Source: Planctomycetota bacterium (GTDB taxonomy: Bacteria; Planctomycetota; UBA8108; SXIK01). From it: a DNA stretch of 64,000 nt. Positions 1-64,000 of the stretch are shown piece after piece. Under the pieces are notes generated by a model. It worked only from the letters and a program-made list of their open reading frames with translations, was not told where the DNA came from and ran no database searches. A program made the position numbers and the translations under genes. How positions within the stretch are numbered: the stretch's first letter is position 1; every line of letters begins with the position of its first letter. Location of the stretch: positions 9,024,001-9,088,000 of the forward strand of contig OZ244999.1 in assembly GCA_965223265.1 (NCBI GenBank), given 5' to 3'.

Positions 1-1
1 C

Positions 2-1933
2 TTACTGTTTGGCAGGTATGCCGCTGCGTCCGACTCTCTTCGACGCGCCATTCAGTTGGGGCAAGAGCTGAAGGATTGGTTTCTCGTCGCTTTCGACTTC
101 GTTTACCTCGCAGAGAGTCACCTTTTTCGCGGTGAGGCCGGTGCTGCGCTCACGCCACTCGATCGTGCGCTGTCGTTGCCGTCGACTCCTCCAGTACTCG
201 CAAGCATGGTCGCGGCGCGCAGAGCGCTGGCCTACGCGCTGCGCGAGCAGGAGAAGGACGCGCTGCGCGAGCTGGGGGCGGTCGAAGATCCCTTTCCCGG
301 CGCCGACTACCTACGGGCTTGGAATCTCTACTTTGTCGGCTGGAGCCGGCGACTGTTGGGGCACCACGGTGCCGCCGTAACGGCATTCGAGGAGGCACGA
401 TCTCTCTTCAAGCGAGCTGCCGCGTGGGCAGGATTTCTGCACGTCGAACTCGAACTCGTTGCGTGTGAGCTCGAGCAGCAACCGTCCCGAGCGAAAACTC
501 GTCTTCGCGGCCTCGCCCGCGAGTATGTATGCGGTGTGCCGCCACTGACGAACGCCATGCTGTGCGCGCGCTTTCTCGGATTCCAGTCGAAGCTCCTTTT
601 TGAGCGGGAGCCACCCGACATCGACGCCGCCGCATCCACGCTCCTAGAGGCGGAGGCATATTTGATCGGTCGCCGACTCGGGGAGGTGGAGATGTTCCTC
701 AAAGCGCAGCGACGCGAGCTCCAGCGCGCGACCCTGACATCCTTGCCAGCATCCGATCGCGCAGTGGCGAGTCGGAAGCACACACAGGATGAGAGTGACC
801 TCTTCGCTCAGACCGTACACGACTTGGCCGAGGAGTTCATTGGCAGCTGGGAGACTGAGTTGGGCGCCGAGCGGATGGCGCCTCTGCGTCGTAGTCTGCA
901 TGAATTCCACCGACAACTGGAGCAGACTCAGCGTGCTCGGGAGTCCGAGCAGGCCACGCCTTGGACGTGCGATTGCAGTTCAATCATCGGTCGATCCGCG
1001 GCGATCGACGCCCTGACCTCGGCGATTCGACAGCTTGCCGCGTCCGACCTACCTGTGCTCATTCGCGGCGAAACCGGAGCTGGAAAGGAACTCGTCGCAC
1101 GCGCGATTCACGGTGAGAGCCCGAGACGCGCCGGCCCATTCGTGTCGATCAACTGCGCGGCCTTGCCGGAGGAGCTGCTCGCAGCGGAACTGTTTGGACA
1201 TCGCAAAGGAGCCTATTCAGGAGCGGAGGAGGACCGCATCGGATTGATCGTGAGCGCGCAAGGGGGCACGCTGCTTTTCGACGAGGTCGGCGAGATGACT
1301 TTGTCGCTTCAGGGAAAGCTGCTGCGTGTCCTCGATCGAAAGCGTGTGCGTCCTCTTGGAGGCAGCGAGGAAATCGAAGTCGACGCGCGCTGTCTTTTCA
1401 CGACCCATCGAGACCTTCCAGCTCTCGTCGAGGAGGGCGAGTTTCGGGCAGACCTCTACTATCGGTTGCGAGGTTTCGAGGTGGAGGTGCCTCCGCTCCG
1501 TCAACGCTTGGAAGACTTGCCCCTTCTGATCGAGGAGACGCGGATGAACTGCGGCCTGGACCGGCCTCCCACGGTCGACAGCGAAGCTCTGCGCGTGCTC
1601 GCGAGTTACTCGTGGCCGGGGAACGTCCGCGAACTTCAGAACGTTATGACACGGCTAGTGTTTTCCGTGCAGGAAATCGTGCGAGCTTCCGACGTCGAAC
1701 AACTCCTCGAAGACGTCAGCGGCGGTGGAGTGTACAGCGCCGCGTTCCTTCGCAGCCGGCCTCTCAGTGAGCTCGTACGAGAGCTCGAAAAGGAATACTT
1801 CGAACAACTCTCTCGCGATAAGAACGGGCGGGTCCAGGATATGGCGCGCGAGCTTGGGGTCTCAGTGCAGGCACTCTACAAGAGGTTCAAGTCTCTTGGG
1901 ATATCGAAGACGCGGCGCTCGGATCGCCGTTAA
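2..1933 (+). CDS. Sigma-54-dependent transcriptional activator (TPR-like N-terminus, AAA+ domain, Fis-type HTH); 5'-truncated by window edge
   Basis: Frame is open from base 2. Walker A GETGAGKELVA, INCAAL, ELFGHRKGAYSGA (GAFTGA variant), Walker B FDEV, FRADLYYRL, WPGNVRELQN and C-terminal HTH (MARELGVSVQALYKR). Confidence 0.92.
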   Translation, partial: LLFGRYAAASDSLRRAIQLGQELKDWFLVAFDFVYLAESHLFRGEAGAALTPLDRALSLPSTPPVLASMVAARRALAYALREQEKDALRELGAVEDPFPGADYLRAWNLYFVGWSRRLLGHHGAAVTAFEEARSLFKRAAAWAGFLHVELELVACELEQQPSRAKTRLRGLAREYVCGVPPLTNAMLCARFLGFQSKLLFEREPPDIDAAASTLLEAEAYLIGRRLGEVEMFLKAQRRELQRATLTSLPASDRAVASRKHTQDESDLFAQTVHDLAEEFIGSWETELGAERMAPLRRSLHEFHRQLEQTQRARESEQATPWTCDCSSIIGRSAAIDALTSAIRQLAASDLPVLIRGETGAGKELVARAIHGESPRRAGPFVSINCAALPEELLAAELFGHRKGAYSGAEEDRIGLIVSAQGGTLLFDEVGEMTLSLQGKLLRVLDRKRVRPLGGSEEIEVDARCLFTTHRDLPALVEEGEFRADLYYRLRGFEVEVPPLRQRLEDLPLLIEETRMNCGLDRPPTVDSEALRVLASYSWPGNVRELQNVMTRLVFSVQEIVRASDVEQLLEDVSGGGVYSAAFLRSRPLSELVRELEKEYFEQLSRDKNGRVQDMARELGVSVQALYKRFKSLGISKTRRSDRR

Positions 1934-2032
1934 CGAGCGTCTTTGTGATCGACTGGATCCTACGAAACGGTCCTGTTCTTTCTTCTCCTTTCGGTTCTTT
2001 GTCGCTGCATTCATTTTTTTGCGGGCGCTGGG

Positions 2033-2372
2033 GACGGAGATGGAGACAGACTTAGAGACAGATTCAGACGCAGAGGCAGATTCAGAGACAGAGACAGAGA
2101 CAGATTCAGACTCAGATTCAGACTCAGACTCAGATTCAGATTCAGATTCAGAGACAGACGCAACGCGCCCACGCACACGGGAACGGGAACGGGAACGGCC
2201 GAGCGCACGCCGACAAGGCCGGACGGCACACGGAGAGGCTGTGAGTTTTTGAGAACGAGTGGTGGCGACGCACGGTCACAGTCACGTTCGACGGTCGCGT
2301 CCAGAACGGCACCCGGCGCGTGCCTGCTACTTGAGCACTCGCACACCCCACACGCACACGCACTCGCTCACG
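2033..2372 (+). repeat. Bipartite hexamer-periodic low-complexity repeat, copy A
   Basis: GAGACA/GATTCA/GACTCA run at ~2033-2160, followed by ACGCAC/ACGGGA/CACTCG-type runs; intergenic between convergent genes. Confidence 0.85.
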
Positions 2373-2465
2373 GTCTTGAAGTGTTTCTCTTTCGCAACAT
2401 TGGGGAAGGTTTCCGAGCTCTCTCGACGAGACATTTGCGCGACTGTAGGGTCTGAGTCGCACAGG

Positions 2466-3398
2466 TTAACCCGCGAACCTTTGCACGATGGAAACGCAGC
2501 CCTCGAGGTAGCTGCGCCCAAAGAGGTTGAGATGGTTGAGGAGGTGGTAGAGTTTGTAGATCTCCATCCTTTCCTCGGCACCATCGGCGAGCGGCCACGC
2601 TTCCTCGTAAGCCGAGTAGAACCGGGCGTCGAAGCCGCCGAACAGGCGCGTCATCGCGAGGTCTGCCTCGCGCCGGCCGTAGTAGACGGCCGGATCGATC
2701 AGTACCGGGTTTCCGGCCGCGTCGCACATGTAGTTGCCGCTCCAGAGGTCGCCATGGAGAAGGGCCGGCGGCTCCTCCGGCTCAGCGATGAGTGATTCGA
2801 GCCGGTCAAGAAGTCGATCTCCGAGCCTGTCGAGTCGTGCGTCGCTCACACCTTTGGTGCGGGCGAGGTCGAGTTGAAACTGCAGGCGCTGGAAGCGCCA
2901 AAACTGCGTCCAATCGCTGTCCCAATCGTTTCGCTGCGGCGTGCTACCGATGTAGTTGTCGCTGCCGAACCCGAACTGCTCTGCGGCGGCGGCGCGATGG
3001 AGCGCTGCGAATTGCCGGCCGAACGCCTCGTAGAATCTCGGGCCTGGTCGAGACGAGTCGATCGCTTCCATCACAATAAAAGGGATGACTCGGTGCGGAT
3101 CGCGCTCCATTGAACCGCCAGTGCCGATCGGCCTTGGCACGCGAATCTTGCCGCTCTCCGCAAGCGCTTCGAGCCCGTCGCACTCACATTCGAACATACG
3201 CGGCAAAGGGGCGGGGTTTGACTTGAGGAAGAACGTACGCTTGTCCTCGAGCTCGATGATGCGCGCGTCGTTGATGCACCCGCCGCCGGCGCTGCGGCTG
3301 GAGCGGATCGTCGCGTTTCGCCCAGTTTGGCGCGTGATCAACTCTTCGACGGCACGGCGTAGGGTGTCATCGATCATCGCAGGAGTCTTTCGAGCCAA
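2466..3398 (-). CDS. Fructosamine kinase family protein
   Basis: GGGCIN, FFLKSN, FGFGSDNYIGSTPQ, LLHGDLWSGN, DPAVYYGRREADLAM. Start may be the ATG at 3377. Confidence 0.92.
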   Translation of the reverse strand: MARKTPAMIDDTLRRAVEELITRQTGRNATIRSSRSAGGGCINDARIIELEDKRTFFLKSNPAPLPRMFECECDGLEALAESGKIRVPRPIGTGGSMERDPHRVIPFIVMEAIDSSRPGPRFYEAFGRQFAALHRAAAAEQFGFGSDNYIGSTPQRNDWDSDWTQFWRFQRLQFQLDLARTKGVSDARLDRLGDRLLDRLESLIAEPEEPPALLHGDLWSGNYMCDAAGNPVLIDPAVYYGRREADLAMTRLFGGFDARFYSAYEEAWPLADGAEERMEIYKLYHLLNHLNLFGRSYLEGCVSIVQRFAG

Positions 3399-3407
3399 AT
3401 TCTGGAG

Positions 3408-3905
3408 TCAGTCATCGAGGAGATGGGCGAGGATTGCCGGACACGCGGCCTCGATCATATCGAGGACGTGTTCGAACCCTCTCGCGCCGCCATAGTATGG
3501 ATCGGGAACATCGATTCCCCATTTGTGGTCGAGAAAAGAGCTGAGCAATCTGACGTTGTCCGTGTCGCGACCTCTCGCGAGGGTGCGGAGATCGGCGAGG
3601 TTGTCTCGGTCCATAGCCACGACCAGAGAGAATTCATCAAGATCTCCACGCGTGACCTGCCGGGCGCGACTGAGCAGCGCGTAGCCTCGCCGCGTGGCGG
3701 CTTGTCGCATGCGCTCGTCGGCAGGATTCCCAGCGTGATAGTCGATCGTGCCGGCGGAGTCGACGACAACACTCTCGGTCAATCCGCGGGATTCGACGAG
3801 CGCCTGGAAAACACCTTCACCCGCCGGTGACCGGCAGATGTTTCCCATGCAGACAAACAGCACGCTCTTTCGTTGCACCGATTCGTTCATGAAGACCTGC
3901 ATCAA
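3408..3905 (-). CDS. Low-molecular-weight protein-tyrosine phosphatase
   Basis: P-loop FVCMGNICRSP, DSAGT, VPDPYYGG. Confidence 0.95.
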   Translation of the reverse strand: MMQVFMNESVQRKSVLFVCMGNICRSPAGEGVFQALVESRGLTESVVVDSAGTIDYHAGNPADERMRQAATRRGYALLSRARQVTRGDLDEFSLVVAMDRDNLADLRTLARGRDTDNVRLLSSFLDHKWGIDVPDPYYGGARGFEHVLDMIEAACPAILAHLLDD

Positions 3906-4365
3906 GGCTGATGATCGCGTCGTTTGAATCTCGATCCACTATCCAACCGTCGGTGAACGTGAGATGGAATCCTTTTTTGTGGGGCAGAGACGGAGGCGGA
4001 AGGCGCAGAGAACGATTGACCTCGCTGCGCTCGGGCGGCGACCACGTTCGCCTCTCTTGACTTTCTGGCCTCTCATGGAAGGCAGCTAGCGCCGACGCCG
4101 ACCCCCACGGTCACGCTCCCTCCCCCTCCCTCTCCCACCCCACGCCCACGCCCACGACGGGGGCCGCCGAGTCGGAGGCCCGGGCACAAGGCTTGGGTCG
4201 TAGACCGTGCTCGGACAGCCAGGATCCTGCGTGTGGCTAAGGACTTCGAGGGTGCCCTGGTCTTTTTTCAGAAAACCTGTCTGCAATCCAGCTCGAGGGG
4301 CGTTGGAGCTTCGTGGCCACACCACACGGACCAAAAATCGGACCTCAAGCACAAGGAGTTTTGTC

Positions 4366-7191
4366 ATGAAGCGTTTCACCAATTCTCTCTCTCTCGTCAT
4401 GGTTGCCGTGCTTCTTTCGCTCTTCTCTCCCGCTCTCACTCGAGGTAACGACTTCGCTGGGATTGCCGCCGGAGATTTTGGCAACATTGGCGACATCGTC
4501 ATTATCGACGACGTGATCATCTTGCCGCCGCCACCAAGCGACGGGCGGCGGATCAACGGCCGCATCACGCAGTGCGAAAGCGGCGCCGAGGGGTACACCA
4601 TCGAGGTGTACGCCCATGTCAAGGTGGGGCAGCTGGACGTCCTTACGGCGAAGACTCAAAAGCTCGACCAGCCGAAGATTCCCCTGCCCGGCGATGACGA
4701 CGTCATCATCGATGACAACCCCCCACCGCCTCCGGAAGTTGTCTGCCGCGAACGAAATCAAGTTCAGAGGATCGGTACCGCTGTCACCGGGCCGGACGGC
4801 ACGTACACGGCCTTCCTGCCGGACGCGATCGCTCCAAGCAGCGCCTGTAGCTTCGAAGAAACGGGCACTATGTTCGTCCGCGTTCTTGAGCCTGCTTCCG
4901 GTGACGTGATCCACACGAGCGACGATATGCAGCTTCTTTTTCTTAACTCCTTCGACACGGAACTCGAGTGCAGTGCTATCGCGGGTGTCATGCGGGAGGT
5001 AGCGTTGGAGGTGCCGACAACTCCTGGTGACGGATCCGCCATCCGCGGCACCGTCAAGCTGGGCAGCCGCGCCGCGCGGAACACGACCGTGCACCTATTC
5101 GCCAGCCGGCCAGACATCGTCAGCTTGCCAAGTTTTGTCGTCGTTGCGGCAGGAGCATTCGAAGCCAGTTTCGACGTCGAGGTCCACTCGGCGTTGTCGA
5201 CTCGTGTCGAGGTGTTCGCTAAGTCTTCAGGTCAGGTTCTTTCCACACCCCTGAATGTCTCTCCTGCGCTCTATCGTCTTGGCGATACGAACGCCGACGG
5301 TGGCCGGGACATCTCGGACGGCATCGCGGTTCTCAGTTACCTCTTCGTCGGCAACAGTCCGATCGTGAGTGGCTTCTCGGACTTCAATCTCGACGGCGAC
5401 ATCGATATCTCCGACGGCCTGTCGATTCTTCAATTCCTGTTCGCGGACGGTGACGGTCCGCCGCCCTGTGAGGATGCCCCCGTCGTCACGGGCCATTTTC
5501 CTGATTTCGCTACGGACGGCGACGAGATCAGCATCGCCGGTGAATTTCCCGCGCGCGCCTATCGCGTTGTTATCCGCGGCTTCAAGTACACCCGGGAACC
5601 GCTCTTCGACGAAAACGGCGTGATTCCTCTGACGTTCGAGCGCGAGCAGATCTACTGCGGCTGTGACGACGTCAGCCCGCTGCGGCTGGAGGAGATCGGC
5701 GACATGATGGTGGTTAGAGTTCCTCTCGACGCGCCGAGCGGCGAGTACGAGTTCACGTTCCACGAGTTGACGGAAGATGCTCCGAGCTGCTCCGGCGGCG
5801 TCTGTCCCGAGGTTGCCTGCCAAAGCTCTCCGGTCGTCGTCTATGTCCGACCCAGCCATGTCACGACGCGCGTCACGGAAATGGAAGTGATCGGCAATGG
5901 CGAGGACGACTTTGTCCCAGAGCTGAGTTTCACATTTTCCAGCTCCTACGGCGTGCCGACGCAGCGCGAAGATGGCTCGTTTCGATTTCCGATCGAATTC
6001 GGTGGTGCCTGGCCTGGCGGCTTTGAGGGTTCGGCGCACCTGACAGTGCCTGACGGGGAGGTCGTCGAGCCCGACCTGCCGATCTTCATCGGCAACGAAG
6101 CGCGGATGGATCCGTTCGAGTGCGCCGAGGAATGCGCCGGCAGCAACGACCCGAACTGTATCGAGAAGTGTCTCGATCAGGAGAGTACCCACTCGGACGT
6201 GTTCGAAGCCGCGTTCTCCGGCATCGAAGCCGACACGGAGCGTTGGTGGAGCGATCTGATCGATATCCCTGCCACCGCCGCCCTCTGCTACGCTGCCAAC
6301 AAGGCGGGCGCTGCGGACCCGGACTGCAAGCAGTCGGCGAGTATCGCTCAGTCGCTGGAGTCAGCCGTGAAATCGGCACTCGACGAGGACGACGACTTCA
6401 TGGGGTCGCATCTCGTCACCGGAGCACGGGATGCTTCGAGCCTCGGCTGGGGCATCGGCAGTACGGGTGGCCCCTTCGAGCTCAGTGGCCGCGAGGAGCA
6501 CGTCGGGCCGATCAACATCACCACGGAGACGGCCCGCATGGGTAGCCCGCGAGTGATCGGCTACAACGTCCGTGTCAAAGAGATGCGTTTGATCGAAGGC
6601 TACGAGGAGTGCTCGAGCAACGGCACCGACGTCAACGAGCTCTTCATGGAAGCCCGCGCACAACTGTTCCGCTCCGATCGCGCGCTGCGGACGACGTCAC
6701 GATTCTCCGACAACACCGGCCGCTGGATCGTCGCGGAAGGAAGCGATGTTGATCTTCGCGGCGGATTCGACGTTCAGCCCGAGAGCGTTAGTTCGAACGG
6801 CTTCGGTGAAGACAGTCCAGTCCTCTTCGTCGAGATGAACGTCTGGGAGCAGGACGACTCCGACGAACAAAAGGACCTTGTCGGTCTCTACTCACGGACA
6901 ATTCCATTGGCTCGATTTGTCAGCGGTGACGTTACCGACGCCGCGGTGAGCGACACGGTTCTCCCTGGAGGGCGTCTGGCCCGACAGATCGTCCGCGAGA
7001 TCACGGTCGACACTCACGGCTGGTGGGGAAGCGACTGCGAAGATTGCCGAGGGTTTTTTGGCGGTGCTTGCAATGGTCCGCACTACGATCGCGATGGCGA
7101 CGGTGTCCGCGAAACGCTCGACTTTGACAAGGGTCGGGTTCGTTTCACCTACGAGGTGAGCATGACGGTTCTCAAGTATCCCGAAATGTAG
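4366..7191 (+). CDS. Large secreted protein with a central dockerin-like (planctomycete-type) domain
   Basis: AAGGAG RBS before ATG 4366; signal peptide MKRFTNSLSLVMVAVLLSLFSPA; duplicated motif GDTNADGGRDISDG...DFNLDGDIDISDG...LQFLF; acidic, Cys-containing beta-rich remainder. Confidence 0.8.
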   Translation: MKRFTNSLSLVMVAVLLSLFSPALTRGNDFAGIAAGDFGNIGDIVIIDDVIILPPPPSDGRRINGRITQCESGAEGYTIEVYAHVKVGQLDVLTAKTQKLDQPKIPLPGDDDVIIDDNPPPPPEVVCRERNQVQRIGTAVTGPDGTYTAFLPDAIAPSSACSFEETGTMFVRVLEPASGDVIHTSDDMQLLFLNSFDTELECSAIAGVMREVALEVPTTPGDGSAIRGTVKLGSRAARNTTVHLFASRPDIVSLPSFVVVAAGAFEASFDVEVHSALSTRVEVFAKSSGQVLSTPLNVSPALYRLGDTNADGGRDISDGIAVLSYLFVGNSPIVSGFSDFNLDGDIDISDGLSILQFLFADGDGPPPCEDAPVVTGHFPDFATDGDEISIAGEFPARAYRVVIRGFKYTREPLFDENGVIPLTFEREQIYCGCDDVSPLRLEEIGDMMVVRVPLDAPSGEYEFTFHELTEDAPSCSGGVCPEVACQSSPVVVYVRPSHVTTRVTEMEVIGNGEDDFVPELSFTFSSSYGVPTQREDGSFRFPIEFGGAWPGGFEGSAHLTVPDGEVVEPDLPIFIGNEARMDPFECAEECAGSNDPNCIEKCLDQESTHSDVFEAAFSGIEADTERWWSDLIDIPATAALCYAANKAGAADPDCKQSASIAQSLESAVKSALDEDDDFMGSHLVTGARDASSLGWGIGSTGGPFELSGREEHVGPINITTETARMGSPRVIGYNVRVKEMRLIEGYEECSSNGTDVNELFMEARAQLFRSDRALRTTSRFSDNTGRWIVAEGSDVDLRGGFDVQPESVSSNGFGEDSPVLFVEMNVWEQDDSDEQKDLVGLYSRTIPLARFVSGDVTDAAVSDTVLPGGRLARQIVREITVDTHGWWGSDCEDCRGFFGGACNGPHYDRDGDGVRETLDFDKGRVRFTYEVSMTVLKYPEM

Positions 7192-7234
7192 GGAACGCTT
7201 TGAGAGGTGTCGCTGACCGATTGAGCTCACCCTG

Positions 7235-7277
7235 TCCCCTCAGCCCCGACATGAGAGTTGCGGCTGAGGGGGATTTT
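7235..7277 (+). terminator. Probable intrinsic terminator
   Basis: CCCCTCAGCC (7236-7245) pairs with GGCTGAGGGG (7262-7271), followed by ATTTT, downstream of the secreted protein gene. Confidence 0.55.
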
Positions 7278-7386
7278 GATGGCGCACGACTTCGAGCTGG
7301 CCGCCGGCGGCGGCCTTGAGCAGTTCTCGGCGTGGTCGACGGCGGTGGTGGCTGGCGGTCAGCCGTGGATCCTTTAGAATGTCGTC

Positions 7387-8427
7387 ATGGCGAAGAAAGT
7401 CACGACCCGCACGAAAAAGAAGGCCTCTCAAAAGAAGACGCGGAAGCGTGCGACGACGAGAAAAACGTCGTCGCGCTCGCGTCTGAAAATCAGCAAGGAG
7501 AAACGCGGTCTCGAGTCAAGCCAGATCGCTCTGCCGCTCACCGCTCCTGAGGTCGCGAATCTCGTGCGCGAGGTGGAAGGCGTAGGCGGCGCTGCGGTGG
7601 GTGCCTACCGCGAGCCGCTCTCGGGTCGCCCGATCCTCGTCGCGTCGCTGCCGATCAAATCTGTTGAGCCGACACCGTTTCAGCGCAATCTATCACCGAC
7701 GCACACCAAGAGGTTGGCCCAAAAGATCGAAGAGAGTGGTTCGTTTCTCGATCCGCTCATCGTCGTGCGCGGCGACGATGGCCGACTCTGGACGCCGAAC
7801 GGTCGCCATCGCTTGGCAGCGGCGAAGATTCTCGGTCTGCGTCAGATCACAGCGCTAGTCTCGCCCGACGAGGGCCTCGCGTTCAAGATTCTGGCGCTCA
7901 ACACTGAGAAGGCGCACAACCTCAAGGACCGTAGCCTCGAGGTGATTCGTATGGCGCGGGAGCTGGCGCGACGTCACAAGCGTGCAAAGGAGTCCGATTT
8001 CGCCGCGGAGTTCGAAGCGCCTGAGCTTTTGACCTTGGGCATCATCTACGAGGAAGCGGCGCGCTTTGCAGGCGGCGCGTATAGTCCGTTTCTCAAAAAG
8101 GTCGATCGGTTCACGCATCGCACGCTGGCTGCTAGTTTGCGGCAGCGGGAAGGGTATGCGGCGCGTCTACTCGAGATCGAAGAGCAAGTCAAAGAGATCA
8201 TCGAAGAGCTGCGTGAGCGTGGATTTAAGTCACCTTATCTACGGGCGTACGTCGTCGCACGGATCAATCCGGTGCGTTTCCATCGCGCCAAGAAGGGCGA
8301 TACGAAGCCACCGATGACGCTGGCCGCTGGCTTGACGCGGATGGCTGCGGCGGCACGGAAATTTGACGTCGGCTCGGTTAAGCCTGGAGACTTGGCGATC
8401 GTTGCGGCGCTGGCGCCCGATGAATGA
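7387..8427 (+). CDS. ParB/Srx N-terminal domain protein with basic N-terminal tail
   Basis: VEPTPFQR, SGSFLDPLIVV, TPNGRHRLAAA (ParB-like GxxR motif), ALNTE; Lys/Arg-rich first 35 aa. Confidence 0.8.
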   Translation: MAKKVTTRTKKKASQKKTRKRATTRKTSSRSRLKISKEKRGLESSQIALPLTAPEVANLVREVEGVGGAAVGAYREPLSGRPILVASLPIKSVEPTPFQRNLSPTHTKRLAQKIEESGSFLDPLIVVRGDDGRLWTPNGRHRLAAAKILGLRQITALVSPDEGLAFKILALNTEKAHNLKDRSLEVIRMARELARRHKRAKESDFAAEFEAPELLTLGIIYEEAARFAGGAYSPFLKKVDRFTHRTLAASLRQREGYAARLLEIEEQVKEIIEELRERGFKSPYLRAYVVARINPVRFHRAKKGDTKPPMTLAAGLTRMAAAARKFDVGSVKPGDLAIVAALAPDE

Positions 8428-9370
8428 GCTCGGCGTGAATCTGCCGCGCGGCATCGTCCCGGTGGTGCAGACTCCGTTCGAGCCGGAAGGCGCGATTGAC
8501 TTCGAGTCGTTTGATCGTTTGATCGAGGACGCGATCGCAGCCGGGGCAACGGGCTTTCTGGTTCCGGCCGTCGCCAGCGAAGTCGCCGCTTTGAATGCAG
8601 AAGAGCGAGGGCAACTCGCCCGTCGCGCTGCATCGCTGACGCGGGGACGAGCGGCGCTGATTGCCGGCGCGTCGGCGGCGACCGAAGCAGAGTGCGTTCA
8701 CTACGGCGAGCTGGCTGAAAGTGTGGGCGCTGCGGCATGGCTGGTGGCGGTACCCAGCGAGCTCTACGCACGACGACCCGAAGAGATTGTCAGCTACTTC
8801 GTGCGGCTGACCGACTCTTGCCGCGAGCCACTGATCATCCAGGATTTGGAGTTCAGCGGCAGCGGTCTGTCGCTCGAGACGATCAAGCAACTGCGAGCCG
8901 GCGTGCCAACGCTCGCTGGCATCAAGATTGAGACCGTCCCTGCGGGACCGAAGTACAGCCAAGTTCGCGCGGCGCTCGGACCGGAGTTTTACATCGCTGG
9001 GGGCTGGGCTGTGCCGCAGATGATCGAAGCGCTGGATCGTGGCGTCGATGCGATGATCCCGGAGAGCTCGATGGTACGGGTCTACGCCAGAATCGACGCC
9101 CTTCACAGATCTGGACGGCGTCAGGAGGCGCTACGACTTTTTCGCAGGCTGCTTCCCGTCCTCGCATTTGCCAATCAGGAACTCTTCCTTTCCATCGCTT
9201 TTTTCAAACGACTACTGGTGCGCAAAGGGATCTTCCGGAGTGAAACCATGCGCTGTGGGCCAAACCCATGGGACGCTCCGGGACAGCGCATCGCCGACGA
9301 GCTGATCGAGTATTACCTCGAACTCGAGGCGAGTCTTGAAGCGCCGGCGGATGATGGGCGGGAGGGGTAG
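8420..9370 (+). CDS. Dihydrodipicolinate synthase / N-acetylneuraminate lyase family protein
   Basis: GIVPVVQTPF, GAIDFES, PLIIQD, Schiff-base Lys in GIKIET; ATG overlaps the 3' end of the upstream gene. Confidence 0.85.
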   Translation: MNELGVNLPRGIVPVVQTPFEPEGAIDFESFDRLIEDAIAAGATGFLVPAVASEVAALNAEERGQLARRAASLTRGRAALIAGASAATEAECVHYGELAESVGAAAWLVAVPSELYARRPEEIVSYFVRLTDSCREPLIIQDLEFSGSGLSLETIKQLRAGVPTLAGIKIETVPAGPKYSQVRAALGPEFYIAGGWAVPQMIEALDRGVDAMIPESSMVRVYARIDALHRSGRRQEALRLFRRLLPVLAFANQELFLSIAFFKRLLVRKGIFRSETMRCGPNPWDAPGQRIADELIEYYLELEASLEAPADDGREG

Positions 9371-9612
9371 GGAGGCGGAGACAGAGACGGACACAGAGAC
9401 AGAGACGGATACGGAGTCAGATACCGATGCGGAGACAGAGACGGACACAGAGACAGAGGCGGATACGGAGTCAGATACCGATGCAGAGACAGAGATAGGA
9501 GAGACACAGAGACCGAGTCGGACTCAGAGGGGACGCGAACGCCTACGCAAACGCAGAACGCCCACGCCCACGCCCACGCCCACGCAAACGCAAACGCAAA
9601 CGCAAACGCAAA
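9371..9612 (+). repeat. Bipartite hexamer-periodic repeat, copy B (includes a 54-bp tandem duplication)
   Basis: GAGACA/GACACA/GATACG run begins right after the TAG at 9368-9370, then (ACGCCC)n(ACGCAA)n. 54-bp unit starts at 9375 and 9429. Confidence 0.9.
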
Positions 9613-9627
9613 GCAGGACTACCACCG

Positions 9628-10992
9628 ATGCGCACCTCTACGGACCCAAGCGTTGTTCTTGCCTTCTTCGTCGCCGTTGCGCTCACCAATGCCTCGTTTG
9701 GTGCGCCGCGAGACGCGTCTCCTTCGGCGCTCGACAACTGGCACCAGTGGCGCGGGCCGCTGGCGAACGGGTCTGCGCCGCGCGGCGATCCACCGCTGGC
9801 GTGGGATCAGCAGCGAAACATCAAATGGAAGGTAGAGATTCCTGGCGTCGGCAGTTCGACCCCGATCGTTTGGGATGATCGCGTGTTTTTGCTGACCGCC
9901 ATAAGGACTGACCGCGTTGACGAGAGCGTGCCACCCGCTGACCAGCAACCCGATCGACCGTTCGGTATCAAGTTTCCGCGGCATGTTTACCAGTTCGCGG
10001 TCATGAGCCTGCGTCGAGCTGACGGGAAGATCGAGTGGCAACGCGTTGTCCACGAAGGATTGCCGCATGAGGGGCACCATCCGGACAACGACTTCGCGTC
10101 GTCTTCGCCAACCACAGACGGGAAGCGCCTCTACGTCTCCTTTGGCTCGCGCGGCATCTATTGCCTCGGACTCGACGGCGAGACGAAGTGGTCACGTCGC
10201 CTCGGCGAGATGAAGACTCGGCTCAGTTTCGGCGAAGGTACGTCACCAACCCTTCACGAGGACTCACTCATCGTCAACTGGGACCACGACGGTCCGTCGA
10301 GAATCTTTGTGTTGGACGCGCACAGTGGAGACACTCGGTGGCAAAAGGATCGTGATGAGATGTCCGCGTGGTCGACGCCGCTTGTCGTTGAGGCTGCTGG
10401 CAAGACCCAGGTGGTGGTCAACGGCAGCAACCGCGTGCGCAGCTATGATCTCGCCAGTGGCGATTTGATTTGGGAGTGCGGTGGGCAAGTGAAGAACGTC
10501 ACGCCGTCGCCGGTTGCCCACCGCGGCCTGGTTTTTTGTATGAGCGGCTACAAGGGCAGTGCCGTTGTCGCGATGCCGCTCGATGCGACTGGCGACATCT
10601 CCGGCACGTCGCGGATCGCATGGCAGCACGAGCGAGGCGCGCCGTACATTCCGTCGCCCCTTCTCGTCGGTGACGTGCTCTACTACACCCAGTCGAACAG
10701 CGCGATTGTGTCGTGCGTCCGCGCTGCAACCGGTGAGCCGCTCTATGGTCGCCAGCGCCTGCCCGGGTTGCGGAAGATCTATGCCTCACCTGTGGCTGCA
10801 GCCGGTCGCGTCTATATCGTCGATCGCGAGGGCACGACGATTGTTTTGGCGGCGGGATCTGAAATGAAGGTGCTGGCGACGAACCGCCTGGACGATCCGA
10901 TCGATGCGTCACCGGCGATCGTCGGCAACGAGCTCTTTCTTCGCGGTCAACGCTACCTCTACTGCATCGCGGCGGCGCCAGCCGGTTCGTAG
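9628..10992 (+). CDS. PQQ-binding-like beta-propeller repeat protein (BamB-like, planctomycete-expanded family)
   Basis: Signal peptide; NWHQWRGP, NIKWKVEIPG.GSSTPIVW, ASSSPTTDG, WSTPLV, YASPVAA, ASPAIVG. Confidence 0.9.
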   Translation: MRTSTDPSVVLAFFVAVALTNASFGAPRDASPSALDNWHQWRGPLANGSAPRGDPPLAWDQQRNIKWKVEIPGVGSSTPIVWDDRVFLLTAIRTDRVDESVPPADQQPDRPFGIKFPRHVYQFAVMSLRRADGKIEWQRVVHEGLPHEGHHPDNDFASSSPTTDGKRLYVSFGSRGIYCLGLDGETKWSRRLGEMKTRLSFGEGTSPTLHEDSLIVNWDHDGPSRIFVLDAHSGDTRWQKDRDEMSAWSTPLVVEAAGKTQVVVNGSNRVRSYDLASGDLIWECGGQVKNVTPSPVAHRGLVFCMSGYKGSAVVAMPLDATGDISGTSRIAWQHERGAPYIPSPLLVGDVLYYTQSNSAIVSCVRAATGEPLYGRQRLPGLRKIYASPVAAAGRVYIVDREGTTIVLAAGSEMKVLATNRLDDPIDASPAIVGNELFLRGQRYLYCIAAAPAGS

Positions 10993-10993
10993 G

Positions 10994-12601
10994 TCATTCC
11001 GGGAGCTTGGTCGATCGACCCGCTGTGCGCCAGCTCGGTGAGCGAAAGATCTCGGGCGCATAGAACGGATACGTATCCCACGGGCTCTTGCCTGTCACAC
11101 GCGGGTCTTCAGTCAGCTTGAGGTATGCCTTCAGTCGCTCCGCGAGCTCGGCGCGCGTGGCCTCAAGCTCTGGCTGACCGGCGAGATTGGTGAGCTGATG
11201 CGGATCCTCTTTCATGTCGTAGAGCTCTTCTGCGGGGCGGCGGCCGAAGGCGAGCTGGAACAGGCGCGCGACGGCCGGGCGATCGGCAGCCGCGATCATG
11301 AAGCTCTTCGAGGCGCCGCGGTCGATGTCGCCGTAGAACCCTTGATGCGAAGAGACGAAGTCCGGCGCCCCTGCAGGCCAACGGTCCGGTTCGTAGTTGC
11401 GGATGTAGGTGTAGCGATGGGTATGGATGGCCCGCATCGGATAACCGAGCCCATCGCGGCGACAAATGGTGTGGCGTTCGAAGGCGGTGACGACGAAGTC
11501 GCGATCGGGGTCAGTACGTCCTTCGGCGGTCGAAACCAGCAGGTTCCGTAGACTGCGGCCGGTCATCGACGAGGGGACGCCGATCCCGGCGATCTCCAGG
11601 AGTGTCGGTGCGATATCGGTGAGCGACGTGAAGTCATCAAGTGTCCGCCCTGCAGGGATCCTTCGCGGCCAGCGGATCGCGAGCGGAACTCGGACCCCAA
11701 CGTCGTAAAGGTTGCATTTGGCTCGCGGCAGCGGATTGCCATGGTCGCTTGTGACGATCACGATGGTGTTATCGCTGAGCCCTCGGGCTTCAAGCAGATT
11801 GAGCATCGAGGCGAGATGCCGGTCGAAATGCTCGATCTCGAGGCCGTAGTCGAGAATCTCACCCCGCGTCGTTGGGTCGTCGGGCAAGCACCTTGGTAAG
11901 CGCGCGTCGGCCAGGTTCTTGCCAGCGCGCCGCCATGCCCCAACGTCGTAGCTCTGGTGCGGCTCGCTCGCGCCGAACCAGAAGAAGAACGGCCGGTCGA
12001 CGTCGCGCTCATCGATGAACTGAGAGAAGTTCGCGGCGTAGTCGATCGAACTGAGACCGCGCGTCTTCGTTTGCAGCCGCAGCGTGTTGTAGGCCTTCCC
12101 GGTGGGTGGTCGTTTCCAGCCACCGGGCTGCAAGCGACCAGGCGACCAGGTTTTTCCGGTCGAGGCGATCTCGTACCCTGTGTCCTCGAGAAGACGTGTG
12201 AACGTTGGGAATCTCTTGGGCAGGAAGCCCATGAGAACGCCGCCTTCCTCAAGTCGATAGATCTGTTGGCCGGTCAGGATGGCGCTACGGGCGGGCGTGC
12301 AAGACGGGCACGCGGTGAAGGCGTAGTTGAACAGCACTCCTCCGTGGGCGATGCGGTCAAAGGCCGGAGTCTTTGTGCCGCGGTCTCCGTAGGCGCCGGC
12401 GTGCATCCACGACTGATCGTCTGAGATCGCGAACAGGATGTGTGGGCGTTCGTCGACATGGGCTCCTGACTCTTCGCGTGCTGCACATGCGAGAGTCGAC
12501 GTGAAGCACACAGTGAACACAAGAACGTGCCTTGCGATGCCATACCTTCGAGGTGGCGACCACGATGGCCTGCTGCTGCTCCAGAGGTGATCCATACGCA
12601 T
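10994..12601 (-). CDS. Sulfatase (Cys-type, formylglycine-dependent)
   Basis: RPHILFAISDDQ, signature CTPARSAILTG, TSDHG, EELYD..EDPHQLTNLA. Start placed after the upstream stop; uncertain. Confidence 0.92.
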   Translation of the reverse strand: MRMDHLWSSSRPSWSPPRRYGIARHVLVFTVCFTSTLACAAREESGAHVDERPHILFAISDDQSWMHAGAYGDRGTKTPAFDRIAHGGVLFNYAFTACPSCTPARSAILTGQQIYRLEEGGVLMGFLPKRFPTFTRLLEDTGYEIASTGKTWSPGRLQPGGWKRPPTGKAYNTLRLQTKTRGLSSIDYAANFSQFIDERDVDRPFFFWFGASEPHQSYDVGAWRRAGKNLADARLPRCLPDDPTTRGEILDYGLEIEHFDRHLASMLNLLEARGLSDNTIVIVTSDHGNPLPRAKCNLYDVGVRVPLAIRWPRRIPAGRTLDDFTSLTDIAPTLLEIAGIGVPSSMTGRSLRNLLVSTAEGRTDPDRDFVVTAFERHTICRRDGLGYPMRAIHTHRYTYIRNYEPDRWPAGAPDFVSSHQGFYGDIDRGASKSFMIAAADRPAVARLFQLAFGRRPAEELYDMKEDPHQLTNLAGQPELEATRAELAERLKAYLKLTEDPRVTGKSPWDTYPFYAPEIFRSPSWRTAGRSTKLPE

Positions 12602-12603
12602 GT

Positions 12604-13812
12604 TCAATTGCCGACCGCAGCGTCGCGCAGAGCCAATCGGCAAAAGAGCTCGACACCTGTTGAGATGATCTTGTCGTTGAAGTCGAACTCCGCCTGGTGC
12701 AGCTGTGCCGTACTTTTGATCCCGCGTGGACAGGAGCCTACAAAAAAGAAGCACGAGTCGACTTCGTGGCAATAGAAGGAAAAGTCCTCACCACCCATGA
12801 CGGGAGATTCGACAGGCCGGACTCTCTCCTCTCCGAGCGCCCGCCGCGCGACTTGCTCGAACGCCCGGACGGCAGTCGCTGCATTGAACGTCACCGGATA
12901 CGCCTCATGGAGCGTGATTTCGGCGCTGCATTCATGGGCTCGGGCGGTGCTGGTGACGATTTCATGCAGTCGACCTTGCGCGCGTGACGTCGTCTCAGAG
13001 TTGAGGGTTCGGAGCGTCCCGGAGATCGTCGCGCTCGCCGGGATGACGTTGTAGGTCGAGCCCGCCAGAACCTTCGTCACCGACACGACGACCGAGTCAA
13101 GGGGGTCGACGGTTCGCGACGCGATCGTCTGCAGAGCCGAGATCACATGCGCCGCCGCAACAACCGGGTCTTTGCCGCGGTGGGGGAACGCGGCGTGAGC
13201 TCCGACGCCGGCAATGTTGATATCGAAGGATTGAGCAGCCGCGAGGAGGGGGCCTTGGCGTGACCCGACGAGCCCTTCGTCCCACGCGGGCCAGTTGTGG
13301 AGTCCAAAAATCTCAGTGACCGGAGCGCCGAGCTTTGATCCGTCGAGGCAGCCGTCCGCCACCATCCGCTTGCCGCCCGCGCCGACTTCTTCCGCAGGTT
13401 GGAAAACGAACATCACTGGACGCGGCAGCGGCGCACGCTGAGACAGCTGCGCCAGCACCCGCGCGGCGCCGAGAAGGATCGCGGTGTGCCCATCGTGTCC
13501 ACACGCGTGCATGACTCCTGGTGTGGTCGATCGGTGCGGGACTGTCGTCTTCTCCTCGATTGGTAGTGCGTCCATGTCGGCCCGTAGGCCGATCGCCTCT
13601 GAGGCGTGACCGGGGAGGTATCCAAGGACTCCGGTGCCTCCAGCGAGACCGGAGACGAACTGAACTCCGGCGCCCTCGAGCTCGCGCACAACGACCTGCG
13701 CAGTACGTTTCTCTTCATACCCGAGCTCAGGATGGGCGTGGAGGTCGCGACGAATCCGGATGAGTTCGTCTAACTGGTCATGAATGCAGCGTCGTAGGTC
13801 GTCGTCGCTCAC
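12604..13812 (-). CDS. M20 family amidohydrolase (hippurate hydrolase-like)
   Basis: RRDLHAHPELGYEE, LRADMDALP, MHACGHDGH, FQPAEE, GGEDF. Confidence 0.95.
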   Translation of the reverse strand: MSDDDLRRCIHDQLDELIRIRRDLHAHPELGYEEKRTAQVVVRELEGAGVQFVSGLAGGTGVLGYLPGHASEAIGLRADMDALPIEEKTTVPHRSTTPGVMHACGHDGHTAILLGAARVLAQLSQRAPLPRPVMFVFQPAEEVGAGGKRMVADGCLDGSKLGAPVTEIFGLHNWPAWDEGLVGSRQGPLLAAAQSFDINIAGVGAHAAFPHRGKDPVVAAAHVISALQTIASRTVDPLDSVVVSVTKVLAGSTYNVIPASATISGTLRTLNSETTSRAQGRLHEIVTSTARAHECSAEITLHEAYPVTFNAATAVRAFEQVARRALGEERVRPVESPVMGGEDFSFYCHEVDSCFFFVGSCPRGIKSTAQLHQAEFDFNDKIISTGVELFCRLALRDAAVGN

Positions 13813-13875
13813 AAGACTCTCCTGGTTGGCGGTAGGTCAGCCGACGCCCGGCACTCGGCAGAACGAGGCGTTCGT

Positions 13876-15054
13876 TCACTTTGAAGCGCTGCGATCGGCG
13901 GACGGATGCTCCGGGCGCAGGAGCTTTCCTTTTTTGTAGTCGACTCGAGTCTTATCGAGAATGTTCCCCTGGATAAGAATCGCTTTCTGCTCGGCGGTTT
14001 CGTCGTTGACCTCGATGATCACGTTTTCGAGCACGTTGCCGCTGACAATCGTATTCCCTGCCGAGAGCTTCACCAGCAGGGGTTTCGTTCGGTCAGTCGT
14101 ATGGAGGTGGTTGCTCGTGATGAGCGCGCCGTAGCCGCGCGCGTCGATTCCGTATTTACAACGTCCGCCGCGGTCGACGGTCAGGACGTTGCCGCTGATG
14201 ACGTGGCGCTGCGAGTTGGCCCACGAGCGAAAGGCGATGTCAAGGTCGCCACCCTCGAGGACGTGTACGATGTTGTCTGCCATGAGGATGGAGTTGGCGC
14301 GATCCGTGCCGATCGCTACGTGTGTGCGGCCTGTGATTTCGACGTAGTTGCCACGGATCTCTCCAGGCCCGGTGAGAATCTCCACCGAGTCGGACATCGC
14401 ATTGCCGAGAACGTTGTCGATCACTTTCATATTGTGACCTTCGAGCATGATGCCGAGGCGGCGCGCATTCACAACATGACAGTCGCGGACGGTTACGTGG
14501 TGGTTTGGCTTGCCGCTCGGTCCGCCAGGGCGCCGGTAGTACGCCTTGATGCCGCAGAATTCGAAGCGGGCGTGCGACACATTGGGGTCGCCATCGCCAT
14601 GCGGGTTTTGGTCGCGGTTGGCATCCACATAGAGGTCGCGAATGGTCACGTATCCGACATTCGATCCAATGATTCGGATGACGTTGGTGTTCTGCTCGGG
14701 CGCCTGAATGAGTCGAGTGCTTGGACCCTGACCGGAGAGCGTCACATTGCTGCGTTCGATCAGCACTCCACCGAGCCGTTTCTCGACCTTGCGAATGTCG
14801 TACGTACCCTCCATGAGCAGCACCATGCCGCCCGCAGCAGGAAGAGACTTGATGGCGCGGTTGATCTCCTCCTGGTCGCCGTCGCCATCGCCGACGAAGT
14901 CGGCAACGTCGCGAGATTTCGCAGCCGAGTCATGCGTCGCGACCACAACGGTAGCCACCGGCGCGGCGATGATCAGCGGAGCGCACAAGACGCCGCTGGC
15001 TAGAAGCGACCAACCGCGTGCCGACGACGCTGAGAGGTGTTTGAGGAGGTGCAT
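13876..15054 (-). CDS. Secreted right-handed parallel beta-helix (pectin lyase-like) protein
   Basis: Signal-like N-terminus; DQEEINRAI...GGMVLLMEGTY, SNVTLSGQG, repeated I.GN ladders. Confidence 0.75.
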   Translation of the reverse strand: MHLLKHLSASSARGWSLLASGVLCAPLIIAAPVATVVVATHDSAAKSRDVADFVGDGDGDQEEINRAIKSLPAAGGMVLLMEGTYDIRKVEKRLGGVLIERSNVTLSGQGPSTRLIQAPEQNTNVIRIIGSNVGYVTIRDLYVDANRDQNPHGDGDPNVSHARFEFCGIKAYYRRPGGPSGKPNHHVTVRDCHVVNARRLGIMLEGHNMKVIDNVLGNAMSDSVEILTGPGEIRGNYVEITGRTHVAIGTDRANSILMADNIVHVLEGGDLDIAFRSWANSQRHVISGNVLTVDRGGRCKYGIDARGYGALITSNHLHTTDRTKPLLVKLSAGNTIVSGNVLENVIIEVNDETAEQKAILIQGNILDKTRVDYKKGKLLRPEHPSADRSASK

Positions 15055-15127
15055 GAGTTTCTCCTGCGCTTTCCGTGTCCGATGTGGGGTGCTCGATGTT
15101 CGTCTCTGACGGTCCGACTGTGCGCCG

Positions 15128-15378
15128 ACTGCGAGTGCGAGTGCGATTGCGAGTGCGAGTGCGTGTGCGTGGGCGTGGGCGTGGGCGTGTGCGTGTGCGT
15201 GTGCGTGTGCGTGTGCGTGGGCGTGGGCGTGCGAACCTCCCCGCCTGTCTCTGTATCCGCCTCCGCTTCTGCCTCCGCCTCCGCCTCTGGTATCTGTCTC
15301 TGTATCCGCCTCCGCCTCCGCCTCTGTAGCTGAATCTGTATCTGAATCTGTATCCGCTTCTGCCTCCGCCTCTGCCTC
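15128..15378 (-). repeat. Bipartite hexamer-periodic repeat, copy C
   Basis: On the minus strand, a GAGGCA/GAGGCG/GATACA/GATTCA run starts right after the RluA stop, followed by (CACGCC/CACGCA/CACTCG)n. Confidence 0.9.
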
Positions 15379-16416
15379 CTATCTCCCCTCAACTCCGCCC
15401 GTCTTCGGACTCCTCGACTCGTCACTCTCACCGTTGAACCACGCGGGTGCTTGGACCACGAACGACATGAAACGACCTGCGCTTGGGTGGCGCAGCCGGA
15501 TCGACTGGGCATGGAGCGCCAGGCTGCCAGTCGCCGTTGTGAACGCGTCGCTGCGCGTGGGACCTTGCGGCGGCAGGTCGGAAGACGAAGACGTGTCGCC
15601 ATAGACCGTGTCGCCGACGATCGGACAGCCGATGAGTTGTAAGTGAAGCCGGATTTGGTGCGTGCGACCGGTGAGCGGTTCGACGCGAACGAGCGCGCTT
15701 CCATCGTCGAGGCGGTGGAGAGTACGGCAGCGAGTCACGCAGCGCCGTCCTTCGTCTAAGACCTGCCGTGAACCCGCGTGCCGTGGCTCTTTGGAGATCG
15801 GTGCGGTGATCGTGAGATTCTTGGAAGGTGGAGCGTCTCGGACGTGTGCGACGTAAATCTTTCTGACCCGACGGGCTTCAAACTCGCGCTGCAGTGCTCG
15901 GGCTGCCTGTTGTGTCTTGGCGATCAACTGAACGCCGGTCGTATCCGCGTCGAGCCGGTGCGGCAGACGCCATGCGACTTCCGGGTGGGCTGCAGTGAGG
16001 ATCGAGACGAGCGTGTTCTTGTTGAAACGTCCGCTTGGGTGGACGGGAAGCGGGGCCGGCTTGTTCACGGCGAGCAGCTCGTCGTCTTCGTAGAAGACCC
16101 GTATGTCATTGTCGACAGGTGGCTCGACGACCTTGGGCAAGAGGTGGACCAACGCCGCGCCGGCGCGGACCACCTCGTTGGCTTTGAGTGGCTTCCCATC
16201 TCGCAGGATGAGATGTGAGTCAACTTCGAGCTCCCATGCCGCTCGTGAGATGTGTGGAAAACGATGGCTCAGGAAACGTAGCAATCTCCATCCGTCGAAG
16301 CGTCCGGGTACGCGCAGCGGACGAGCGTTGTCGTAAGGCCTACTTCCCGGGAGCGGCGTTGTGTGCGCCGCGATTCTGACACGCCACTCCCTCAGCGAAG
16401 TCTTCGCAGCCGTCAT
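15379..16416 (-). CDS. RluA family RNA pseudouridine synthase
   Basis: YEDDELLAVNKPAPLPVHP, catalytic HRLDADTTG, TGRTHQIRLHL, PIVGD..YG, LALHA. ATG at 16416 (GTG at 16422 is an alternative). Confidence 0.93.
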   Translation of the reverse strand: MTAAKTSLREWRVRIAAHTTPLPGSRPYDNARPLRVPGRFDGWRLLRFLSHRFPHISRAAWELEVDSHLILRDGKPLKANEVVRAGAALVHLLPKVVEPPVDNDIRVFYEDDELLAVNKPAPLPVHPSGRFNKNTLVSILTAAHPEVAWRLPHRLDADTTGVQLIAKTQQAARALQREFEARRVRKIYVAHVRDAPPSKNLTITAPISKEPRHAGSRQVLDEGRRCVTRCRTLHRLDDGSALVRVEPLTGRTHQIRLHLQLIGCPIVGDTVYGDTSSSSDLPPQGPTRSDAFTTATGSLALHAQSIRLRHPSAGRFMSFVVQAPAWFNGESDESRSPKTGGVEGR

Positions 16417-16422
16417 GTACAC

Positions 16423-17631
16423 TCAATTTCCGCTGTCGAGAGAAACGGTTCCCGAGAACAACCCATCGGATTGACCCCACGCAATCACGGCCGTCTCGGA
16501 GTCGATGCAATGCGCCGCAATCGCCGTCACGTTCTGCGGTTTCAGGGCCGTTCGGATCACAGGCCTAAACGCCTTTCGCGAGATCTTCCAATACCCAACG
16601 TGTCCGTCGCCTGGTTTCGCTGTAGCGTCGTCTGGCACAGCCTCTTCCGTGATGCCGAAGAGGAACGCAACGCCGCCCGGCGTTTGCGCGAAGCAGAAGT
16701 TGCTACCGCGCCCGACCTTCGATTGAATGCGTGCGAGCTCGACGAAGCGTTTCTTTGGTCGACCTGCTGCCACCCACATCTCGAATGGTGATTCTGAGCC
16801 AGTCGTGTCTCCGTCAAGCGGAACCAGGACGTAGACAGGGCCGCGGGAAGAAGGGAAGATCGACGCTCCTCCCAGTGCGACGAAATCGAGCCCTTTAACT
16901 TTCTCGCTCGAGGCGGTTGGCTTGAATCGGTTGCAGGGCGACCAGAAAAGTTGTTCGTTCTTGGCGTAAAGCAATTGCGCGCGATTGGCGGTGGAGCCGA
17001 CGACACGGGCGTACAGGACAGTACGGTTGATCTCGGGTTGCTTGGGCAGCGACTCGAAGAGCTTTTTGTATCCCCTGCGGGAAATTTCTCCGGCGAAGAG
17101 ACCTGTTCCACGCGGCCCGGTGCCCTGAGAGTAGGCAACGGCTCGGCCTCCCGATTTTGGGAAGAGTACCGGCACGCGGCGCTGAGAACGAAACTTGGCT
17201 GCAGCGGTGACGTTGAACCAATCGCTTTCGGGCTGCGCACGGCTGGAGTACTTGCGGTGGAAAACATGAGTGAGTTCTCCGACGCGTGCTGCAACGGCGA
17301 TATGAAGCCGCTCGTTTCTGTCGAGCACGAACGTGAGCCCGGAGAACGATTTGATGTGCTCGTTGTCATCGGCGGAAGCGATCTTGAAGCGTTCGCTGAA
17401 GGCCCCGTCTCGCCAGTGAACGTACGAAATGTCTCGCCCATCCGTCGTCAGGATCGCGAACCCTCCCTTGGTGTCACTGGCTGTCGCCAGGTGGGCCACT
17501 CCTGATTTGTGGAGCTGCTCGCCCGAAGACGGGGCGACGGCCGGATCCGCAGCACTGACCGTTGCCGCGGCGACCGTCGCGGCGGCTAAGAGGAGGCACC
17601 CGATCTCCCACCTGTCCACTCGTGGCTTCAT
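16423..17631 (-). CDS. Hypothetical exported protein
   Basis: GGAGG RBS before ATG 17631; signal peptide (CLLLAAATVAAATVSA); beta-rich, no recognised motif; co-oriented with neighbours. Confidence 0.65.
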   Translation of the reverse strand: MKPRVDRWEIGCLLLAAATVAAATVSAADPAVAPSSGEQLHKSGVAHLATASDTKGGFAILTTDGRDISYVHWRDGAFSERFKIASADDNEHIKSFSGLTFVLDRNERLHIAVAARVGELTHVFHRKYSSRAQPESDWFNVTAAAKFRSQRRVPVLFPKSGGRAVAYSQGTGPRGTGLFAGEISRRGYKKLFESLPKQPEINRTVLYARVVGSTANRAQLLYAKNEQLFWSPCNRFKPTASSEKVKGLDFVALGGASIFPSSRGPVYVLVPLDGDTTGSESPFEMWVAAGRPKKRFVELARIQSKVGRGSNFCFAQTPGGVAFLFGITEEAVPDDATAKPGDGHVGYWKISRKAFRPVIRTALKPQNVTAIAAHCIDSETAVIAWGQSDGLFSGTVSLDSGN

Positions 17632-17728
17632 GGTTCCTCCGCTCCTGTCACCGACGCCTTCCGACACGCCAAGCGTGCCGTGGGAGCTGTAGCCGCGGCG
17701 TTTACACGTGACAACCCGTTCACGCGTG

Positions 17729-18607
17729 TCAACTCCGCCGCGGCGGAGAATTCGCCGACGGCGCCCGGCCCGCTATCTTACCATCGGCACAGTAGAGGCA
17801 CGCAACGTTTGGGATGTAACTCGGGAGCTTCTGTTCTGCCGTCGTCAGTGGCTGGCCGCAGCTGAAACATTGGATCGTGTCGGTTTCTGCTAGGTCTCCG
17901 TCGAGTGCCACGCGCCGATCGTAGACGAAGCATTCGCCTTCGTAGTGTTCGTCGCCAACTTGCTCGAAGTAGCGCAGGATGCCACCGTCGAGCTGATAGA
18001 CTTCCGGGAAACCGGAGGAGACCAGTAGAGCGGCTGCTTTCTCACATCGAATGCCACCGGTGCAAAATGTCACGAGCGGTCGTGACGGTTCGACTTGGTC
18101 TTTGAGACGCTCGACCGCGCGCGGAAACTCGCGGAACGTGGAGATGTTCAGGTGCTCGGCGCCGCGAAACGTACCGAGGCGCACCTCGTAGTCATTGCGC
18201 GTGTCCAAGAGTGTCACTTCTTTCGCCGAGTCTAACCACTTCTTCAATGCGGCCGCCTGGATCCTCGGTGCGGTTGACTGCGCCGGTGCCACATCTGGGA
18301 CGCCAAACGCTATGATCTCTTTTTTGAGTCGGACGAGCATGCGGCGAAATGGGGCATACGTCGAACAGCTTTCTTTGTAGTCGAGGTCACGAAACTGCTC
18401 GAACGATCCGATCCACGTTTTGAACGATTTCGCAGCGTCGGCCGTTCCGGCGACATTGATGTTGATGCCTTCGTGGCTGAGGAGGATCGTGCCGCGCAGG
18501 TCGAGGCGTTCGCATTCCTGACGCAACTCTTGACGCAGCGATTCGAGGTTGTCGAGATCGACAAAGCGATAAGCGGCGAGATTTGTCATCGGTCCTGTCT
18601 TTGTCAC
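17729..18607 (-). CDS. trhO: Rhodanese-related tRNA uridine(34) hydroxylase TrhO/YceA-like
   Basis: LRGTILLSHEGIN, LLDTRNDYEV..GTF, FCTGGIRCEKA, YQLDGGILRY, CFVYDRR, C-terminal CxxC...CxxC. Confidence 0.85.
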   Translation of the reverse strand: MTKTGPMTNLAAYRFVDLDNLESLRQELRQECERLDLRGTILLSHEGININVAGTADAAKSFKTWIGSFEQFRDLDYKESCSTYAPFRRMLVRLKKEIIAFGVPDVAPAQSTAPRIQAAALKKWLDSAKEVTLLDTRNDYEVRLGTFRGAEHLNISTFREFPRAVERLKDQVEPSRPLVTFCTGGIRCEKAAALLVSSGFPEVYQLDGGILRYFEQVGDEHYEGECFVYDRRVALDGDLAETDTIQCFSCGQPLTTAEQKLPSYIPNVACLYCADGKIAGRAPSANSPPRRS

Positions 18608-18623
18608 AAGCTCACCAACACGT

Positions 18624-20186
18624 TCATGCCGTTCCCAGCAGAGCGCTCGCTTCAGACCAAACTGCCCAAACTGCGAAGAACCCGAAAAAGAGAATTGCCC
18701 ACAACATGATCAGCAATCGAGGCCAACGCATTCGAATCGCCGGCGGGAGCTTCCATCGATTGAGGCACACCAGGGTGATGCAGTAGAGAAACATCACTAA
18801 TCCGTTCATTGCTGCGCTGAACTTGAAGAGGGCAAAGGCGCTGAATCTTTTCTCGCCGATCCAAAGGATCGTGCAGCCAATAAGGATCGTGGCCCAGAGG
18901 AAACAGTAGTAGACGCGGCTTTCGGTCCAGCGGTCACTCTCACGTAACCAATTGACCTTGACGATATCCGTGGAGACGCGACTCGCTGCGTCGAGCACGC
19001 CGAATTCGGTCGTCAGGAGCAGGGCGATTCCCATAAGCAGAAAGAGGAGCTTCGGGATGGCTCCGAACAACTCATCGATCCGCACGGCTTCACCCCAGAT
19101 GAAGCTCATGTTCTTCTGATACTGCTCCGCGCCGACGGCGAGCGTCCCGTCCGGCTCATAGAAGATGCAGTAACTGATCAGCGTCAGCAGGACAAGGCAG
19201 GCGAGACAGGTGCAGAAGAAGGACACGAAGTGTTCGGTGTTCGTTGCCTTCCACCACCGGCGCCAACGAGCAAGATTCTCTGCCGTTGGAGGGAACTGGT
19301 AGCCGACTTCGGAGATGGCCTCCTCTTGGCCGGTGATCGGGCTAGTGATACGGCCGATGAATCGCCCCATACCGTAGCCCTTATCTTTGATGTAGTTGCT
19401 CTGACACAGATTGAGTGTCCCGCCGACACCGGCAAACGCGAGAGCTCCAAGTAGCGTTGCCGCCGTGAGCTCGCCGCTGAGCTCCGGCAGTCCCCCGAAG
19501 TTGAGCGCACCCTCGATCTGCGCGGCAATCGCGTCCGGTCGAACGAGATAGGCGGCGAGAACGACAACGAGTAGGAGCGCCAGTGACACCAAAACCAGCT
19601 GCACCTTTTCGATCGTCTCGTAGAGAACTTTTCCAGCCGTAAGAATCATGCCGCAGCAGAGAAGTCCACCGATTGCCAGCGGCGTTTCCGCCGGTGACGG
19701 CGACGAATCGCCCGTCCAAATCCAGCAAACGATCTTCGCCGAGCCGCGCGCCCAGCTTGGAACTACCCACGGTACGATGTTGAGCACCAAAAAAACCCAT
19801 GCCCAATGCTTGCTCAGCCGGGCAAACCCCGCGATCGCCGTTTCGCCAGTGGCGAGACTCCAGCGCGCGACTTCCATATTGATGAAGAACTGCGTCGTGA
19901 CACCCAGAAGGCAGGCCCAGAAGAATACGAACTGACTGGCGTACGTGATGTACGGCCAAAACACAAACTCGCCGCTGCCGAGCGCCAATCCGGCGAGAAT
20001 TACGCTCGGTCCCAGCATGCGCCGAAATGGGACGGGTTCGGGCAGGTCAGCAACCTTGAGAGGTGGCAAATCCCCGGGCGAGATCATGTCCTTTGACTCG
20101 TTTGCGGCCCCGACGCCGGACGGGCGCGGTGGCGTGGGCTGCGGAGCCGAAGGTTCGGTCGGATCGGAAGCGTCAGGGTCGTGCAT
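18624..20186 (-). CDS. Nramp-like / YcsG-type polytopic membrane transporter
   Basis: LGPSVILAGLALGSGE..FWP, ARWSLATGE, about 11 hydrophobic segments. Confidence 0.75.
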   Translation of the reverse strand: MHDPDASDPTEPSAPQPTPPRPSGVGAANESKDMISPGDLPPLKVADLPEPVPFRRMLGPSVILAGLALGSGEFVFWPYITYASQFVFFWACLLGVTTQFFINMEVARWSLATGETAIAGFARLSKHWAWVFLVLNIVPWVVPSWARGSAKIVCWIWTGDSSPSPAETPLAIGGLLCCGMILTAGKVLYETIEKVQLVLVSLALLLVVVLAAYLVRPDAIAAQIEGALNFGGLPELSGELTAATLLGALAFAGVGGTLNLCQSNYIKDKGYGMGRFIGRITSPITGQEEAISEVGYQFPPTAENLARWRRWWKATNTEHFVSFFCTCLACLVLLTLISYCIFYEPDGTLAVGAEQYQKNMSFIWGEAVRIDELFGAIPKLLFLLMGIALLLTTEFGVLDAASRVSTDIVKVNWLRESDRWTESRVYYCFLWATILIGCTILWIGEKRFSAFALFKFSAAMNGLVMFLYCITLVCLNRWKLPPAIRMRWPRLLIMLWAILFFGFFAVWAVWSEASALLGTA

Positions 20187-20337
20187 GAGTTCTCGCGGCT
20201 AGCGGACTTCGTTCGAAGCGGCCAATGATAGCGGTTTACGAGGACGGCTCAAAGGCGAAGTTGGCTTCCGCATCTTCCTTGACCGCAGATACGAAACCGC
20301 GAGAATTGACGAGGGCGCCACTTAGGAGGACGCAGCG

Positions 20338-21663
20338 ATGTCAGGCATGGGAACTTCTCGTTCGAATCCGTCAACCACAGCCACGCGCCGAGCGTTTTTG
20401 CAGAAAGTGTCTCTGGCGACGGCTGGATTCCTGGTGAGCTCTCCTCTGCCCCGCCTTTGGAGCGGGTCGCCAAATGAGAAACTCAACATCGGTATCGTTG
20501 GCGTCAGCGGGCGTGGGGGCGCGAATCTCAAGGGAGTTGCGCACGAGAATATCGTCGCTCTATGCGACATCGATGACCAGAAGCTTAGTCAAGCCGCGTC
20601 GCAGTTTCCCGGCGCGAAGAAGTACAACGATTTTCGCCTTCTCCTCGACCAGAAAGACATCGACGCGGTTGTGATCAGCACGCCTGATCACATGCACGCG
20701 CCGGCCACGGTAGCCAGCCTGAAGGCTGGAAAACACGTCTACTGTGAAAAGCCGCTGACGCACTCGGTGTACGAGGCCGACGTCGTTCGTACTCTCGCCA
20801 TGGAAAGCAAGCTGGCGACGCAAATGGGAACGCAGATTCACGCGCTCGACAATTACCGTCGCGTCGTCGAACTCATTTCGACCGGAGCGATCGGGAACGT
20901 CCACGAGGCGCATGTTTGGGTCGGGAAGTCATGGTCGGGCGGAGATCTTCCGAAAGAGCGTCCTCCCGTTCCCGCGCATATCCATTGGGATCTTTGGCTC
21001 GGGCCGGCTCCAGCGCATCATCGTTACCATCCGACGTTGCTGCCGGCGAATTGGCGTCGCTGGTGGGACTTCGGCGGAGGCACTCTCGCCGACATGGGAT
21101 GCCACTACCTTGACCTGCCGTTCTGGGCTCTCAATCTTCAACACCCCACGAGAGTCAGCCCTCTTGCTGGTTCGCCCGTGCATGCTGACGGCGCTGGCGA
21201 CAAACTCGTGATTCGCTACAAGTTTCCGGCGCGCGGTACGCTGCCGCCCGTGACCCTGACGTGGTACGACGGTGGCCAGAGGCCGCCGCACTTCGCTCAA
21301 GGGCTTTTGCCCGAATGGGGCGACGGAGTTCTTTTTGTCGGTCAACGAGGAATGTTGATTGCCGGCTATTCGAAATACCAGCTCTTACCCGAGAGCGATT
21401 TCTCCGAGTTCGAGCCGCCAGCGCCATTCATCCCAACTTCGGTCGGGCACCATCAGGAGTGGATCGACGCTGCCAAGACGGGAGCGCCGACGACGTGCAA
21501 CTTCGGGTATGCGGCGACGCTGACGCAGACGGCGCTTCTCGGCAACGTCGCGCATCGTGTCGGTCGGGAATTCGCCTGGAACGGGCAAGACCAACAGGCG
21601 CCGAATTGCCCCGAGGCCGGCCGCTACTTGCGGCGTGAGTACCGTCGAGGCTGGACGCTGTAG
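20338..21663 (+). CDS. Gfo/Idh/MocA family oxidoreductase with Tat signal
   Basis: TRRAFLQ twin-arginine; IGIVGVSGRG, STPDHMH, HVYCEKP, WDLWLGPAP, DMGCH. Confidence 0.93.
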   Translation: MSGMGTSRSNPSTTATRRAFLQKVSLATAGFLVSSPLPRLWSGSPNEKLNIGIVGVSGRGGANLKGVAHENIVALCDIDDQKLSQAASQFPGAKKYNDFRLLLDQKDIDAVVISTPDHMHAPATVASLKAGKHVYCEKPLTHSVYEADVVRTLAMESKLATQMGTQIHALDNYRRVVELISTGAIGNVHEAHVWVGKSWSGGDLPKERPPVPAHIHWDLWLGPAPAHHRYHPTLLPANWRRWWDFGGGTLADMGCHYLDLPFWALNLQHPTRVSPLAGSPVHADGAGDKLVIRYKFPARGTLPPVTLTWYDGGQRPPHFAQGLLPEWGDGVLFVGQRGMLIAGYSKYQLLPESDFSEFEPPAPFIPTSVGHHQEWIDAAKTGAPTTCNFGYAATLTQTALLGNVAHRVGREFAWNGQDQQAPNCPEAGRYLRREYRRGWTL

Positions 21664-21728
21664 CTATTTGGCACTGGCCGATCGCGCTGAGACGAGAAAG
21701 GAGCGCGAAGGCGGGAGGGCGACCGCGG

Positions 21729-21812
21729 CGATTGCGTGGGAGTGGGAGTGCGGCCCGTCTCCGTGTCTGGATCCGTATCTGTTTCTGATGCTGCCTCCGC
21801 CTCTGAATCTGT
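21729..21812 (-). repeat. Bipartite hexamer-periodic repeat, copy D (left flank of four-helix-bundle gene)
   Basis: CGATTGCGTGGGAGTGGGAGTG followed by GCCCGTCTCCGTGTCTGGATCCGTATCTGTTTCTGATGCTG (21753-21793), 40/41 identical to 22441-22481. Confidence 0.85.
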
Positions 21813-21851
21813 AGCAGGGGTCACTGTACGGCGGCGGTCATTGTCGAGTGT

Positions 21852-21929
21852 ACGCGGTGCTCGGGGCAGTCAAGGGTGCCCTCGCTGCGCTCGGCGCTTC
21901 GCGCCCTTGACTGCCCCTCCGCTCCGCGT
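21852..21929. promoter_or_regulatory. Long inverted repeat / stem-loop upstream of four-helix-bundle gene
   Basis: GGGGCAGTCAAGGG (21863-21876) and CCCTTGACTGCCCC (21904-21917) form a perfect 14-bp IR, extended by ACGCGG/CCGCGT. The loop holds CTCGCTGCGCTCG; TTGAC lies in the stem. Confidence 0.65.
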
Positions 21930-21995
21930 TGGGGGTGGAGTACCGCCGCCCGGACGTGGCGGGCTTTCGACTCACCTTTTCTGCGGAGGCTTCAC

Positions 21996-22319
21996 ATGCG
22001 TTTCATCGCTCTCGATGTTAGTCTCGCTTTGATTGGCGATTTGCGAATTCCTTTGGCGCGGCTTCGGCGGCTCGATCCCGATCTGCATCGGCAGCTTCGG
22101 CGCGCTGCTTCTTCGGTGGCGCTCAACCTCTCGGAAGGCGCCGAGCGCGCTGGGAAAGATCGCCAGCACCTCTTTCGCGTCGCGCGCGGCAGTGCGCGCG
22201 AGGTCGAGACCGCGCTACGACTGGCTCTGGCTTGGGGCGATCTGAGAAGCGACGACGTCACGACGCCTCTCGAGACGCTTGATCGCCTGCTCGCGCTTCT
22301 TCGCGGGCTGACTCGCTGA
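21996..22319 (+). CDS. Four helix bundle protein (23S rRNA intervening-sequence protein / Avd-like family)
   Basis: GGAGG RBS at 21985; 107 aa with QLRRAASSVALNLSEG and FRVARGSAREV, matching the family motifs QxxRAaxSixxNiaEG and iArGSxxE. Confidence 0.92.
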   Translation: MRFIALDVSLALIGDLRIPLARLRRLDPDLHRQLRRAASSVALNLSEGAERAGKDRQHLFRVARGSAREVETALRLALAWGDLRSDDVTTPLETLDRLLALLRGLTR

Positions 22320-22332
22320 GCGTGCGAGCCCA

Positions 22333-22360
22333 TGCGCCCGCCACGTTCGCGGCGGGCGCA
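22333..22360. terminator. GC-rich hairpin downstream of four-helix-bundle gene
   Basis: TGCGCCCGCC / GGCGGGCGCA perfect 10-bp stem with 8-nt loop ACGTTCGC; no strong U-tract. Confidence 0.45.
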
Positions 22361-22387
22361 CTCCCTTACGTTTTCGATGAGGCGGCG

Positions 22388-22530
22388 CCCGTGGGCGTGA
22401 ACGATTGCGTGTGCGTGTGCGTGTGCGTGGGCGTGGGCGTGCCCGTCTCCGTCTCTGGATCCGTATCTGTTTCTGATGCTGTCTCTGCCTTTGCCTCTGA
22501 ATACTGCCTCTATCTCTGTCTCCGCCTCTT
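22388..22530 (-). repeat. Bipartite hexamer-periodic repeat, copy E (right flank of four-helix-bundle gene)
   Basis: (GCGTGT/GCGTGG)n then a TCTGTC/TCTGCC-type run ending a few bases from the stop of the 22534-23763 gene; shares the 41-bp core with copy D. Confidence 0.9.
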
Positions 22531-22533
22531 GAC

Positions 22534-23763
22534 TCAGCTACCACGCGTCCAGCGGACCAGCGCGTCGCTGAGACCCGGCCAGCCCGCGGCCGTAGCGACC
22601 ACCAGCTCTGCCATTCTTGGCCGCAAAAGCGCCGCCTGAAGCAGCCCACCGACGCGAAGTCGCGTTCCGTATTCCTTCTCCCATTGGCGATGCCACGCCG
22701 CGCCGCGCCAAGGCTTGTCCATCACGTCGGTGCCTGGCTGCGGCGTGAGCCGCCGCGCGAGCGCGCGAGCGCTGTCGAGCGCCATGGCCTGTCCATCGCC
22801 GCAGAGCGGCGAAATCATGCCGGCGGCGTCGCCGACGCGCGGGAAGTCGCTGTCGATTGAACGCGTTCTCTCCATGGCGCCGGCGGCAATGGTGAGAGTC
22901 GGTGTCGCCTCCGGAATGAGGGTCGCGAGGCGCTCGGCAAGAAGCGGGTTCTGACGACCGAGGGCAAGCGCGAGCGTCTCCCAGCGCGAGCTTTCCAGGC
23001 GTTTGATGAACGACGCTCTCAGGAAGGCACAGACATTGACCAGCTGATCTTGGATCGCGACGATTCCACAGTACCCGCCTCGGACGAGGTGGACCTCGAC
23101 CGTGCGTTCGAGAGCGCGACGTCCTTCCAGAGCCGTGGGTGCGAAACGATGGTGGCGTTTGACGCCAACGAAGAGAGGTCGTCGCCTCACTCTCAGCGGT
23201 TTCCGGTGGCGTCTGGGAGCACCGGCGACCGGTTGCACGGTTTGTTCCAAACGCCCTTCGCGACCATACGCTCCGATGACAAGCGCCGCCACGACGGACT
23301 CTTCGCGTCGGCGGTTTTCCATGCAGCGATAGGTGACTCGGCGAACCTGGTTTGAGCTTGTCGCTCCCTCGACGCGGATAACCTCCGTGCCTTCGCGCAC
23401 CGAGACTCCCGACGTCACTGCATTCTTGAGCAGAATCGAGTCGAACACACGGCGGCTGATCCCAAAGCCGTCGCCGGGCAGGCTCGTCTCGACCACGCGT
23501 CCTGCCGGTGTGGAGAATCGTGCCTGGGAAACGCGGGAAGCACCGGCTGCGACGACGGCATCCAGACAGCCCAGCTCTTGAAGGACGGGTAATGATTCGG
23601 GCGAGAGGAACTCACCGCAGAGCTTGTCACGTGGAAAGTGCTCGCGCTCGAGAAGAACCACTCGCTGTCCTGTCCGCGCCAGAAGCGTCGCCACGGTACT
23701 GCCGGCGGGACCACCACCAACGACGGCGACATCGAACGGCTCTGGTTCCAAGCGCTGAATCAC
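22534..23763 (-). CDS. NAD(P)/FAD-dependent oxidoreductase (geranylgeranyl reductase/FixC-like)
   Basis: DVAVVGGGPAGS, FPRDKLCGEFLSPE, GDAAGMISPLCGDGQAMA. Confidence 0.9.
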   Translation of the reverse strand: MIQRLEPEPFDVAVVGGGPAGSTVATLLARTGQRVVLLEREHFPRDKLCGEFLSPESLPVLQELGCLDAVVAAGASRVSQARFSTPAGRVVETSLPGDGFGISRRVFDSILLKNAVTSGVSVREGTEVIRVEGATSSNQVRRVTYRCMENRRREESVVAALVIGAYGREGRLEQTVQPVAGAPRRHRKPLRVRRRPLFVGVKRHHRFAPTALEGRRALERTVEVHLVRGGYCGIVAIQDQLVNVCAFLRASFIKRLESSRWETLALALGRQNPLLAERLATLIPEATPTLTIAAGAMERTRSIDSDFPRVGDAAGMISPLCGDGQAMALDSARALARRLTPQPGTDVMDKPWRGAAWHRQWEKEYGTRLRVGGLLQAALLRPRMAELVVATAAGWPGLSDALVRWTRGS

Positions 23764-24500
23764 AATCGATCGCGCGCCTCGGCTGGCGTTGTCAGAGTGG
23801 GCTCTTTAGAGAGTACCGCGAGCCATCGAAACGCCCAATGCCAACTGATGTGCGGCGCTGGTAGACCGGCCGCCTCGAACGCCTCAACGAGATCGGCCTT
23901 GTGAAAAGCGCGCAGTACCGACAGCGGCGCGTCGTGGCGGATCAGACGACTACGCGAAAAACAGCGCGTTAGCGCACGAATGGAATGATAGGCAAGCGGA
24001 TGCCTCTGGAGGTCGTTAACGATCATGCCAAGGCGCGAAAGATTGTACATCTTCTTAAGTAGCGGCGTGAGGCGCTCGGCTTCGAAGTGATGAAGCGTCA
24101 GCGCGGAGTGCACGACATCGAATGGCTGCTGCGACTCCAAATCGAAGACGTCGATCTGTTCAAACGATACGCCCTCGAGTCTATCCCACTTAGCGCGTGC
24201 GTATCCGACCGCCGTTGCCGAGAGATCGATTCCGACGATCACCGTGTCGATGCCGCGACGTTTAGCCCACCGCTGTATGACGTGCGGTGTGTCTCCGCCA
24301 CCAGTGCCAACATCAAGGATTCGCAGCTGCGAACAATCCTTCGGCAACAGACGCTTGAGTCCGATCAACGACGGTCGATAGCCGCCCAGTGTGCGATTGA
24401 TGAACGCGAGCTCGTCCAGGGTCGCGTGCATCTCGTCGGCTGAAATGCTCGGGTCGTCCATGAGCTCTAGCTCTCGGGTACGGCAGGAAAAGTCCGGCAT
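23760..24500 (-). CDS. SAM-dependent methyltransferase (type III PKS-associated family)
   Basis: ELMDDP, INRTLGG, ILDVGTGGGD, LHHF, VNDLQR, HDAPLSVLRAF; overlaps the downstream gene by 4 bp. Confidence 0.9.
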   Translation of the reverse strand: MPDFSCRTRELELMDDPSISADEMHATLDELAFINRTLGGYRPSLIGLKRLLPKDCSQLRILDVGTGGGDTPHVIQRWAKRRGIDTVIVGIDLSATAVGYARAKWDRLEGVSFEQIDVFDLESQQPFDVVHSALTLHHFEAERLTPLLKKMYNLSRLGMIVNDLQRHPLAYHSIRALTRCFSRSRLIRHDAPLSVLRAFHKADLVEAFEAAGLPAPHISWHWAFRWLAVLSKEPTLTTPAEARDRL

Positions 24501-24680
24501 TCACTCCTCCCGATGACGGCCGTCCCATGGACGTTTCTGGCGGTTCTGCCGTCCGCATGCTAATGAATGGTTGACGGGTCGCCGTCGCGATCCTGTCGCC
24601 ACGTAGCGAGTTGCGCACGAGACTCTCTGGATTCCGTGTTCCCGATACCACATAGCTGGATCTTACATGACGGTGCACCT

Positions 24681-25109
24681 ATGGCCATGTCGATAAGCGA
24701 GAACCTGCATGTTCAGGGGATCGACCATGTGACGATCGTCGTCGACGATCTTGAACGCAGCCGCGCGTTTTACGGCGACCTGCTCGGAATGGAGCTGATC
24801 TCGCGACCGAAATTCCCCTTCGGCGGGCTCTGGTTTCGCGCTGGAAACACCCAGCTGCACCTCATCGAGAGACACTCCACGTCGGCGACGAGCGGCTATC
24901 CGAATCTAACGCGCGAGACGATGCAGGGAGTCGCTCATCACTTCGCTTTCCGGGTCGACGACGCGAATCGCGCTAGTGAGGTCTTGCGTCAACATGGAGT
25001 GATGATCATGGGAGGTCCTGTCTCGCGCCCGGACGGCGCGATCCAAGTGTGGTTCTATGATCCCGACGGCCATGTTGTCGAGGTCTTCCATGGTGGTCCG
25101 GCAGGTTGA
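24681..25109 (+). CDS. VOC / glyoxalase family protein
   Basis: IDHVTIVVDDLERSRAFYGDLLG, HHFAFRVDD, FYDPDGHVVE. Confidence 0.9.
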   Translation: MAMSISENLHVQGIDHVTIVVDDLERSRAFYGDLLGMELISRPKFPFGGLWFRAGNTQLHLIERHSTSATSGYPNLTRETMQGVAHHFAFRVDDANRASEVLRQHGVMIMGGPVSRPDGAIQVWFYDPDGHVVEVFHGGPAG

Positions 25110-25202
25110 CCTCAACGCCTGCAAAGAACGGCGAGCAAAAATGGCGAAGAGTGCTTCAGTGGCAGAATTTCGAGACGCGCCGTATCTATGGAGTGACTGG
25201 GC

Positions 25203-26336
25203 GTGATCGGTCCGCCCCGCGGAGGCATCCTTTCGCTTGCTACTGGCGTCCCGCCTCACGCCGCGACGCAGGAAGAGATGCTGCGCTTTATGCAGCGGCT
25301 CTTTGCGCACAACCTATCAGCCACCGAGTCGCGGCGGTGGCAGCCACGGCTTAGGGCGCTCTACGGCCGAAGTGGCATCCAAAAGCGTCACAGCGTCCTG
25401 GCCGATTTTACTGCGGATGACCTAGCGGCGTGCGAATTGCAGCCGCACTTACTCCGCGGGTCCGGGAGTGCATCGACCGCAAAACGCATGGAGATTTACG
25501 AGCGCGAATGTGTCGGAATGGCTGCGCCTATCGCACGCAGGGCGATCGACAAGGCTTCGATTGATGCGGCTCAAATCACGCATCTCGTTTTTTGCAGTTG
25601 CACTGGATTCTATTCTCCCGGGCCTGATCTCGACCTGATCGAAGCGTTGGATCTGCGCCCGAGCGTCCAGCGGACAGTGGTTGGATTCATGGGGTGCCAT
25701 GGTGGCTTCAACTCGCTCCGCCTCTGCGATCAAGTGGTCGCGGCGCATCCCGACGCGAAAATCCTGCTGATCTGCGTTGAGCTGTGCACCCTTCACATGC
25801 AGCCCGAGCCGACGAAGTCGTCTGTGTTATCCAATTGTCTCTTTGCGGACGGGTGCGCCGCTCTCATCTACGGTAGACCGGCGGACCGCGATGCCCGAGC
25901 TGTGCTGGTGGCGAGCGCGTCTGCGGTGGCGCCCACTTCGAGGCAAGCCATGGCGTGGCACATTGGCGACGCCGGATTTCGGATGACGCTGAGCGCAGAG
26001 GTTCCAGAGCGTCTCATGGGGGAGTTAGCCGGGTTCAGCCACCATCTTCTCGACCTCGCGGCAGTGAACCGTGGGCAGCGTTGTCGGTGGGCGATTCATC
26101 CTGGCGGACCACGCATCCTGAAGGCTGCACGTCATGCTCTCGCTCTCGAGGCAGACGACATCGCAGCCTCCACAGGGGTGCTGCGCGATTACGGGAACAT
26201 GTCGAGCCCGACGATCTTTTTCGTCCTCGAGCGGCTGCTCGCAGAGGAGCGAGAGAATCGCACCACGAGTCCCGTGGTCATGCTGGGGTTTGGTCCCGGA
26301 CTGACGATCGAGGGCGTCGTTCTTAGCAGCCCTTGA
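25203..26336 (+). CDS. Type III polyketide synthase (chalcone synthase-like)
   Basis: Catalytic triad motifs GFMGC, WAIHPGG, YGNMSS; also CVELCTLH, LFADG, GFGPGLT. Confidence 0.95.
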   Translation: MIGPPRGGILSLATGVPPHAATQEEMLRFMQRLFAHNLSATESRRWQPRLRALYGRSGIQKRHSVLADFTADDLAACELQPHLLRGSGSASTAKRMEIYERECVGMAAPIARRAIDKASIDAAQITHLVFCSCTGFYSPGPDLDLIEALDLRPSVQRTVVGFMGCHGGFNSLRLCDQVVAAHPDAKILLICVELCTLHMQPEPTKSSVLSNCLFADGCAALIYGRPADRDARAVLVASASAVAPTSRQAMAWHIGDAGFRMTLSAEVPERLMGELAGFSHHLLDLAAVNRGQRCRWAIHPGGPRILKAARHALALEADDIAASTGVLRDYGNMSSPTIFFVLERLLAEERENRTTSPVVMLGFGPGLTIEGVVLSSP

Positions 26337-26401
26337 ACAAGTCACTCCGCCGAGAAACCGGCCTCTTCACGCCCGGCTGGACTGAGACTGCTGGGTGAAC
26401 G

Positions 26402-28060
26402 TTATAGCAGCGCGCCGATCGCCTTTGCGAGCAGCATCCCGATCGGTACGCCGGCGAGGAGAAGTCCGGCAACCCAAAGGCTCGCGAGCGTTGACCAGCG
26501 GTGTGGCAGCCCCTGCACGTGAATGCGCCGTTCCGTGCCGTAGAGCCAAGCCTTGAACCTCGGTGTGCGGCCACGCGGCCCCTTGATCTGGACGTCAACC
26601 GACACGACCGGCACCGATTCAATCTCGACGCTGGAGCGGAGTACCTTCACCTGGTCGCGGTCCGCCTCGAAAGGCGACGAATCGAAGTGAGCGCGTATCT
26701 TCTTTTCGAGGATCCCGGACGACACCTCTTGCGAGAATTCAGCTGCGCACTTCGCGCCGAGGCCAGGGTCGAACGCGTCTGTGTCGACGGCGGAACGAGT
26801 AACACTTTGCTTCTGCGTGCCGCCCGCAGCGTCAACGATTTCACGGAGAATCGTCGCTGCTGCGTCGGTGGCTCGCAGAGACGTCGGCGCATACGTCGTT
26901 GTGACGTTGTCGTCCGTCGTGCGCCCCGCTCGATTGGCACGGGGTACCGATACGGGTCGTTTCCAGAGGGCGGAGGCTGCTGCGGAGTCACCATCGACTT
27001 CCTCACGCTTCGCCCACAAAGACCGAATCGATATGCGAGTGAATGAATCATCGGAGATGCTGGTGAAGTGGATCGATTCGTCGTGGTGAATGGGAAAGAA
27101 AGGCATCCTTTTCGACAACTTTTGCAGGTGGCTGCGCAGCGCGAGTTCGTCTTTCTCGTCGAGGCGAGGTTTGCGGGCCTTGGCGGGAGACTTGGGCTGT
27201 TTGCGCTCAGGTGTCAATTTTTCGGTTCGGCTGCCCGGTCTTTTCGCCGCTTTCGACTCCTCTTCTGCGTCTTGCTGGCGTCGAGGACGGGCAAGCGGAG
27301 CATTGATCGTCAGGGACAGCTTTTTCGGCTGCGCGAGAGCCTCCAGCGGTAGGTCAGATTTTTTGATCCGGATGCTCCCAAGCATCATCTTGAGACCGAT
27401 TCCGCGCAGGGTCTCAGACTCGTCTTGCGACGACTCGGAAGAATCGTCATCGTCGTCTTCGCTTGCGTTCGGCTGAGGTGCCGTCGCGGGTTTGTCTTCA
27501 GACTTGCTCTCGGGGCGCGGCGAAGTCTGCAGTCCGCGACGTTCGATTTCGCCGAAGCTCTCTTTCATCATGCGTCGCGCTTGCGACACTTTTTCCTGTA
27601 GAACGGAGATGCGTGTTACCGATTGTCCCATCGATTTACGACATTCGCCGTTCTTCACCTTGCCGAGGAAGACTCGAGCTGCGGTCACCTTGTACAACGG
27701 CTCGAGGACCTCGCCAGTGTCGTTAAGCAGGGCTTGAGCACCTGTGAGCTCGGCAAGCGTGGCGCATCCGATGTCGGACTGTTGCGCAACTTCTTCGAGA
27801 AGCGCATTTCGCTTCGCAGGATCGCCTAGGTCCTGTCGTAGTTGGCGAACGGATTTGAGGCTGGCACTCATCCGTTCTGAGAGCTCTTGAAGAAGTGTCA
27901 CAAGTTCTTCGAGCGCATCGCGCAATTCGCCTTCGTCGACAGGCGAATCTTTCAGCGCTCTCATTTGCCCGAGAACCCACGCGACCAGCTCCGCGATGTA
28001 CTGGTCGTTACGCTCGGAAGTTTCTACTGGGGGCGATTCAGCGATCGTTTCCGTCGTCAT
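26402..28060 (-). CDS. Hypothetical protein (helical N-terminus, acidic linker, C-terminal TM)
   Basis: 552-aa ORF with ATGA overlap to the upstream gene; C-terminal hydrophobic helix. Confidence 0.65.
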   Translation of the reverse strand: MTTETIAESPPVETSERNDQYIAELVAWVLGQMRALKDSPVDEGELRDALEELVTLLQELSERMSASLKSVRQLRQDLGDPAKRNALLEEVAQQSDIGCATLAELTGAQALLNDTGEVLEPLYKVTAARVFLGKVKNGECRKSMGQSVTRISVLQEKVSQARRMMKESFGEIERRGLQTSPRPESKSEDKPATAPQPNASEDDDDDSSESSQDESETLRGIGLKMMLGSIRIKKSDLPLEALAQPKKLSLTINAPLARPRRQQDAEEESKAAKRPGSRTEKLTPERKQPKSPAKARKPRLDEKDELALRSHLQKLSKRMPFFPIHHDESIHFTSISDDSFTRISIRSLWAKREEVDGDSAAASALWKRPVSVPRANRAGRTTDDNVTTTYAPTSLRATDAAATILREIVDAAGGTQKQSVTRSAVDTDAFDPGLGAKCAAEFSQEVSSGILEKKIRAHFDSSPFEADRDQVKVLRSSVEIESVPVVSVDVQIKGPRGRTPRFKAWLYGTERRIHVQGLPHRWSTLASLWVAGLLLAGVPIGMLLAKAIGALL

Positions 28061-30504
28061 GGCATTCGATCCAATTCTTTCCCTGTCCCTGGCGAGCGCA
28101 ACACGAGTTCGATTCCCTGGTGTTGATCGACTCGTTTGACTTGTGAGCTGGTCGTCGTCTCCCTGGGACTATGGTTGAATGCGCCCGGCGAGAACAGCAG
28201 CCCGAGAGTGATTCCGAACAACAGCCCACAGGCGCCGTACCATCTGAAGTCGAGAAGACCGCGCTTCCTCGTCAGGGCGGCTAATACGATGGCTCCGCAG
28301 ATCGATCCGATCGCAGCGATCGCCACGGTCGCGACGTAGACGCCGCGCCCACTGTGCTGGCTGTGACTCGCTTTCGCAGCCGCCGCGCCCGTAGCCGGAT
28401 CTGGCCCGCCCCGGCCGGGACGATGCGCAGCGACCCGGTCGCCGGCGACGATGCGTGCGGCCTCCCAATCCGAATCTGAGACGACGTCCGAAAACGCTGC
28501 CGGCCGCGGCGATTCTTGTGTTATTTGACCGTCGAGCATTGAATCCACAGCTGCGGCGATCTGGGGCTGCTGACTGACGTGTCGGACGACGATCGGTCGA
28601 ATGCTACCGACGGCCTCGGGGTGAGCCCGGAGATAGAGGACGGCGTGCCGCGTCGCATCGCCGTCAGACGTTCGAACCAGTTCGCGCACCAGTCTTTGGT
28701 GAGACTCCGCGAATCCCGTCGGCGCCTTCTCCGCAGGGCATTCCCGCAGGTAAGTGTCGATACATTCCTTGAGTAGAGGCCAGTTCTTGGCGTTCGCGGC
28801 GTCGCCCGCGAGTTTCCAAAGCCGCGCTACGGCGCGAGGCTTGAGCTCGTCTGGCTCCTCGCGGCTCAGAATTGCGGTCTCGCGTGCGATTTTGAACGCT
28901 TCGCTCGGCCCGGAAACATCGTCGAGGCGCGTCAGCCACGACTCCTGCGTCTGTTCGAAGAGCGTTTGGCAGCGTTCGGTGCCGGCGGTGGTCCGCATCT
29001 TGCGCACGGTGTCTCGGATCAGCTCCTGAACTCGCCGACCGCCGTGGCGTTCGAATGCCGTCGACAACTCGCCGATGTCTTGCAAAAGAACCTGATAGAG
29101 ACACCTGTCGAGATTCTCCATAGCCTGCCGGTCATGCGGAAAGGCAACCAGCATGCGTTCGCATTCCTGGGTCGCGGCGCGAGCGTCGCGCGGGAGTAGG
29201 TGGGCGACGAACCGCGCGTAGTAGCGGTGGAGTTTCTTTGCTACGAGCTGTTCCTCGTGGTTGTTCGATGTCAGTCTCTGGGCTTGCCCCAGCACGTCCT
29301 TTGCGGCAGCGAATTCTGCCTGCCGCAGGAGACCCTCGGCGCCTCGCAGCGCCGAGTTGACGAGGGTCTTGCGAAACGCTTCGATGCTGGACTCCTTGGC
29401 GCCGTGAGATCGCAGGTTCGTCGCCCTGCGGAACTCCTCGAGTGCCTTCTCATAGCGGTGCGCGGAAACGTGGCGAGCGCCGATGCGATCGGCGGAGAGC
29501 TTGATCAGAGCGTCCGCTTGCTGGTCCAGATAACGATCCTTATCGCGCGCCGCAACAGCAAGTGATAGCGACTCTTTGGGGTCGGCGGTGGCTCGGGCTC
29601 GCGCCAGCATGACGGCTGCGTCGGCGCGTCTGAGTTCGCGTTCCCACCGCTCGCGCCCTGGGAGTTTTTCGGCTCGTTCGCGGATTTCTCGGAGCCGCCG
29701 CTCCATCGCTTCGACGACGGACATGCTCGGAGCGCTGCGAATGCTGTCGAGAGCTGTCTCGTGAGCGGCTCCTGGCGAACTGGGCTTGGCCTCGTCCGTC
29801 GCATCCATGATCAACGCGAACACGGCGAGGGCGTTGTCATGACGACCACGTTCGCGATCGGAATCCACCCACTTCTGCCAGGCTCCCTCGTAAAGGCGCG
29901 TCTGCCGGCTGAACTGGGTTCGATCCAGCTTCCGCAGGCTGAGCAAGTGAAACACTGACGCAGCGCCGTGAATCTCAGTCTCACGGGCGATCGCTTCAGT
30001 GTGTACAGCGATCAGATGTTTGTCGATCGCTTGGGCGACGCCGGAGGCGTTCGTGGCGAAGTCGAGATACTCTTTCGTCTCCTGATCCTCGGAGCTCGCG
30101 GCTTTCGCCGCGAGAGACTCGAGGATGCTGTTGATTTGAGCGCTCTCGGTCTGCAGCTTCTCGCCGAGCGTCTCACCGCGGCGCCAGGCGTCTTCGAACT
30201 GTTCCCGGTCGACGGCCTTCCAGCCATCGATTTCTTCGGTGAGAAGGGCATGCTCACGCAGACTCCGCTGGAATCGCCCGAGCGCGTTCTGCAGCGCGAT
30301 CCGGTCCGCGTCGGTGATCTGAAGGCGCTCGGAATCACTGCCCAGCTCGGCGAGTCGGCGCGACGCCGCGTGGAGCTTCTTCGAAAACTCTCGGGTTACC
30401 TCCGAGCCGCTGCGCTGGGGTGGGTCGCTCGATTTGCAGCGGCACAAGACCAAAGTCAGCGCCGTCAGGACACAGCTCAGCAGCAGTTGATCTCTACGTG
30501 TCAT
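28057..30504 (-). CDS. Hypothetical exported/lipoprotein with TPR-like helices and two C-terminal TMs
   Basis: 815-aa ORF; signal-like N-terminus ending in Cys; Ala/Glu/Arg-rich helices; hydrophobic C-terminal pair. Confidence 0.65.
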   Translation of the reverse strand: MTRRDQLLLSCVLTALTLVLCRCKSSDPPQRSGSEVTREFSKKLHAASRRLAELGSDSERLQITDADRIALQNALGRFQRSLREHALLTEEIDGWKAVDREQFEDAWRRGETLGEKLQTESAQINSILESLAAKAASSEDQETKEYLDFATNASGVAQAIDKHLIAVHTEAIARETEIHGAASVFHLLSLRKLDRTQFSRQTRLYEGAWQKWVDSDRERGRHDNALAVFALIMDATDEAKPSSPGAAHETALDSIRSAPSMSVVEAMERRLREIRERAEKLPGRERWERELRRADAAVMLARARATADPKESLSLAVAARDKDRYLDQQADALIKLSADRIGARHVSAHRYEKALEEFRRATNLRSHGAKESSIEAFRKTLVNSALRGAEGLLRQAEFAAAKDVLGQAQRLTSNNHEEQLVAKKLHRYYARFVAHLLPRDARAATQECERMLVAFPHDRQAMENLDRCLYQVLLQDIGELSTAFERHGGRRVQELIRDTVRKMRTTAGTERCQTLFEQTQESWLTRLDDVSGPSEAFKIARETAILSREEPDELKPRAVARLWKLAGDAANAKNWPLLKECIDTYLRECPAEKAPTGFAESHQRLVRELVRTSDGDATRHAVLYLRAHPEAVGSIRPIVVRHVSQQPQIAAAVDSMLDGQITQESPRPAAFSDVVSDSDWEAARIVAGDRVAAHRPGRGGPDPATGAAAAKASHSQHSGRGVYVATVAIAAIGSICGAIVLAALTRKRGLLDFRWYGACGLLFGITLGLLFSPGAFNHSPRETTTSSQVKRVDQHQGIELVLRSPGTGKELDRMP

Positions 30505-30818
30505 GCCTAACTTTCGCCCTTAAAATCCTTTCAGGGTCTTGGAAGAAGCCGCCGCTGACGACTGTTTCCCCCTGATCTGGGAAAGCGGTGGGAGTTGTCA
30601 AAGAGTCGCATCTCCTGCGCCGGAGAGGCAAACCGAGGCGGTTGTGAGCCGATTCTTATCGGCCATTCGGCCCTTCGGAGGTACTTTTCGAATTCCAGAC
30701 GGCGTCCAATTCCCGTACACTGTTGGGGTGGAGCGCAGCGGGTAACGGAAGCTGCGCCAGGCGGCCGTCGCCACCACGACGACCAATTCCCTTGCCGAAG
30801 AGCAGAGAGCTTAGACTG

Positions 30819-32195
30819 ATGCTTACAATCGTTGGCGATCCGAGCCGAGAGCGTTTTTGCGATGGCATGAGCCGGCGCAGCTTCCTGCGTTTGGGTGGTC
30901 TGTCCGTTGGCGGTTTATCGCTCGCCGACCTCTTGCGTGCTGAGTCAACACCAGCGTCGCGACCGAAGACCGAGGCCAAGCGGGGGCGTCAGAAGTCGAT
31001 CATCATGATCTTCCTCCCGGGTGGCCCGCCGCATCAGGACATGTTCGACCTGAAAATGGACGCGCCGTCGGAGATCCGCGGCGAGTTCAAGCCGATCAAG
31101 ACGAACGTTCCGGGCATCGAGATCTGCGAGCTCTTCCCGCGCATGGCTGCGATGATGGACCGACTTGCGATCATCCGATCGATCGTTGGCGCACGCGGTT
31201 CTCATTATGCTTTTCAGTGCATGACGGGGCGCTCCGGTCGCGCGCCGGAGCCGCAGCCGCAAGGCGGCTGGCCGGCTCTCGGTTCCGTGCTTTCGAAGCT
31301 CGAAGGGCCTGCGCATCCTGCAATGCCGCCTTACGTCGGCCTGGCACCGCATGACATGGGGCATAGGCCGTGGGCAGATCCGGGCCGTCCGGGTTTCCTT
31401 GGCCCCGCTCACGCGCCGTTCCTGCCATCGGGAGCAGGGCGAGGCGACATGGTGCTCAACGGGGTTTCTGCGGATCGACTTTCAGATCGCAAGACGCTTC
31501 TGGCCAGCTTCGATCGATTTCGCCGGCACGCAGATGCCAGTGGGCTCATGGACGGGATGGATTCGTTTCAGCAGCAGGCGTTCGGGATTTTGACATCGAG
31601 CCGCCTGGCGGAGGCGATGGATCTCGAACGCGAAGAATCTCGAGTACGTGATCGGTACGGGCGCGGCTCCGCCAAAAAGCAGGCGGACGGTGCGCCGAAA
31701 TTGTTGGATCACTTCTTGGTGGCGAGGCGGCTCGTCGAGGCTGGGGTGCGATGTGTCACCCTGGCGTTCAGCCGTTGGGACTGGCACGGCGGCAACTTCC
31801 ACCGTGCTCGGCAGGACTTTCCGATGCTCGACCAAGGGGTCACCGCATTGGTCGAAGACCTGCAGCAACGCGGTCTTGACCGCGACGTGTCGGTCGTCGT
31901 CTGGGGTGAGTTCGGGCGCACGCCAAAGATCAATGAGCGCGCGGGGCGCGATCACTGGCCGCGCGTCTCGTGCGCGCTGATGTACGGCGGCGGAATCCGC
32001 GGTGGGCAAGTGATCGGCGCGACCGATCGTTGGGCAGCGGAGGCGACCGAGCGGCCGGTACACTTCCAAGAAGTGCTGGCGACGCTTTATCACAACGTCG
32101 GCATCGACGTCAATTCGACGACGGTTCCGGACCTCTCCGGGCGGCCTCAGTATCTCGTCGACGAGGCGAGGCAGCCGTTGCCGGAGCTCGTCTGA
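30819..32195 (+). CDS. DUF1501 domain-containing protein
   Basis: [58 protein letters not shown]. Confidence 0.93.
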
Positions 32196-32253
32196 GTGTC
32201 GACCGCCATCCGCACAAGCCGCTGACGGACCTCAGGACGCTGCGGTCGGCGTT

Positions 32254-33252
32254 CTAAGTGGTGCTGGCGCCAGTGAGAATCCTCGTGACGATCTTGGGGC
32301 CTTCGTAGATCAGGCCCGTGTAGAGCTCGACGAGTTCGGCACCCGCCTGGCGCTTCTCCTGATAGTCGGCGGCGGTGAATACGCCACCGACACCGACGAT
32401 CGTTAGGGCGCCGTGGCACTCGTCGCGAATCATGCGCACGACTTCTGTGCTACGCATCGTGAGGGGTTTTCCGCTCAATCCTCCTGACTCGGTGAGTTCG
32501 ATGCTGGAGTGATCGATCGTCGTGTTCGTCGCGACGATGCCGCTGAGCTCAACGTCTCGAGCGAGCGCGACGATCGCCCGAATGTCTTGCGAGCTGAGGT
32601 CGGGCGCGATCTTCACCAAGAGCGGCTTCGCCGCACGGTTTTCGTGTTGAAGGAGTTCGAGGATCGGTTTGAGTCGGTCCGGCGATTGGAGGTCTCGCAG
32701 TCCGGGGGTGTTCGGAGAGCTGACGTTGACGACGAAGAAATCGGCGAGATCGTAAAGCTGCCGGAACGAGTAGAGATAGTCAGTCGCGGCGTCTTCGATT
32801 GTCGTGACGCGCGACTTGCCGATGTTGGCTCCAATGACGAAGCCGTCGTCAGGAAATCGTTGGCGATATTGGCGCAGCCGAGCAGCGATCACATCCGCAC
32901 CGTCGTTTGGGAAGCCGAGCCGGTTGACGAGCCCACGTTCCCGGCGGCAGCGAAAAAGGCGGGGCCGGGGATTGCCGGGCTGGGGGTGCCGAGTGGCCGT
33001 GCCGATCTCAACGAATCCGAAGCCGAGCGCTTTCCATGCCCGGAGCGCGATTGCGTTTTTGTCGAAACCGGCTGCCAGACCGAGGCGATTGCGAAACGTT
33101 AGGTTCCACAGTTGCAACGGATCGCGCGGCGCCTCGGCCGTGCCAATCACCGCGCCGAAACCAGGTTGGGAGAGCAGGCGCAGAGCGGCGTGGTGCGCAG
33201 TCTCTGGGTTGAGGCCGAAGAGAATCGGGCGGAGAACCCGGGAGTAGAGCAT
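32254..33252 (-). CDS. pyrD: Quinone-dependent dihydroorotate dehydrogenase
   Basis: GLAAGFDKN, GNPRPRLFR, NVSSPNTPGLR, KIAPDL, TNTT, GGLSG. Confidence 0.96.
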   Translation of the reverse strand: MLYSRVLRPILFGLNPETAHHAALRLLSQPGFGAVIGTAEAPRDPLQLWNLTFRNRLGLAAGFDKNAIALRAWKALGFGFVEIGTATRHPQPGNPRPRLFRCRRERGLVNRLGFPNDGADVIAARLRQYRQRFPDDGFVIGANIGKSRVTTIEDAATDYLYSFRQLYDLADFFVVNVSSPNTPGLRDLQSPDRLKPILELLQHENRAAKPLLVKIAPDLSSQDIRAIVALARDVELSGIVATNTTIDHSSIELTESGGLSGKPLTMRSTEVVRMIRDECHGALTIVGVGGVFTAADYQEKRQAGAELVELYTGLIYEGPKIVTRILTGASTT

Positions 33253-33667
33253 GGGGCGAGTCGACCTGAGTGTGGAGCCGTCCGGAACGATCGTGATTGG
33301 CTCCTCACTATAGAAGCTAACTCAGTTCCTGCAAAGAGGTTGCTCGTCCGTCGAGTCCGCCTGCAGTCGGCGACTGTGCCCGAGACCTCTACCGTGCACG
33401 AAGATGGTGGGCACGATTCGGGCTGGAGCGCCGTTTTTTCTTCAGATTCTTCTCGACGACGAGTTACTCTATTTGCTCGGAGCGTCTCCGCTCTGTCGAC
33501 TCTCGGCGGCGGTTGGCGCCGGATGTATGGGGCCCATACATCCAACAACGAGGTCTCTGGTTAGCTACGTACCCTTCATCTCGATACCAAGTTATCGAAC
33601 GGCGCTCTCACGGATTGACACCGCTCGAGTTCGCCGCTCTCGACTCTCTTTTTCCGAGGAGGTTCAC

Positions 33668-36600
33668 ATGCGTTGGATTCCTTTGAGCGCTGTCGCTATT
33701 GCTTGTTTTCTAGCGGCACCACTTGCCGCTGGAGAATCGTGCTGCGCGAAGCTCGCACAGGCGCAGAAGAGTGTTGACGCTCTTTTGGCCAAGTGGCAGC
33801 AAGCCGTGGGCTCTCTCGACGCGGACCAGCAGCGAAGCGCTGCCAGCGAGTTCGCGGAGGTAGCGAAGTCTTGCCCGATCGGTTCCCGAGTCCGGCGGAG
33901 TGTTTTCATTGCGCACGATGCATTGGCCGCGGCTGCTAAAGCAGACGAGGAGTGCAGGGCCGCTTGCGCCAAGAAAGAAAAAGGTGAGGTGTGCGCGAAG
34001 TTGGCTGCTGCTGCCAAGGCGCGCTCGCAGCTGATCGGCTCGCTGAAGACGCTGGCGGCGCACGCTGCGTCGGGGCTTGGTCAGAACGAATCATTGGCAG
34101 CCGTCGCCAAGGGTGATGCCGCGTGTGCGAAGAGCAAAGCGGTAGCAGGGAAGGGCTTCTGCGCCAAGAGCGCCGAGAAGCTTGCCACAGCGATTCGCGG
34201 CGAGTCTTGCCAGAAGAAGGGTGCGAAGCTTCTGTTGTCGGAGGTTGAAGGACTGAGCTGTGCGAAGAGCGCCGAGAAGCTCGTTGCTGCGGTTCAGGCT
34301 GCAGGCTGCGCAAAGTCGGGCGGGAAGCTAATCAAGGCGAAGGTCGATGAGCTTGCTGGCGTGAAGGCTTGCGCGAAGAAGAGCGAGGCCTGCGCCAAGA
34401 GCAAAGCTGTAGCTGCGAAGGGTTTCTGCGCCAAGAGCGCGGAGAAGCTTGCGGCGGCGATCCGCGGCGAAGCCTGTCAGAAGAAGGGAGCGAAGCTCCT
34501 TCTCTCTGAGGTTGAGGGTTTGAGCTGCGCGAAGAGTGCCGAGAAGCTTGTCGCTGCGGTTCAGGCTGCAGGCTGCGCAAAGTCGGGCGGGAAGCTAATC
34601 AAGGCGAAGGTCGATGAGCTTGCTGGCGTGAAGGCTTGCGCGAAGAAGAGCGAGGCCTGCGCCAAGAGCAAAGCTGTAGCTGCGAAGGGTTTCTGCGCCA
34701 AGAGCGCGGAGAAGCTTGCGGCGGCGATCCGCGGCGAAGCCTGTCAGAAGAAGGGAGCGAAGCTCCTTCTCTCTGAGGTTGAGGGTTTGAGCTGCGCGAA
34801 GAGTGCCGAGAAGCTTGTCGCTGCGGTGAAGTCAGCAGGCTGCGAGAAGTCAGCTGGGAAGCTGATCAAGGCGAAGGTCGATGAGCTTGCTGGCGTGAAG
34901 GCTTGCGCGAAGAAGAGCGAGGCCTGCGCCAAGAGCAAGGCTGTAGCTGCGAAGGGCTTCTGTGCCAAGAGCGCCGAGAAGCTTGCCACAGCGATTCGCG
35001 GCGAGTCTTGCCAGAAGAAGGGCGCGAAGCTTCTGTTGTCGGAGGTTGAAGGACTGAGCTGCGCGAAGAGCGCCGAGAAGCTCGTTGCTGCGGTGAAGTC
35101 AGCAGGCTGCGAGAAGTCAGCCGGGAAGCTGATCAAGGCGAAGGTCGATGAGCTTGCTGGCGTGAAGGCTTGCGCGAAGAAGAGCGAAGCCTGCGCCAAG
35201 AGCAAAGCTGTAGCTGCGAAGGGTTTCTGCGCCAAGAGCGCGGAGAAGCTTGCGGTGGCGATCCGCGGCGAAGCCTGTCAGAAGAAGGGAGCGAAGCTCC
35301 TTCTCTCTGAGGTTGAGGGCTTGAACTGCGCGAAGAGTGCCGAGACGCTTGTCGCCGCGGTGAAATCAGCAGGCTGCGCGAAGTCAGCCGGGAAGTTGAT
35401 CACGGCGAAGGTCGATGAGCTTGCCTGTGTGAAAGCCTGCGCGAAGAAGAGCGAAGCCTGCGCCAAGAGCAAGGCTGTAGCTGCGAAGGGTTTCTGCGCC
35501 AAGAGCGCCGAGAAGCTTGCGGCGGCGATCCGCGGCGAAGCCTGTCAGAAGAAGGGAGCGAAGCTCCTTCTCTCTGAGGTTGAGGGCTTGAGCTGCGCGA
35601 AGAGCGCCGAGAAGCTCGTTGCTGCGGTGAAATCGGCAGGCTGCGAGAAGTCAGCCGGGAAGCTGATCAAGGCGAAGGTTGATGAGCTTGCCGGCGTGAA
35701 GGCTTGCGCGAAGAAGAGCGAAGCCTGCGCCAAGAGCAAGGCTGTAGCTGCGAAGGGTTTCTGCGCCAAGAGCGCCGAGAAGCTTGCGGCGGCGATCCGC
35801 GGCGAAGCCTGTCAGAAGAAGGGAGCGAAGCTTCTTCTCTCTGAGGTTGAAGGACTGAGCTGCGCGAAGAGTGCCGAGAATCTTGTCGCTGCGGTGAAGT
35901 CAGCAGGCTGCGAGAAGTCAGCCGGGAAGCTGATCAAGGCGAAGGTCGATGAGCTTGCCTGTGTGAAAGCCTGCGCGAAGAAGAGCGAAGCCTGCGCCAA
36001 GAGCAAGGCTGTAGCTGCGAAGGGTTTCTGCGCCAAGAGCGCCGAGAAGCTTGCGGCGGCGATCCGCGGCGAAGCCTGTCAGAAGAAGGGAGCGAAGCTC
36101 CTTCTCTCTGAGGTTGAGGGCTTGAGCTGCGCGAAGAGCGCCGAGAAGCTCGTTGCTGCGGTGAAATCGGCAGGCTGCGAGAAGTCAGCCGGGAAGCTGA
36201 TCAAGGCGAAGGTTGATGAGCTTGCCGGCGTGAAGGCTTGCGCGAAGAAGAGCGAAGCCTGCGCCAAGAGCAAGGCTGTAGCTGCGAAGGGTTTCTGCGC
36301 CAAGAGCGCCGAGAAGCTTGCGGCGGCGATCCGCGGCGAAGCCTGTCAGAAGAAGGGAGCGAAGCTTCTTCTCTCTGAGGTTGAAGGACTGAGCTGCGCG
36401 AAGAGTGCCGAGAATCTTGTCGCTGCGGTGAAGTCAGCAGGCTGCGAGAAGTCAGCCGGGAAGCTGATCAAGGCGAAGGTCGATGAGCTTGCCTGTGTGA
36501 AAGCCTGCGCGAAGAAGAGCGAAGCCTGCGCCAAGAGCAAGGCTGTAGCTGCGAAGGGTTTCTGCGCCAAGAGCGCCGAGAAGCTTGCGGCGGCGATCCG

Positions 36601-37186
36601 CGGCGAAGCCTGTCAGAAGAAGGGAGCGAAGCTCCTTCTCTCTGAGGTTGAGGGCTTGAGCTGCGCGAAGAGCGCCGAGAAGCTCGTTGCTGCGGTGAAA
36701 TCGGCAGGCTGCGAGAAGTCAGCCGGGAAGCTGATCAAGGCGAAGGTCGATGAGCTTGCTGGCGTGAAGGCTTGCGCGAAGAAGCAAGGAAAGTCCGCCT
36801 GCGCCAAGTCGGTTGCCGCTCGCGCGCGTTCTCTCCTGGCTGAACTCGACGGCGCTCCCGCCGAGTTTGCAGCGCTCTCTGAAGCGAAGCGCGGCGAGAT
36901 CTACGCTGGTGTTCACCGCGTCATGGGAAGCAATGCGGCCGCAGCTCTCGTGCCCGAGACGATCATGACCCTTGCGCATGGCTTGGAAGCCCTGACGGCT
37001 GCCGATCAAGCCATGCTGAAGGCGCTCGAGACTCAGGAAGCGATCCGCAAGATGGTGACGCCCGAGATGGAGAGCAAGTTCCGCACCAATGCCGAGGCTC
37101 TCCGCGAGACCAGCGCGCTTCTGCAGAAGGCAGTCGCTGTGATCGAAAGATCGAAAGAGTCTGCCGAGAAGCGAGCTGACGATTGA
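33668..37186 (+). CDS. Secreted Cys/Lys/Ala-rich tandem-repeat protein (10 x 89 aa)
   Basis: GAGGAGG RBS, ATG 33668, signal peptide MRWIPLSAVAIACFLAAPLAA; uninterrupted frame through ten 267-bp units; many unit differences are synonymous; followed by a terminator. Confidence 0.85.
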   Translation: MRWIPLSAVAIACFLAAPLAAGESCCAKLAQAQKSVDALLAKWQQAVGSLDADQQRSAASEFAEVAKSCPIGSRVRRSVFIAHDALAAAAKADEECRAACAKKEKGEVCAKLAAAAKARSQLIGSLKTLAAHAASGLGQNESLAAVAKGDAACAKSKAVAGKGFCAKSAEKLATAIRGESCQKKGAKLLLSEVEGLSCAKSAEKLVAAVQAAGCAKSGGKLIKAKVDELAGVKACAKKSEACAKSKAVAAKGFCAKSAEKLAAAIRGEACQKKGAKLLLSEVEGLSCAKSAEKLVAAVQAAGCAKSGGKLIKAKVDELAGVKACAKKSEACAKSKAVAAKGFCAKSAEKLAAAIRGEACQKKGAKLLLSEVEGLSCAKSAEKLVAAVKSAGCEKSAGKLIKAKVDELAGVKACAKKSEACAKSKAVAAKGFCAKSAEKLATAIRGESCQKKGAKLLLSEVEGLSCAKSAEKLVAAVKSAGCEKSAGKLIKAKVDELAGVKACAKKSEACAKSKAVAAKGFCAKSAEKLAVAIRGEACQKKGAKLLLSEVEGLNCAKSAETLVAAVKSAGCAKSAGKLITAKVDELACVKACAKKSEACAKSKAVAAKGFCAKSAEKLAAAIRGEACQKKGAKLLLSEVEGLSCAKSAEKLVAAVKSAGCEKSAGKLIKAKVDELAGVKACAKKSEACAKSKAVAAKGFCAKSAEKLAAAIRGEACQKKGAKLLLSEVEGLSCAKSAENLVAAVKSAGCEKSAGKLIKAKVDELACVKACAKKSEACAKSKAVAAKGFCAKSAEKLAAAIRGEACQKKGAKLLLSEVEGLSCAKSAEKLVAAVKSAGCEKSAGKLIKAKVDELAGVKACAKKSEACAKSKAVAAKGFCAKSAEKLAAAIRGEACQKKGAKLLLSEVEGLSCAKSAENLVAAVKSAGCEKSAGKLIKAKVDELACVKACAKKSEACAKSKAVAAKGFCAKSAEKLAAAIRGEACQKKGAKLLLSEVEGLSCAKSAEKLVAAVKSAGCEKSAGKLIKAKVDELAGVKACAKKQGKSACAKSVAARARSLLAELDGAPAEFAALSEAKRGEIYAGVHRVMGSNAAAALVPETIMTLAHGLEALTAADQAMLKALETQEAIRKMVTPEMESKFRTNAEALRETSALLQKAVAVIERSKESAEKRADD
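34121..36790 (+). repeat. Intragenic tandem array, 10 x 267 bp
   Basis: GGYTTCTGYGCCAAG (GFCAK) recurs every 267 bp from ~34153 to ~36556. Confidence 0.95.
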
Positions 37187-37210
37187 CACTCTGCTGACTC
37201 TCTGGCAGAT

Positions 37211-37249
37211 AACGGGCGCGAGTCGTTTCACGGCTCGCGCCCGTTTTTT
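37211..37249 (+). terminator. Rho-independent terminator
   Basis: AACGGGCGCGAGTCG / CGGCTCGCGCCCGTT stem, 5-nt loop, T-tract. Confidence 0.85.
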
Positions 37250-37317
37250 CGTTTGGTGGGGGACACTCCATCACTAAGATGCGCGGCGATCGGGCACGCA
37301 TCGAGCAAGGAGCTAGA

Positions 37318-38595
37318 ATGGACGCGTTGAGACGTCGGGAGACGATTGGGGTCCGTGTGGGAAAGGTGCAGGTAGGCGGTGGAGCGCCGATCGTCGTCCA
37401 GTCGATGGCGAACACCGACACCGCAGATGTGGAGACGACGACGATCCAGGTGATGGAACTAGCCGAGGCCGGCTCTGAGCTCGTCCGTATCACGGTCAAC
37501 AACAACGCGGCGGCAAAGGCCGTCCCAGAGATCCGGAAGCGCCTGGACGATGCAGGCTGCGCCGTGCCCCTCATTGGTGACTTCCACTACAACGGCCATC
37601 AGCTTTTGCGCGCCTACCCTGCGTGCGCGCTCGCACTCGATAAGTACCGCATCAATCCAGGTAACGTGGGCAGCGGCAAGCGTCGTGACGAGCAGTTCGC
37701 GACGATCTGTGAAGTGGCGATCGAGAACAACAAGCCCGTCCGCATCGGTGTCAATGCGGGCAGCCTCGATCAAGAGCTCGTCATGCGAAAGATGCAGGAG
37801 AACACCGACCAGGAGCTTGGCCTCGATTCCGAAGGCATCCTCAGCGAGTGCATGGTGATCTCAGCTCTGCAGTCGACGGAGATGGCGCTTGAGTGCGGTC
37901 TCCGTGAAGACCAAATCATTATTTCCTGCAAGATTTCCCAACCGCGGCATCTGATCACTCTTTATCGGGAGCTGGCGTCAAAGACGCGGCAACCTCTCCA
38001 CCTTGGACTCACCGAGGCGGGAATGGGGATCAAGGGGTGCGTTTGGTCCGCGACGTGTATGGGTATTCTGCTTCATGAAGGAATTGGCGACACCATTCGT
38101 GTCTCCTTGACTCCCAAGCCGGGTGGCGATCGCCGCGAAGAGGTTTACGCCGCGCAGGAAATCCTCCAATCCCTCGGGCTGCGCGCATTCGCGCCGAGCG
38201 TCACGGCTTGCCCCGGTTGTGGCCGCACCACGAGCACCGTGTTTCAAGAGCTGGCGGAGGAAATCCAGGCGTACGTTCGCGACCGTATGAGCGAGTGGAA
38301 GAAACAGTACGAAGGCGTCGAGGAATTAACACTCGCAGTCATGGGCTGCGTCGTCAACGGACCCGGAGAAAGCCGTGCTGCAAACATCGGCATTAGTCTA
38401 CCGGGCACAGGCGAGGAGCCTACATGCCCCGTCTATATCGACGGCAAACGCGTCAAGAATCTGAAGGGTTCCCCTGAGGAGCTAGCGCGGGAGTTTCGTC
38501 AGCTCGTCGACGACTACGTCGTCGCCAAGTATCCACCGGCGACTCCAACGGCTGCGATCGATGGCGAGCAAGAACGGCGCAGAGTGCGTCAGTAG
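37318..38595 (+). CDS. ispG: (E)-4-hydroxy-3-methylbut-2-enyl-diphosphate synthase
   Basis: AAGGAG RBS; [61 protein letters not shown]. Confidence 0.97.
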
Positions 38596-38642
38596 AGGTT
38601 CAAACGTCGCCGAAGGCCACATCCCAGAAGGCTGGATTCAGC

Positions 38643-39884
38643 TCACTCTCCCTGGCATCGCCGGATAGCGCGACCGAAGCGCTCCGCCGCTGCCGGCAAG
38701 TCGTGGCTCGGAAGGTAGCCGAAGCTGAGCCGCACTTTGTTGTTGCCACCGCCTGCGTAGCAGAGATCGCCGGGGACGTAGACGACTTTTTCCTTGAGAC
38801 ACGTCTCAAAAAACTCAGAGGTGGCGCTGGTGTCAAAACCGGGAGGAGCCGTCAACCAAAGATACAAACCGCCGGAAGTGTTCTCCCAGTGCCAGCCGTC
38901 CTCGCGGATTCCACTTGCTATGATTGCATCCTGCAGAACGTCCCGTTTGGCCAGGTAGGAAGGGCGGAGGTGTTTGAGGAATGCTTCGTAGGTCCCGCGT
39001 CCTATCGCTTCCTCGACAATAGCCTGCGCGAGATTCGACGTGCCGAAATCCTGGGCGCGTTTCAGATCGAGAACCCGCTCCCGTAGCGCCGTATGTCGGG
39101 TGAGCAAGTAGCCGACTTTGATGCCGGTTGCGAACGTTTTCGTGAACGTCCCCACGACGATCACGGGACGATCCTCGTGATCTTTCTCGAGAAGCGTCGG
39201 GGCGGGCCACGGATCTGAAAAGTAGAAATCGCGATACGCTATGTCCTCGATCACCGCGGCGCGCACGTCTCGCGCCTTCATTACGGCCGCCAGTGCTTGC
39301 TTCTGCGAAGTATCCAGGCTCAAGCAGCTCGGATTCGAGTAGTAGCTGACAAGGTAGACTGCACGGACTCGGTCGAGGTCGCCGCTTTTCGACAGGTGAT
39401 CGAAAAAGTCGTCGAGTGGCGCGGCGTCGAGCCGATCGTCTCGATGAGGAAGGCTGATCGCTCGCACACCGAGAGTCTCGAGAACGTCGAGAAAAACGAA
39501 GTACGTTGGGGACTCGACGAGAACGATATCACCCGGCCGGCAGAGCGCCTGGACGGCGAGAAAGAGTGCTTGCTGCGAACCGTTTGTTACCAAGACGTCG
39601 TCGACTTCGATGCCGCCAGGATCCACTTGACACGCATGATCTTGCTCAGAAACGTAGTCGCAGATCAGACCGCGGAGCTTCTGCCGCCCTGCCGGAAAGC
39701 CGTACTGGAGAACCTCGCGCACTTTCCTCTTTCCCAAGAGGTCGTCCACAATTTCTCTCACGGAATCGATCGGCAACAGGTCGTTGTCAGTGAATCCCGC
39801 CGCCAACGAGAGCAGCCCTGGGACTTCGAGCGCACGCCGCATGAGGGATGCGACGTTGATCTTTGGGTTCGTTTCGGAATGCAT
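38643..39884 (-). CDS. PLP-dependent aminotransferase, class I/II (LysN/MocR-like, no HTH)
   Basis: LSLAAG, LQYG, TNGSQQAL, ESPTY, SNPS, IEDIAY, GTFTK, VRLSF. Confidence 0.9.
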   Translation of the reverse strand: MHSETNPKINVASLMRRALEVPGLLSLAAGFTDNDLLPIDSVREIVDDLLGKRKVREVLQYGFPAGRQKLRGLICDYVSEQDHACQVDPGGIEVDDVLVTNGSQQALFLAVQALCRPGDIVLVESPTYFVFLDVLETLGVRAISLPHRDDRLDAAPLDDFFDHLSKSGDLDRVRAVYLVSYYSNPSCLSLDTSQKQALAAVMKARDVRAAVIEDIAYRDFYFSDPWPAPTLLEKDHEDRPVIVVGTFTKTFATGIKVGYLLTRHTALRERVLDLKRAQDFGTSNLAQAIVEEAIGRGTYEAFLKHLRPSYLAKRDVLQDAIIASGIREDGWHWENTSGGLYLWLTAPPGFDTSATSEFFETCLKEKVVYVPGDLCYAGGGNNKVRLSFGYLPSHDLPAAAERFGRAIRRCQGE

Positions 39885-40146
39885 ATGCGCTAGACCATTG
39901 TCGAGTGGCGATGTTACACCGGGACGGGAGCGACCCGCTACTGGCGGCGCGACCGATCCCGAATTGTGAGGAGAGCGGCAGGGTTGCCGCTATCGAATCT
40001 ACGGGCGCCGCCCGACCAGAGAGAGTCAGCCCTGACCGGTGTTTCAGGCGTCGGCGCGCGCCGAGCTTGAAATGTACGTGTGCGTTCAGCGGCTTTGTCT
40101 CTATGGCCGATATATCGACTGAGAGGGTTCGTCCAAATAAGAGCGA

Positions 40147-41271
40147 ATGCAATCGCTAGGTACCCACACTGTGCCCGACCAGCCGCACATCTCCATCGTC
40201 TATCTCTCGTATCACTCAGAGCCGTATCTCGATGAGTTCGTCGAATCGGTGCGTCGACTCACCTACCCATTCGAGCGGCTCGAGCTGGTTGTTGTCGATA
40301 ACCCGCACCCAGATCATGGCAGCTCGATGCGGGCACTTGAAGAGCGTCTGGGACCGCTTTCCGGGAAGTCCTTTCCACGGGTGAAACTGTTGCCGCAAAC
40401 GAAGAATCGCGGATTCGCCCACGGCATGAATGTGGGGATTGCCTACGCCTTGCAGCGTGGGAGCGAGTACGTGTACCTGCACAACGACGATGGGCTCATG
40501 GCACCCGGCGCCTTGGAGCCTCTTGTCGAGGCGATGGCGGCCGACGACTCGGTCGGAGCCGCTCAGTCCCTCATTCTTCTTCACCCGGAGACTCATCTGG
40601 TCAACAGTGCTGGTAACGTTCTTCATTTCTGTTTCTTCGGCTACTGCGACCAGTACCGCCAACCGGCGGACGAAATCGAACTGCCGGCGGTCAAGGAGGT
40701 GGGCTTCGCGAGCGGTGCGGCGCTGCTTTGCCGCGCGGAACTCCTACAACAGTTCGGTGGCTTCGACGAGGACCTGGCGCTTTACTGCGAGGATCTTGAG
40801 TATTCCTGTCGGCTGCGCTTGCAGGGTTACAAGAGTGTCGTCGTGCGGGATTCGCACTTTTTTCACAAGTATCGATTCGATCGCAATACGGCGAAATTCT
40901 ACTGGCTGGAGCGTAACCGCCACGCAGTCATGCTCATGATGCTTCGCGCCCCGACGCTCGTGCTACTGGCGCCTATGGTTTTGCTACTGGAGCTCGCTCT
41001 CATAGCGTTCGCCTGGCGCCACGGGTGGTTGAGCCTACGTCTGCGGGTCTATGCCCATTGGCTGAGGTGGAAGAACTGCAGGCTCTGGCTGAGGAAGCGA
41101 CGACGATTACAACGAACTCGCACGTGTTCCGATCGCAGCTTGCTGGAAATTGCAACCGCGCGACTTGAGTTTCACGAGCAGACGGTCAGAAGCCCGCTAC
41201 TTCGCTACGTCGGCAACCCGATTCTCTCGTTCTACTACTACGCGGTCATTCGTACGCTTGTGTGGTGGTAG
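40147..41271 (+). CDS. Glycosyltransferase family 2
   Basis: VVVDN, NRGFAHGMN.G, HNDD, SGAALL, GGFDE..LYCEDLE. Confidence 0.9.
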   Translation: MQSLGTHTVPDQPHISIVYLSYHSEPYLDEFVESVRRLTYPFERLELVVVDNPHPDHGSSMRALEERLGPLSGKSFPRVKLLPQTKNRGFAHGMNVGIAYALQRGSEYVYLHNDDGLMAPGALEPLVEAMAADDSVGAAQSLILLHPETHLVNSAGNVLHFCFFGYCDQYRQPADEIELPAVKEVGFASGAALLCRAELLQQFGGFDEDLALYCEDLEYSCRLRLQGYKSVVVRDSHFFHKYRFDRNTAKFYWLERNRHAVMLMMLRAPTLVLLAPMVLLLELALIAFAWRHGWLSLRLRVYAHWLRWKNCRLWLRKRRRLQRTRTCSDRSLLEIATARLEFHEQTVRSPLLRYVGNPILSFYYYAVIRTLVWW

Positions 41272-41326
41272 TGTCGTTGAGGGTGTGGTGTCACACATGG
41301 CTGCACCCGTCGAATTCTAATTCACC

Positions 41327-42283
41327 CTACAGAAAGAGATCCTGAGCCAGTGACTTCCACCCGCGCGAGTACCGTCCGTAGTGACGGGTCAACATCTCGT
41401 GCATGACTCGCGGGAGGCGGCGGGACTGACGCATTCTGGCTTTGGCGTGAAAGTGACGGATTTTGTCCTCGAGCGCGTCAAGAATCGCTGGATCGCGCAC
41501 CCGGTCTCGGCTTTGCTGCAGGCGATCGAGCGCTAGAAAGTAGTCGAGCGCGGTTCCAAGAAAAGTGGCTGTGCCCTGTTGTCGAGCAACGTTGATTTTC
41601 TCGCGTAGTGTGGTCTTCTTGCCGCCAAGCTGTTGACCTGGGTGCTGTCGATACTCGATCAGCGGCGAAGCGATCGGCGTTCCGACTGCGACGCAGCTCA
41701 ATAGCAGGCCAATCCATCCATCTTGTACCCAACTCGATGGGATAGGCAGGAGGAGATCTCGAAACGATGCTCGAAAGGCAAGGGTTGCTCCGGTGACGAC
41801 GTTGTATCGAAGAAGAACGGAGACGCCGCTGCCGCTTTGAAACATTCGCTGCTGGCGTCGCGTGAAACCTACTGCCTCCCAAAGGCGATAGCCGAGAGCT
41901 TGTCTGTGGAGATCGACGACGAGTGCGTCAGAGAAGACGAACGCAGCGTCGGGACGAGCTCGAAATTCGGCCTCGAGTCGAGACAGTTTCTGCGGTAGCC
42001 AGACGTCGTCTTGGTCACACAGCGCAACGATCTCTCCGTCGCAAAGCGATATCGCGCGTTCAAAGTTTTTGGTTGAGCCCAGATTCTCTGGATTGGCAAA
42101 GATGCGTACAGGTACCGCGGCTTTGGCTCTGAACGACTCTGCGATCGTGAGCGTCGCATCCGTCGATCCATCGTCACAGATCACGATTTCGTCTGGCGGT
42201 CGAGTCTGAGAAGCGATGCTGGCCAGTTGGAGCTCGAGGAATGCCGCGCCGTTGTAGGTGCACAGGGCAACGGAGATTTTCAT
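41327..42283 (-). CDS. Glycosyltransferase family 2
   Basis: ISVALCTYNG, DDGSTD, LCDQDDVW, VTGAT, YRQH. Confidence 0.93.
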   Translation of the reverse strand: MKISVALCTYNGAAFLELQLASIASQTRPPDEIVICDDGSTDATLTIAESFRAKAAVPVRIFANPENLGSTKNFERAISLCDGEIVALCDQDDVWLPQKLSRLEAEFRARPDAAFVFSDALVVDLHRQALGYRLWEAVGFTRRQQRMFQSGSGVSVLLRYNVVTGATLAFRASFRDLLLPIPSSWVQDGWIGLLLSCVAVGTPIASPLIEYRQHPGQQLGGKKTTLREKINVARQQGTATFLGTALDYFLALDRLQQSRDRVRDPAILDALEDKIRHFHAKARMRQSRRLPRVMHEMLTRHYGRYSRGWKSLAQDLFL

Positions 42284-42444
42284 TCGGAGTTGCTCAGCTT
42301 TATCAACCTGTCGTTGCCCGTGCCGTTATCAGTTCATGCCGAGTGTTCACCGCATCAAGCGGTACCGACGATAACTGCTGATGAAATCGGCTCCGCGTTG
42401 TTGGCGCGTTCATCGAAACTTTCCGACTCGAGCGTTCTGAGCTC

Positions 42445-43179
42445 ATGAGAAGTCTCATCGTCGTCCCGGCGTACAACGAAGAAAGCTCGCTCCCTTCGAC
42501 CCTTGCAAGTCTGCAAGCGGTCCCAGAGTGGTTCGACATCTTGGTCGTGAACGACGGCTCCACGGATTCCACGGGGAAGGTTGCGGAGTCCTTCGCGGCT
42601 TCGAGTCCAAGAACCGTTCATGTGGTTCATTTGGTCGACAACTGCGGCATCGGTGCGGCTGTCCAGACCGGATTTGTTTTTGCGGCCCAGACGCAGCGTT
42701 ACCGCTACGTCGTTCAATTCGACGCCGACGGTCAGCACGAGGCGGAGTTCGTCCAAAAGCTCGTGCAAGAGTGCGAGCGACGTGGGCTCGATTTGTGCAT
42801 AGGATCGCGGTTCTTGGCGAGCGATGAAGGGGGCTTTCGCTCGACGCGGATTCGACGTATAGGCATTCAGTTCTTTTGCAGACTGGTTGCCGTATTGACG
42901 GGTACACGGGTGACCGACCCAACAAGCGGCCTGCGCTGCAGTGGGCCGCGGGCTTGGCGTGCGTTTGCCAATCGTTACCCGGACGACTATCCAGAGCCGG
43001 AATCCCTTTTCTGGTGTCTCCGCAATCGTCTGTCAATCGCGGAGATACCGGTGCGCATGGCGGCTCGGCGTGGCGGCGTCACTTCGATCGGTTGCCTATC
43101 TAGTGGCTACTACATGGCGAAAGTTACCTTGGCGATCCTCTTCGATCGTCTCAGACGCAGAGAGTTTCCAGCGACGTGA
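42445..43179 (+). CDS. GT2, polyprenol/dolichol-phosphate glycosyltransferase-like
   Basis: VVPAYNEE, VNDGSTD, GIGAAVQTG, FDADGQH, IGSRF, TDPTSG, YPEPE. Confidence 0.9.
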   Translation: MRSLIVVPAYNEESSLPSTLASLQAVPEWFDILVVNDGSTDSTGKVAESFAASSPRTVHVVHLVDNCGIGAAVQTGFVFAAQTQRYRYVVQFDADGQHEAEFVQKLVQECERRGLDLCIGSRFLASDEGGFRSTRIRRIGIQFFCRLVAVLTGTRVTDPTSGLRCSGPRAWRAFANRYPDDYPEPESLFWCLRNRLSIAEIPVRMAARRGGVTSIGCLSSGYYMAKVTLAILFDRLRRREFPAT

Positions 43180-43601
43180 ATGCCGAGCTCTTTATGTTGA
43201 TCGGTGGTGTCACCAGCTTCGCGTTGACGCTCCACTGGGTGCGTAGCCGCGAGTTGCGAGAGAAGTATGCCGTCGGCTGGATTTTCGTTGCGGCTCTGCT
43301 GCTCCTTTGCGGTTTGTTTCCACGTTCGATCATGGCCCTTGCCGACGCCTCGAGGCTGAGCTATCCCGCCGCTGTACTGTTCCTGGCTTTGGCACTCATC
43401 TACGCGTTTTCCTTCTCTGTTTCTGCGTCGCTCACGCGTCATCACAGACGGAGCCAAAGGCTCATTCAACGGGTTGCTCTCCTAGAGGAGCGTCTCCGCT
43501 GCCTCGAGCGAAACCGTGACGAGGTGTCGTCGCCGCCCCCGCGACGTGGCGAGTCAGATGAAAACTGCTCAGAGAGTCGCAAGTTGGACGCGATCGTGTG
43601 A
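43176..43601 (+). CDS. DUF2304 family small membrane protein
   Basis: VRSRELREKYAVGW, three TMs, C-terminal coiled coil LIQRVALLE; overlaps the DPM-like GT2, the usual context for this family. Confidence 0.8.
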   Translation: MNAELFMLIGGVTSFALTLHWVRSRELREKYAVGWIFVAALLLLCGLFPRSIMALADASRLSYPAAVLFLALALIYAFSFSVSASLTRHHRRSQRLIQRVALLEERLRCLERNRDEVSSPPPRRGESDENCSESRKLDAIV

Positions 43602-43610
43602 GCGCCGGCG

Positions 43611-45602
43611 TTACTCCGCGAGGGTGCTCTCGCCGCGGGGCTTGTCGATCCAGACCTGACGTTCTCGGCGCAAAGCGTCTCGACTAAGCTCAGACAACTC
43701 TGCCCCTAGAAACTCCGTCGCCGCATCGAGGAAGGCCGCAGCCGCCGCGTTCCCCGCTCTCTTCGCTTCGTGATTTGCAGTCGTACGGATCCGGCCGATC
43801 GCTGCTGGCTCGTCTGCGATCCCAAGCAACGCGCGGGCGAATCTCAATTGGGTCGGGGCAGGAAGACGACCACCGACCTCGGCTCGCTCGAAATGCTCCA
43901 CGGCGGCGGAGAACTCTCCTTGGCTCACAAGTGCGAGCGCCAGGTTGTTGTGAGCCGGCCAATATCGTGGCCGGACCTCGAGGGCTCGTCGGTAGAACGC
44001 AATGGCTTCTGGGACGTTTCCCTTCTCCAGCTCGGCAGCTCCGGCGCTGACGTGAACTCGAATCGAGCGAGGTTGTATACGCAACGCACGCCGGTAGTGG
44101 TGGAGAGCTTCGTCAAGGTCACCGGCGGTGTGTAGGCTGGCGCCGTAATTGAAGTGATAGACGGCGAGAGGTTTGAGTGACGACGCATCTGAGTTCAAGA
44201 CAGCTCGACGATAGCACTCACGCGCTCGATGGGTGTCGCCACTGTTGGTCAGGAGGACACCGAGCTCGTTGTAGGCGCGGGAGTTCGTCGGGTTGACCTC
44301 AAGCGCCTGTGACCACAGAGCGAACGGCTCTGCGTAGACGGTGTTGCGTGCGTGGGTCAAGCACACGAACGTGGCGGTGACCGCACAGACGAATGCGGCG
44401 CCGGTCGCATAAAGCGTTCGCGCTCCCAGCCGCCTTGAGAGGTACTCTAAGAGGTAGTGGCTGACTCCAACAACGATCGCCGTGACGGGGATCAACGCTA
44501 AGTACATACGATGCTCGACTGCTATGTCGGCGATCGGAACAACACTCGAGCTAGGCGCCAAAAGTATGAAGAAGATCAGCACGAGTGCGCTCGTGCGTGG
44601 CACTCTTCGCACTGCGAGGACGGAAAGGGAGAGCACGAGAAGGAGTGGAAGCCCCGCTGCCATCACGCGCAATGGATCGTAGCAGACCGGCCATTGATAA
44701 TCGATACACAGGGGGGCAGGCCAGAAAACCTGTTTTAGGTAGTGGACGATGACGGTCGCTTGAGTGAGGAAGTACTCGGACCCCGTGAAGGGAAGGCTAC
44801 CTGCTCCGACGGAGCTGGTCGACACGGCCAAGGCATGTGGTGAACTTCGGTAGAAGAAGAACCAACTACTCATGAGCCCGATGAAAAGCGGTGTTTGGTG
44901 GCGCAGCAGCTGCGACCATGTTCGCGTCAGGAACGCACGATGGAGGATCAACGTAACGACTGGGATCGTCACGGCGGATTCCTTCGTACCGACTGCAAGC
45001 CAGCAGCTAAACGTAGCAGCCGCGAACCAAAACCACGCTCTGCCGCCCGTAGCGCCGCGAGCCGCGCAGTACAGCGACAGCAGATAGAAGAGCCCCATCA
45101 GGGACTCAGAGCGTTGGATGACGTAAGTGACGCTTTGCGTTTGTAAGGGGTGAACCAGCCAGAGAGCCGCTATGGCCAACGACAGAGTCGTCGTCGCGGA
45201 ATCTGAAATGACAACACTCGGGGTCTCTCCTGGCCCTTTTGCGCGGAGGATTGTCGCGTCGTTGCGAAAGGGGGCTGCGGCCAGTAGGCGTCGCGTTAGG
45301 AGAAAGAGGACAATCCCAGCGCTGACATGGATCGCTATGTTTGTGACGTGGTAGCCCGCAACGCTGAGTTTCGAAACCGCATAGTTCAACGCAAGCGACA
45401 GATTGAGAATCGGTCGATTGCCCCCGAGAAGGTGTTTGAACTCCGGGTCGCGAATCGTATCGTTCTCGACAATCCAAGGTATGTCGTCGAAAACGAACGG
45501 TACATGTAGCGAGTTACCGTAGGCCAACGATCCGAGAAGGGTTAAGAAGAGGACCGGTGCAGTCGCTGAGTCTTTTCGGAAGGGCCGGCAATGTGCTGTC
45601 AT
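43611..45602 (-). CDS. TMTC-like (GT-C) membrane glycosyltransferase with C-terminal TPRs
   Basis: YGNSL.VPFVFDD, RP..NLSLALNY, YHVTN, HPLQTQSVTYVIQRSE, KE, EHRMYL, then TPR repeats. Confidence 0.85.
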   Translation of the reverse strand: MTAHCRPFRKDSATAPVLFLTLLGSLAYGNSLHVPFVFDDIPWIVENDTIRDPEFKHLLGGNRPILNLSLALNYAVSKLSVAGYHVTNIAIHVSAGIVLFLLTRRLLAAAPFRNDATILRAKGPGETPSVVISDSATTTLSLAIAALWLVHPLQTQSVTYVIQRSESLMGLFYLLSLYCAARGATGGRAWFWFAAATFSCWLAVGTKESAVTIPVVTLILHRAFLTRTWSQLLRHQTPLFIGLMSSWFFFYRSSPHALAVSTSSVGAGSLPFTGSEYFLTQATVIVHYLKQVFWPAPLCIDYQWPVCYDPLRVMAAGLPLLLVLSLSVLAVRRVPRTSALVLIFFILLAPSSSVVPIADIAVEHRMYLALIPVTAIVVGVSHYLLEYLSRRLGARTLYATGAAFVCAVTATFVCLTHARNTVYAEPFALWSQALEVNPTNSRAYNELGVLLTNSGDTHRARECYRRAVLNSDASSLKPLAVYHFNYGASLHTAGDLDEALHHYRRALRIQPRSIRVHVSAGAAELEKGNVPEAIAFYRRALEVRPRYWPAHNNLALALVSQGEFSAAVEHFERAEVGGRLPAPTQLRFARALLGIADEPAAIGRIRTTANHEAKRAGNAAAAAFLDAATEFLGAELSELSRDALRRERQVWIDKPRGESTLAE

Positions 45603-45824
45603 GATCGTCAGTGTTCGTCACTTCGACGGGAGCCCGCCGTTCACAGAAACGCACTACTTCAACAAGGCCGTAGAATCACGCGAGGTAACAGATCAATCGG
45701 CTTGACCGCGAGACAGCTGTGGTTATTGTAGCGGCAGGGTCTGAGGTCTCCTCGACGATCCAAACGCCAACACTCAGCACCCAACACTCATCACAACGTG
45801 CAGTACATTTTTCGGAGAGCTCTC

Positions 45825-47378
45825 ATGGCGTACTCCTTGCGTCGCTGCGTTCTGTGGGGATTTCTCGCCCTGTTGTTGACCCGGGCGTCAGAAGTGTCGG
45901 CGCTTCCCGCTACCGCCAAGGTGAATCTGCGCACGGTCGACGCTTCAGGTGAGGTGTTACCGGCACGAGTTCACCTGGTCGACGCGGAGGGAAAGGCTGT
46001 CGAGCCGGATGGTTGGCCGTTTTATCGTGACCACTTCAACTTTGACGGCGACGCCGTGCTGGACCTTCCCGTGGGCGAATACCGATTCACGATCGAGCGC
46101 GGCCCCGAGTATCGGAGAGCAACCGGCACGATTTCCGTCGCGGACGATTCGCGGGGGCCTGAGACCGTCGTCCTCCATCGGCTGACCGACCTCAACCGTC
46201 GTGGGTGGTGGTGTGGGGATGTTCACATCCATCGTGACCCTGAAGTCGTGCCACTTCTTATGGCGTCTGAGGACCTGAACGTCGGCCCGATTCTGACAGT
46301 ATGGAACCAGCGCAACCATTGGTCGAACCGCGAACTCCCCGGCCAACTCGTTCAAGAAGTAGGCGAGAACCGTTGGATCCATTTGCTGGCGTGCGAGGAC
46401 GAAAGAAAAGGCGGCGCCCTGCTCTATTTCAACTTGTCCAGTCCACTAGACTTTCGAGGCGACGGCGGCGAGTATCCGTCGCCGCTGAAGAATCTCACCA
46501 TTGCCCGCAAGCTTGCTGGCGCGTGGATCGATATCGAAAAGCCGTTCTGGTGGGATGTGCCGACGTGGGTGGCAACCGGCAGAATCGATTCTATTGGGCT
46601 CGCCAACAACCATATGTGTCGCAGTCGAATGTTCGAATCAGAGGCGTGGGGAAGGCCTCGCGACGTCACCCGCCTGCCTCCTCCGCGGGGCAACGGGTTT
46701 TTCACGCAGGAACTCTATTACCGGCTTCTCAACTGTGGTTTTCGAATTTCACCGTCCGCAGGATCTGCGTCGGGGGTGCTACCGAATCCCGTTGGGTACA
46801 ATCGAGTTTACGTCTATCTGGGCGACTCACCGTCTTATGAGGCATGGTGGCGTGGTCTGAAGGTCGGTCGCAGTTTCGTCACGAACGGCCCCCTGCTTCT
46901 TGTTAACGCCAACGGAAAACTACCCGGTAGCGTTTTTCAGGTTGGCGAGAATCTGGGCGTCGAAATCGATGTTCAGGTACTGAGTAACGATTCGATCGAT
47001 CGGGTGGAACTCGTCGTCGATGGCAACATCGCGTCGGTCGACAAGCCGAACGAAGAGGGAAAAGTCGCATTCAAGACCTCGTTCAAGACTTCCGGTTGGT
47101 TTCTTGTCAGAGTGATCGCCTCGGTTTCTGAGACATTTCGATTCGCGAGTACCGCGCCGTTCTATGTAGAAGTTGCTGGCAAGAAGAGTTCGCCGCGGCG
47201 CGAAGATGTTCAATACTTCATCGACTGGATCGAGGAGAGGATGCAGCAGATTGAAGGACGCTCGACAAAGGAGTTCGGGCCCTTCAACCGTGAGAGTGCG
47301 CTCCGACTTCTTGGTGTTTTGAAGCCGCACGAAGAGGCATTGCTCACATTTCGAACCCTCCTGGAAAGATCCATATAG
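45825..47378 (+). CDS. CehA/McbA family (PHP-like) metallohydrolase
   Basis: Signal peptide; ERGPEY, WWCGDVHIHR, YYRLLNCG, SAGSASG, VGYNRVYV, GRSFVTNGP. Confidence 0.85.
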   Translation: MAYSLRRCVLWGFLALLLTRASEVSALPATAKVNLRTVDASGEVLPARVHLVDAEGKAVEPDGWPFYRDHFNFDGDAVLDLPVGEYRFTIERGPEYRRATGTISVADDSRGPETVVLHRLTDLNRRGWWCGDVHIHRDPEVVPLLMASEDLNVGPILTVWNQRNHWSNRELPGQLVQEVGENRWIHLLACEDERKGGALLYFNLSSPLDFRGDGGEYPSPLKNLTIARKLAGAWIDIEKPFWWDVPTWVATGRIDSIGLANNHMCRSRMFESEAWGRPRDVTRLPPPRGNGFFTQELYYRLLNCGFRISPSAGSASGVLPNPVGYNRVYVYLGDSPSYEAWWRGLKVGRSFVTNGPLLLVNANGKLPGSVFQVGENLGVEIDVQVLSNDSIDRVELVVDGNIASVDKPNEEGKVAFKTSFKTSGWFLVRVIASVSETFRFASTAPFYVEVAGKKSSPRREDVQYFIDWIEERMQQIEGRSTKEFGPFNRESALRLLGVLKPHEEALLTFRTLLERSI

Positions 47379-47419
47379 CCTCTCAATAGACAACCCTTAG
47401 ACTTGCAAGGAGTTCGTTC

Positions 47420-48448
47420 ATGCACCTTCTGAGAGTCCCTACTACCTACTCACTCTTTGCCGCCGCGCTTTTCGTTGCTGTGTCATTGCATGACCACGTA
47501 GAGGCTGGACTGCGCATCTATTGGTGCGACGTTGAGGGGGGGGCGGCGACATTGATCGTAAGTCCTGAAGGTGAATCGATCCTGGTTGACGCCGGACTCC
47601 CGGGCGAGCGTGACCCGTCTCGAATCGTCAAGGTTGCGACCGAGCACGCGAAAGTGGAGGCGATCGATCACATGGTCGTCACTCACTTCGATACGGATCA
47701 CTTCGGCGGCGTCGCAGACCTTTCGAAGTTGATCCCCATTCATCGGGTCTACGACCCCGGTCTGCCAGAGGACTCAAGTTCGGATTTGCTGCAGAATTAC
47801 CTCAAGGCAACTGAAGGAAAACGAACAGTGCTCAAGCCCGGCGACCGTCTCCCGCTGGCCGGAGGAGGAGACTCTGCACTTGAGGTGCTCTGCATAGCGG
47901 CCCAGCAGCAGTTCTTGTCGGCGTCGGCCCCAGCGAACGACGAGATTTGCGAGACACACAAACCGAAGGAAGCCGATTTGACTCAGAACGCGAACAGCAC
48001 GGTGCTCTTGTTCACCGTGGGGTCCTTCCGATTCCTCGACGCAGCTGACTTGACGTGGGAGCTGGAGAAAAAGCTTGTTTGCCCAGTGAACTTGATTGGA
48101 TCTGTGGACGTCTTTCAAGTGAATCACCACGGGTTGGACAGCAGCAACAACCCAGTGCTTGTTACCAGCGTGCAACCAACCGTCGCGGTAATGAATAACG
48201 GCGTTAGTAAGGGCTGCGCTACCGAGACCGTTGCGACGCTTCGCAGTATCTCATCGATTCAAGCGGTTTATCAGCTACACCGAAATCTTCCTGTGGGGGG
48301 CAACACTCCACCGGACTACATCGCCAACCTCGTCGCGGACTGTCAGGCGGATCACGTTGAACTCGAGGTGTCTCCTGACACGACTTCCTTCACCGTCCGG
48401 GTTCCTTCTCGCGGGCACTCGCAGATCTATTCCGTGAAGGGGCGTTGA
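47420..48448 (+). CDS. MBL-fold metallo-hydrolase (ComEC/Rec2-like), exported
   Basis: DVEGGAATL, LVDAG, THFDTDHFGG, NANS, VNHHG. Confidence 0.88.
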   Translation: MHLLRVPTTYSLFAAALFVAVSLHDHVEAGLRIYWCDVEGGAATLIVSPEGESILVDAGLPGERDPSRIVKVATEHAKVEAIDHMVVTHFDTDHFGGVADLSKLIPIHRVYDPGLPEDSSSDLLQNYLKATEGKRTVLKPGDRLPLAGGGDSALEVLCIAAQQQFLSASAPANDEICETHKPKEADLTQNANSTVLLFTVGSFRFLDAADLTWELEKKLVCPVNLIGSVDVFQVNHHGLDSSNNPVLVTSVQPTVAVMNNGVSKGCATETVATLRSISSIQAVYQLHRNLPVGGNTPPDYIANLVADCQADHVELEVSPDTTSFTVRVPSRGHSQIYSVKGR

Positions 48449-48549
48449 AGAGCCAGCCGGCGCCACACTGACCGTACGTTCTGATATCACTCTACTCTCG
48501 TGCTCCCTTTCGCTCCTTCGAGCCGGGCGAATCTACGATAAGTAGAGTT

Positions 48550-51500
48550 ATGAACGTATCCGCACCCACGCGACCGCAGCCACCGCCGGTCGAGAGTCAA
48601 CACCTTATCAACCAGCGATACGCGGTCGAGAGGCAACTCGGCCGAGGCGGGATGGGGACTGTCTACTTGGTGCGTGACTTGCGCCACCACGGCGCCTTGC
48701 GAGCGTTGAAGCAAGTACGTTCTGGGCCGAGTAGTGAACAGAACACAGTCACGTTGCGCAATGAGTTTCTCGCCCTGAGTCGTCTCCACCATCCGAATCT
48801 CATGCGGGTGCACGACTTCGGAGTGGATCGGCGTTGTGAGTCGGCCTTCTTCACGTGTGAATTTCTCGAAGGCGTCAGTTGGCTTGCAGCCCAGAAGAAA
48901 TGGGCGAAGGCAGGGCAGTTCGAGAATCTCGTCGCAACAACGATTCACGTCCTCCGTGCGCTCGAGTTTGTTCACAGCTGTGGCTTTGTGCACAGCGACA
49001 TGAAGCCCGACAATGTCGTGATCTGCACTGCTACCGAGGGCGCGTCCGCGGTCGTCGCCAAGCTGATCGATTTCGGTTTGGCGAAGCGCGAGCGTCAAAG
49101 CAGCGGAAAGAAGATTCTTGGAACGCCCTACTACGTGGCGCCCGAAACGATCCTCGGCTACCCGGTGGATCGCCGTTCGGATCTCTACTCGCTTGGGGTC
49201 GTGCTGTATCAACTTGTCACTGGCTCGCCGCCCTTCGTCGGCGAAGACAATCTGACGATTCTCAAGAGCCACGTAGAGCACCCCGCACCCGATCCGTGTC
49301 TGAAGAACGCGGCCGTGCCCTCCGTGTTTGGTGGCATCATCCGACGGCTCCTGGCAAAGAAGGCCGACGATCGATTTCAAAGCGCTGCGGAGGTGGTTGA
49401 AGCCATCAACGCCGCTGGGCTGGACGATGCATCTCTTGAGACCGAAGAGACCGTCAAAGCGTACCTTCGACGCGGATGGCTTGGGGGGCGGGAGAGCGAA
49501 CTTCGCTTCCTACTCGAGGTGACTCGAGAGGCGGTGACACCGAAAAACGATACTGAAGCCTCTGCGTCGAAGGGGCGCTCTAACCCGTTTCGTCGTCGTA
49601 CTCCAAAGGCACCAGGAAATGTGTCAGTGCCGGCTGGCCGCTGTGTGCTCGTTCGCGCGCGGCATGGTAGTGGCAGTCGGCAGTTGCTCGATCGAGTTCG
49701 CGCGGCGGTACAAATCGATGGCGTGACGGTTGTCGATGTGCAGTGCGGAGGTGGAGCTGAGGACGGTATAGACGATTTGAGGCGCTTGCTCGACGGCGTC
49801 GTCGAGTGTGACGCCGATAGTGTTATCAGTTCGGCCAAGGCTGCCGCCCGAGTTGTCGGTGCGATAGGAGAAGTCGACCGAGACACTTCGAAGGTGCAGC
49901 TGCGCGAAGCTCTCAGCGTGTTGGCGTCGGCTGTTTTTGCGGCCAGCAGTGAGCGGCCGATCGTGCTTTTCCTCCGGGACCTATCCGCTGCTAGCCTACC
50001 GATCGTCTGGGTACTGCGTGCCCTCCTACATCTGGCGGCATCCGGGGATGGCAACGTGCACTTTCTTTTAGTTGCCACGCTTTCAGACCACATCGACTCT
50101 CAGGGCGAGGCGTTCTCTCAGCTCGCTCTCGATCGTGAGTTTCGACGCAGCGTCGCTGAAATGAAGGTTTCTGCGCTTTCGCGAGAGGGGGTCGATCGTG
50201 CGATTCGGAGTGTGTTCGGTAACTTGAAGCACGATGCGGCGTTTTTGAGTGCAGTGCATGAAGAGAGTGATGGAGACATCCGTGTCGTCATTAGGATTTT
50301 GTCGGTGCTTTTCCAGCAAGGAAGAATCATCCGACGAGCGCGTGGCTGGTCCTTGAGTGAAGACTTTGATGTCGTAGCCATACCAGGCAAGGTTCGCAGT
50401 GAACTGCGGCAGAAGCTCCGCCGCCTCCCCGAAACTGCGCGCAACGTCGCAGCAGCACTTGCGTGCATGCGAACGACGTACGATCTCCCGGTTGCATCGG
50501 AGGCTGCAGGACTCGATGCGGAGGAATCTCAGTCGATTCTAGCTACGCTTCTGGAGGCTGGGATCCTGAACATTGTCGAAGAGGGAGGTTCGGGCACGCA
50601 GTACGCTTTCGCGCACAACGGCGCGAAGAGCCTTCTTTATGGCTCCATTGCGAGCGACAGGCGTGGAGAGGTTCACGAGCGCCTGGGGCGACTCTTCGAA
50701 CGGTTCGGGAAGGAGCGCCACTCGCTTGACTATCGCGAGCTCGCCCATCACTACTTGCGAGCAAGAAACCGGAGAAAGGCGATCGAGTATGCGATCGAAG
50801 CGGCGCGGGACTACGCCCGCGAACATCGATTCGTCGACGCGGTTGCGACGTACGAGAAGATCCTCGGTTTGTTGACGGACGACGACCAAGCGCCGCGTTT
50901 CTTGGTTCGCCGCGAAATGGCTGCGCTGAAACTCGTCGCCGGAGACTATCAGCGCGCAGCGTCTCTCTTTGGGGAATGCGTCGCGGAGGGTCGAGGGGAA
51001 GGCCGGGATCTGTTCGACCCGGGTCATGTTCTCGCTGCAGAGATCGGACTTGCCCGCGCTGCTACGACGCTCGGTGATGTGGACACAGCCGTCGCGACTC
51101 TCAAGCATCTGTCCACTCTTGAACTTGACGCTGGACTACAGGCTCGAGTCGAGATCGAGCGTGCGGTCCTGTGGCTGAGCCAGGATCGGTTCGTCGAGGC
51201 GCTACGATGTTGCCGTGAAGCGCTTGGTTTGTTGACGGCGGAAGAGCACCCGATGTTGTGCTCCGAAGCCTTGTCGCTCAGCGCAGAGAGCCTCTGTGGT
51301 TTGAACGACCGACAATCGGCTGAGGATTGTTGCCAGCATGCATTGCGGCTAATCGAAGGGTTAAGAGACGAACGCAATTGGGCCCAGAGCGCCTACATCC
51401 GCTCACGACTCTACTTTTTTCGTCGTCGGTATCCGGAGAGCTTGGAGCAGCTAGATTTGGCTCTGAGCCTTTGGAGGGAACTTCGAGCTTACGATAGGCA

Positions 51501-52704
51501 GGCTGAGTGTCTCGCTCATATTGGGGAAATGCTTTGCGTCATGGGACAGTCGAATGAGGCGGAGGCGCGGTTGAAGAAGTCGCGTGCGGTGTTCAGACGC
51601 ACGCGAAACCGACGCGCGACCTTGCATGCGCTCACGTCTCTTGGAGAGGCGAAGCGGTCGCTTGGAAAGCACCGCGAAGCGCGAAGGGTTCTGTCGGACG
51701 CGATCGATCTGGCGCGGAAGTTGGGCTGCGCTGAAGGGGTACGACGTGCTGAAGTCGCAATGGCCGAGACCTATCTCGACGTGGGGAGGTTCTCCGCGAT
51801 GAGTCGCCATCTTCACGATTCGTCCGGAGGTGAGGACTCGAGGACACAAAACGGCTTGCGTCGGTGTCACCTGTCAAGTATAGCCGCGCGGCAAATGGGC
51901 GAGATGGAACCAGCAATTCGGTCGGCTGAGAGGGGACTGCAAATTGCGAGAGAGGTCAGTGAACCGCTCAGCGAGGCTATGTTTCTCCATGAGGCGGCGC
52001 TGTGCCGATACGTTTTAGGTCAGCGACGCCAAGCTGGAAAGCATGTGGCGTCGCTGCTGCGTCTTGGCGAGAGCTACGGATTTGACAGGTGGAGTGGGAA
52101 CGGCAGAATCGTCGAGGCCCTCTTGCACGAGGCGGACGATCGACCAGAAGCTGCGGACAGCTCGTACGCCTACGCTACAGAAGATCTGCGCCGATCGGGT
52201 GATGAAAAGAGTTTGTGTAGGCTCTATCTCGAATTCGGGGTCTTTTGTCTGCGGCGCGGCGACTTTGAGCAAGCGTATCTGAACATCCAGGAAGGCTCGT
52301 ACTTGGCGGAGAAGCTTCAATCGAGATTCCTCATGTGTCGATTTCTTTGGGCGACGGCGCATATGAACCGCTCTGTGGCCGGCGCGCCGAGTGACGAATC
52401 AATGGAGCAGTTGAGGCGAACTCACAAGCAGGCCACTGAAGTTGGCTTCTCCGAGTTAGCGTGGAGAATCGAGTGCGACCTAGGACTTTGGCTCAACGAG
52501 CGAGGCGAGTCAGATCAGGCTGTGGTCAGCTTCAATCAGGCTTTGACGGCTGCAGAGGAAGTTGTTCGAAAGTTGCCGCCAGCGTGGCGGCACACCTATC
52601 TGCACGGCGCCCATGGTTCCGAGCTCAGAGAGGCGTTGAACGTCTTGCCCTCGCTGAAGGGCCGGGCGCCCACCGTCGGTTCTGTCTTGGGGCTAGCCGA
52701 GTAA
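48550..52704 (+). CDS. Ser/Thr protein kinase fused to degenerate AAA/STAND-like NTPase and TPR region
   Basis: LGRGGMGTVY, ALK, HPNL, HSDMKPDN, DFG, GTPYYVAPE, SDLYSLG; then GRESEL, VLFLRDL, ELAHHY and TPR helices. Confidence 0.92.
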   Translation: MNVSAPTRPQPPPVESQHLINQRYAVERQLGRGGMGTVYLVRDLRHHGALRALKQVRSGPSSEQNTVTLRNEFLALSRLHHPNLMRVHDFGVDRRCESAFFTCEFLEGVSWLAAQKKWAKAGQFENLVATTIHVLRALEFVHSCGFVHSDMKPDNVVICTATEGASAVVAKLIDFGLAKRERQSSGKKILGTPYYVAPETILGYPVDRRSDLYSLGVVLYQLVTGSPPFVGEDNLTILKSHVEHPAPDPCLKNAAVPSVFGGIIRRLLAKKADDRFQSAAEVVEAINAAGLDDASLETEETVKAYLRRGWLGGRESELRFLLEVTREAVTPKNDTEASASKGRSNPFRRRTPKAPGNVSVPAGRCVLVRARHGSGSRQLLDRVRAAVQIDGVTVVDVQCGGGAEDGIDDLRRLLDGVVECDADSVISSAKAAARVVGAIGEVDRDTSKVQLREALSVLASAVFAASSERPIVLFLRDLSAASLPIVWVLRALLHLAASGDGNVHFLLVATLSDHIDSQGEAFSQLALDREFRRSVAEMKVSALSREGVDRAIRSVFGNLKHDAAFLSAVHEESDGDIRVVIRILSVLFQQGRIIRRARGWSLSEDFDVVAIPGKVRSELRQKLRRLPETARNVAAALACMRTTYDLPVASEAAGLDAEESQSILATLLEAGILNIVEEGGSGTQYAFAHNGAKSLLYGSIASDRRGEVHERLGRLFERFGKERHSLDYRELAHHYLRARNRRKAIEYAIEAARDYAREHRFVDAVATYEKILGLLTDDDQAPRFLVRREMAALKLVAGDYQRAASLFGECVAEGRGEGRDLFDPGHVLAAEIGLARAATTLGDVDTAVATLKHLSTLELDAGLQARVEIERAVLWLSQDRFVEALRCCREALGLLTAEEHPMLCSEALSLSAESLCGLNDRQSAEDCCQHALRLIEGLRDERNWAQSAYIRSRLYFFRRRYPESLEQLDLALSLWRELRAYDRQAECLAHIGEMLCVMGQSNEAEARLKKSRAVFRRTRNRRATLHALTSLGEAKRSLGKHREARRVLSDAIDLARKLGCAEGVRRAEVAMAETYLDVGRFSAMSRHLHDSSGGEDSRTQNGLRRCHLSSIAARQMGEMEPAIRSAERGLQIAREVSEPLSEAMFLHEAALCRYVLGQRRQAGKHVASLLRLGESYGFDRWSGNGRIVEALLHEADDRPEAADSSYAYATEDLRRSGDEKSLCRLYLEFGVFCLRRGDFEQAYLNIQEGSYLAEKLQSRFLMCRFLWATAHMNRSVAGAPSDESMEQLRRTHKQATEVGFSELAWRIECDLGLWLNERGESDQAVVSFNQALTAAEEVVRKLPPAWRHTYLHGAHGSELREALNVLPSLKGRAPTVGSVLGLAE

Positions 52705-53006
52705 GTCCCCGAGTCGATTGGCTGCAAATGTCCGGGGCAGTCCTCGACGCTGCGAGTGGCGTCGGTCGACGCATCAAGCATGTGAATTCTTTCTCCACCT
52801 TCGTTCTCTTTCGTTCAAAGAATAGAAGAGGAATCGAACAGAAGAGAACAGAGACAATGAAGGCCGGAGTCGGAACCCCATTGCTGCAGAAAAGAAGCGC
52901 TTGGTGCGATGACTTCACCGTGCCTGTCGAGCGGGCGCGCGAAATATGCAAGTGGGGCCTGGTTCGTCGAGCCCAACGCCGCGCCGCTTCGTCGCAAGCG
53001 CCAGCG

Positions 53007-54740
53007 TCAGAACGTAGGCTCTTCAGACTCCTCCATGATACTTTCGAGCTCCGTGAGTACTTGCGTCTCACCTGTCTCTTCCGCGTCGTCTGGGTCCCGC
53101 TCATGGAGGTCTTCGTTCTCCAGGCCGAAGTCTGCATCGGCATCGATGACTTGCGTGCTCCCGAAATCGCTGCTGTCATCTAGCTCGGCCACGACTTGTG
53201 TGTCCAAGGAGTTGTTCTCGGCCGGCAACGCGATCTCCCGGGTATCGTCCTTCGTTTGCCCAAGAGGTTCGAGGACGGCCGTGTCCGAAAAATCGTCGAC
53301 TGGTTGCGCCTCGGGTTCGTCTGGCTGCGGACGTCGCTCAGGTGTCGGGGGAGTTCTTGCTGGGGACTTCGGCGCCACGTCTTCCGGTGTCGCGGGAGCG
53401 AAGAGAGCTTCGCCGACGACACCTATGACAGCCGTTTCGGCGAAACTATCCTCCCGAGCCTGAGTCGGCAGCGAGGTTGGAGGTTTTGCCTCAACGCGCT
53501 TCTTCGGCGGTGTGACCTCCGCAGTAGCTGACGCGCGTTGCTTCGAGGCGGACGTGACCGGTTCCGGTGGGTTTTGGGGTGCGAGGTGGTTCGCTTTGGG
53601 TCGCACGGGAACGGTCGAGACCGTCGCGCTTCGGCGGTGTGGTTCAATCAGCTCGTCCGAAGCCACTTCTTTCGCCCGAGACTCCTCGGTGCCCGATTGA
53701 CGCTGAACCGGGGCGTCGTCTGACATCCAGGCGAGCGGCTCGACTTTCTCATCCTTTGCGGCGGTCGACTCGGCCGCTCGAGCTGTTTGTTGTTGCTCAG
53801 ATTCGAATTCGAGGTCTGTCTCGTCGACACCGGTCACCGCGCAGTCCTCTTCGTCATCGCCTGAGGCATCGTACGTCGTCTCGAGTACGGGAGCTGGTGC
53901 TTCAGCGGTTTCGTCGTCGTCGGGTGCTAGCTCTTGAGCGGCGCTTCTGGGCGCTGCGGAGGTGCTACGCTGACGAAGAAGTAGGAAAGCGCCAATCCCG
54001 AGCGCCCCAGACACTGCGAAGAGGGCAAAGATGAGCGCGATGATTTGCGTCGTCGTAAAGCCAGAAACGTCTTGCGCAGCCTTTTGTTGTATCGACTTTG
54101 GCTCCGAGTAAGAGTCCTCCCTTGTCTCCCCGTCTGCGATTTCGTTGCCGGTGTTCGGACTAGGAGGTAGACGTTCCGTGCGCCGGTTCTGGGTTCGGCT
54201 GTTCCAGATCTGGATCGATTTCCGAGCCCGTTCACGCACCAACTGATCCTTGAGATCGGAAAGAACCTGGCTCACCTCGGAAGCGTCAATCGAGTTGAGT
54301 AGATCTGCATCTTCTGGAAAATCTCTGCGACTTCCGATTTCGAGTAAAGTCTTCGTGAGAAGCGACCGGATCTCGTCGTACGATCGCTGCAGACGGTCAT
54401 AGTTGCGTTCGGTTTGATGGAGTTGTTCCTCGAGAGATGTCTTCTCGCTGACCAGACGATCGACGTCGCGCTCTCGGACGGCCAATTGGGCCGAGCATTG
54501 GTTGGCGTCCTGCTGATGGGCTTGGCTGTTGAATCGGTGGGTGTTCAGCTCCTTCGCCAGCTGCTCTGACTCTTTGAGCGCATTGACGAGTGCTTCCTGC
54601 TTTTTTTGGTTCTCCTTGCGCAGCTCCTTATTCTCTCTGTCCATGACAGAGATCAGGCGTGGTGTCGCGCAGGAAGGAATCAAAAGGATGAAGCCGACCG
54701 CCAACGTGTAAGTTAGGCGTCGCGAGATCGTTGTACACAT
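53007..54740 (-). CDS. Hypothetical lipoprotein-like protein: coiled coil, single TM, acidic disordered tail
   Basis: Lipobox-like LLIPSC; long heptad-rich segment; TM IIALIFALFAVSGALGIGAFLLL; D/E/P/T-rich C-terminus. Confidence 0.75.
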   Translation of the reverse strand: MCTTISRRLTYTLAVGFILLIPSCATPRLISVMDRENKELRKENQKKQEALVNALKESEQLAKELNTHRFNSQAHQQDANQCSAQLAVRERDVDRLVSEKTSLEEQLHQTERNYDRLQRSYDEIRSLLTKTLLEIGSRRDFPEDADLLNSIDASEVSQVLSDLKDQLVRERARKSIQIWNSRTQNRRTERLPPSPNTGNEIADGETREDSYSEPKSIQQKAAQDVSGFTTTQIIALIFALFAVSGALGIGAFLLLRQRSTSAAPRSAAQELAPDDDETAEAPAPVLETTYDASGDDEEDCAVTGVDETDLEFESEQQQTARAAESTAAKDEKVEPLAWMSDDAPVQRQSGTEESRAKEVASDELIEPHRRSATVSTVPVRPKANHLAPQNPPEPVTSASKQRASATAEVTPPKKRVEAKPPTSLPTQAREDSFAETAVIGVVGEALFAPATPEDVAPKSPARTPPTPERRPQPDEPEAQPVDDFSDTAVLEPLGQTKDDTREIALPAENNSLDTQVVAELDDSSDFGSTQVIDADADFGLENEDLHERDPDDAEETGETQVLTELESIMEESEEPTF

Positions 54741-55084
54741 CTGTGACGGTTACGCATCAGTCTCGGGTAAGAGCATTGCGCAGAAGTATACAACACTGCG
54801 GGCGCGGTGGCGTCCGACGAGCGCCGAGTGGCCGAGTAGAACAAGTTTCCCAAGTCTTGAAGTCGAAACTGCTTGAAGAAGAGCCTCTCAGTGAACTCGA
54901 TCCCTCCCTCGGCTTTTTCGTTGGGAGTCGAGGTCAAGTGATTGGGACTTGTCCTACGATAAAGAGGTGGATCGTCCGACGGCGAGCGTACCGAGTCTGG
55001 ACAACACACGTTATGGGATGCTTGCGGTTCTGACAGCGGCTGCGCCAGGCATACTCTTGAGTTTCTCATCCACACCACGGCAGT

Positions 55085-57781
55085 GTGGCAATCGTCGTAG
55101 TCAGCGACGGGTCAGACGTGAGTCGAACGCGAAGCCCTTTGTCATCGAGGAAGTCTCTGGCAACCAGCGCGCTTGTCGTGGCCGGTGCATCGTGGTTCTT
55201 GGGGATTAGCTCGGTCGGCCGAGCAGTTGACGGTCCGCTCTACGATGTTCTGTTGAGGAGCCGTAATCGCTTGCGCACTCAACCGGCCGCGGTCGTCGTG
55301 GTCGAGGTGCCGCCGGAGCGCCGTGACGATGCGAGGTTCGTGGCCAAGCTCACGCGAGACGTGGCAGCACTCTCGCCAGCGGGCATCGCATTCGTGGAAC
55401 CCCTAACGAGCGACCCTGAGGCGTATCGTTTCGAAAGTTCCACGGTTGTTCCGATCATCTTGGGGCAACCCATCGCGTCCGATCCGTTTACACCTCACCT
55501 TAAGCGACTCAAGCCTCTTCCCGCAACGCTGGTTGGTGCGCCTCACATGCAGTTCGGCGCTACTGGCGTGCCAAGCACGAGCGGCGGTGTAGTGAGGGAG
55601 CAGCACAGAAAGATCTCAACGAATGAGGAAGTTCACTTGACACTCGAGGCGGTGATTGCGGCCGCAGAGGGCATCGTGTCTCCCGTGGGTGAACCATCTT
55701 TTCTCGTGAGTTTCAGAGGATCTGGCGGATCTCTTCCAACGCTGCAAGCGGGCCAACTGGAGAATCTTGCTAGCAGCATCATCGAAGGTCGATGGGTGTT
55801 GATTGGGATCGCTGACGATCCCTACACGCCTCGATTGACAGTGCCAACTTCCTCGTCCATGTCGCGACTGGAGTACTACGGCCACAGCGCGAATACACTC
55901 TTGACGAATTCAGAAATAGTTTTGTTGCCAAATATCGCGCGCGTTGCAGTGTTGATACTCTTGGCGTTGGTCGTCAGTTCGTGCGTCAGACGTTTCGAGA
56001 TCCGCATCTCTTCTTGGATTGCGATTGGAACCGTCGGCTCGATTCTCCTGGCCGGGTTTTCACTGTTTGTGCTCTTCGGAATCTGGTCGCCGGTCTTAGA
56101 AGTCGCGACTTGTGCAGGAGTTCTCTACGTCTCCGGACTTCGGCAACGCGCCGCAGACGCGACTCGAGCTACGAAGGATCTGATCGCCGATGCGTCTAGT
56201 CATCTTCAAGAACGTTATTGGGCCTCGAGTTTGTACAGCACTAAATCAACGTGGACTCTGATCGCGCATCTCATCAATCAGACACTTGACGTCAATCGAG
56301 TTATTTTTCTCGAAGCCAACACCGACACACACCGGCTCACCGAGATCGTCGCTCTGAACTCCTCGCTCGGTGACATTGTAGAAGCCCGGAGAGATTATCG
56401 ACGGTCGCCGTACGTCGATGCGATCGACAATAAGGGGCCGATCAAGGTGAAATCGTACCTAGCAGCCAAAGATGAAGAGGAGATCCAGTTTCTTTGCCCG
56501 TTGATGTTCTCCGGTCGTCTACTTGGTTTTTGGGCGTTAGGAATTGATGGAGAACGACTGAGCTCTGATGCGAATTTTTATTCCATTCTTCGGGACTACA
56601 CGCTTCGGATTAGCGAACTCCTGTATCACTACCAAAGCATCTCTAAATCAGTTGAGATTTCGCGCGAGGAATTCGCTTTTGGGGCTGTCTTCGAATCACT
56701 TCGATCGACTCTCGATCTGCTTCAGTATCGTCTAGAGACCGTCGAGGTGTCCTTCAACAAGATCAGCTCCGGAATTCTTGTGTTCGACGTGTTTGGGCGG
56801 TTGCTGCAAAGCAATCGGCAGATGGATGAGATTCTCAACAAGGAGGGAATCAACGACACTGATTTCACCGCGTTGGACGTACTCATTGCTCTGAGCGACC
56901 TGGATATCGCTCGATGCCGCGATATTCTGCGCCGCGTCATCGTTGATAATTCTCCAACGACGTTGCCCGTTCGACTGCGCTCGGCCTCTACTTCGAGGTT
57001 CATCGTTCATCTCAAACCTCTATCAGAGGAAAAGTCGGCGGAGGGAGCATTCATTGGGCGGGTGGGGGCGAAGAGCATCTTGTTCGAGCTGGTCGATACG
57101 ACTGCGGCGTCGAAAATCGGTGAGATGAAATCTAGATTGACTGACAAATTGGGCGTGCAGATTCGAGAGGAGCTTGCGTCCATTGAAATGGCCGCGTCGC
57201 TTCTTGAGCGAGGATCACGGGCGCAGGACGTTCGAGATAATCTTCACTCAACGATTAGAACTCGAGTTGGAAGAGCGATATCGACTGTCACAGAGTGCCG
57301 GCAGTTTTTGAACATCAACCGCGACCTGGGCGATCTTCAGAGATTTCCGGTCGATCTGAGGCCTTCCATCCGTGAGGCGACCGAGCTCGTGAGTCGTTTG
57401 GCACAGGAGCGGGGCCTGCGGCTCGAGGTGACTCAGCCAAATTTTGTTAGCTTCGTGCTGGCGTCCTCAAGTGCTTTAACCAAAGTGATCGCCTCGATTC
57501 TTCGCCTTCTGTGCCAGGACGCAACGGATCATTCCGTTGTCTCGATTCGACTGGAAGAGGGAGAGTTCGACCTGCAGCTGAGCCTTGAGAACGTAGGGTT
57601 CGGGATTCCCGACGAGATCATGCAGGAGTACGTGCATGGGAGCGAACAGGGAAGTTCATCCGAGATGGAGGAGATTCAGAGCGCGACGCGACGCATCGAG
57701 TCTTGGGGCGGAACCTTGGAGGCGACGAGCGGAGTTGGGATTGGCATGCGCTTTAGTCTTCGTTTGGCAAAGTTCCTGTAA
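55085..57781 (+). CDS. CHASE2-domain sensor with GAF/PAS-like and degenerate histidine-kinase domains
   Basis: YDVLL..., GVVRE, IIEGRWVLIG, YYGHSANTLL (CHASE2-like), 3 TMs, GILVFDVFGRLLQSN (PAS-like), ENVGFGIP and WGGTLEATSGVGIG (HATPase-like). Start uncertain. Confidence 0.75.
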   Translation: MAIVVVSDGSDVSRTRSPLSSRKSLATSALVVAGASWFLGISSVGRAVDGPLYDVLLRSRNRLRTQPAAVVVVEVPPERRDDARFVAKLTRDVAALSPAGIAFVEPLTSDPEAYRFESSTVVPIILGQPIASDPFTPHLKRLKPLPATLVGAPHMQFGATGVPSTSGGVVREQHRKISTNEEVHLTLEAVIAAAEGIVSPVGEPSFLVSFRGSGGSLPTLQAGQLENLASSIIEGRWVLIGIADDPYTPRLTVPTSSSMSRLEYYGHSANTLLTNSEIVLLPNIARVAVLILLALVVSSCVRRFEIRISSWIAIGTVGSILLAGFSLFVLFGIWSPVLEVATCAGVLYVSGLRQRAADATRATKDLIADASSHLQERYWASSLYSTKSTWTLIAHLINQTLDVNRVIFLEANTDTHRLTEIVALNSSLGDIVEARRDYRRSPYVDAIDNKGPIKVKSYLAAKDEEEIQFLCPLMFSGRLLGFWALGIDGERLSSDANFYSILRDYTLRISELLYHYQSISKSVEISREEFAFGAVFESLRSTLDLLQYRLETVEVSFNKISSGILVFDVFGRLLQSNRQMDEILNKEGINDTDFTALDVLIALSDLDIARCRDILRRVIVDNSPTTLPVRLRSASTSRFIVHLKPLSEEKSAEGAFIGRVGAKSILFELVDTTAASKIGEMKSRLTDKLGVQIREELASIEMAASLLERGSRAQDVRDNLHSTIRTRVGRAISTVTECRQFLNINRDLGDLQRFPVDLRPSIREATELVSRLAQERGLRLEVTQPNFVSFVLASSSALTKVIASILRLLCQDATDHSVVSIRLEEGEFDLQLSLENVGFGIPDEIMQEYVHGSEQGSSSEMEEIQSATRRIESWGGTLEATSGVGIGMRFSLRLAKFL

Positions 57782-57903
57782 CCTCGAATTTCGCCATTCG
57801 CGCCGGCCTGGCCGGACGAGTTTCGCGGGGATTCAGAGCCTTTTCGACTTCTTTGTTCCCTGAGAACCCTTGTGCATGTTCAAAAACTCCCGTCCGGCCC
57901 TTC

Positions 57904-58003
57904 GGGAACGCCAGGAGCGCCGATGCCTGCGCCCGTCCTCCGCCACGACCCGAGCGGGATCGCGTAGTCGTCGCTCCTTGGCCTCGACGCTCCTGGCGTT
58001 CCC
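57904..58003. other. Long intergenic inverted repeat (candidate structured RNA/DNA element)
   Basis: GGGAACGCCAGGAGCG (57904-57919) and CGCTCCTGGCGTTCCC (57988-58003) are a perfect 16-bp IR, extendable to about 24 bp. Confidence 0.6.
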
Positions 58004-58541
58004 AGGCTCGAAGCACTTTTTCAACGGGCTGGTAAAGCAGTCGCTCGAGGCGCTCTGACCTGGACGTGGACGGAAACCGGACGCCAAAGATTCTCGGCAA
58101 GGCGCGGGGCGGTTTCCACGAAGAGGTGGCGAGTCCTGACGTTCTTGTTCCCTTTCAGCGCAGCCGTGATCTGTTATCGGCAACGCTCGTCGTTCACGTA
58201 CTCGTGCGCGTCGAGCCGATACTTCGAACGTGACTTCATCTCTTAGCTAGTACTTTCTATGAGTTCCGTCGCGAGACGCTCAGGCTCGTGTTGTGACAAG
58301 TTGTGAGCGTCCGATGTCGCTGTCTCGAAACGAGTTGCAGGCCACGACGCGCCAGCACTCAACACCGAACTGACGCTTGTGACATGACGGCACGACCTCT
58401 GCGTCGTGGTGGGAGCTCGGAGGGAGTACGCGCTGGCGTCGACGGCCATGGCATGCGATCGCCGTCGACTATGCGCACGTGTTTGGAGTCTCTCCGTGCA
58501 CACGGCAGGTTTCGTTGTAGCCCAAGGTGTAAAGCAAAGCG

Positions 58542-58946
58542 ATGGCGAAGGGTCGAGTTCTCGTGGTTGATGACGATTTGGACTACGCCAAGCTGTTGGC
58601 ACTAGGGCTCGAGGATTGTGACTACGAAGTCGCCGTCGTCAGCAATGGCGCAGAAGCGCTGAAGCGGATGCCGGAGTTTCAACCATCCTACGTCGTCGTG
58701 GACACCCTCATGCCCGTGATGGACGGCCTCGAGTTCGCTCGCGAGGTTAAGGGCGACGGGAGTTCAATCGTCGCGCTTGTGATGCTCAGTTCGATCGACG
58801 AACGAGCTACCGCCGTGGAATCAATCCTTGCCGGCGTTCAAGAAGTTCTCGTCAAACCCGTCGGCATCGAGGTCGTCGTGGAAGCGCTTGACAGAGCAAA
58901 AGTCCGAGCGGAGGCGCAGCTCTTGAAGGAGGCTTCGCCGGAGTAG
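58542..58946 (+). CDS. Single-domain response regulator (CheY-like)
   Basis: VLVVDDD, phospho-acceptor VVDTLMPVMDG, MLSS, LVKP. Confidence 0.92.
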   Translation: MAKGRVLVVDDDLDYAKLLALGLEDCDYEVAVVSNGAEALKRMPEFQPSYVVVDTLMPVMDGLEFAREVKGDGSSIVALVMLSSIDERATAVESILAGVQEVLVKPVGIEVVVEALDRAKVRAEAQLLKEASPE

Positions 58947-58950
58947 CTCG

Positions 58951-61900
58951 ATGTGGAAACTCGATATCTTTCCAGACACTGGGCTGTCGGAGTCAGTCGT
59001 TACCACGGTTTGGGTTGGCGTCTGGGTGATCAGCCTCTTGAATTTGCGATTCGGGTGGACGTACTCCGGTCTCGTGATTCCTGGCTATATCGTGCCGCTA
59101 CTGATCATCAAGCCGTGGAGTGCTTTGGTGGTCGGCTTGGAGGGAGTGATCACGTATTTGATCGTGTGGGCGTTTTCGGAGAAGTGCTCGGAATCGGGAT
59201 GGTGGTCCAATCTGTTCGGCCGCGACCGTTTTCTTGCTCTCGTTTTGGTGAGTATTTGCGTACGCATTCTCTTCGACGGCTACTTGCTACCCCTCTTCTG
59301 TGATCTGGCTGAGCTCTTTATTCCTCTTCGAATCGACTTCAGGTTAAGCCTTCACAGTTTCGGATTGATCATCGTTTCGCTCATTGCGAATCAATTCTGG
59401 AAGCCTGGATTGCGCCGAGGGATCGCTCCGTTTGCAGTAACACTCGCTGCGACGTTCTTGCTGGTTCAATACGTGCTCATACCATTTACGAATTTCAGCA
59501 TCAGCAAGCTGGAGTTCATGTATGAGGATATCTCAGCTTCGCTCCTGGCCAGTCCCAAGGCCTACATCATCCTGATCACGACGGCGTTCATGGCGTCGAG
59601 GATGAATCTACACTACGCCTGGGACTACAACGGGATTTTGATCCCCTCACTGTTGGCTTTGCAGTGGTACGAGCCTTTAAAGATCGCGACGTCGTTCATC
59701 GAGGCGTTCGCGATTTACTTCATAGGATCACTGTGTTTGCGCTTGCCTGTATTGAAAGATTCGACGATCGAAGGCGCACGAAAACTTCTCCTCTTCTTCA
59801 GTATTTCTTTTATCTACAAACTCATCATTGGTCACGTCTGTGACTGGTTTCACGTTCAGGTGCGGGTATCCGATCTCTATGGATTTGGCTATCTACTACC
59901 GACATTGATGGCTGTCAAAATGCATGACAAGGGGATCATGGCGAGATTGACCCGCGCGACGCTACAGACCTCGCTGACAGCGGCGGGGACTGCAAGCGTA
60001 ATCGGTTTTGTCCTGACATTGATTCCCGTCGGATTCTCGGAGTCGCACGCAGATTTGAGTATCTCTGAGGTTCCGGAGCGAGCTTGGAGCTTGCGAGAGG
60101 AGGTTCAGAGGGTCAAGGAGAACGCCTATTCACCGACAGTGAGTCGCCGAGCGGAGTTGCCTCTACCCCGAGAGTTGGCGGCGTTCTCTGAGGGATTAGA
60201 TCGCCTGAAGTCGTATCTCGCGGGACGCTCTCACGTCGAGCTCGATCGCGCTCGCAAAGCCTTTGGGGCGACCAACTACGAGGTGCTGCTACTTGAGGAT
60301 CGATACATCGTCGTACGTGAGAAACCACCGGAGAGAGGGTGGGGATTCTACTGTTTCGACCTCATGGCGAAGGACGGGCTGGTCATCGAGGTGCCGAGGC
60401 CGTTGGCGGAGTGGGGAACCCTGGAATCAGCGGCGTATTTGATGAGCTATCTCGATGGTGGTGCACTGGCGGTGTCGACTGCGGAACAAGGCAACAATGC
60501 GCACGGCCGACGGGAGTCGTTGGTAGCTTTTCGAACCATGCTCGGTGCATTTCATCGGCGCTGGGATCCCCGAAACATTCTGCAGGTAAGAGGGTATACC
60601 GTCGGTTCGGTGAGGGGCCTCTATGGTCGCCGAGTCGAGGTGGACGACCTCGGGACGCTGGACATTCCCTCTAGCCTGTGGATCAAACGCAGTATACCGT
60701 CGGGACTGACGATCCGCGGTGTGGAGAACGTCGTCCGGGAGCTGACAGTCGAATGGCGTGAACCGTCGTGGCGAAACCCACTACGTGAACGATCTCATGC
60801 CGGCTTTGCAGAACTCTATCTCCATCGTTCGGACCGTCGACGTCTACTGGCGCGATATCACGTCGGTGTTGAGCGTGTCGGAACGCTTGATCGGTACCGA
60901 GCAAGTGAGGGGTATTTGTGGCGGGAGGTTCTTTCGACCCGCAGCGACCGCAGCGGTTGGCGTTCGGAGGCGATCGAGGCTCCGAGCGTCGAAATGCTTC
61001 TGTTTTTCGATCAAGAGATCGTTGGCCCGTTAGCATCTCTCGTGCAGAGGACTTCGAGGGGTGAGATCTCCTCGGAAGAAGTCTCTGAGGAGTTGATCAC
61101 GATCGGCGCGGCTGCAACACCGGTTGGATATGCCGTGCAAAAATTCACGGACGTTTCTGACGGCAGTGAATTCTTGATTCTGTATGAGCGTGAAGACGAC
61201 GCGTGGCGTGGCTGGGGAACCTACGTATTCCGACTCGGTGAGAGTTCCGATTTTTCCGTCCACGTCCCCAAGCCCTCCTCTGAGAAGGGAACGCTAGAGT
61301 TCTCGCTTGCCCTTTTCCATCGGCTGAACGCTAGCTTCCTGCTCATCTCAGGAAGTGATGGAGGTAGTGACGGACGCGAGCGAGTCGACGTAAGCAAAGA
61401 GCGTCTGACCCTGTTCAACCTCACGCACCAGGTGATCCTCCGTACGCTGAACGTTCATAGACATCTGGCCGTTCAAGTGCGCGCGTTTAGCTATCGAAAC
61501 GTGCCAAGCTCGGTACCTGCGGATTGTCTACTGGGTTTCGCACCAGGGGCTGCGAACGGTGGTGGTGTCGGACGCCTGGGGCTCCGACTTCTCGAACAGC
61601 TCGAGTCTCAGGGGAGGCGCGTTCGAGTGATTTCAGGCGAAGAGGAGACCTTGGGCTACGATGCACGCTCGAGCGTGCAGTCGGGTTACCTCACCAGCAC
61701 GAAGGAGAAAGAGTTCGCCGTGCTCTGGCTCTCTCCTCTGTTGCGCTCAGCGTTTCCCGCGGCAACGACGTTGCAACGTCAAACCGAGCAGTTTGAAGCC
61801 GTGGGTATTCCAACAGAGATCGGTGACCTCGAAGAGATCATTGCTGCGTATGAGGTTGATCAATCGCCGGACGGAGTTCCGAAGCGGTTGCTAGAGATTG

Positions 61901-62181
61901 TTGGTGCGTATCAAAGAACGCAGAATCTCAACTGCCTTGTCGCGTTGATCGAACTGTGGCCTGACTTCTCGTTTCGCCGCGTCGTCGACAGTCGCTCAGG
62001 GGGGGCATTCGTTCTCGTCGCGGTCGACGGGAAGCTGCTACCGAGAGTTTTGAGCCTGTCCTTGACGCTCGACGGAGGTGCGCCAGGATTACTCGAAACA
62101 GTAACGCTACACGACCAAAAGTGGGCGTGGTCTTCGTCGCCGAGAGGGTTCTTGTTGGAGAAGCGTGACGATGAAGATTAG
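58951..62181 (+). CDS. Large membrane protein with poly-gamma-glutamate CapC/PgsC-like domains and duplicated extramembrane domain
   Basis: RFGWTYSGLVIPGYIV and HYAWDYNGILIPSLLAL resemble the CapC GlvvPGylAl motif; multi-TM N-terminal third; two RGWG...VP(R/K)P..E.GTLE repeats. Confidence 0.7.
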   Translation: MWKLDIFPDTGLSESVVTTVWVGVWVISLLNLRFGWTYSGLVIPGYIVPLLIIKPWSALVVGLEGVITYLIVWAFSEKCSESGWWSNLFGRDRFLALVLVSICVRILFDGYLLPLFCDLAELFIPLRIDFRLSLHSFGLIIVSLIANQFWKPGLRRGIAPFAVTLAATFLLVQYVLIPFTNFSISKLEFMYEDISASLLASPKAYIILITTAFMASRMNLHYAWDYNGILIPSLLALQWYEPLKIATSFIEAFAIYFIGSLCLRLPVLKDSTIEGARKLLLFFSISFIYKLIIGHVCDWFHVQVRVSDLYGFGYLLPTLMAVKMHDKGIMARLTRATLQTSLTAAGTASVIGFVLTLIPVGFSESHADLSISEVPERAWSLREEVQRVKENAYSPTVSRRAELPLPRELAAFSEGLDRLKSYLAGRSHVELDRARKAFGATNYEVLLLEDRYIVVREKPPERGWGFYCFDLMAKDGLVIEVPRPLAEWGTLESAAYLMSYLDGGALAVSTAEQGNNAHGRRESLVAFRTMLGAFHRRWDPRNILQVRGYTVGSVRGLYGRRVEVDDLGTLDIPSSLWIKRSIPSGLTIRGVENVVRELTVEWREPSWRNPLRERSHAGFAELYLHRSDRRRLLARYHVGVERVGTLDRYRASEGYLWREVLSTRSDRSGWRSEAIEAPSVEMLLFFDQEIVGPLASLVQRTSRGEISSEEVSEELITIGAAATPVGYAVQKFTDVSDGSEFLILYEREDDAWRGWGTYVFRLGESSDFSVHVPKPSSEKGTLEFSLALFHRLNASFLLISGSDGGSDGRERVDVSKERLTLFNLTHQVILRTLNVHRHLAVQVRAFSYRNVPSSVPADCLLGFAPGAANGGGVGRLGLRLLEQLESQGRRVRVISGEEETLGYDARSSVQSGYLTSTKEKEFAVLWLSPLLRSAFPAATTLQRQTEQFEAVGIPTEIGDLEEIIAAYEVDQSPDGVPKRLLEIVGAYQRTQNLNCLVALIELWPDFSFRRVVDSRSGGAFVLVAVDGKLLPRVLSLSLTLDGGAPGLLETVTLHDQKWAWSSSPRGFLLEKRDDED

Positions 62182-64000
62182 GTACACTCGCACTGCAGCG
62201 ATTCTCCGTGTCACTTCGGTTGCTTTATGTGCTTCCCTTCTCGCTATCAAACTTGGCGGTGCGGCCCGTATCCCCAGCGTTGATTCGGTTGATCCGACAA
62301 GAGCGTCGAGCTCGACAGCATACGCGCTCCAGCTCGACGAGTGGGTCAAGTTCGATGTGAAGTTGGGTCGCCCTGAGGTCAAGCTCGTCACCAACGCCAT
62401 CGTCAACAGCTCCCGGATCGGACGCCGCGGTGACGTTCGATATGCCGTGGACTATCGCATCACCGATTCCGAGGGACAGTTCCTTGAGGAGGGGCGCCAT
62501 TGGATGATGTCACGGAGTAGCGCTCTGGCTACGACCGACGGCAGACGACGCTGGAAGTTTGTCAAAGGTCCTGGTCGTGAGGTCCTACAGAATCGCTCGT
62601 TTGTGATTCAAACTCGAGACGTTCCGCGAGCTGCCGAAGTGGCTGTGCGCCTCGGAAAGAAAGAGGAGGATACCGAGGCAATCTTTGTGCGCGGGTTCGT
62701 CAAAGATCTCGTGCCTCCATACCGTGCGAAATACCTATGGCACCGGTTGGCGCAAAACAAGCGCCAACTGCTAGCGAGGAGAAATGTCTACTCGGCAGAT
62801 CTATTGACGGACTTCGAGAAGGAGAACCTCCTGCGAAATCGATGGGTCGCGATCCCCCCGATTGACGACGCCGCTTCGGCCGTCCGCGAGAGGTTGTTTA
62901 CGGTCGTCTATCGTTCGGCCGAGGATGACCAAGACTTAGCGGACAGCTCTTCATTCGTGCATCTCCAGCCAGAGATCGTCGAAGTCATAAGGATTCCTCC
63001 TCAATCCGAGTCTCTCGTCATGTCGGTGCGAGTTGGGGAGGAGAGCAGTCCGGAGCAGCCGAGACTTTGGTGCCGATGGAGGGATGTCGACAATGACGAA
63101 ATTGTGGAAGAAGAGATCGAAATCGTCAGCTCACCGATCCGCATTGAGCGACGAGTCAGAGGGTCGACTTTGGAGCTCCGCGGAAATCATGTGTTTGGCC
63201 TACAAGTTCAGGCGTTGTCGGGAAAGGAGAGGAGAGTTCTCTTCCCAGAGCGGGAACGAGTGCGAGCCTACCGTCCCCTCGGCAACGTCCCTCTTGAGTT
63301 TGACACTGTTCTGCACTGGAGAGACTCGACGCCGTTTCGCATACATCTTCGGGTTCTGCGTTCGGAAGAGTCCTCGGCACTTCGCGAAGTGGTCGCTGTC
63401 AACTACGAGCTGATCGCCCTCGATCGTCGCGTCATGGGGCGTGGTTCGCTCATACACAGCGGCGCGATCAGCAAGTACGCAAGTGTGAAAATCGGTGGCG
63501 AGTGGATACCAGTCAGCGATCGTTCAATTCACTACTTGACCGTCCCGCATGGTTGTCACTTCGTGCGCCTATCAAGCCCGGTCGATGGGTTGCTCGTGTC
63601 TGTTGCGACACGACCCAATGACCTGCCGTTACGCAGAACCGTGCCTAAACCGATTCACGAGGACGTACAGACGGGGTCGTCGCTGGGCGTCGGCCGCAAT
63701 TGGTTTTCGATCTATCCCTCGAACGCTGGCGATCTCATCAAGCGAGGTCGAGAAGTCTTCGTCACGGTGCGCCCACGACCGAAGTCGGACGTTGTCGATA
63801 CAACAGTATCTTACCAATCGAAGACGCTCCACCCAACTACGATCGCAACTGGGACCGATGTACTTGTGAGGTCCAAACCGGCGTCATCCGGTCCGTTGGA
63901 TCTTTACCGTTTCTACGAACTGACGTGCGGGGACGAGCGGGAGATCGTTTGTCAGGACGCACGTCATCCGCCGCCCCTCGAAATCCTCGTGATTCGCCCG
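62171..64000 (+). CDS. Hypothetical exported protein, 3'-truncated by window edge (absent from the supplied ORF track)
   Basis: ATG at 62171 overlaps the upstream gene end; reads MKIRYTRTAAILRVTSVALCASLLAIKLGG..., and spot checks (e.g. YLWHRLAQNKRQLLARRNVYSADLLTDFEKENLLRNRW near 62.7-62.85 kb) are stop-free. Confidence 0.75.
   Translation, partial: MKIRYTRTAAILRVTSVALCASLLAIKLGGAARIPSVDSVDPTRASSSTAYALQLDEWVKFDVKLGRPEVKLVTNAIVNSSRIGRRGDVRYAVDYRITDSEGQFLEEGRHWMMSRSSALATTDGRRRWKFVKGPGREVLQNRSFVIQTRDVPRAAEVAVRLGKKEEDTEAIFVRGFVKDLVPPYRAKYLWHRLAQNKRQLLARRNVYSADLLTDFEKENLLRNRWVAIPPIDDAASAVRERLFTVVYRSAEDDQDLADSSSFVHLQPEIVEVIRIPPQSESLVMSVRVGEESSPEQPRLWCRWRDVDNDEIVEEEIEIVSSPIRIERRVRGSTLELRGNHVFGLQVQALSGKERRVLFPERERVRAYRPLGNVPLEFDTVLHWRDSTPFRIHLRVLRSEESSALREVVAVNYELIALDRRVMGRGSLIHSGAISKYASVKIGGEWIPVSDRSIHYLTVPHGCHFVRLSSPVDGLLVSVATRPNDLPLRRTVPKPIHEDVQTGSSLGVGRNWFSIYPSNAGDLIKRGREVFVTVRPRPKSDVVDTTVSYQSKTLHPTTIATGTDVLVRSKPASSGPLDLYRFYELTCGDEREIVCQDARHPPPLEILVIRP

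What the first reader, a model, noticed from the sequence alone, without database searches (positions are those of the whole stretch)
21729..22530. Four-helix-bundle gene packaged as a direct-repeat-bounded cassette
Seen: a lone 107-aa four-helix-bundle gene (21996-22319) sits between unrelated genes. It is flanked on both sides, in direct orientation, by the same bipartite low-complexity repeat. A 41-bp core is 40/41 identical (21753-21793 vs 22441-22481, offset 688 bp), and both copies carry CGATTGCGTG in their 5' part. Between the repeats are a long upstream hairpin, an RBS, the gene and a downstream hairpin. Established: this family (23S rRNA IVP, related to the nucleic-acid-binding Avd of diversity-generating retroelements) has no assigned function outside those contexts. 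Inference: repeat-hairpin-gene-hairpin-repeat looks like a minimal mobile or excisable cassette. Recombination between the repeats would remove the gene and leave one solo repeat, like those seen elsewhere in the window. No RT, transposase or integrase is present here, so any mobility would be in trans or via host recombination.
Basis: partly seen in the sequence, partly recalled or inferred. Interest (0 to 1): 0.82.

Follow-up and report, generated by a model that had tools for sequence, protein, structure and literature searches.

The report
Four-helix-bundle cassette inside hexamer-repeat arrays
A small gene of unknown function sits here, and at about 36 other places in this 9-Mb genome, as a self-contained cassette wedged into runs of 6-base repeats; it is a large local variant of the repeat-flanked gene inserts known from 23S rRNA and is probably a selfish, movable gene.

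Summary
The 41-bp core is 40/41 identical, and the hairpins, RBS and a 107-aa PF05635/TIGR02436 gene are as described.

It is not a lone curiosity. The genome holds 39 PF05635 matches, 36 of them intact 107-aa genes of two subtypes (A, B) with dN/dS about 0.14. Every one lies within 450 bp of a period-6 array, against 6.9% of other genes.

Each copy is the same roughly 545-bp unit: leader, a long hairpin with a covarying stem and an invariant apex, RBS, ORF, and a GC-rich terminator-like hairpin. Arrays of one orientation lie on both sides.

A gene-less paralogue of this very scaffold exists at 6.96 Mb. This makes the gene unit (about 21813-22356) the likelier insertion/deletion unit, rather than the 688-bp repeat-to-repeat unit.

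The family was not found in three same-family genomes. It co-occurs with (TCYGNN)n arrays in other genera and is strongly oriented relative to replication. Relatives in other phyla are also bracketed by short tandem repeats, which earlier notes of this scan reported on other DNA.

Best reading: a selfish cassette family living in repeat arrays and moved in trans. Mobility is inferred, not shown. No excision junction or empty orthologous site could be obtained.

The parts
21729..21752 (+). Left repeat, H1 part (CGATTGCGTG + GGAGTG units), G/T-rich hexamers
   Evidence: (D3)
21753..21811 (+). Left repeat, H2 part ((TCYGNN)-type hexamers). The 41-bp core is 21753-21793. The four closest copies share it as the left edge of the duplicated unit.
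21812..21862 (+). Leader of the cassette. Homology to all B-type copies starts at about 21817-21820. It holds the conserved GCGGCGGCGGT..TGTCGA motif, which A-type copies also carry.
21863..21917 (+). Upstream hairpin (UH), 17-bp arms. The apex sequence is invariant in A and B copies and the outer stem covaries. About 40 copies in the genome, also present in genome G007.
21986..21990 (+). GGAGG ribosome-binding site, 5 nt before the ATG
   Evidence: read from the sequence
21996..22319 (+). 107-aa four-helix-bundle gene, B subtype (PF05635, TIGR02436). One of 36 intact paralogues under purifying selection.
22333..22360 (+). Downstream GC-rich hairpin, terminator-like. Present after every copy with compensatory changes; A-type copies have a T-run after it.
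22366..22401 (+). Right-junction segment (RJ). Shared by the four closest copies and also by the gene-less paralogue at G000:6.96 Mb.
22402..22440 (+). Right repeat, H1 part (CGATTGCGTG + TGCGTG/GGCGTG units)
22441..22530 (+). Right repeat, H2 part. The core 22441-22481 is 40/41 identical to the left core. The repeat ends 4 nt before the stop codon of the convergent FAD-oxidoreductase gene.
20338..21663 (+). Upstream neighbour, GFO/IDH/MocA oxidoreductase. Synteny with genome G001 ends at its stop codon.
22534..23763 (-). Downstream neighbour, FAD-binding oxidoreductase, convergent
15130..15378 (+). Solo bipartite H1-H2 repeat, same class and orientation, with no cassette
9378..9612 (-). Solo bipartite repeat in the opposite orientation ((CAGANN)n then (ACGCNN)n on the + strand)
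2047..2198 (-). Solo bipartite repeat in the opposite orientation, followed by a split REP-like hairpin remnant up to about 2372

Best explanation
What it is (well supported). This is one solo B-type member of a family of 36 to 39 compact four-helix-bundle (PF05635) gene cassettes. Each cassette is a self-contained unit of about 545 bp: a conserved leader, a long hairpin whose apex never changes, an RBS, a 107-aa ORF and a GC-rich terminator-like hairpin.

In this genome the cassettes are always lodged in a genome-wide mosaic of hexanucleotide arrays. H1 is (NGCGTG)n and is linked to REP-like hairpins and a RAYT-like gene. H2 is (TCYGNN)n. The two 'direct repeats' of the finding are two neighbouring H1-H2 units of that scaffold.

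How it works (inferred). The cassette is a selfish gene that encodes no recombinase of its own. It is gained and lost as a unit inside the arrays. It is copied to new arrays by recombination or replication template-switching between arrays, which serve as homology arms or landing pads, or by the REP/RAYT single-strand machinery in trans.

Its basic protein resembles Avd and 2GSC. I infer that it acts as an oligomer that binds the invariant hairpin and/or the repeated units, which would keep the cassette expressed and propagated. Binding, oligomer state and movement are all inferred.
For: Multicopy discrete unit.
- 39 PF05635 matches in the genome, 36 over the cut-off.
- blastn finds 3 copies at 93-95% identity over 21727-22441 and 16 more places at 79-88% over about 21817-22372.
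- All copies share the same leader, hairpin, ORF and terminator plan.

Always in arrays.
- 39/39 copies lie within 450 bp of a period-6 array and 27/39 have one on both sides, against 407/5898 and 17/5898 of other genes.
- Arrays on the two sides have the same orientation, and that orientation is opposite for A and B genes. Convergent A/B pairs therefore read repeat-cassette-repeat-cassette-repeat.

Indel unit. A gene-less paralogue at G000:6.96 Mb aligns to 21750-21812 and 22357-22405 plus the ends of the right repeat. It lacks only the gene unit.

Selection.
- 36/36 ORFs are intact, with dN/dS of 0.13-0.14 at dS of 0.55-0.62.
- The hairpin apex is invariant across A and B (dS 1.76 between them) and is present in another family's genome, while the outer stem covaries.

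Patchy distribution and co-occurrence.
- No PF05635 match in the 3 same-family genomes searched, one of them a 7.9-Mb genome in 4 contigs.
- Matches over the cut-off in 6 of 41 genomes.
- The five genomes with 38 or more (TCYGNN)6 hits are all among those six. No other genome has more than 18.

Replication polarity. A genes are co-directional in 16/17 cases and B genes head-on in 15/19, against 51-54% for all genes. The H2 purine strand is the leading strand in 143/211 arrays. The origin was placed by GC skew, and a DnaA-like gene lies at 7.96 Mb.

Wider family.
- In 40 loci of other phyla, short arrays (mostly period 6) occur at 0.79 per kb within 500 bp of the gene against 0.10 per kb farther away.
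- A Myxococcota-like contig shows array, convergent 4HB pair, array, pair, array.
- In 20 canonical loci of 14 same-phylum genomes, 13 of 20 have inverted arms of tandem heptamers or nonamers, against 2 of 40 control windows.

Trans machinery exists. A RAYT-like gene is flanked by the 351-copy hairpin repeat SH, which is co-oriented with H1 arrays 90:4. Four of 19 B copies are bracketed by two SH in direct orientation.
Against: - No movement was observed. No empty orthologous site could be found, because the nearest genomes are only about 62% identical in the flanking protein and synteny breaks at the cassette. No excision or deletion junction appeared in the contigs laid.
- The family is old. 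dS within subtypes is 0.55-0.62, so there was no recent burst. Only one four-copy subgroup is about 94% identical.
- Flanking arrays are near-identical in only 5 of 36 copies. Ends lie inside variable microsatellites, so no precise termini, target duplications or inverted ends can be defined here.
- Purifying selection on all 36 proteins would also fit a host-useful gene family.
- The 39 copies are not independent, since whole units were duplicated, so the Fisher P values overstate the case.
- The gene-less paralogue could be a deletion as well as a never-filled site.
- Gene calls for the control set are my own crude ORF/GC3 calls.
Confidence: 0.55

Rival explanations
1. Host gene family with cis-regulatory arrays. 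The 4HB proteins serve the cell, for example as nucleic-acid-binding factors for the genome-wide hexamer arrays. The arrays next to each gene would be operators, insulators or slippage-prone switches. Copies arose by ordinary segmental duplication.
For: - All 36 ORFs are intact with dN/dS of about 0.14.
- Each copy has its own RBS, a conserved 5' hairpin and a terminator-like hairpin.
- 345 of 411 period-6 loci are not near a cassette, so the arrays have a life of their own.
- Arrays and 4HB genes co-occur across genomes.
Against: - 36 near-redundant paralogues with none found in three same-family genomes.
- The same cassette design occurs in unrelated phyla with different repeat units.
- A gene-less copy of the scaffold exists.
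- Strong polarity relative to replication, with B genes head-on, is not what selection on expression predicts.
- No σ70-type promoter was found by the simple scan.
Confidence: 0.2
2. Passenger of the REP/RAYT system. Cassettes are carried between REP-like hairpins (SH) and their H1 hexamer tails. The single RAYT-like tyrosine transposase moves them as single-stranded DNA on the lagging-strand template.
For: - The RAYT-like gene is flanked by SH arrays. It scores 56 bits on NF047646 and 18.9 on the IS200 model.
- SH begins with GTAG followed by a palindrome; that this matches classical REPs is recalled, not tested.
- SH and H1 are co-oriented 90:4.
- 4 of 19 B copies have SH on both sides in direct orientation.
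- The orientation bias relative to replication is of the kind reported for IS200/IS605 elements (recalled, not read here).
Against: - This locus has no SH within 1.1 kb.
- (GCGTGN)5 arrays were found only in this genome and in one relative with 5 hits, whereas 4HB genes and H2 arrays occur in several other genomes. SH itself was not searched for in other genomes.
- The cassette's own hairpins (UH, DH) are unlike SH and unlike each other.
- The RAYT score is below NCBIfam's equivalog cut-off of 80.
Confidence: 0.15
3. The 688-bp repeat-to-repeat segment is the mobile unit. It is excised by recombination between the two 41-bp cores and leaves a solo repeat.
For: - The cores are 40/41 identical in direct orientation.
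- A second copy (G000:6976310) also has the core on both sides.
- 56 solo bipartite repeats exist away from cassettes (77 minus 21).
Against: - Only 5 of 36 cassettes have unusually similar flanks.
- Two of the four closest copies lack the core on the right.
- The gene-less paralogue retains both repeats.
- No joint skipping 688 bp was seen.
Confidence: 0.1
4. RNA-level IVS-type cassette. The flanks pair in the transcript, RNase III cuts the stem, and the 4HB mRNA is released, as for 23S rRNA intervening sequences.
For: - Canonical same-phylum cassettes have 17-41-nt inverted arms around the gene.
- In this copy a 14-nt 5'UTR/3'UTR complement exists at 21951-21964 and 22336-22349, with duplex z -3.6.
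Against: - The arrays here are direct, not inverted.
- The 5'-3' pairing is significant in only 1 of 36 copies.
- The arrays fold no better than shuffles.
Confidence: 0.05

Closest known systems
ORF-bearing intervening sequences of 23S rRNA (e.g. the Coxiella burnetii helix-45 IVS with S23p; PMC4990558, abstract read)
   Same: Same protein family (PF05635). Both are compact elements of about 430-550 bp with one small ORF between structured, repeat-like flanks. The published IVS is called a selfish element acquired by horizontal transfer. Canonical same-phylum cassettes tested here have the same inverted-arm build.
   Different: This cassette is not in rRNA (Rfam finds nothing in 21500-22700). 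It lies between protein genes. Its flanks are long direct hexamer arrays, not a pairing stem. It has its own RBS and terminator-like hairpin. There are 36 intact, selected copies, whereas the Coxiella ORF is reported as decaying and not translated in vivo.
Avd, accessory protein of diversity-generating retroelements (PMC10053308, passages read)
   Same: Homologous four-helix-bundle fold family. The protein is basic and presumably binds nucleic acid.
   Different: No reverse transcriptase lies next to any copy. The four RT genes in the genome lie more than 100 kb from any cassette. No template or variable repeat pair was seen.
REP/BIME mosaic repeats with a RAYT transposase
   Same: The genome has a 351-copy hairpin repeat starting with GTAG, clustered around one Y1-transposase-like gene and combined with other short motifs into mosaics in intergenic DNA.
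   Different: I know of no classical BIME described with a protein gene or with long hexamer microsatellites (recalled, not searched). This locus has arrays but no REP hairpin.
Integron gene cassettes
   Same: Small single-gene units separated by recurring recombination-site-like repeats; arrays of repeat-gene-repeat-gene.
   Different: No attC-type imperfect palindrome and no adjacent integrase. The cassettes carry their own expression signals, are dispersed over the chromosome, and all hold the same gene family.
Intergenic short tandem repeats of 6-9 nt in bacteria (heptamer STRR of cyanobacteria, recalled; TAACTGA repeats, PMC4679880; G-rich heptamers of Xanthomonas/Nostoc, PMC4692102)
   Same: Abundant intergenic tandem arrays with units of 6-9 nt and unknown role.
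   Different: Neither paper contains '23S', 'S23', 'four helix', 'four-helix', 'helix bundle' or 'intervening sequence' (term searches). A link of such arrays to this gene family is not made there.
Earlier notes of this scan on repeat-flanked four-helix-bundle cassettes
   Same: A PF05635 gene bracketed by tandem-repeat arms, recurring across phyla, IVS-like.
   Different: Those notes describe short inverted arms of 7-14-nt units. This case has long direct bipartite hexamer arrays, A/B convergent pairs, a 36-copy expansion, replication polarity and a REP/RAYT link.

Membership tests
PF05635 / TIGR02436 four-helix-bundle protein | Profile match above the curated cut-off | tested here: met
   PF05635 49.6 bits against 33.8. 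TIGR02436 49.5 bits against 24. PDB 2GSC_A at E 6.4e-12. The match covers only profile positions 26/30-105, so this is a divergent subfamily.
23S rRNA intervening sequence (IVS) element | Inserted in helix 25 or 45 of a 23S rRNA gene | tested here: not met
   No Rfam family matches 21500-22700 at E up to 1. Both neighbours are protein genes.
23S rRNA intervening sequence (IVS) element | Ends pair into a stem that RNase III can cut | tested here: not met
   Arrays are direct. 5'/3' UTR duplex z is below -2 in 1 of 36 copies. Cleavage itself cannot be tested with these tools.
DGR accessory protein Avd | Encoded next to a DGR reverse transcriptase with a template/variable repeat pair | tested here: not met
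   The four RVT_1 genes at 1.90, 3.42, 3.52 and 5.91 Mb lie more than 100 kb from any PF05635 match.
REP/BIME with RAYT | REP hairpin with a 5' GTAG clustered around a Y1 (HUH) transposase gene | tested here: met
   Met for the genome. SH copies flank the Y1_Tnp gene at 4.2067-4.2071 Mb. The best NCBIfam model is REP_Tyr_transpos at 56 bits, below its cut-off of 80.
REP/BIME with RAYT | REP hairpin present at this locus | tested here: not met
   No SH within 1.1 kb of the gene at G000:9046080. Only the H1/H2 arrays are present.
Integron cassette | attC site at the cassette 3' end and an IntI integrase with attI nearby | not tested
   No search for IntI or attC was run. By eye the 3' hairpin is a short GC-rich stem followed by hexamer arrays.
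Transposon / MITE | Terminal inverted repeats and a target-site duplication | tested here: inconclusive
   No terminal inverted repeats were seen at the cassette ends. The ends lie in variable microsatellites, so a target duplication cannot be scored.
Anti-phage defence systems (PADLOC) | Match to a PADLOC model | tested here: not met
   No family for the B protein, nor for a 112-aa stretch meant to cover an A copy, at E up to 0.01. I did not check that stretch's frame, so only the B result counts.

The most novel reading that the evidence does not exclude
PF05635 proteins and short tandem-repeat arrays may form a self-propagating pair that needs no recombinase. The protein oligomer would bind the repeated units or the invariant hairpin on single-stranded or replicating DNA. 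This would stall or redirect the fork, so the cassette is copied by template switching into other arrays. The genome-wide 'solo' arrays would then be its landing pads or footprints. That would make the 23S rRNA IVS ORF family a new class of mobile gene and would explain why it is repeat-flanked in many phyla.
Probability: 0.12. Interest if true: 0.85.

Novelty: new variant of a known kind. Interest (0 to 1): 0.62.

Why it matters
The PF05635 family (the 23S-IVS ORF, relatives of Avd) is very common. It occurred in 172 of 301 genomes of this phylum sampled. Outside diversity-generating retroelements it has no known function.

This genome is an unusually clear natural experiment. It offers 36 intact copies, two subtypes, a single closed contig, a gene-less scaffold paralogue, an invariant cis hairpin and a strong replication polarity. 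This turns 'why are these genes always repeat-flanked, and do they move?' into testable questions.

My literature searches found no paper that links this family to flanking tandem repeats:
- 'PF05635' gave 1 paper.
- 'TIGR02436' gave 0.
- 'four helix bundle protein' + 'tandem repeats' + 'intergenic' gave 0.
- Two SSR papers do not contain the family's terms.

The library lacks most subscription journals. The general pattern was already noted on other DNA by this scan.

Tried and rejected
- **Empty orthologous site.** A DNA search of 30 relatives found the GFO gene at no more than 70% DNA identity. In G001 the permease-GFO synteny stops at the GFO stop codon. A metagenome scan with the GFO protein gave at best 61% identity. 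No informative site was found.
- **Reads.** Five runs hold the stretch and none is on record as RNA (no RNA holder listed). Four were laid, all as contigs. They break at 21855 and 22413. No joint skips 688 bp or 21813-22356. The listed joints (96-bp and 72-bp skips, go-backs) have short sides and fit paralogues or array-length variants. No support either way.
- **5'UTR/3'UTR stem (I4).** Significant only in this copy, 1 of 36. Rejected as a family feature.
- **Near-identity of the flanking arrays as a rule.** Holds for 5 of 36. Rejected.
- **Other gene families flanked on both sides by arrays.** Of the 17 candidates, 9 by eye are low-complexity ORFs inside repeats and no second family recurs.
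- **Rfam** found nothing. **PADLOC** found nothing. The simple promoter/terminator scan gave 0 sites of each kind.
- **Partial protein scan.** A 60-aa N-terminal piece of the recombinase gave no Pfam hit. The scan was repeated on the whole ORF.
- **Fuzzy regex for the core** timed out and was replaced by blastn-short.
I ran no smaller job, because a dimer or tetramer would not test a pentamer and would pass by likeness to 2GSC. The oligomer state is therefore untested.
- **Structure prediction** was not run.
Full report
**1. The observation**

The window is G000:C1:9024001-9088000 of a single-contig 9.18-Mb genome with 60.8% G+C.

The repeat is real. The 41-bp core occurs at 21753-21793 and 22441-22481 with one mismatch. 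There is no other match in the window, and none of 100 shuffles gave a match. The ungapped repeat runs 59 nt at 90% identity. CGATTGCGTG precedes both copies.

The following are also as described:
- the upstream hairpin (arms 21863-21879 and 21901-21917);
- GGAGG 5 nt before the ATG;
- the 107-aa ORF 21996-22319;
- the downstream hairpin 22333-22360.

The hairpins fold far better than shuffles (z -4.9 and -3.4). The repeats themselves do not (z +0.3 and +0.8).

The protein matches PF05635 (49.6 bits, cut-off 33.8) and TIGR02436 (49.5 bits, cut-off 24). It also matches the solved Xanthomonas protein 2GSC (E 6e-12; the entry holds five chains).

**2. It is one of a large family**

PF05635 matches 39 places in the genome, 36 of them over the cut-off. 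There are two subtypes: A, with a 234-237-nt match, and B, with a 225-nt match. This copy is B.

All 36 full copies are intact 107-aa ORFs starting with ATG. Within a subtype the median dN/dS is 0.13-0.14 at dS of 0.55-0.62. A and B share 50% of residues.

blastn of 21600-22650 finds three copies at 93-95% identity spanning 21727-22441. It finds 16 more places at 79-88% spanning about 21817-22372.

Every copy has the same plan:
- a leader motif (GCGGCGGCGGT..TGTCGA);
- the long hairpin UH;
- about 60 nt with the RBS;
- the ORF;
- a GC-rich hairpin right after the stop, with compensatory changes between copies and a T-run in A copies.

In an alignment of 35 UH copies (29 distinct), the apex of about 41 nt is invariant in A and B. 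Several outer-stem pairs show two or three standard pair types. The same apex stands upstream of A-like genes in genome G007, which belongs to another family of the order. A non-coding stretch that stays fixed while synonymous sites are near saturation between A and B (dS 1.76) is a functional cis element. Whether it acts as DNA or as RNA is open.

**3. The repeats**

Period-6 periodicity is a hallmark of this genome.
- Strict criterion: 262 segments, against 0-14 for periods 4, 5, 7, 8 and 9.
- Looser criterion: 496 segments, against 5 and 18 for periods 5 and 7.
- Merged, these give 411 loci covering 54.7 kb.

They fall into a G/T-rich class, H1 ((NGCGTG)n), and a class H2 ((TCYGNN)n). The order H1 then H2 occurs 77 times and the reverse order 27 times. 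Of those 77, 21 lie near a cassette.

All 39 PF05635 matches have an array within 450 bp, and 27 have one on both sides. For my crudely called other genes the figures are 407 of 5898 and 17 of 5898. The copies are not independent, so the P values overstate the case.

Of those 17 other genes, 9 by eye are low-complexity ORFs inside repeats. No second gene family behaves this way.

Arrays on the two sides of a gene have the same orientation. That orientation is opposite for A and B genes. The seven or more convergent A/B pairs therefore read repeat-A-repeat-B-repeat.

**4. What the flanking direct repeat of this copy is**

The four closest copies share, from left to right:
- a variable H1 run;
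- the 41-bp H2 core;
- the cassette;
- a 36-nt junction segment (RJ);
- the start of the next H1 run.

Beyond that they diverge.

Only this copy and the one at 6976310 have the core again on the right. At 6976310 it follows about 900 bp of H1/hairpin array.

Across the family, upstream and downstream arrays are more alike than the 95th percentile of cross-locus pairs in only 5 of 36 copies.

A paralogue of this very scaffold at G000:6.96 Mb aligns to 21750-21812, then directly to 22357-22405, and then to the ends of the right repeat. It has both repeats and RJ but no cassette.

The unit that is present or absent is therefore the roughly 545-bp gene unit, about 21813-22356. The two repeats are neighbouring units of a pre-existing or co-duplicated scaffold. 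Whether the paralogue is a deletion or a never-filled site cannot be told.

**5. Links to mobility machinery elsewhere in the genome**

A 13-nt word of a hairpin repeat, SH (GTAG followed by a palindrome), occurs 351 times at up to one mismatch.
- SH copies flank the only clear Y1_Tnp gene at 4.2067-4.2071 Mb: three lie upstream, and eight 59-bp SH+H1 units lie in tandem downstream.
- That gene scores best on the REP-associated tyrosine transposase model: 56 bits, below the cut-off of 80.
- SH lies within 60 bp of an H1 array in 90 of 351 cases, co-oriented 90:4.
- Four of 19 B copies are bracketed by two SH in direct orientation. This locus has none.

Separately, a 2.75-kb element is inserted in the 5' arm of UH, at the place equivalent to 21869-21874. 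It has six copies at 95-99.7% identity. It encodes a 702-aa large serine recombinase with Resolvase, Recombinase and Zn-ribbon domains, XisF-like.

Four identical RT genes lie more than 100 kb from any cassette.

**6. Distribution**

Among 41 genomes (40 relatives plus this one), PF05635 is over the cut-off in six. It was not found in the three genomes of the same family, one of which is 7.9 Mb in 4 contigs.

The pattern (TCYGNN)6 hits this genome 1172 times. G014, G017, G007 and G005 have 226, 191, 72 and 38 hits. All five are among the six PF05635 carriers. No other genome exceeds 18 hits, and 32 have none.

(GCGTGN)5 is confined to this genome, plus 5 hits in G012.

Of 17 PF05635 loci fetched from G007, G017, G014 and G005, 11 have a period-6 array within about 400 bp. 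Many sit at contig ends.

Kin are not independent, and MAGs lose repeats.

**7. Replication polarity**

Cumulative GC skew puts the origin near 7.9 Mb and the terminus near 3.5 Mb. One of two DnaA-like genes lies at 7.96 Mb.
- A genes are co-directional with replication in 16 of 17 cases.
- B genes are head-on in 15 of 19.
- All genes are co-directional in 51-54% of cases.
- The purine-rich strand of H2 arrays is the leading strand in 143 of 211.

The polarity belongs to the array-cassette structure, not to the direction of transcription. This points to a replication-linked process. Paired copies are counted twice.

**8. The wider family**

*Other phyla.* A scan of one genome per species returned 40 loci, titled Myxococcota, Bdellovibrionales, Oligoflexales, Planctomycetota and others. 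Short tandem arrays, mostly of period 6, number 27 within 500 bp of the gene (34 kb of sequence) against 21 in 202 kb of farther flank.

One 1-Mb contig shows (TCCGAG)x66, a convergent pair of two 4HB paralogues, x58, a second pair, x71. A hairpin of 20 bp or more contains each start codon.

*Same phylum.* PF05635 occurs in 172 of 301 sampled genomes. In 20 canonical loci from 14 genomes:
- 31 arrays (periods 7 and 9) lie within 500 bp, against 20 in 99.6 kb farther away;
- 13 of 20 genes are bracketed by inverted repeats of at least 28 bits, made of those units, against 2 of 40 control windows (examples).

This is the build of the ORF-bearing 23S rRNA IVS. For Coxiella that element is described as a 428-nt selfish element excised by RNase III (PMC4990558, abstract).

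After these tests I found that this scan had already noted such cassettes in at least 26 other genomes. It had not noted this subfamily or a direct-hexamer form.

**9. Reading**

*Shown:*
- a discrete, multicopy, selected gene unit with an invariant cis hairpin;
- its obligatory residence in oriented hexamer arrays;
- a gene-less scaffold paralogue;
- patchy distribution together with the arrays;
- replication polarity.

*Inferred:*
- the unit is a selfish cassette that moves in trans, by array-to-array recombination or template switching, or by the REP/RAYT system;
- its protein binds the hairpin or the repeat units.

*Not obtained:*
- any direct sign of movement;
- RNA data;
- the oligomer state.

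I file it as a new variant of the IVS-type four-helix-bundle cassette.

Noticed in passing
G000:C1:7186418-7189162 (locus L031) and five further copies (6.78, 8.98, 8.60, 2.58, 8.84 Mb): A 2.75-kb element at 95-99.7% identity encodes a 702-aa large serine recombinase (Resolvase + Recombinase + Zn ribbon, XisF-like) and a 149-aa ORF. It is inserted in the 5' arm of the cassette's upstream hairpin, with GTCAAG on both junctions. It appears to use the multicopy hairpin as its attachment site.
   Followed up: partly
G000:C1:4206247-4207644 (locus L032): The only clear Y1_Tnp (RAYT-like) gene of the genome is flanked by the 351-copy hairpin repeat SH. Eight 59-bp units of SH plus (CACGCN) hexamers stand in tandem downstream. 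Such arrays could be mistaken for CRISPR arrays.
   Followed up: partly
G000 whole genome: Strong replication polarity. A-type 4HB genes are co-directional in 16/17 cases and B-type head-on in 15/19. The H2 purine strand is leading in 143/211 arrays. Two DnaA-like genes lie at 5.35 and 7.96 Mb.
   Followed up: partly
L155-L174 (20 loci of 14 same-phylum genomes), e.g. L165:2883-3383, L161:2932-3361: Canonical PF05635 genes sit in short intergenic gaps between inverted arms of 17-41 nt made of tandem heptamers or nonamers. Each locus has its own unit, even within one genome. A TTAACTGCA motif recurs next to the arms in the two loci read.
   Followed up: partly
L047:2860-5807: A Myxococcota-like 1-Mb contig carries three (TCCGAG)n arrays of 58-71 units separating two copies of a convergent pair of 4HB paralogues. 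Each gene's start codon lies in one arm of a hairpin of 20 bp or more. One frame stays open from a hairpin arm through an array into the next gene.
   Followed up: partly
window 33404-37186 (+): A 1260-aa ORF contains about ten 89-aa Cys/Ala/Lys-rich repeats (CAKS motifs), encoded by a 267-bp tandem repeat of 9.9 copies at 92% identity (34130-36784).
   Followed up: no
window 2368-2405; G000:5762.9 kb; between several A/B pairs: A further recurring module of about 45 nt (CCCCAAYGTTGCRAAAGAGA...CTTAAGACCG-like) stands next to H2 arrays at several loci. It is another piece of the mosaic, of unknown role.
   Followed up: no
G000:C1:1895554, 3424405, 3516453, 5913461: Four RVT_1 genes with identical scores (449-455-aa open frames), probably one multicopy retroelement such as a group II intron. 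All lie more than 100 kb from any cassette.
   Followed up: no
literature: PMC10910872, figure legend: '23S rRNA IVP' is listed among new associations of CRISPR adaptation modules. Given the repeat arrays around these genes, part of that association might come from array look-alikes. This is speculation; only the legend was read.
   Followed up: no

Follow-up and report, generated by a model that had tools for sequence, protein, structure and literature searches.

Several described classes of protein resemble in part the product of a gene in a 64,000-nucleotide stretch of a Planctomycetota genome (contig OZ244999.1, positions 9,024,001 to 9,088,000; hereafter the window). The YTV cell-wall proteins of the same phylum are likewise exported, Cys-rich, repetitive, and lineage-restricted, according to one study (PMC8567305). 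The copper storage proteins Csp1, Csp3, and Ccsp are helical bundles rich in Cys, and Csp1 is exported. Metallothioneins are usually cytosolic, consist of ~15–30% Cys, and are without regular secondary structure when metal-free. Like the proteins described here, they combine Cys with Lys, Ser, Ala, and Gly and nearly lack His and aromatics, and the insert of one relative of the window protein (P0060) has a metallothionein-like run dense in CxC and CC. Proteins of the (HhH)2/ComEA type (ComEA is extracytoplasmic) share with the repeat unit of the window protein a succession of short helix, turn, and helix, a G-h-x-x-K-x-A-x-x-h pattern, and a duplicated hairpin of ~33 aa. Small four-helix folds (saposin-like, circular bacteriocin, and acyl-carrier-protein) are among the best fold matches to the unit, at Z values below the meaningful level.

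Compared with YTV proteins, the window protein differs in that its unit is helical and rich in Lys and Ala. A Pfam scan of the protein at E<=1 and a search of its own genome found no match to the YTV family (PF07639). As a positive control, the same model has matches in 25 of the 401 phylum genomes sampled; none of the 9 genomes that represent the window's order is among them. Alignments to Csp proteins (VIA-align) fall in the Z range of generic bundles: the combined N- and C-terminal bundle modeled for a one-unit homolog (P0077) aligns with Ccsp 6q6b at Z 7.9 (rmsd 3.1, 117 aligned) and with Csp3 6zif at Z 7.8 (rmsd 2.5, 105 aligned), and these two structures rank 32–35 among many unrelated bundles. 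Cys line the core along the helices in Csp proteins, whereas here the core Cys are directly before helices and not within them, Cys are at helix N-caps and in loops, and the signal is Sec-like, not Tat. No match to Csp was found in the window protein in Pfam or among PDB sequences. Unlike metallothioneins, the window array has a Cys content of only 7.1%, adopts a folded, helical structure in predictions, and belongs to a putatively exported protein; its Cys are spaced 7–21 residues apart within a unit, and among the inserts of 72 family members, CC is present in 38, CxxxC in 24, CxxC in only 4, and CxC in only 2. In contrast to (HhH)2/ComEA, the unit has Cys instead of the hairpin Gly. The small four-helix folds were matched by VIA-align at Z 5.3 for circular bacteriocin 2mp8 (rmsd 2.4, 56 aligned, 25% identity), 4.0–4.7 for carrier proteins, and 3.9 for saposin-like 3s64, all below the meaningful level, and the crown region of alkaline phosphatase 3a52 ties the top score at the same sub-meaningful Z of 5.3. 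The unit has no sequence relation to saposins, bacteriocins, or carrier proteins, is highly charged and not membrane-active in character, and has a Cys pattern unlike the six-Cys pattern of saposins.

The gene and its ten-unit array

The gene is in an open reading frame that spans 33404..37186 on the + strand, in which an inner ATG at 33668 yields a product of 1172 aa (ORF listing; table 1). This start is supported because six homologs likewise begin with MRW. By inspection, the N-terminus (MRWIPLSAVAIACFLAAPLAAG/ESCC) resembles a Sec signal, and neither a twin-arginine motif nor a lipobox is present in aa 1–22. The window protein looks to be exported, with a putative Sec-type signal. The stem-loop of the terminator-like hairpin (37211–37245) has 16 pairs, of which 11 are G-C, and a 3-nt loop followed by a T-run. 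A preliminary description of the locus, made from the letters alone, had named a signal peptide, a strong ribosome-binding site, and a terminator belonging to the gene, and closer inspection agrees on all three.

Table 1. Features of the repeat-protein gene, in window coordinates.
Feature	Positions	Strand	Basis
ORF of repeat protein	33668..37186	+	ORF listing and translation
Ribosome-binding site GAGGAGG	33656..33662	+	5 nt upstream of ATG 33668; sequence read directly
Signal-peptide-like N-terminus, aa 1–22, MRWIPLSAVAIACFLAAPLAAG	33668..33733	+	Translation; cleavage site inferred
N-terminal scaffold half, aa 23–152, helical, with CPIGSR motif	33734..34123	+	P0002 similarity, profile A1
Ten 89-aa units, aa 153–1042	34124..36793	+	TRF, unit table, profile A5, AlphaFold two-unit model
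Exact 534-nt tandem duplication, units 6–7 = units 8–9	35459..36526	+	Nucleotide comparison
C-terminal scaffold half, aa 1043–1172, and stop codon	36794..37186	+	P0002 similarity
Intrinsic-terminator-like hairpin with T-run	37211..37255	+	Promoter/terminator scan

The array is highly regular. Tandem Repeats Finder (TRF) reports a repeat at 34130–36784 (period of 267, 9.9 copies, 92% matches, 0 indels, score of 4400), and in the unit table each of the ten units begins exactly 89 aa (267 nt) after the preceding one. One unit comprises a four-helix, four-Cys module of ~66 aa and a Cys/Lys linker of ~23 aa, and the unit profile (A5) has ten matches in the gene, with E values from 2e-26 to 4e-24. 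Seven units have 6 Cys each and units 5, 7, and 9 have 7. Four core Cys, at intervals of 16/17/16 aa, head the segments CAKSAEKL, CQKKGAKL, CAKSAEKL, and CEKSAGKL, and are all invariant in 29 of 29 units compared, which come from many genomes. In the mature protein, Cys number 70, an even count. Lys is abundant (A 24.7%, K 16.6%, and C 6.1% across the whole protein, with a net charge of +102), more so in the array (19.7%), which has no His and no Met. The heme-attachment motif CxxCH is missing from the window protein, which has only 4 His, none following a CxxC, and the protein is therefore not placed among c-type cytochromes. These results reproduce what the preliminary description had counted, namely ten 89-aa Cys/Lys/Ala units that are very Lys-rich, with six Cys per unit and seven in some, four Cys 16–17 aa apart at the head of the same four octamers, and no CxxCH.

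Differences between units are chiefly synonymous (12 synonymous and 0 nonsynonymous for unit 3 vs. unit 6; 25 synonymous vs. 7 nonsynonymous for unit 1 vs. unit 3), a pattern that exceeds chance and is that of a real coding gene, so the reading frame of the array is under selection. Units 6 and 8 are identical in nucleotide sequence, as are units 7 and 9, and this 534-nt duplication is a very recent expansion step. Contigs assembled from the short reads of four public runs end at the edges of the array (34283 and 36755) without crossing it; the figure of ten copies therefore rests on the single-contig genome assembly. Read depth is greater over unit fragments than over the flanks; this depth is not equal to copy number.

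Family, distribution, and predicted structure

The family had not been recognized from the sequence, and database searches bore this out. Pfam, NCBIfam, and PDB sequences yielded no meaningful match for the full-length protein, for segments of it, for 34 unit rows, or for 72 family members, and ESM Atlas yielded nothing usable for the unit or for a repeat-less paralog, P0002. Foldseek against the PDB found no match at E<=0.001 for the models of P0077 or of two window units, and in VIA-align both models matched generic bundles only, with a best Z of 5.3 for the two-unit model. Matches to UPF0150, zf-MIZ, FecI, PolX, and IspD 7kmw were sub-threshold or summed over low-complexity sequence and were judged to be composition artifacts. 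A search for whole-protein homologs of near length found 0 among 8000 scored candidates, a locus search with P0001 over genome contigs found no relative, and a text search of the literature for the unit motifs found no mention of them.

On sequence similarity, the window protein is a member of an undescribed, unnamed family that comprises 129 clusters among 1.84 billion representatives and that, among genomes searched, was seen in a single planctomycete order. Profile A1, which represents two four-helix halves and a Cys-rich insert, matches the gene at both ends (E of 3e-15 and 7e-12), the match to the N-terminal half being at genome positions 9057671–9058225. In BLASTP comparisons with P0002, the N half has 35% identity (E of 2e-11) and the C half has 32% (E of 1e-10). 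The features that place the window protein in the family are these matches of both halves to A1, a signal-like N-terminus, and a ten-unit array in the position of the insert. A signal-like pattern, defined by a crude rule (charged start, hydrophobic run, small residues, and E/D with Cys), is present in 69 of 73 family proteins. Under this rule, which drops the other four, the mature Cys count is even in 35 of 69.

The insert between the halves is hypervariable and has ~3x the Cys of the remaining protein (median of 9.1% vs. 2.8% elsewhere in 72 members), with His, Met, and aromatics nearly absent. The majority of family members are without the module and have merely a Cys-rich loop of ~35 aa. 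The preliminary description had raised the prospect of homologs with variable unit number, and such homologs were found, with relatives having 0, 1, 2, 3, or 6 modules and the window gene having 10. Modules carry a charge of 0 to +5 in the majority of proteins with one or two units and of +6 to +9 in arrays of at least three units. Of 21 genomes of the window's order, 10 have the module, and no convincing occurrence was found elsewhere among 401 genomes of the phylum; the sole match outside the order (in G380, E of about 1e-5) is a different, one-Cys repeat fused to a CxxCH-containing domain. In another genus, a syntenic ortholog with six 94-aa units is located between the same pyrD and ispG. 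Units are 92% similar within the window array and 99% in G001, with ~46–50% amino acid identity between the two genomes. Copy number, as judged from these comparisons, appears to change quickly and independently by lineage.

It is very improbable that the array is a functionless product of selfish or neutral repeat expansion in a poorly expressed or nonexpressed gene. The exact 534-nt duplication is what such a process would leave, but the strong synonymous bias among units, a frame that is intact over 3.5 kb, four Cys that are invariant in units from many genomes, the syntenic six-unit ortholog in another genus, and the strong ribosome-binding site and terminator all argue against it.

Modeled by AlphaFold, two window units (pLDDT of 61.3 overall, pTM of 0.37) form separate four-helix modules, each with a pLDDT of about 70–80, and the linkers are below 50. 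The model of the one-unit homolog P0077 has a pLDDT of 83.9 and a pTM of 0.72, again with linkers below 50. DSSP assignments read against the sequences indicate that in both models every module helix begins at the residue after a Cys, and each invariant Cys of the module has a Lys at +2 (C-x-K). The ~66-aa module with four invariant Cys at helix N-caps is a new domain. Helical N- and C-domains, as proposed for the window protein from its sequence, are seen in the homolog model as four-helix halves: the N-terminal half of P0077 has four long helices, and the N and C halves together align onto four-helix bundles (model 73..368, ~140 residues; VIA-align). The two halves of the family also match each other (hhalign 97.5%, E of 8e-12, 110 columns), and the scaffold is modeled as two homologous four-helix halves of ~120 aa that form one long bundle. 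The proposal of a helical solenoid with aligned Cys was not supported. Units are separate in the two-unit model, and packing between them is not predicted because of the low linker pLDDT and the pTM. Since the Cys/Lys linkers have low predicted order, the models suggest that modules are independent beads on a string, forming a strongly cationic chain, rather than a solenoid.

Thiols, disulfides, and charge

We tentatively favor a reading of the window protein as an exported protein that works through its thiols, a thiolate array that captures soft metals with a capacity set by copy number. The ligands captured in the periplasm or envelope by approximately 40 helix N-cap thiolates and ~23 linker Cys would be thiophilic, most probably ions of soft metals (Cu(I), Zn, Cd, and Hg). 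Capacity would follow the copy number of the module, which is easily changed by lineage (0 to 10). An up-down bundle would place C1/C3 and C2/C4 at opposite ends and would therefore create two two-Cys sites per module; when oxidized, these sites could alternatively close as disulfides. It is possible, if doubtful, that the module is a new extracytoplasmic thiolate-binding domain with Cys-x-Lys at four helix N-termini, two-Cys sites for soft metals or a thiophilic anion, and a capacity that varies with 0–10 copies in the loop of a split bundle. Synonymous bias, the six-unit syntenic ortholog, invariance of the core Cys, and Cys-rich inserts are observations in line with a role for thiols.

The neighbors of the window gene and its ortholog are pyrD, ispG, an aminotransferase gene, and DUF1501; genes for metal resistance or for copper, mercury, or zinc are lacking on the flanks of both, which speaks against metal binding. 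Weak hints for metal binding are that one one-unit homolog adjoins an Nramp transporter and a DtxR-type repressor (a single locus) and that the repeat-less paralog comes after a TetR gene in each of 3 genomes and is therefore probably inducible. Further observations against metal binding are that the array has neither His nor Met, the usual periplasmic copper ligands, that its Cys content is far below that of metallothioneins, and that module charge is not conserved across the family. Exported proteins also encounter an oxidizing compartment, and the genome has a MauE homolog (96.6 bits). MauE is proposed as a disulfide-forming pathway in a 2026 preprint. DsbB and VKOR were not found in the 9.18-Mb single-contig genome in searches that included positive controls, and this redox setting is in line with thiols.

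If Cys were paired instead, the window protein could be a structural protein of the envelope or periplasm, which we consider possible but somewhat unlikely. Its modules would be disulfide-stapled helical beads, linker Cys may form cross-links with other molecules, and the chain would serve as a spacer, tether, or matrix component, with a cationic surface that keeps it on anionic envelope polymers and a length tuned by copy number. The putative export signal, invariant Cys predicted at helix ends where pairs could meet, the even number of Cys in the mature form, and the MauE homolog are consistent with this role. So are housekeeping neighbors, a gene with its own terminator, and changes in copy number that are fast and separate from lineage to lineage, as is usual in surface repeat proteins. 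Cys-rich YTV proteins are, moreover, known in planctomycete cell-wall preparations (PMC8567305). However, the family has no bias toward even Cys counts, three units have an odd seventh Cys, and DsbB and VKOR were not found in the genome; the first two of these count against a protein in which all Cys are in disulfides. Most members are without the module, and a Cys-rich loop of ~35 aa is hard to see as a spacer. Because the chain begins and ends in one bundle, it would also close into a loop instead of extending as a linear tether.

Thiols could be used without binding metals. A periplasmic buffer against redox changes or electrophiles, or a protein that carries anionic sulfur or chalcogen species, in which N-cap thiolates near Lys are consumed or loaded (persulfide, polysulfide, or oxidants), strikes us as improbable. 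The models place Cys at the N-terminus of a helix and Lys at +2; thiols so placed have a lowered pKa, and anions are favored. The TetR-linked paralog suggests that the family is stress-inducible. But the window gene does not adjoin partner genes for sulfur metabolism, a peroxidase, or a reductase, and no search revealed a likeness to rhodanese, TusA, Sud, or peroxiredoxin.

The array may also owe its role to charge, with diverged HhH-like modules that bind a polyanion (DNA, polyphosphate, or acidic polysaccharide) through Lys and Cys that only stabilize the fold, a reading to which we assign low probability. The net charge, the Lys content of the array, and the occurrence of the most basic modules in arrays of at least three units are as expected for a polyanion binder. 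The unit pattern G-F/L-C-x-K-x-A-x-x-L resembles the HhH hairpin motif, G-h-G-x-K-x-A-x-x-h, and there is a weak summed NCBIfam match to PolX. Sequence searches nevertheless do not place the unit among helix-hairpin-helix proteins: a six-frame search with HHH_3 (PF12836) has 5 matches in the genome, none of them in 9057668–9061183 and hence none in the gene, Pfam scans of the protein and 34 unit rows found no HhH family, and hhalign of the unit profile A5 against an HhH alignment from relatives (A6) has a probability of 1.8%. No HhH protein is among the best 50 VIA-align matches of the two-unit model (best Z of 5.3, pLDDT of 61.3). Basic charge is not a property of the family, since most modules of one- and two-unit proteins are near neutral.

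Implications for the Planctomycetota

Whether its Cys bind metals or form disulfides, an undescribed family and a new ~66-aa four-Cys domain are now defined and can be searched for and modeled. If the Cys form disulfides, the family would join the YTV proteins as another class of Cys-rich envelope proteins, unrelated to them, in a phylum in which such proteins of the envelope are little understood, and this class would be in an order in which YTV proteins were not found. If the Cys bind metals, bacteria would have in the module a new means of sequestering soft metals extracytoplasmically, one that is folded and modular and whose capacity depends on repeat number. The window protein would then amount to an exported equivalent of metallothionein, folded and modular, that was found in a single planctomycete order. 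It would be relevant to metal homeostasis in planctomycetes, and protein design would gain a compact building block with four Cys.

The window gene and its ten-unit array

The only long ORF of the region is preceded by GAGGAGG, 5 nt upstream of its ATG as read from the sequence, and followed by a hairpin with a T-run (table below). A promoter and terminator scan found no sigma-70-like promoter on the + strand. We favor this start over an upstream ATG at 33404 because six homologues likewise begin with MRW. Tandem Repeats Finder (TRF) recognized a single tandem array (period 267, 9.9 copies, 92% matches, no indels), which corresponds to ten consecutive protein units with a spacing of exactly 89 aa (aa 153–1042). 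Seven units have six Cys, and units 5, 7, and 9 have a seventh via a Gly-to-Cys change. The protein is rich in Ala (24.7%), Lys (16.6%), and Cys (6.1%), has a net charge of +102, and lacks CxxCH. The preliminary description, which had reported a repeat protein with a strong RBS, its own terminator, six or sometimes seven Cys per unit, and no CxxCH heme motifs, was accurate in these respects.

Features of the window, its genome, and related loci
Feature	Location	Strand	Remarks
Window gene, ORF of 1172 aa	window 33668–37186 (ATG 33668)	+	single long ORF of region
Tandem array	window 34130–36784
Hairpin, 16 bp, with T-run	window 37211–37245		3' of stop
DUF1501 copy	window 30723–32192		two genes upstream of window gene, beyond pyrD
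Adjacent ORFs, 552 and 815 aa	window 26405–28060 and 28060–30504	minus	no Pfam match at E ≤ 1e-5; 815-aa ORF has signal-like start and hydrophobic segment near C-terminus
Type III polyketide synthase	window 25203–26333	+	chalcone/stilbene synthase N and C domains, E about 1e-27
Repeat-less paralog P0002	G000:C1:5990217–5991176 (locus L022 9212–10210)	minus
TetR gene beside P0002	L022 10459–11124
Paralog loci with TetR gene, other genomes	L020 7774–9588; L019 2739–4756
MauE homologue	G000:C1:8817901–8818308		96.6 bits
Unit-bearing gene of G002	L017 7807–9872
Locus of G012	L018 3846–4859
568-aa ORF of G014	G014:C517 (L012/L021)	minus	three modules

Most of the codon differences between units are silent: units 3 and 6 differ by 12 synonymous and 0 non-synonymous changes, units 1 and 3 by 25 and 7, respectively. 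Purifying selection thus acts on the protein frame. That the array is a functionless repeat expansion is very improbable. Short antisense ORFs across the array are by-products of the repeat. Units 6–7 equal units 8–9 at the nucleotide level, and this 534-nt duplication must, to judge from the sequence, be very recent. The count of ten rests on the one-contig 9.18-Mb assembly because none of the short-read contigs of four public runs crosses the array; they stop at its borders. Between 34001 and 37000 of the window, GC skew is +0.18 to +0.24 and AT skew +0.12 to +0.18, against ∼0.05 in the flanks, which reflects the Lys/Ala/Glu codon bias of the repeat (AAG, GCG, GAG).

A split scaffold and a four-Cys module

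We searched Pfam, NCBIfam, and PDB sequences with the whole window protein, the N and C parts separately, a pair of units, 34 unit rows, and 72 family members. All matches were sub-threshold or summed, which we judged to be composition noise, and the ESM Atlas gave no usable match. By these searches the protein has no described relative and its family is undescribed, in line with the earlier failure to recognize it. Its relatives begin with P0002 (324 aa), a repeat-less paralog in the same genome that aligns with the window protein at both ends, over the first 150 aa (35% identity, E 2e-11) and the last 120 aa (32% identity, E 1e-10), and has only ∼40 Cys-rich residues at the position of the array. 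Searched against 1.84 billion representative proteins, a profile built from P0002 plus ten relatives matched 129 at E ≤ 0.001, 106 at ≤ 1e-10, and 74 at ≤ 1e-30. Most are ∼300 aa, the longest is 554 aa, and the sole source name met was 'MAG: hypothetical protein [Planctomycetes bacterium]'.

The N-half and C-half columns of an alignment of 72 members are homologous to each other (hhalign probability 97.5%, E 8e-12, 110 columns), so that an internal duplication underlies the scaffold. The AlphaFold model of P0077, a one-unit homologue (380 aa, 72-row alignment; mean pLDDT 83.9, pTM 0.72), has four long helices per half, in agreement with the helical N- and C-domains described earlier, with a small four-helix module between the halves and linkers of pLDDT <50 (residues 147–158 and 227–245). 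VIA-align superposes residues 73–368 (∼140 residues, module skipped) on single four-helix bundles at Z values as high as 10.5, a range that the tool calls generic for helical bundles and that is uninformative on function. Because they align jointly, the halves appear in this model to be packed as one bundle, with the insert leaving and returning at the same end.

The insert of the 72 members is 35.5 aa long at the median and contains 9.1% Cys, versus 2.8% elsewhere; CC occurs in 38 members, CxxxC in 24, CxxC in four, and CxC in two, and His, Met, and aromatic residues are nearly absent. In P0060, a metagenomic member of 396 aa, a metallothionein-like run of CxC, CC, and CxxC (21 Cys in 128 aa) replaces the helical module. 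In four distant relatives (P0114, P0129, P0131, and P0133), the N-half region of the profile matches near the C-termini and GGCC..K.TAALASAE repeats lie between the halves, an apparent reverse order that suggests a possible circular permutation. A similar tail, ..KKTETAS[T/N][K/N/S], closes P0008, P0010, P0017, P0026, P0039, and the G002 protein, and could be a sorting or recognition tag; the window protein ends in ..EKRADD instead.

The window protein holds a new four-Cys helical module of ∼66 aa, amplified to ten copies. In a clean alignment of 29 units, the four core Cys (C1–C4) are invariant and A17, R25, A34, L44, and A66 nearly so; outside it, the one exception noticed is in P0011, whose second unit has Ser in place of C1. 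In both AlphaFold models, all four helices begin one residue past a Cys (P0077: Cys 161, 177, 194, and 210, helix starts 162, 178, 195, and 211; two window units: Cys 13, 29, 46, and 62, helix starts 14, 30, 47, and 63), with Lys at +2 (C-x-K). Helix 1 resembles helix 3 and helix 2 resembles helix 4; therefore, the module is a duplicated ∼33-aa hairpin. TRF detects a weak 96-nt period in the array of G001, a related genome. In fold comparisons, the unit scores highest against the crown region of an alkaline phosphatase and against a circular bacteriocin (Z 5.3 for each), then against carrier proteins and a saposin-like protein (Z 3.9–4.7), all below the meaningful level. The motif resembles that of HhH domains, but profile and HMM tests of this resemblance failed, and no HhH protein is among the 50 VIA-align matches listed for the two-unit model.

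The two-unit model (pLDDT 61.3, pTM 0.37; unit cores ∼70–80) predicts no packing between units, weak evidence given its shallow 14-row alignment, and its linker (residues 79–101) has pLDDT <50. Together with the disordered linkers of the better P0077 model, it favors beads on a string over the helical solenoid proposed earlier, which is unsupported.

Unit number varies among homologues, as the preliminary description had suggested checking. Counted with an HMM from window units, most family members have no module, about two dozen have one, P0011, P0017, P0058, and P0078 have two, a 283-aa G011 protein (signal peptide and modules only) and a 568-aa G014 protein have three, G001 has six, and the window protein ten. 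In the G014 protein (9.9% Cys, 22% Lys), which has neither scaffold half, the modules are interleaved with short K/C-rich repeats (KACDKTVAAKK..CCADKAKTVV) after the signal peptide; evidently the module would work outside the split bundle too.

Distribution and gene neighborhoods

The unit profile has matches in 10 of the 21 genomes from the window's order, representing 9 of 11 genera, and in 7 of 401 sampled across the phylum. Six of these seven are from the same order and the other, G380 (E about 1e-5), is on inspection a different protein. In three drafts (G005, G006, and G007), several matches lie at contig ends and copy numbers are lower bounds. G001, of a different genus in the same family, has a positional orthologue within a conserved order of DUF1501, pyrD, the gene itself, ispG, and an aminotransferase; in its array, a 282-nt unit is repeated 5.8 times with 99% identity. 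Since units are 92–99% alike within a genome and share ∼46–50% aa identity between window and G001, arrays were expanded or homogenized separately in each lineage. Mean core charge is +6 to +9 in arrays of at least three units and 0 to +5 in most one- or two-unit modules, a trend among related proteins and not a test. Polyanion binding is improbable as the function. On sequence grounds, the gene is real and under selection, and encodes a predicted exported member of an undescribed, order-restricted family.

The window gene is solitary, flanked by pyrD on the opposite strand and by ispG. The repeat-less paralog occurs in three genomes (G000, which is the window's own, G005, and G007), and in each it lies directly 3' of a TetR gene (TetR_C_13/LmrA-YxaF-like). 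The two look like a conserved regulator–target pair, and the paralog is probably under local, inducible control. Elsewhere, a one-unit homologue in G009 adjoins an Nramp-Usp transporter and a DtxR-type repressor, and the G002 gene is divergent to agmatine deiminase (PAD_porph) and N-carbamoylputrescine-amidase-type (CN_hydrolase) genes. In G012, from a different family of the order than G002, the adjacent ORF resembles agmatine deiminase, judged by N-terminal sequence only; this adjacency may be residual synteny. None of these neighborhoods is a strong functional pointer. DUF1501 has 127 six-frame matches in the 9.18-Mb window genome, and two tandem copies lie beyond pyrD in G001; its expansion is typical of Planctomycetota.

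Thiolates or disulfides

The metal sink and cross-linking ideas of the preliminary description are the two leading candidates for function. Placement of Cys at the N-terminus of a helix, next to a Lys, is a low-pKa thiolate setting. Should the module fold as an up-down bundle, the pairs C1/C3 and C2/C4 would occupy opposite ends, and each module would have two two-Cys sites that could serve as linear metal sites or as staples. Tentatively, and at less than even odds, we read the protein as a thiolate array that captures soft metals. Csp copper-storage proteins align with the scaffold bundle at VIA-align Z 7.8–7.9, within the generic range for helical bundles, and carry their Cys at other positions; metallothioneins are similar in composition but differ in Cys density and in being unfolded.

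A purely structural, disulfide-stapled envelope protein is nearly as probable. Predicted export, the even number of Cys (70) in the mature protein, and a MauE homologue in the genome are consistent with stapling. A 2026 bioRxiv preprint (10.64898/2026.03.05.709764) proposes MauE as a disulfide-forming pathway where DsbB and VKOR are absent, and the organism may rely on such a route. Planctomycete wall preparations also contain Cys-rich YTV proteins, according to PMC8567305; the YTV model matches 25 of 401 genomes of the phylum, none of nine sampled from the window's order, and nothing in the window genome. Against all Cys being in disulfides, the genome has no DsbB, VKOR, or Thioredoxin_4 match (positive controls run) and only one DSBA-family match, and three window units have an odd seventh Cys. 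Moreover, under a crude cleavage rule, only 35 of 69 family proteins have an even mature Cys number (73 proteins minus three lacking a recognizable signal peptide and one not starting with Met).

Apart from the soft-metal thiolate array and the stapled envelope protein, a redox or sulfur carrier role has little probability, and the remainder is reserved for an explanation not yet conceived. The functions named here are proposals; the domain and the family are new.
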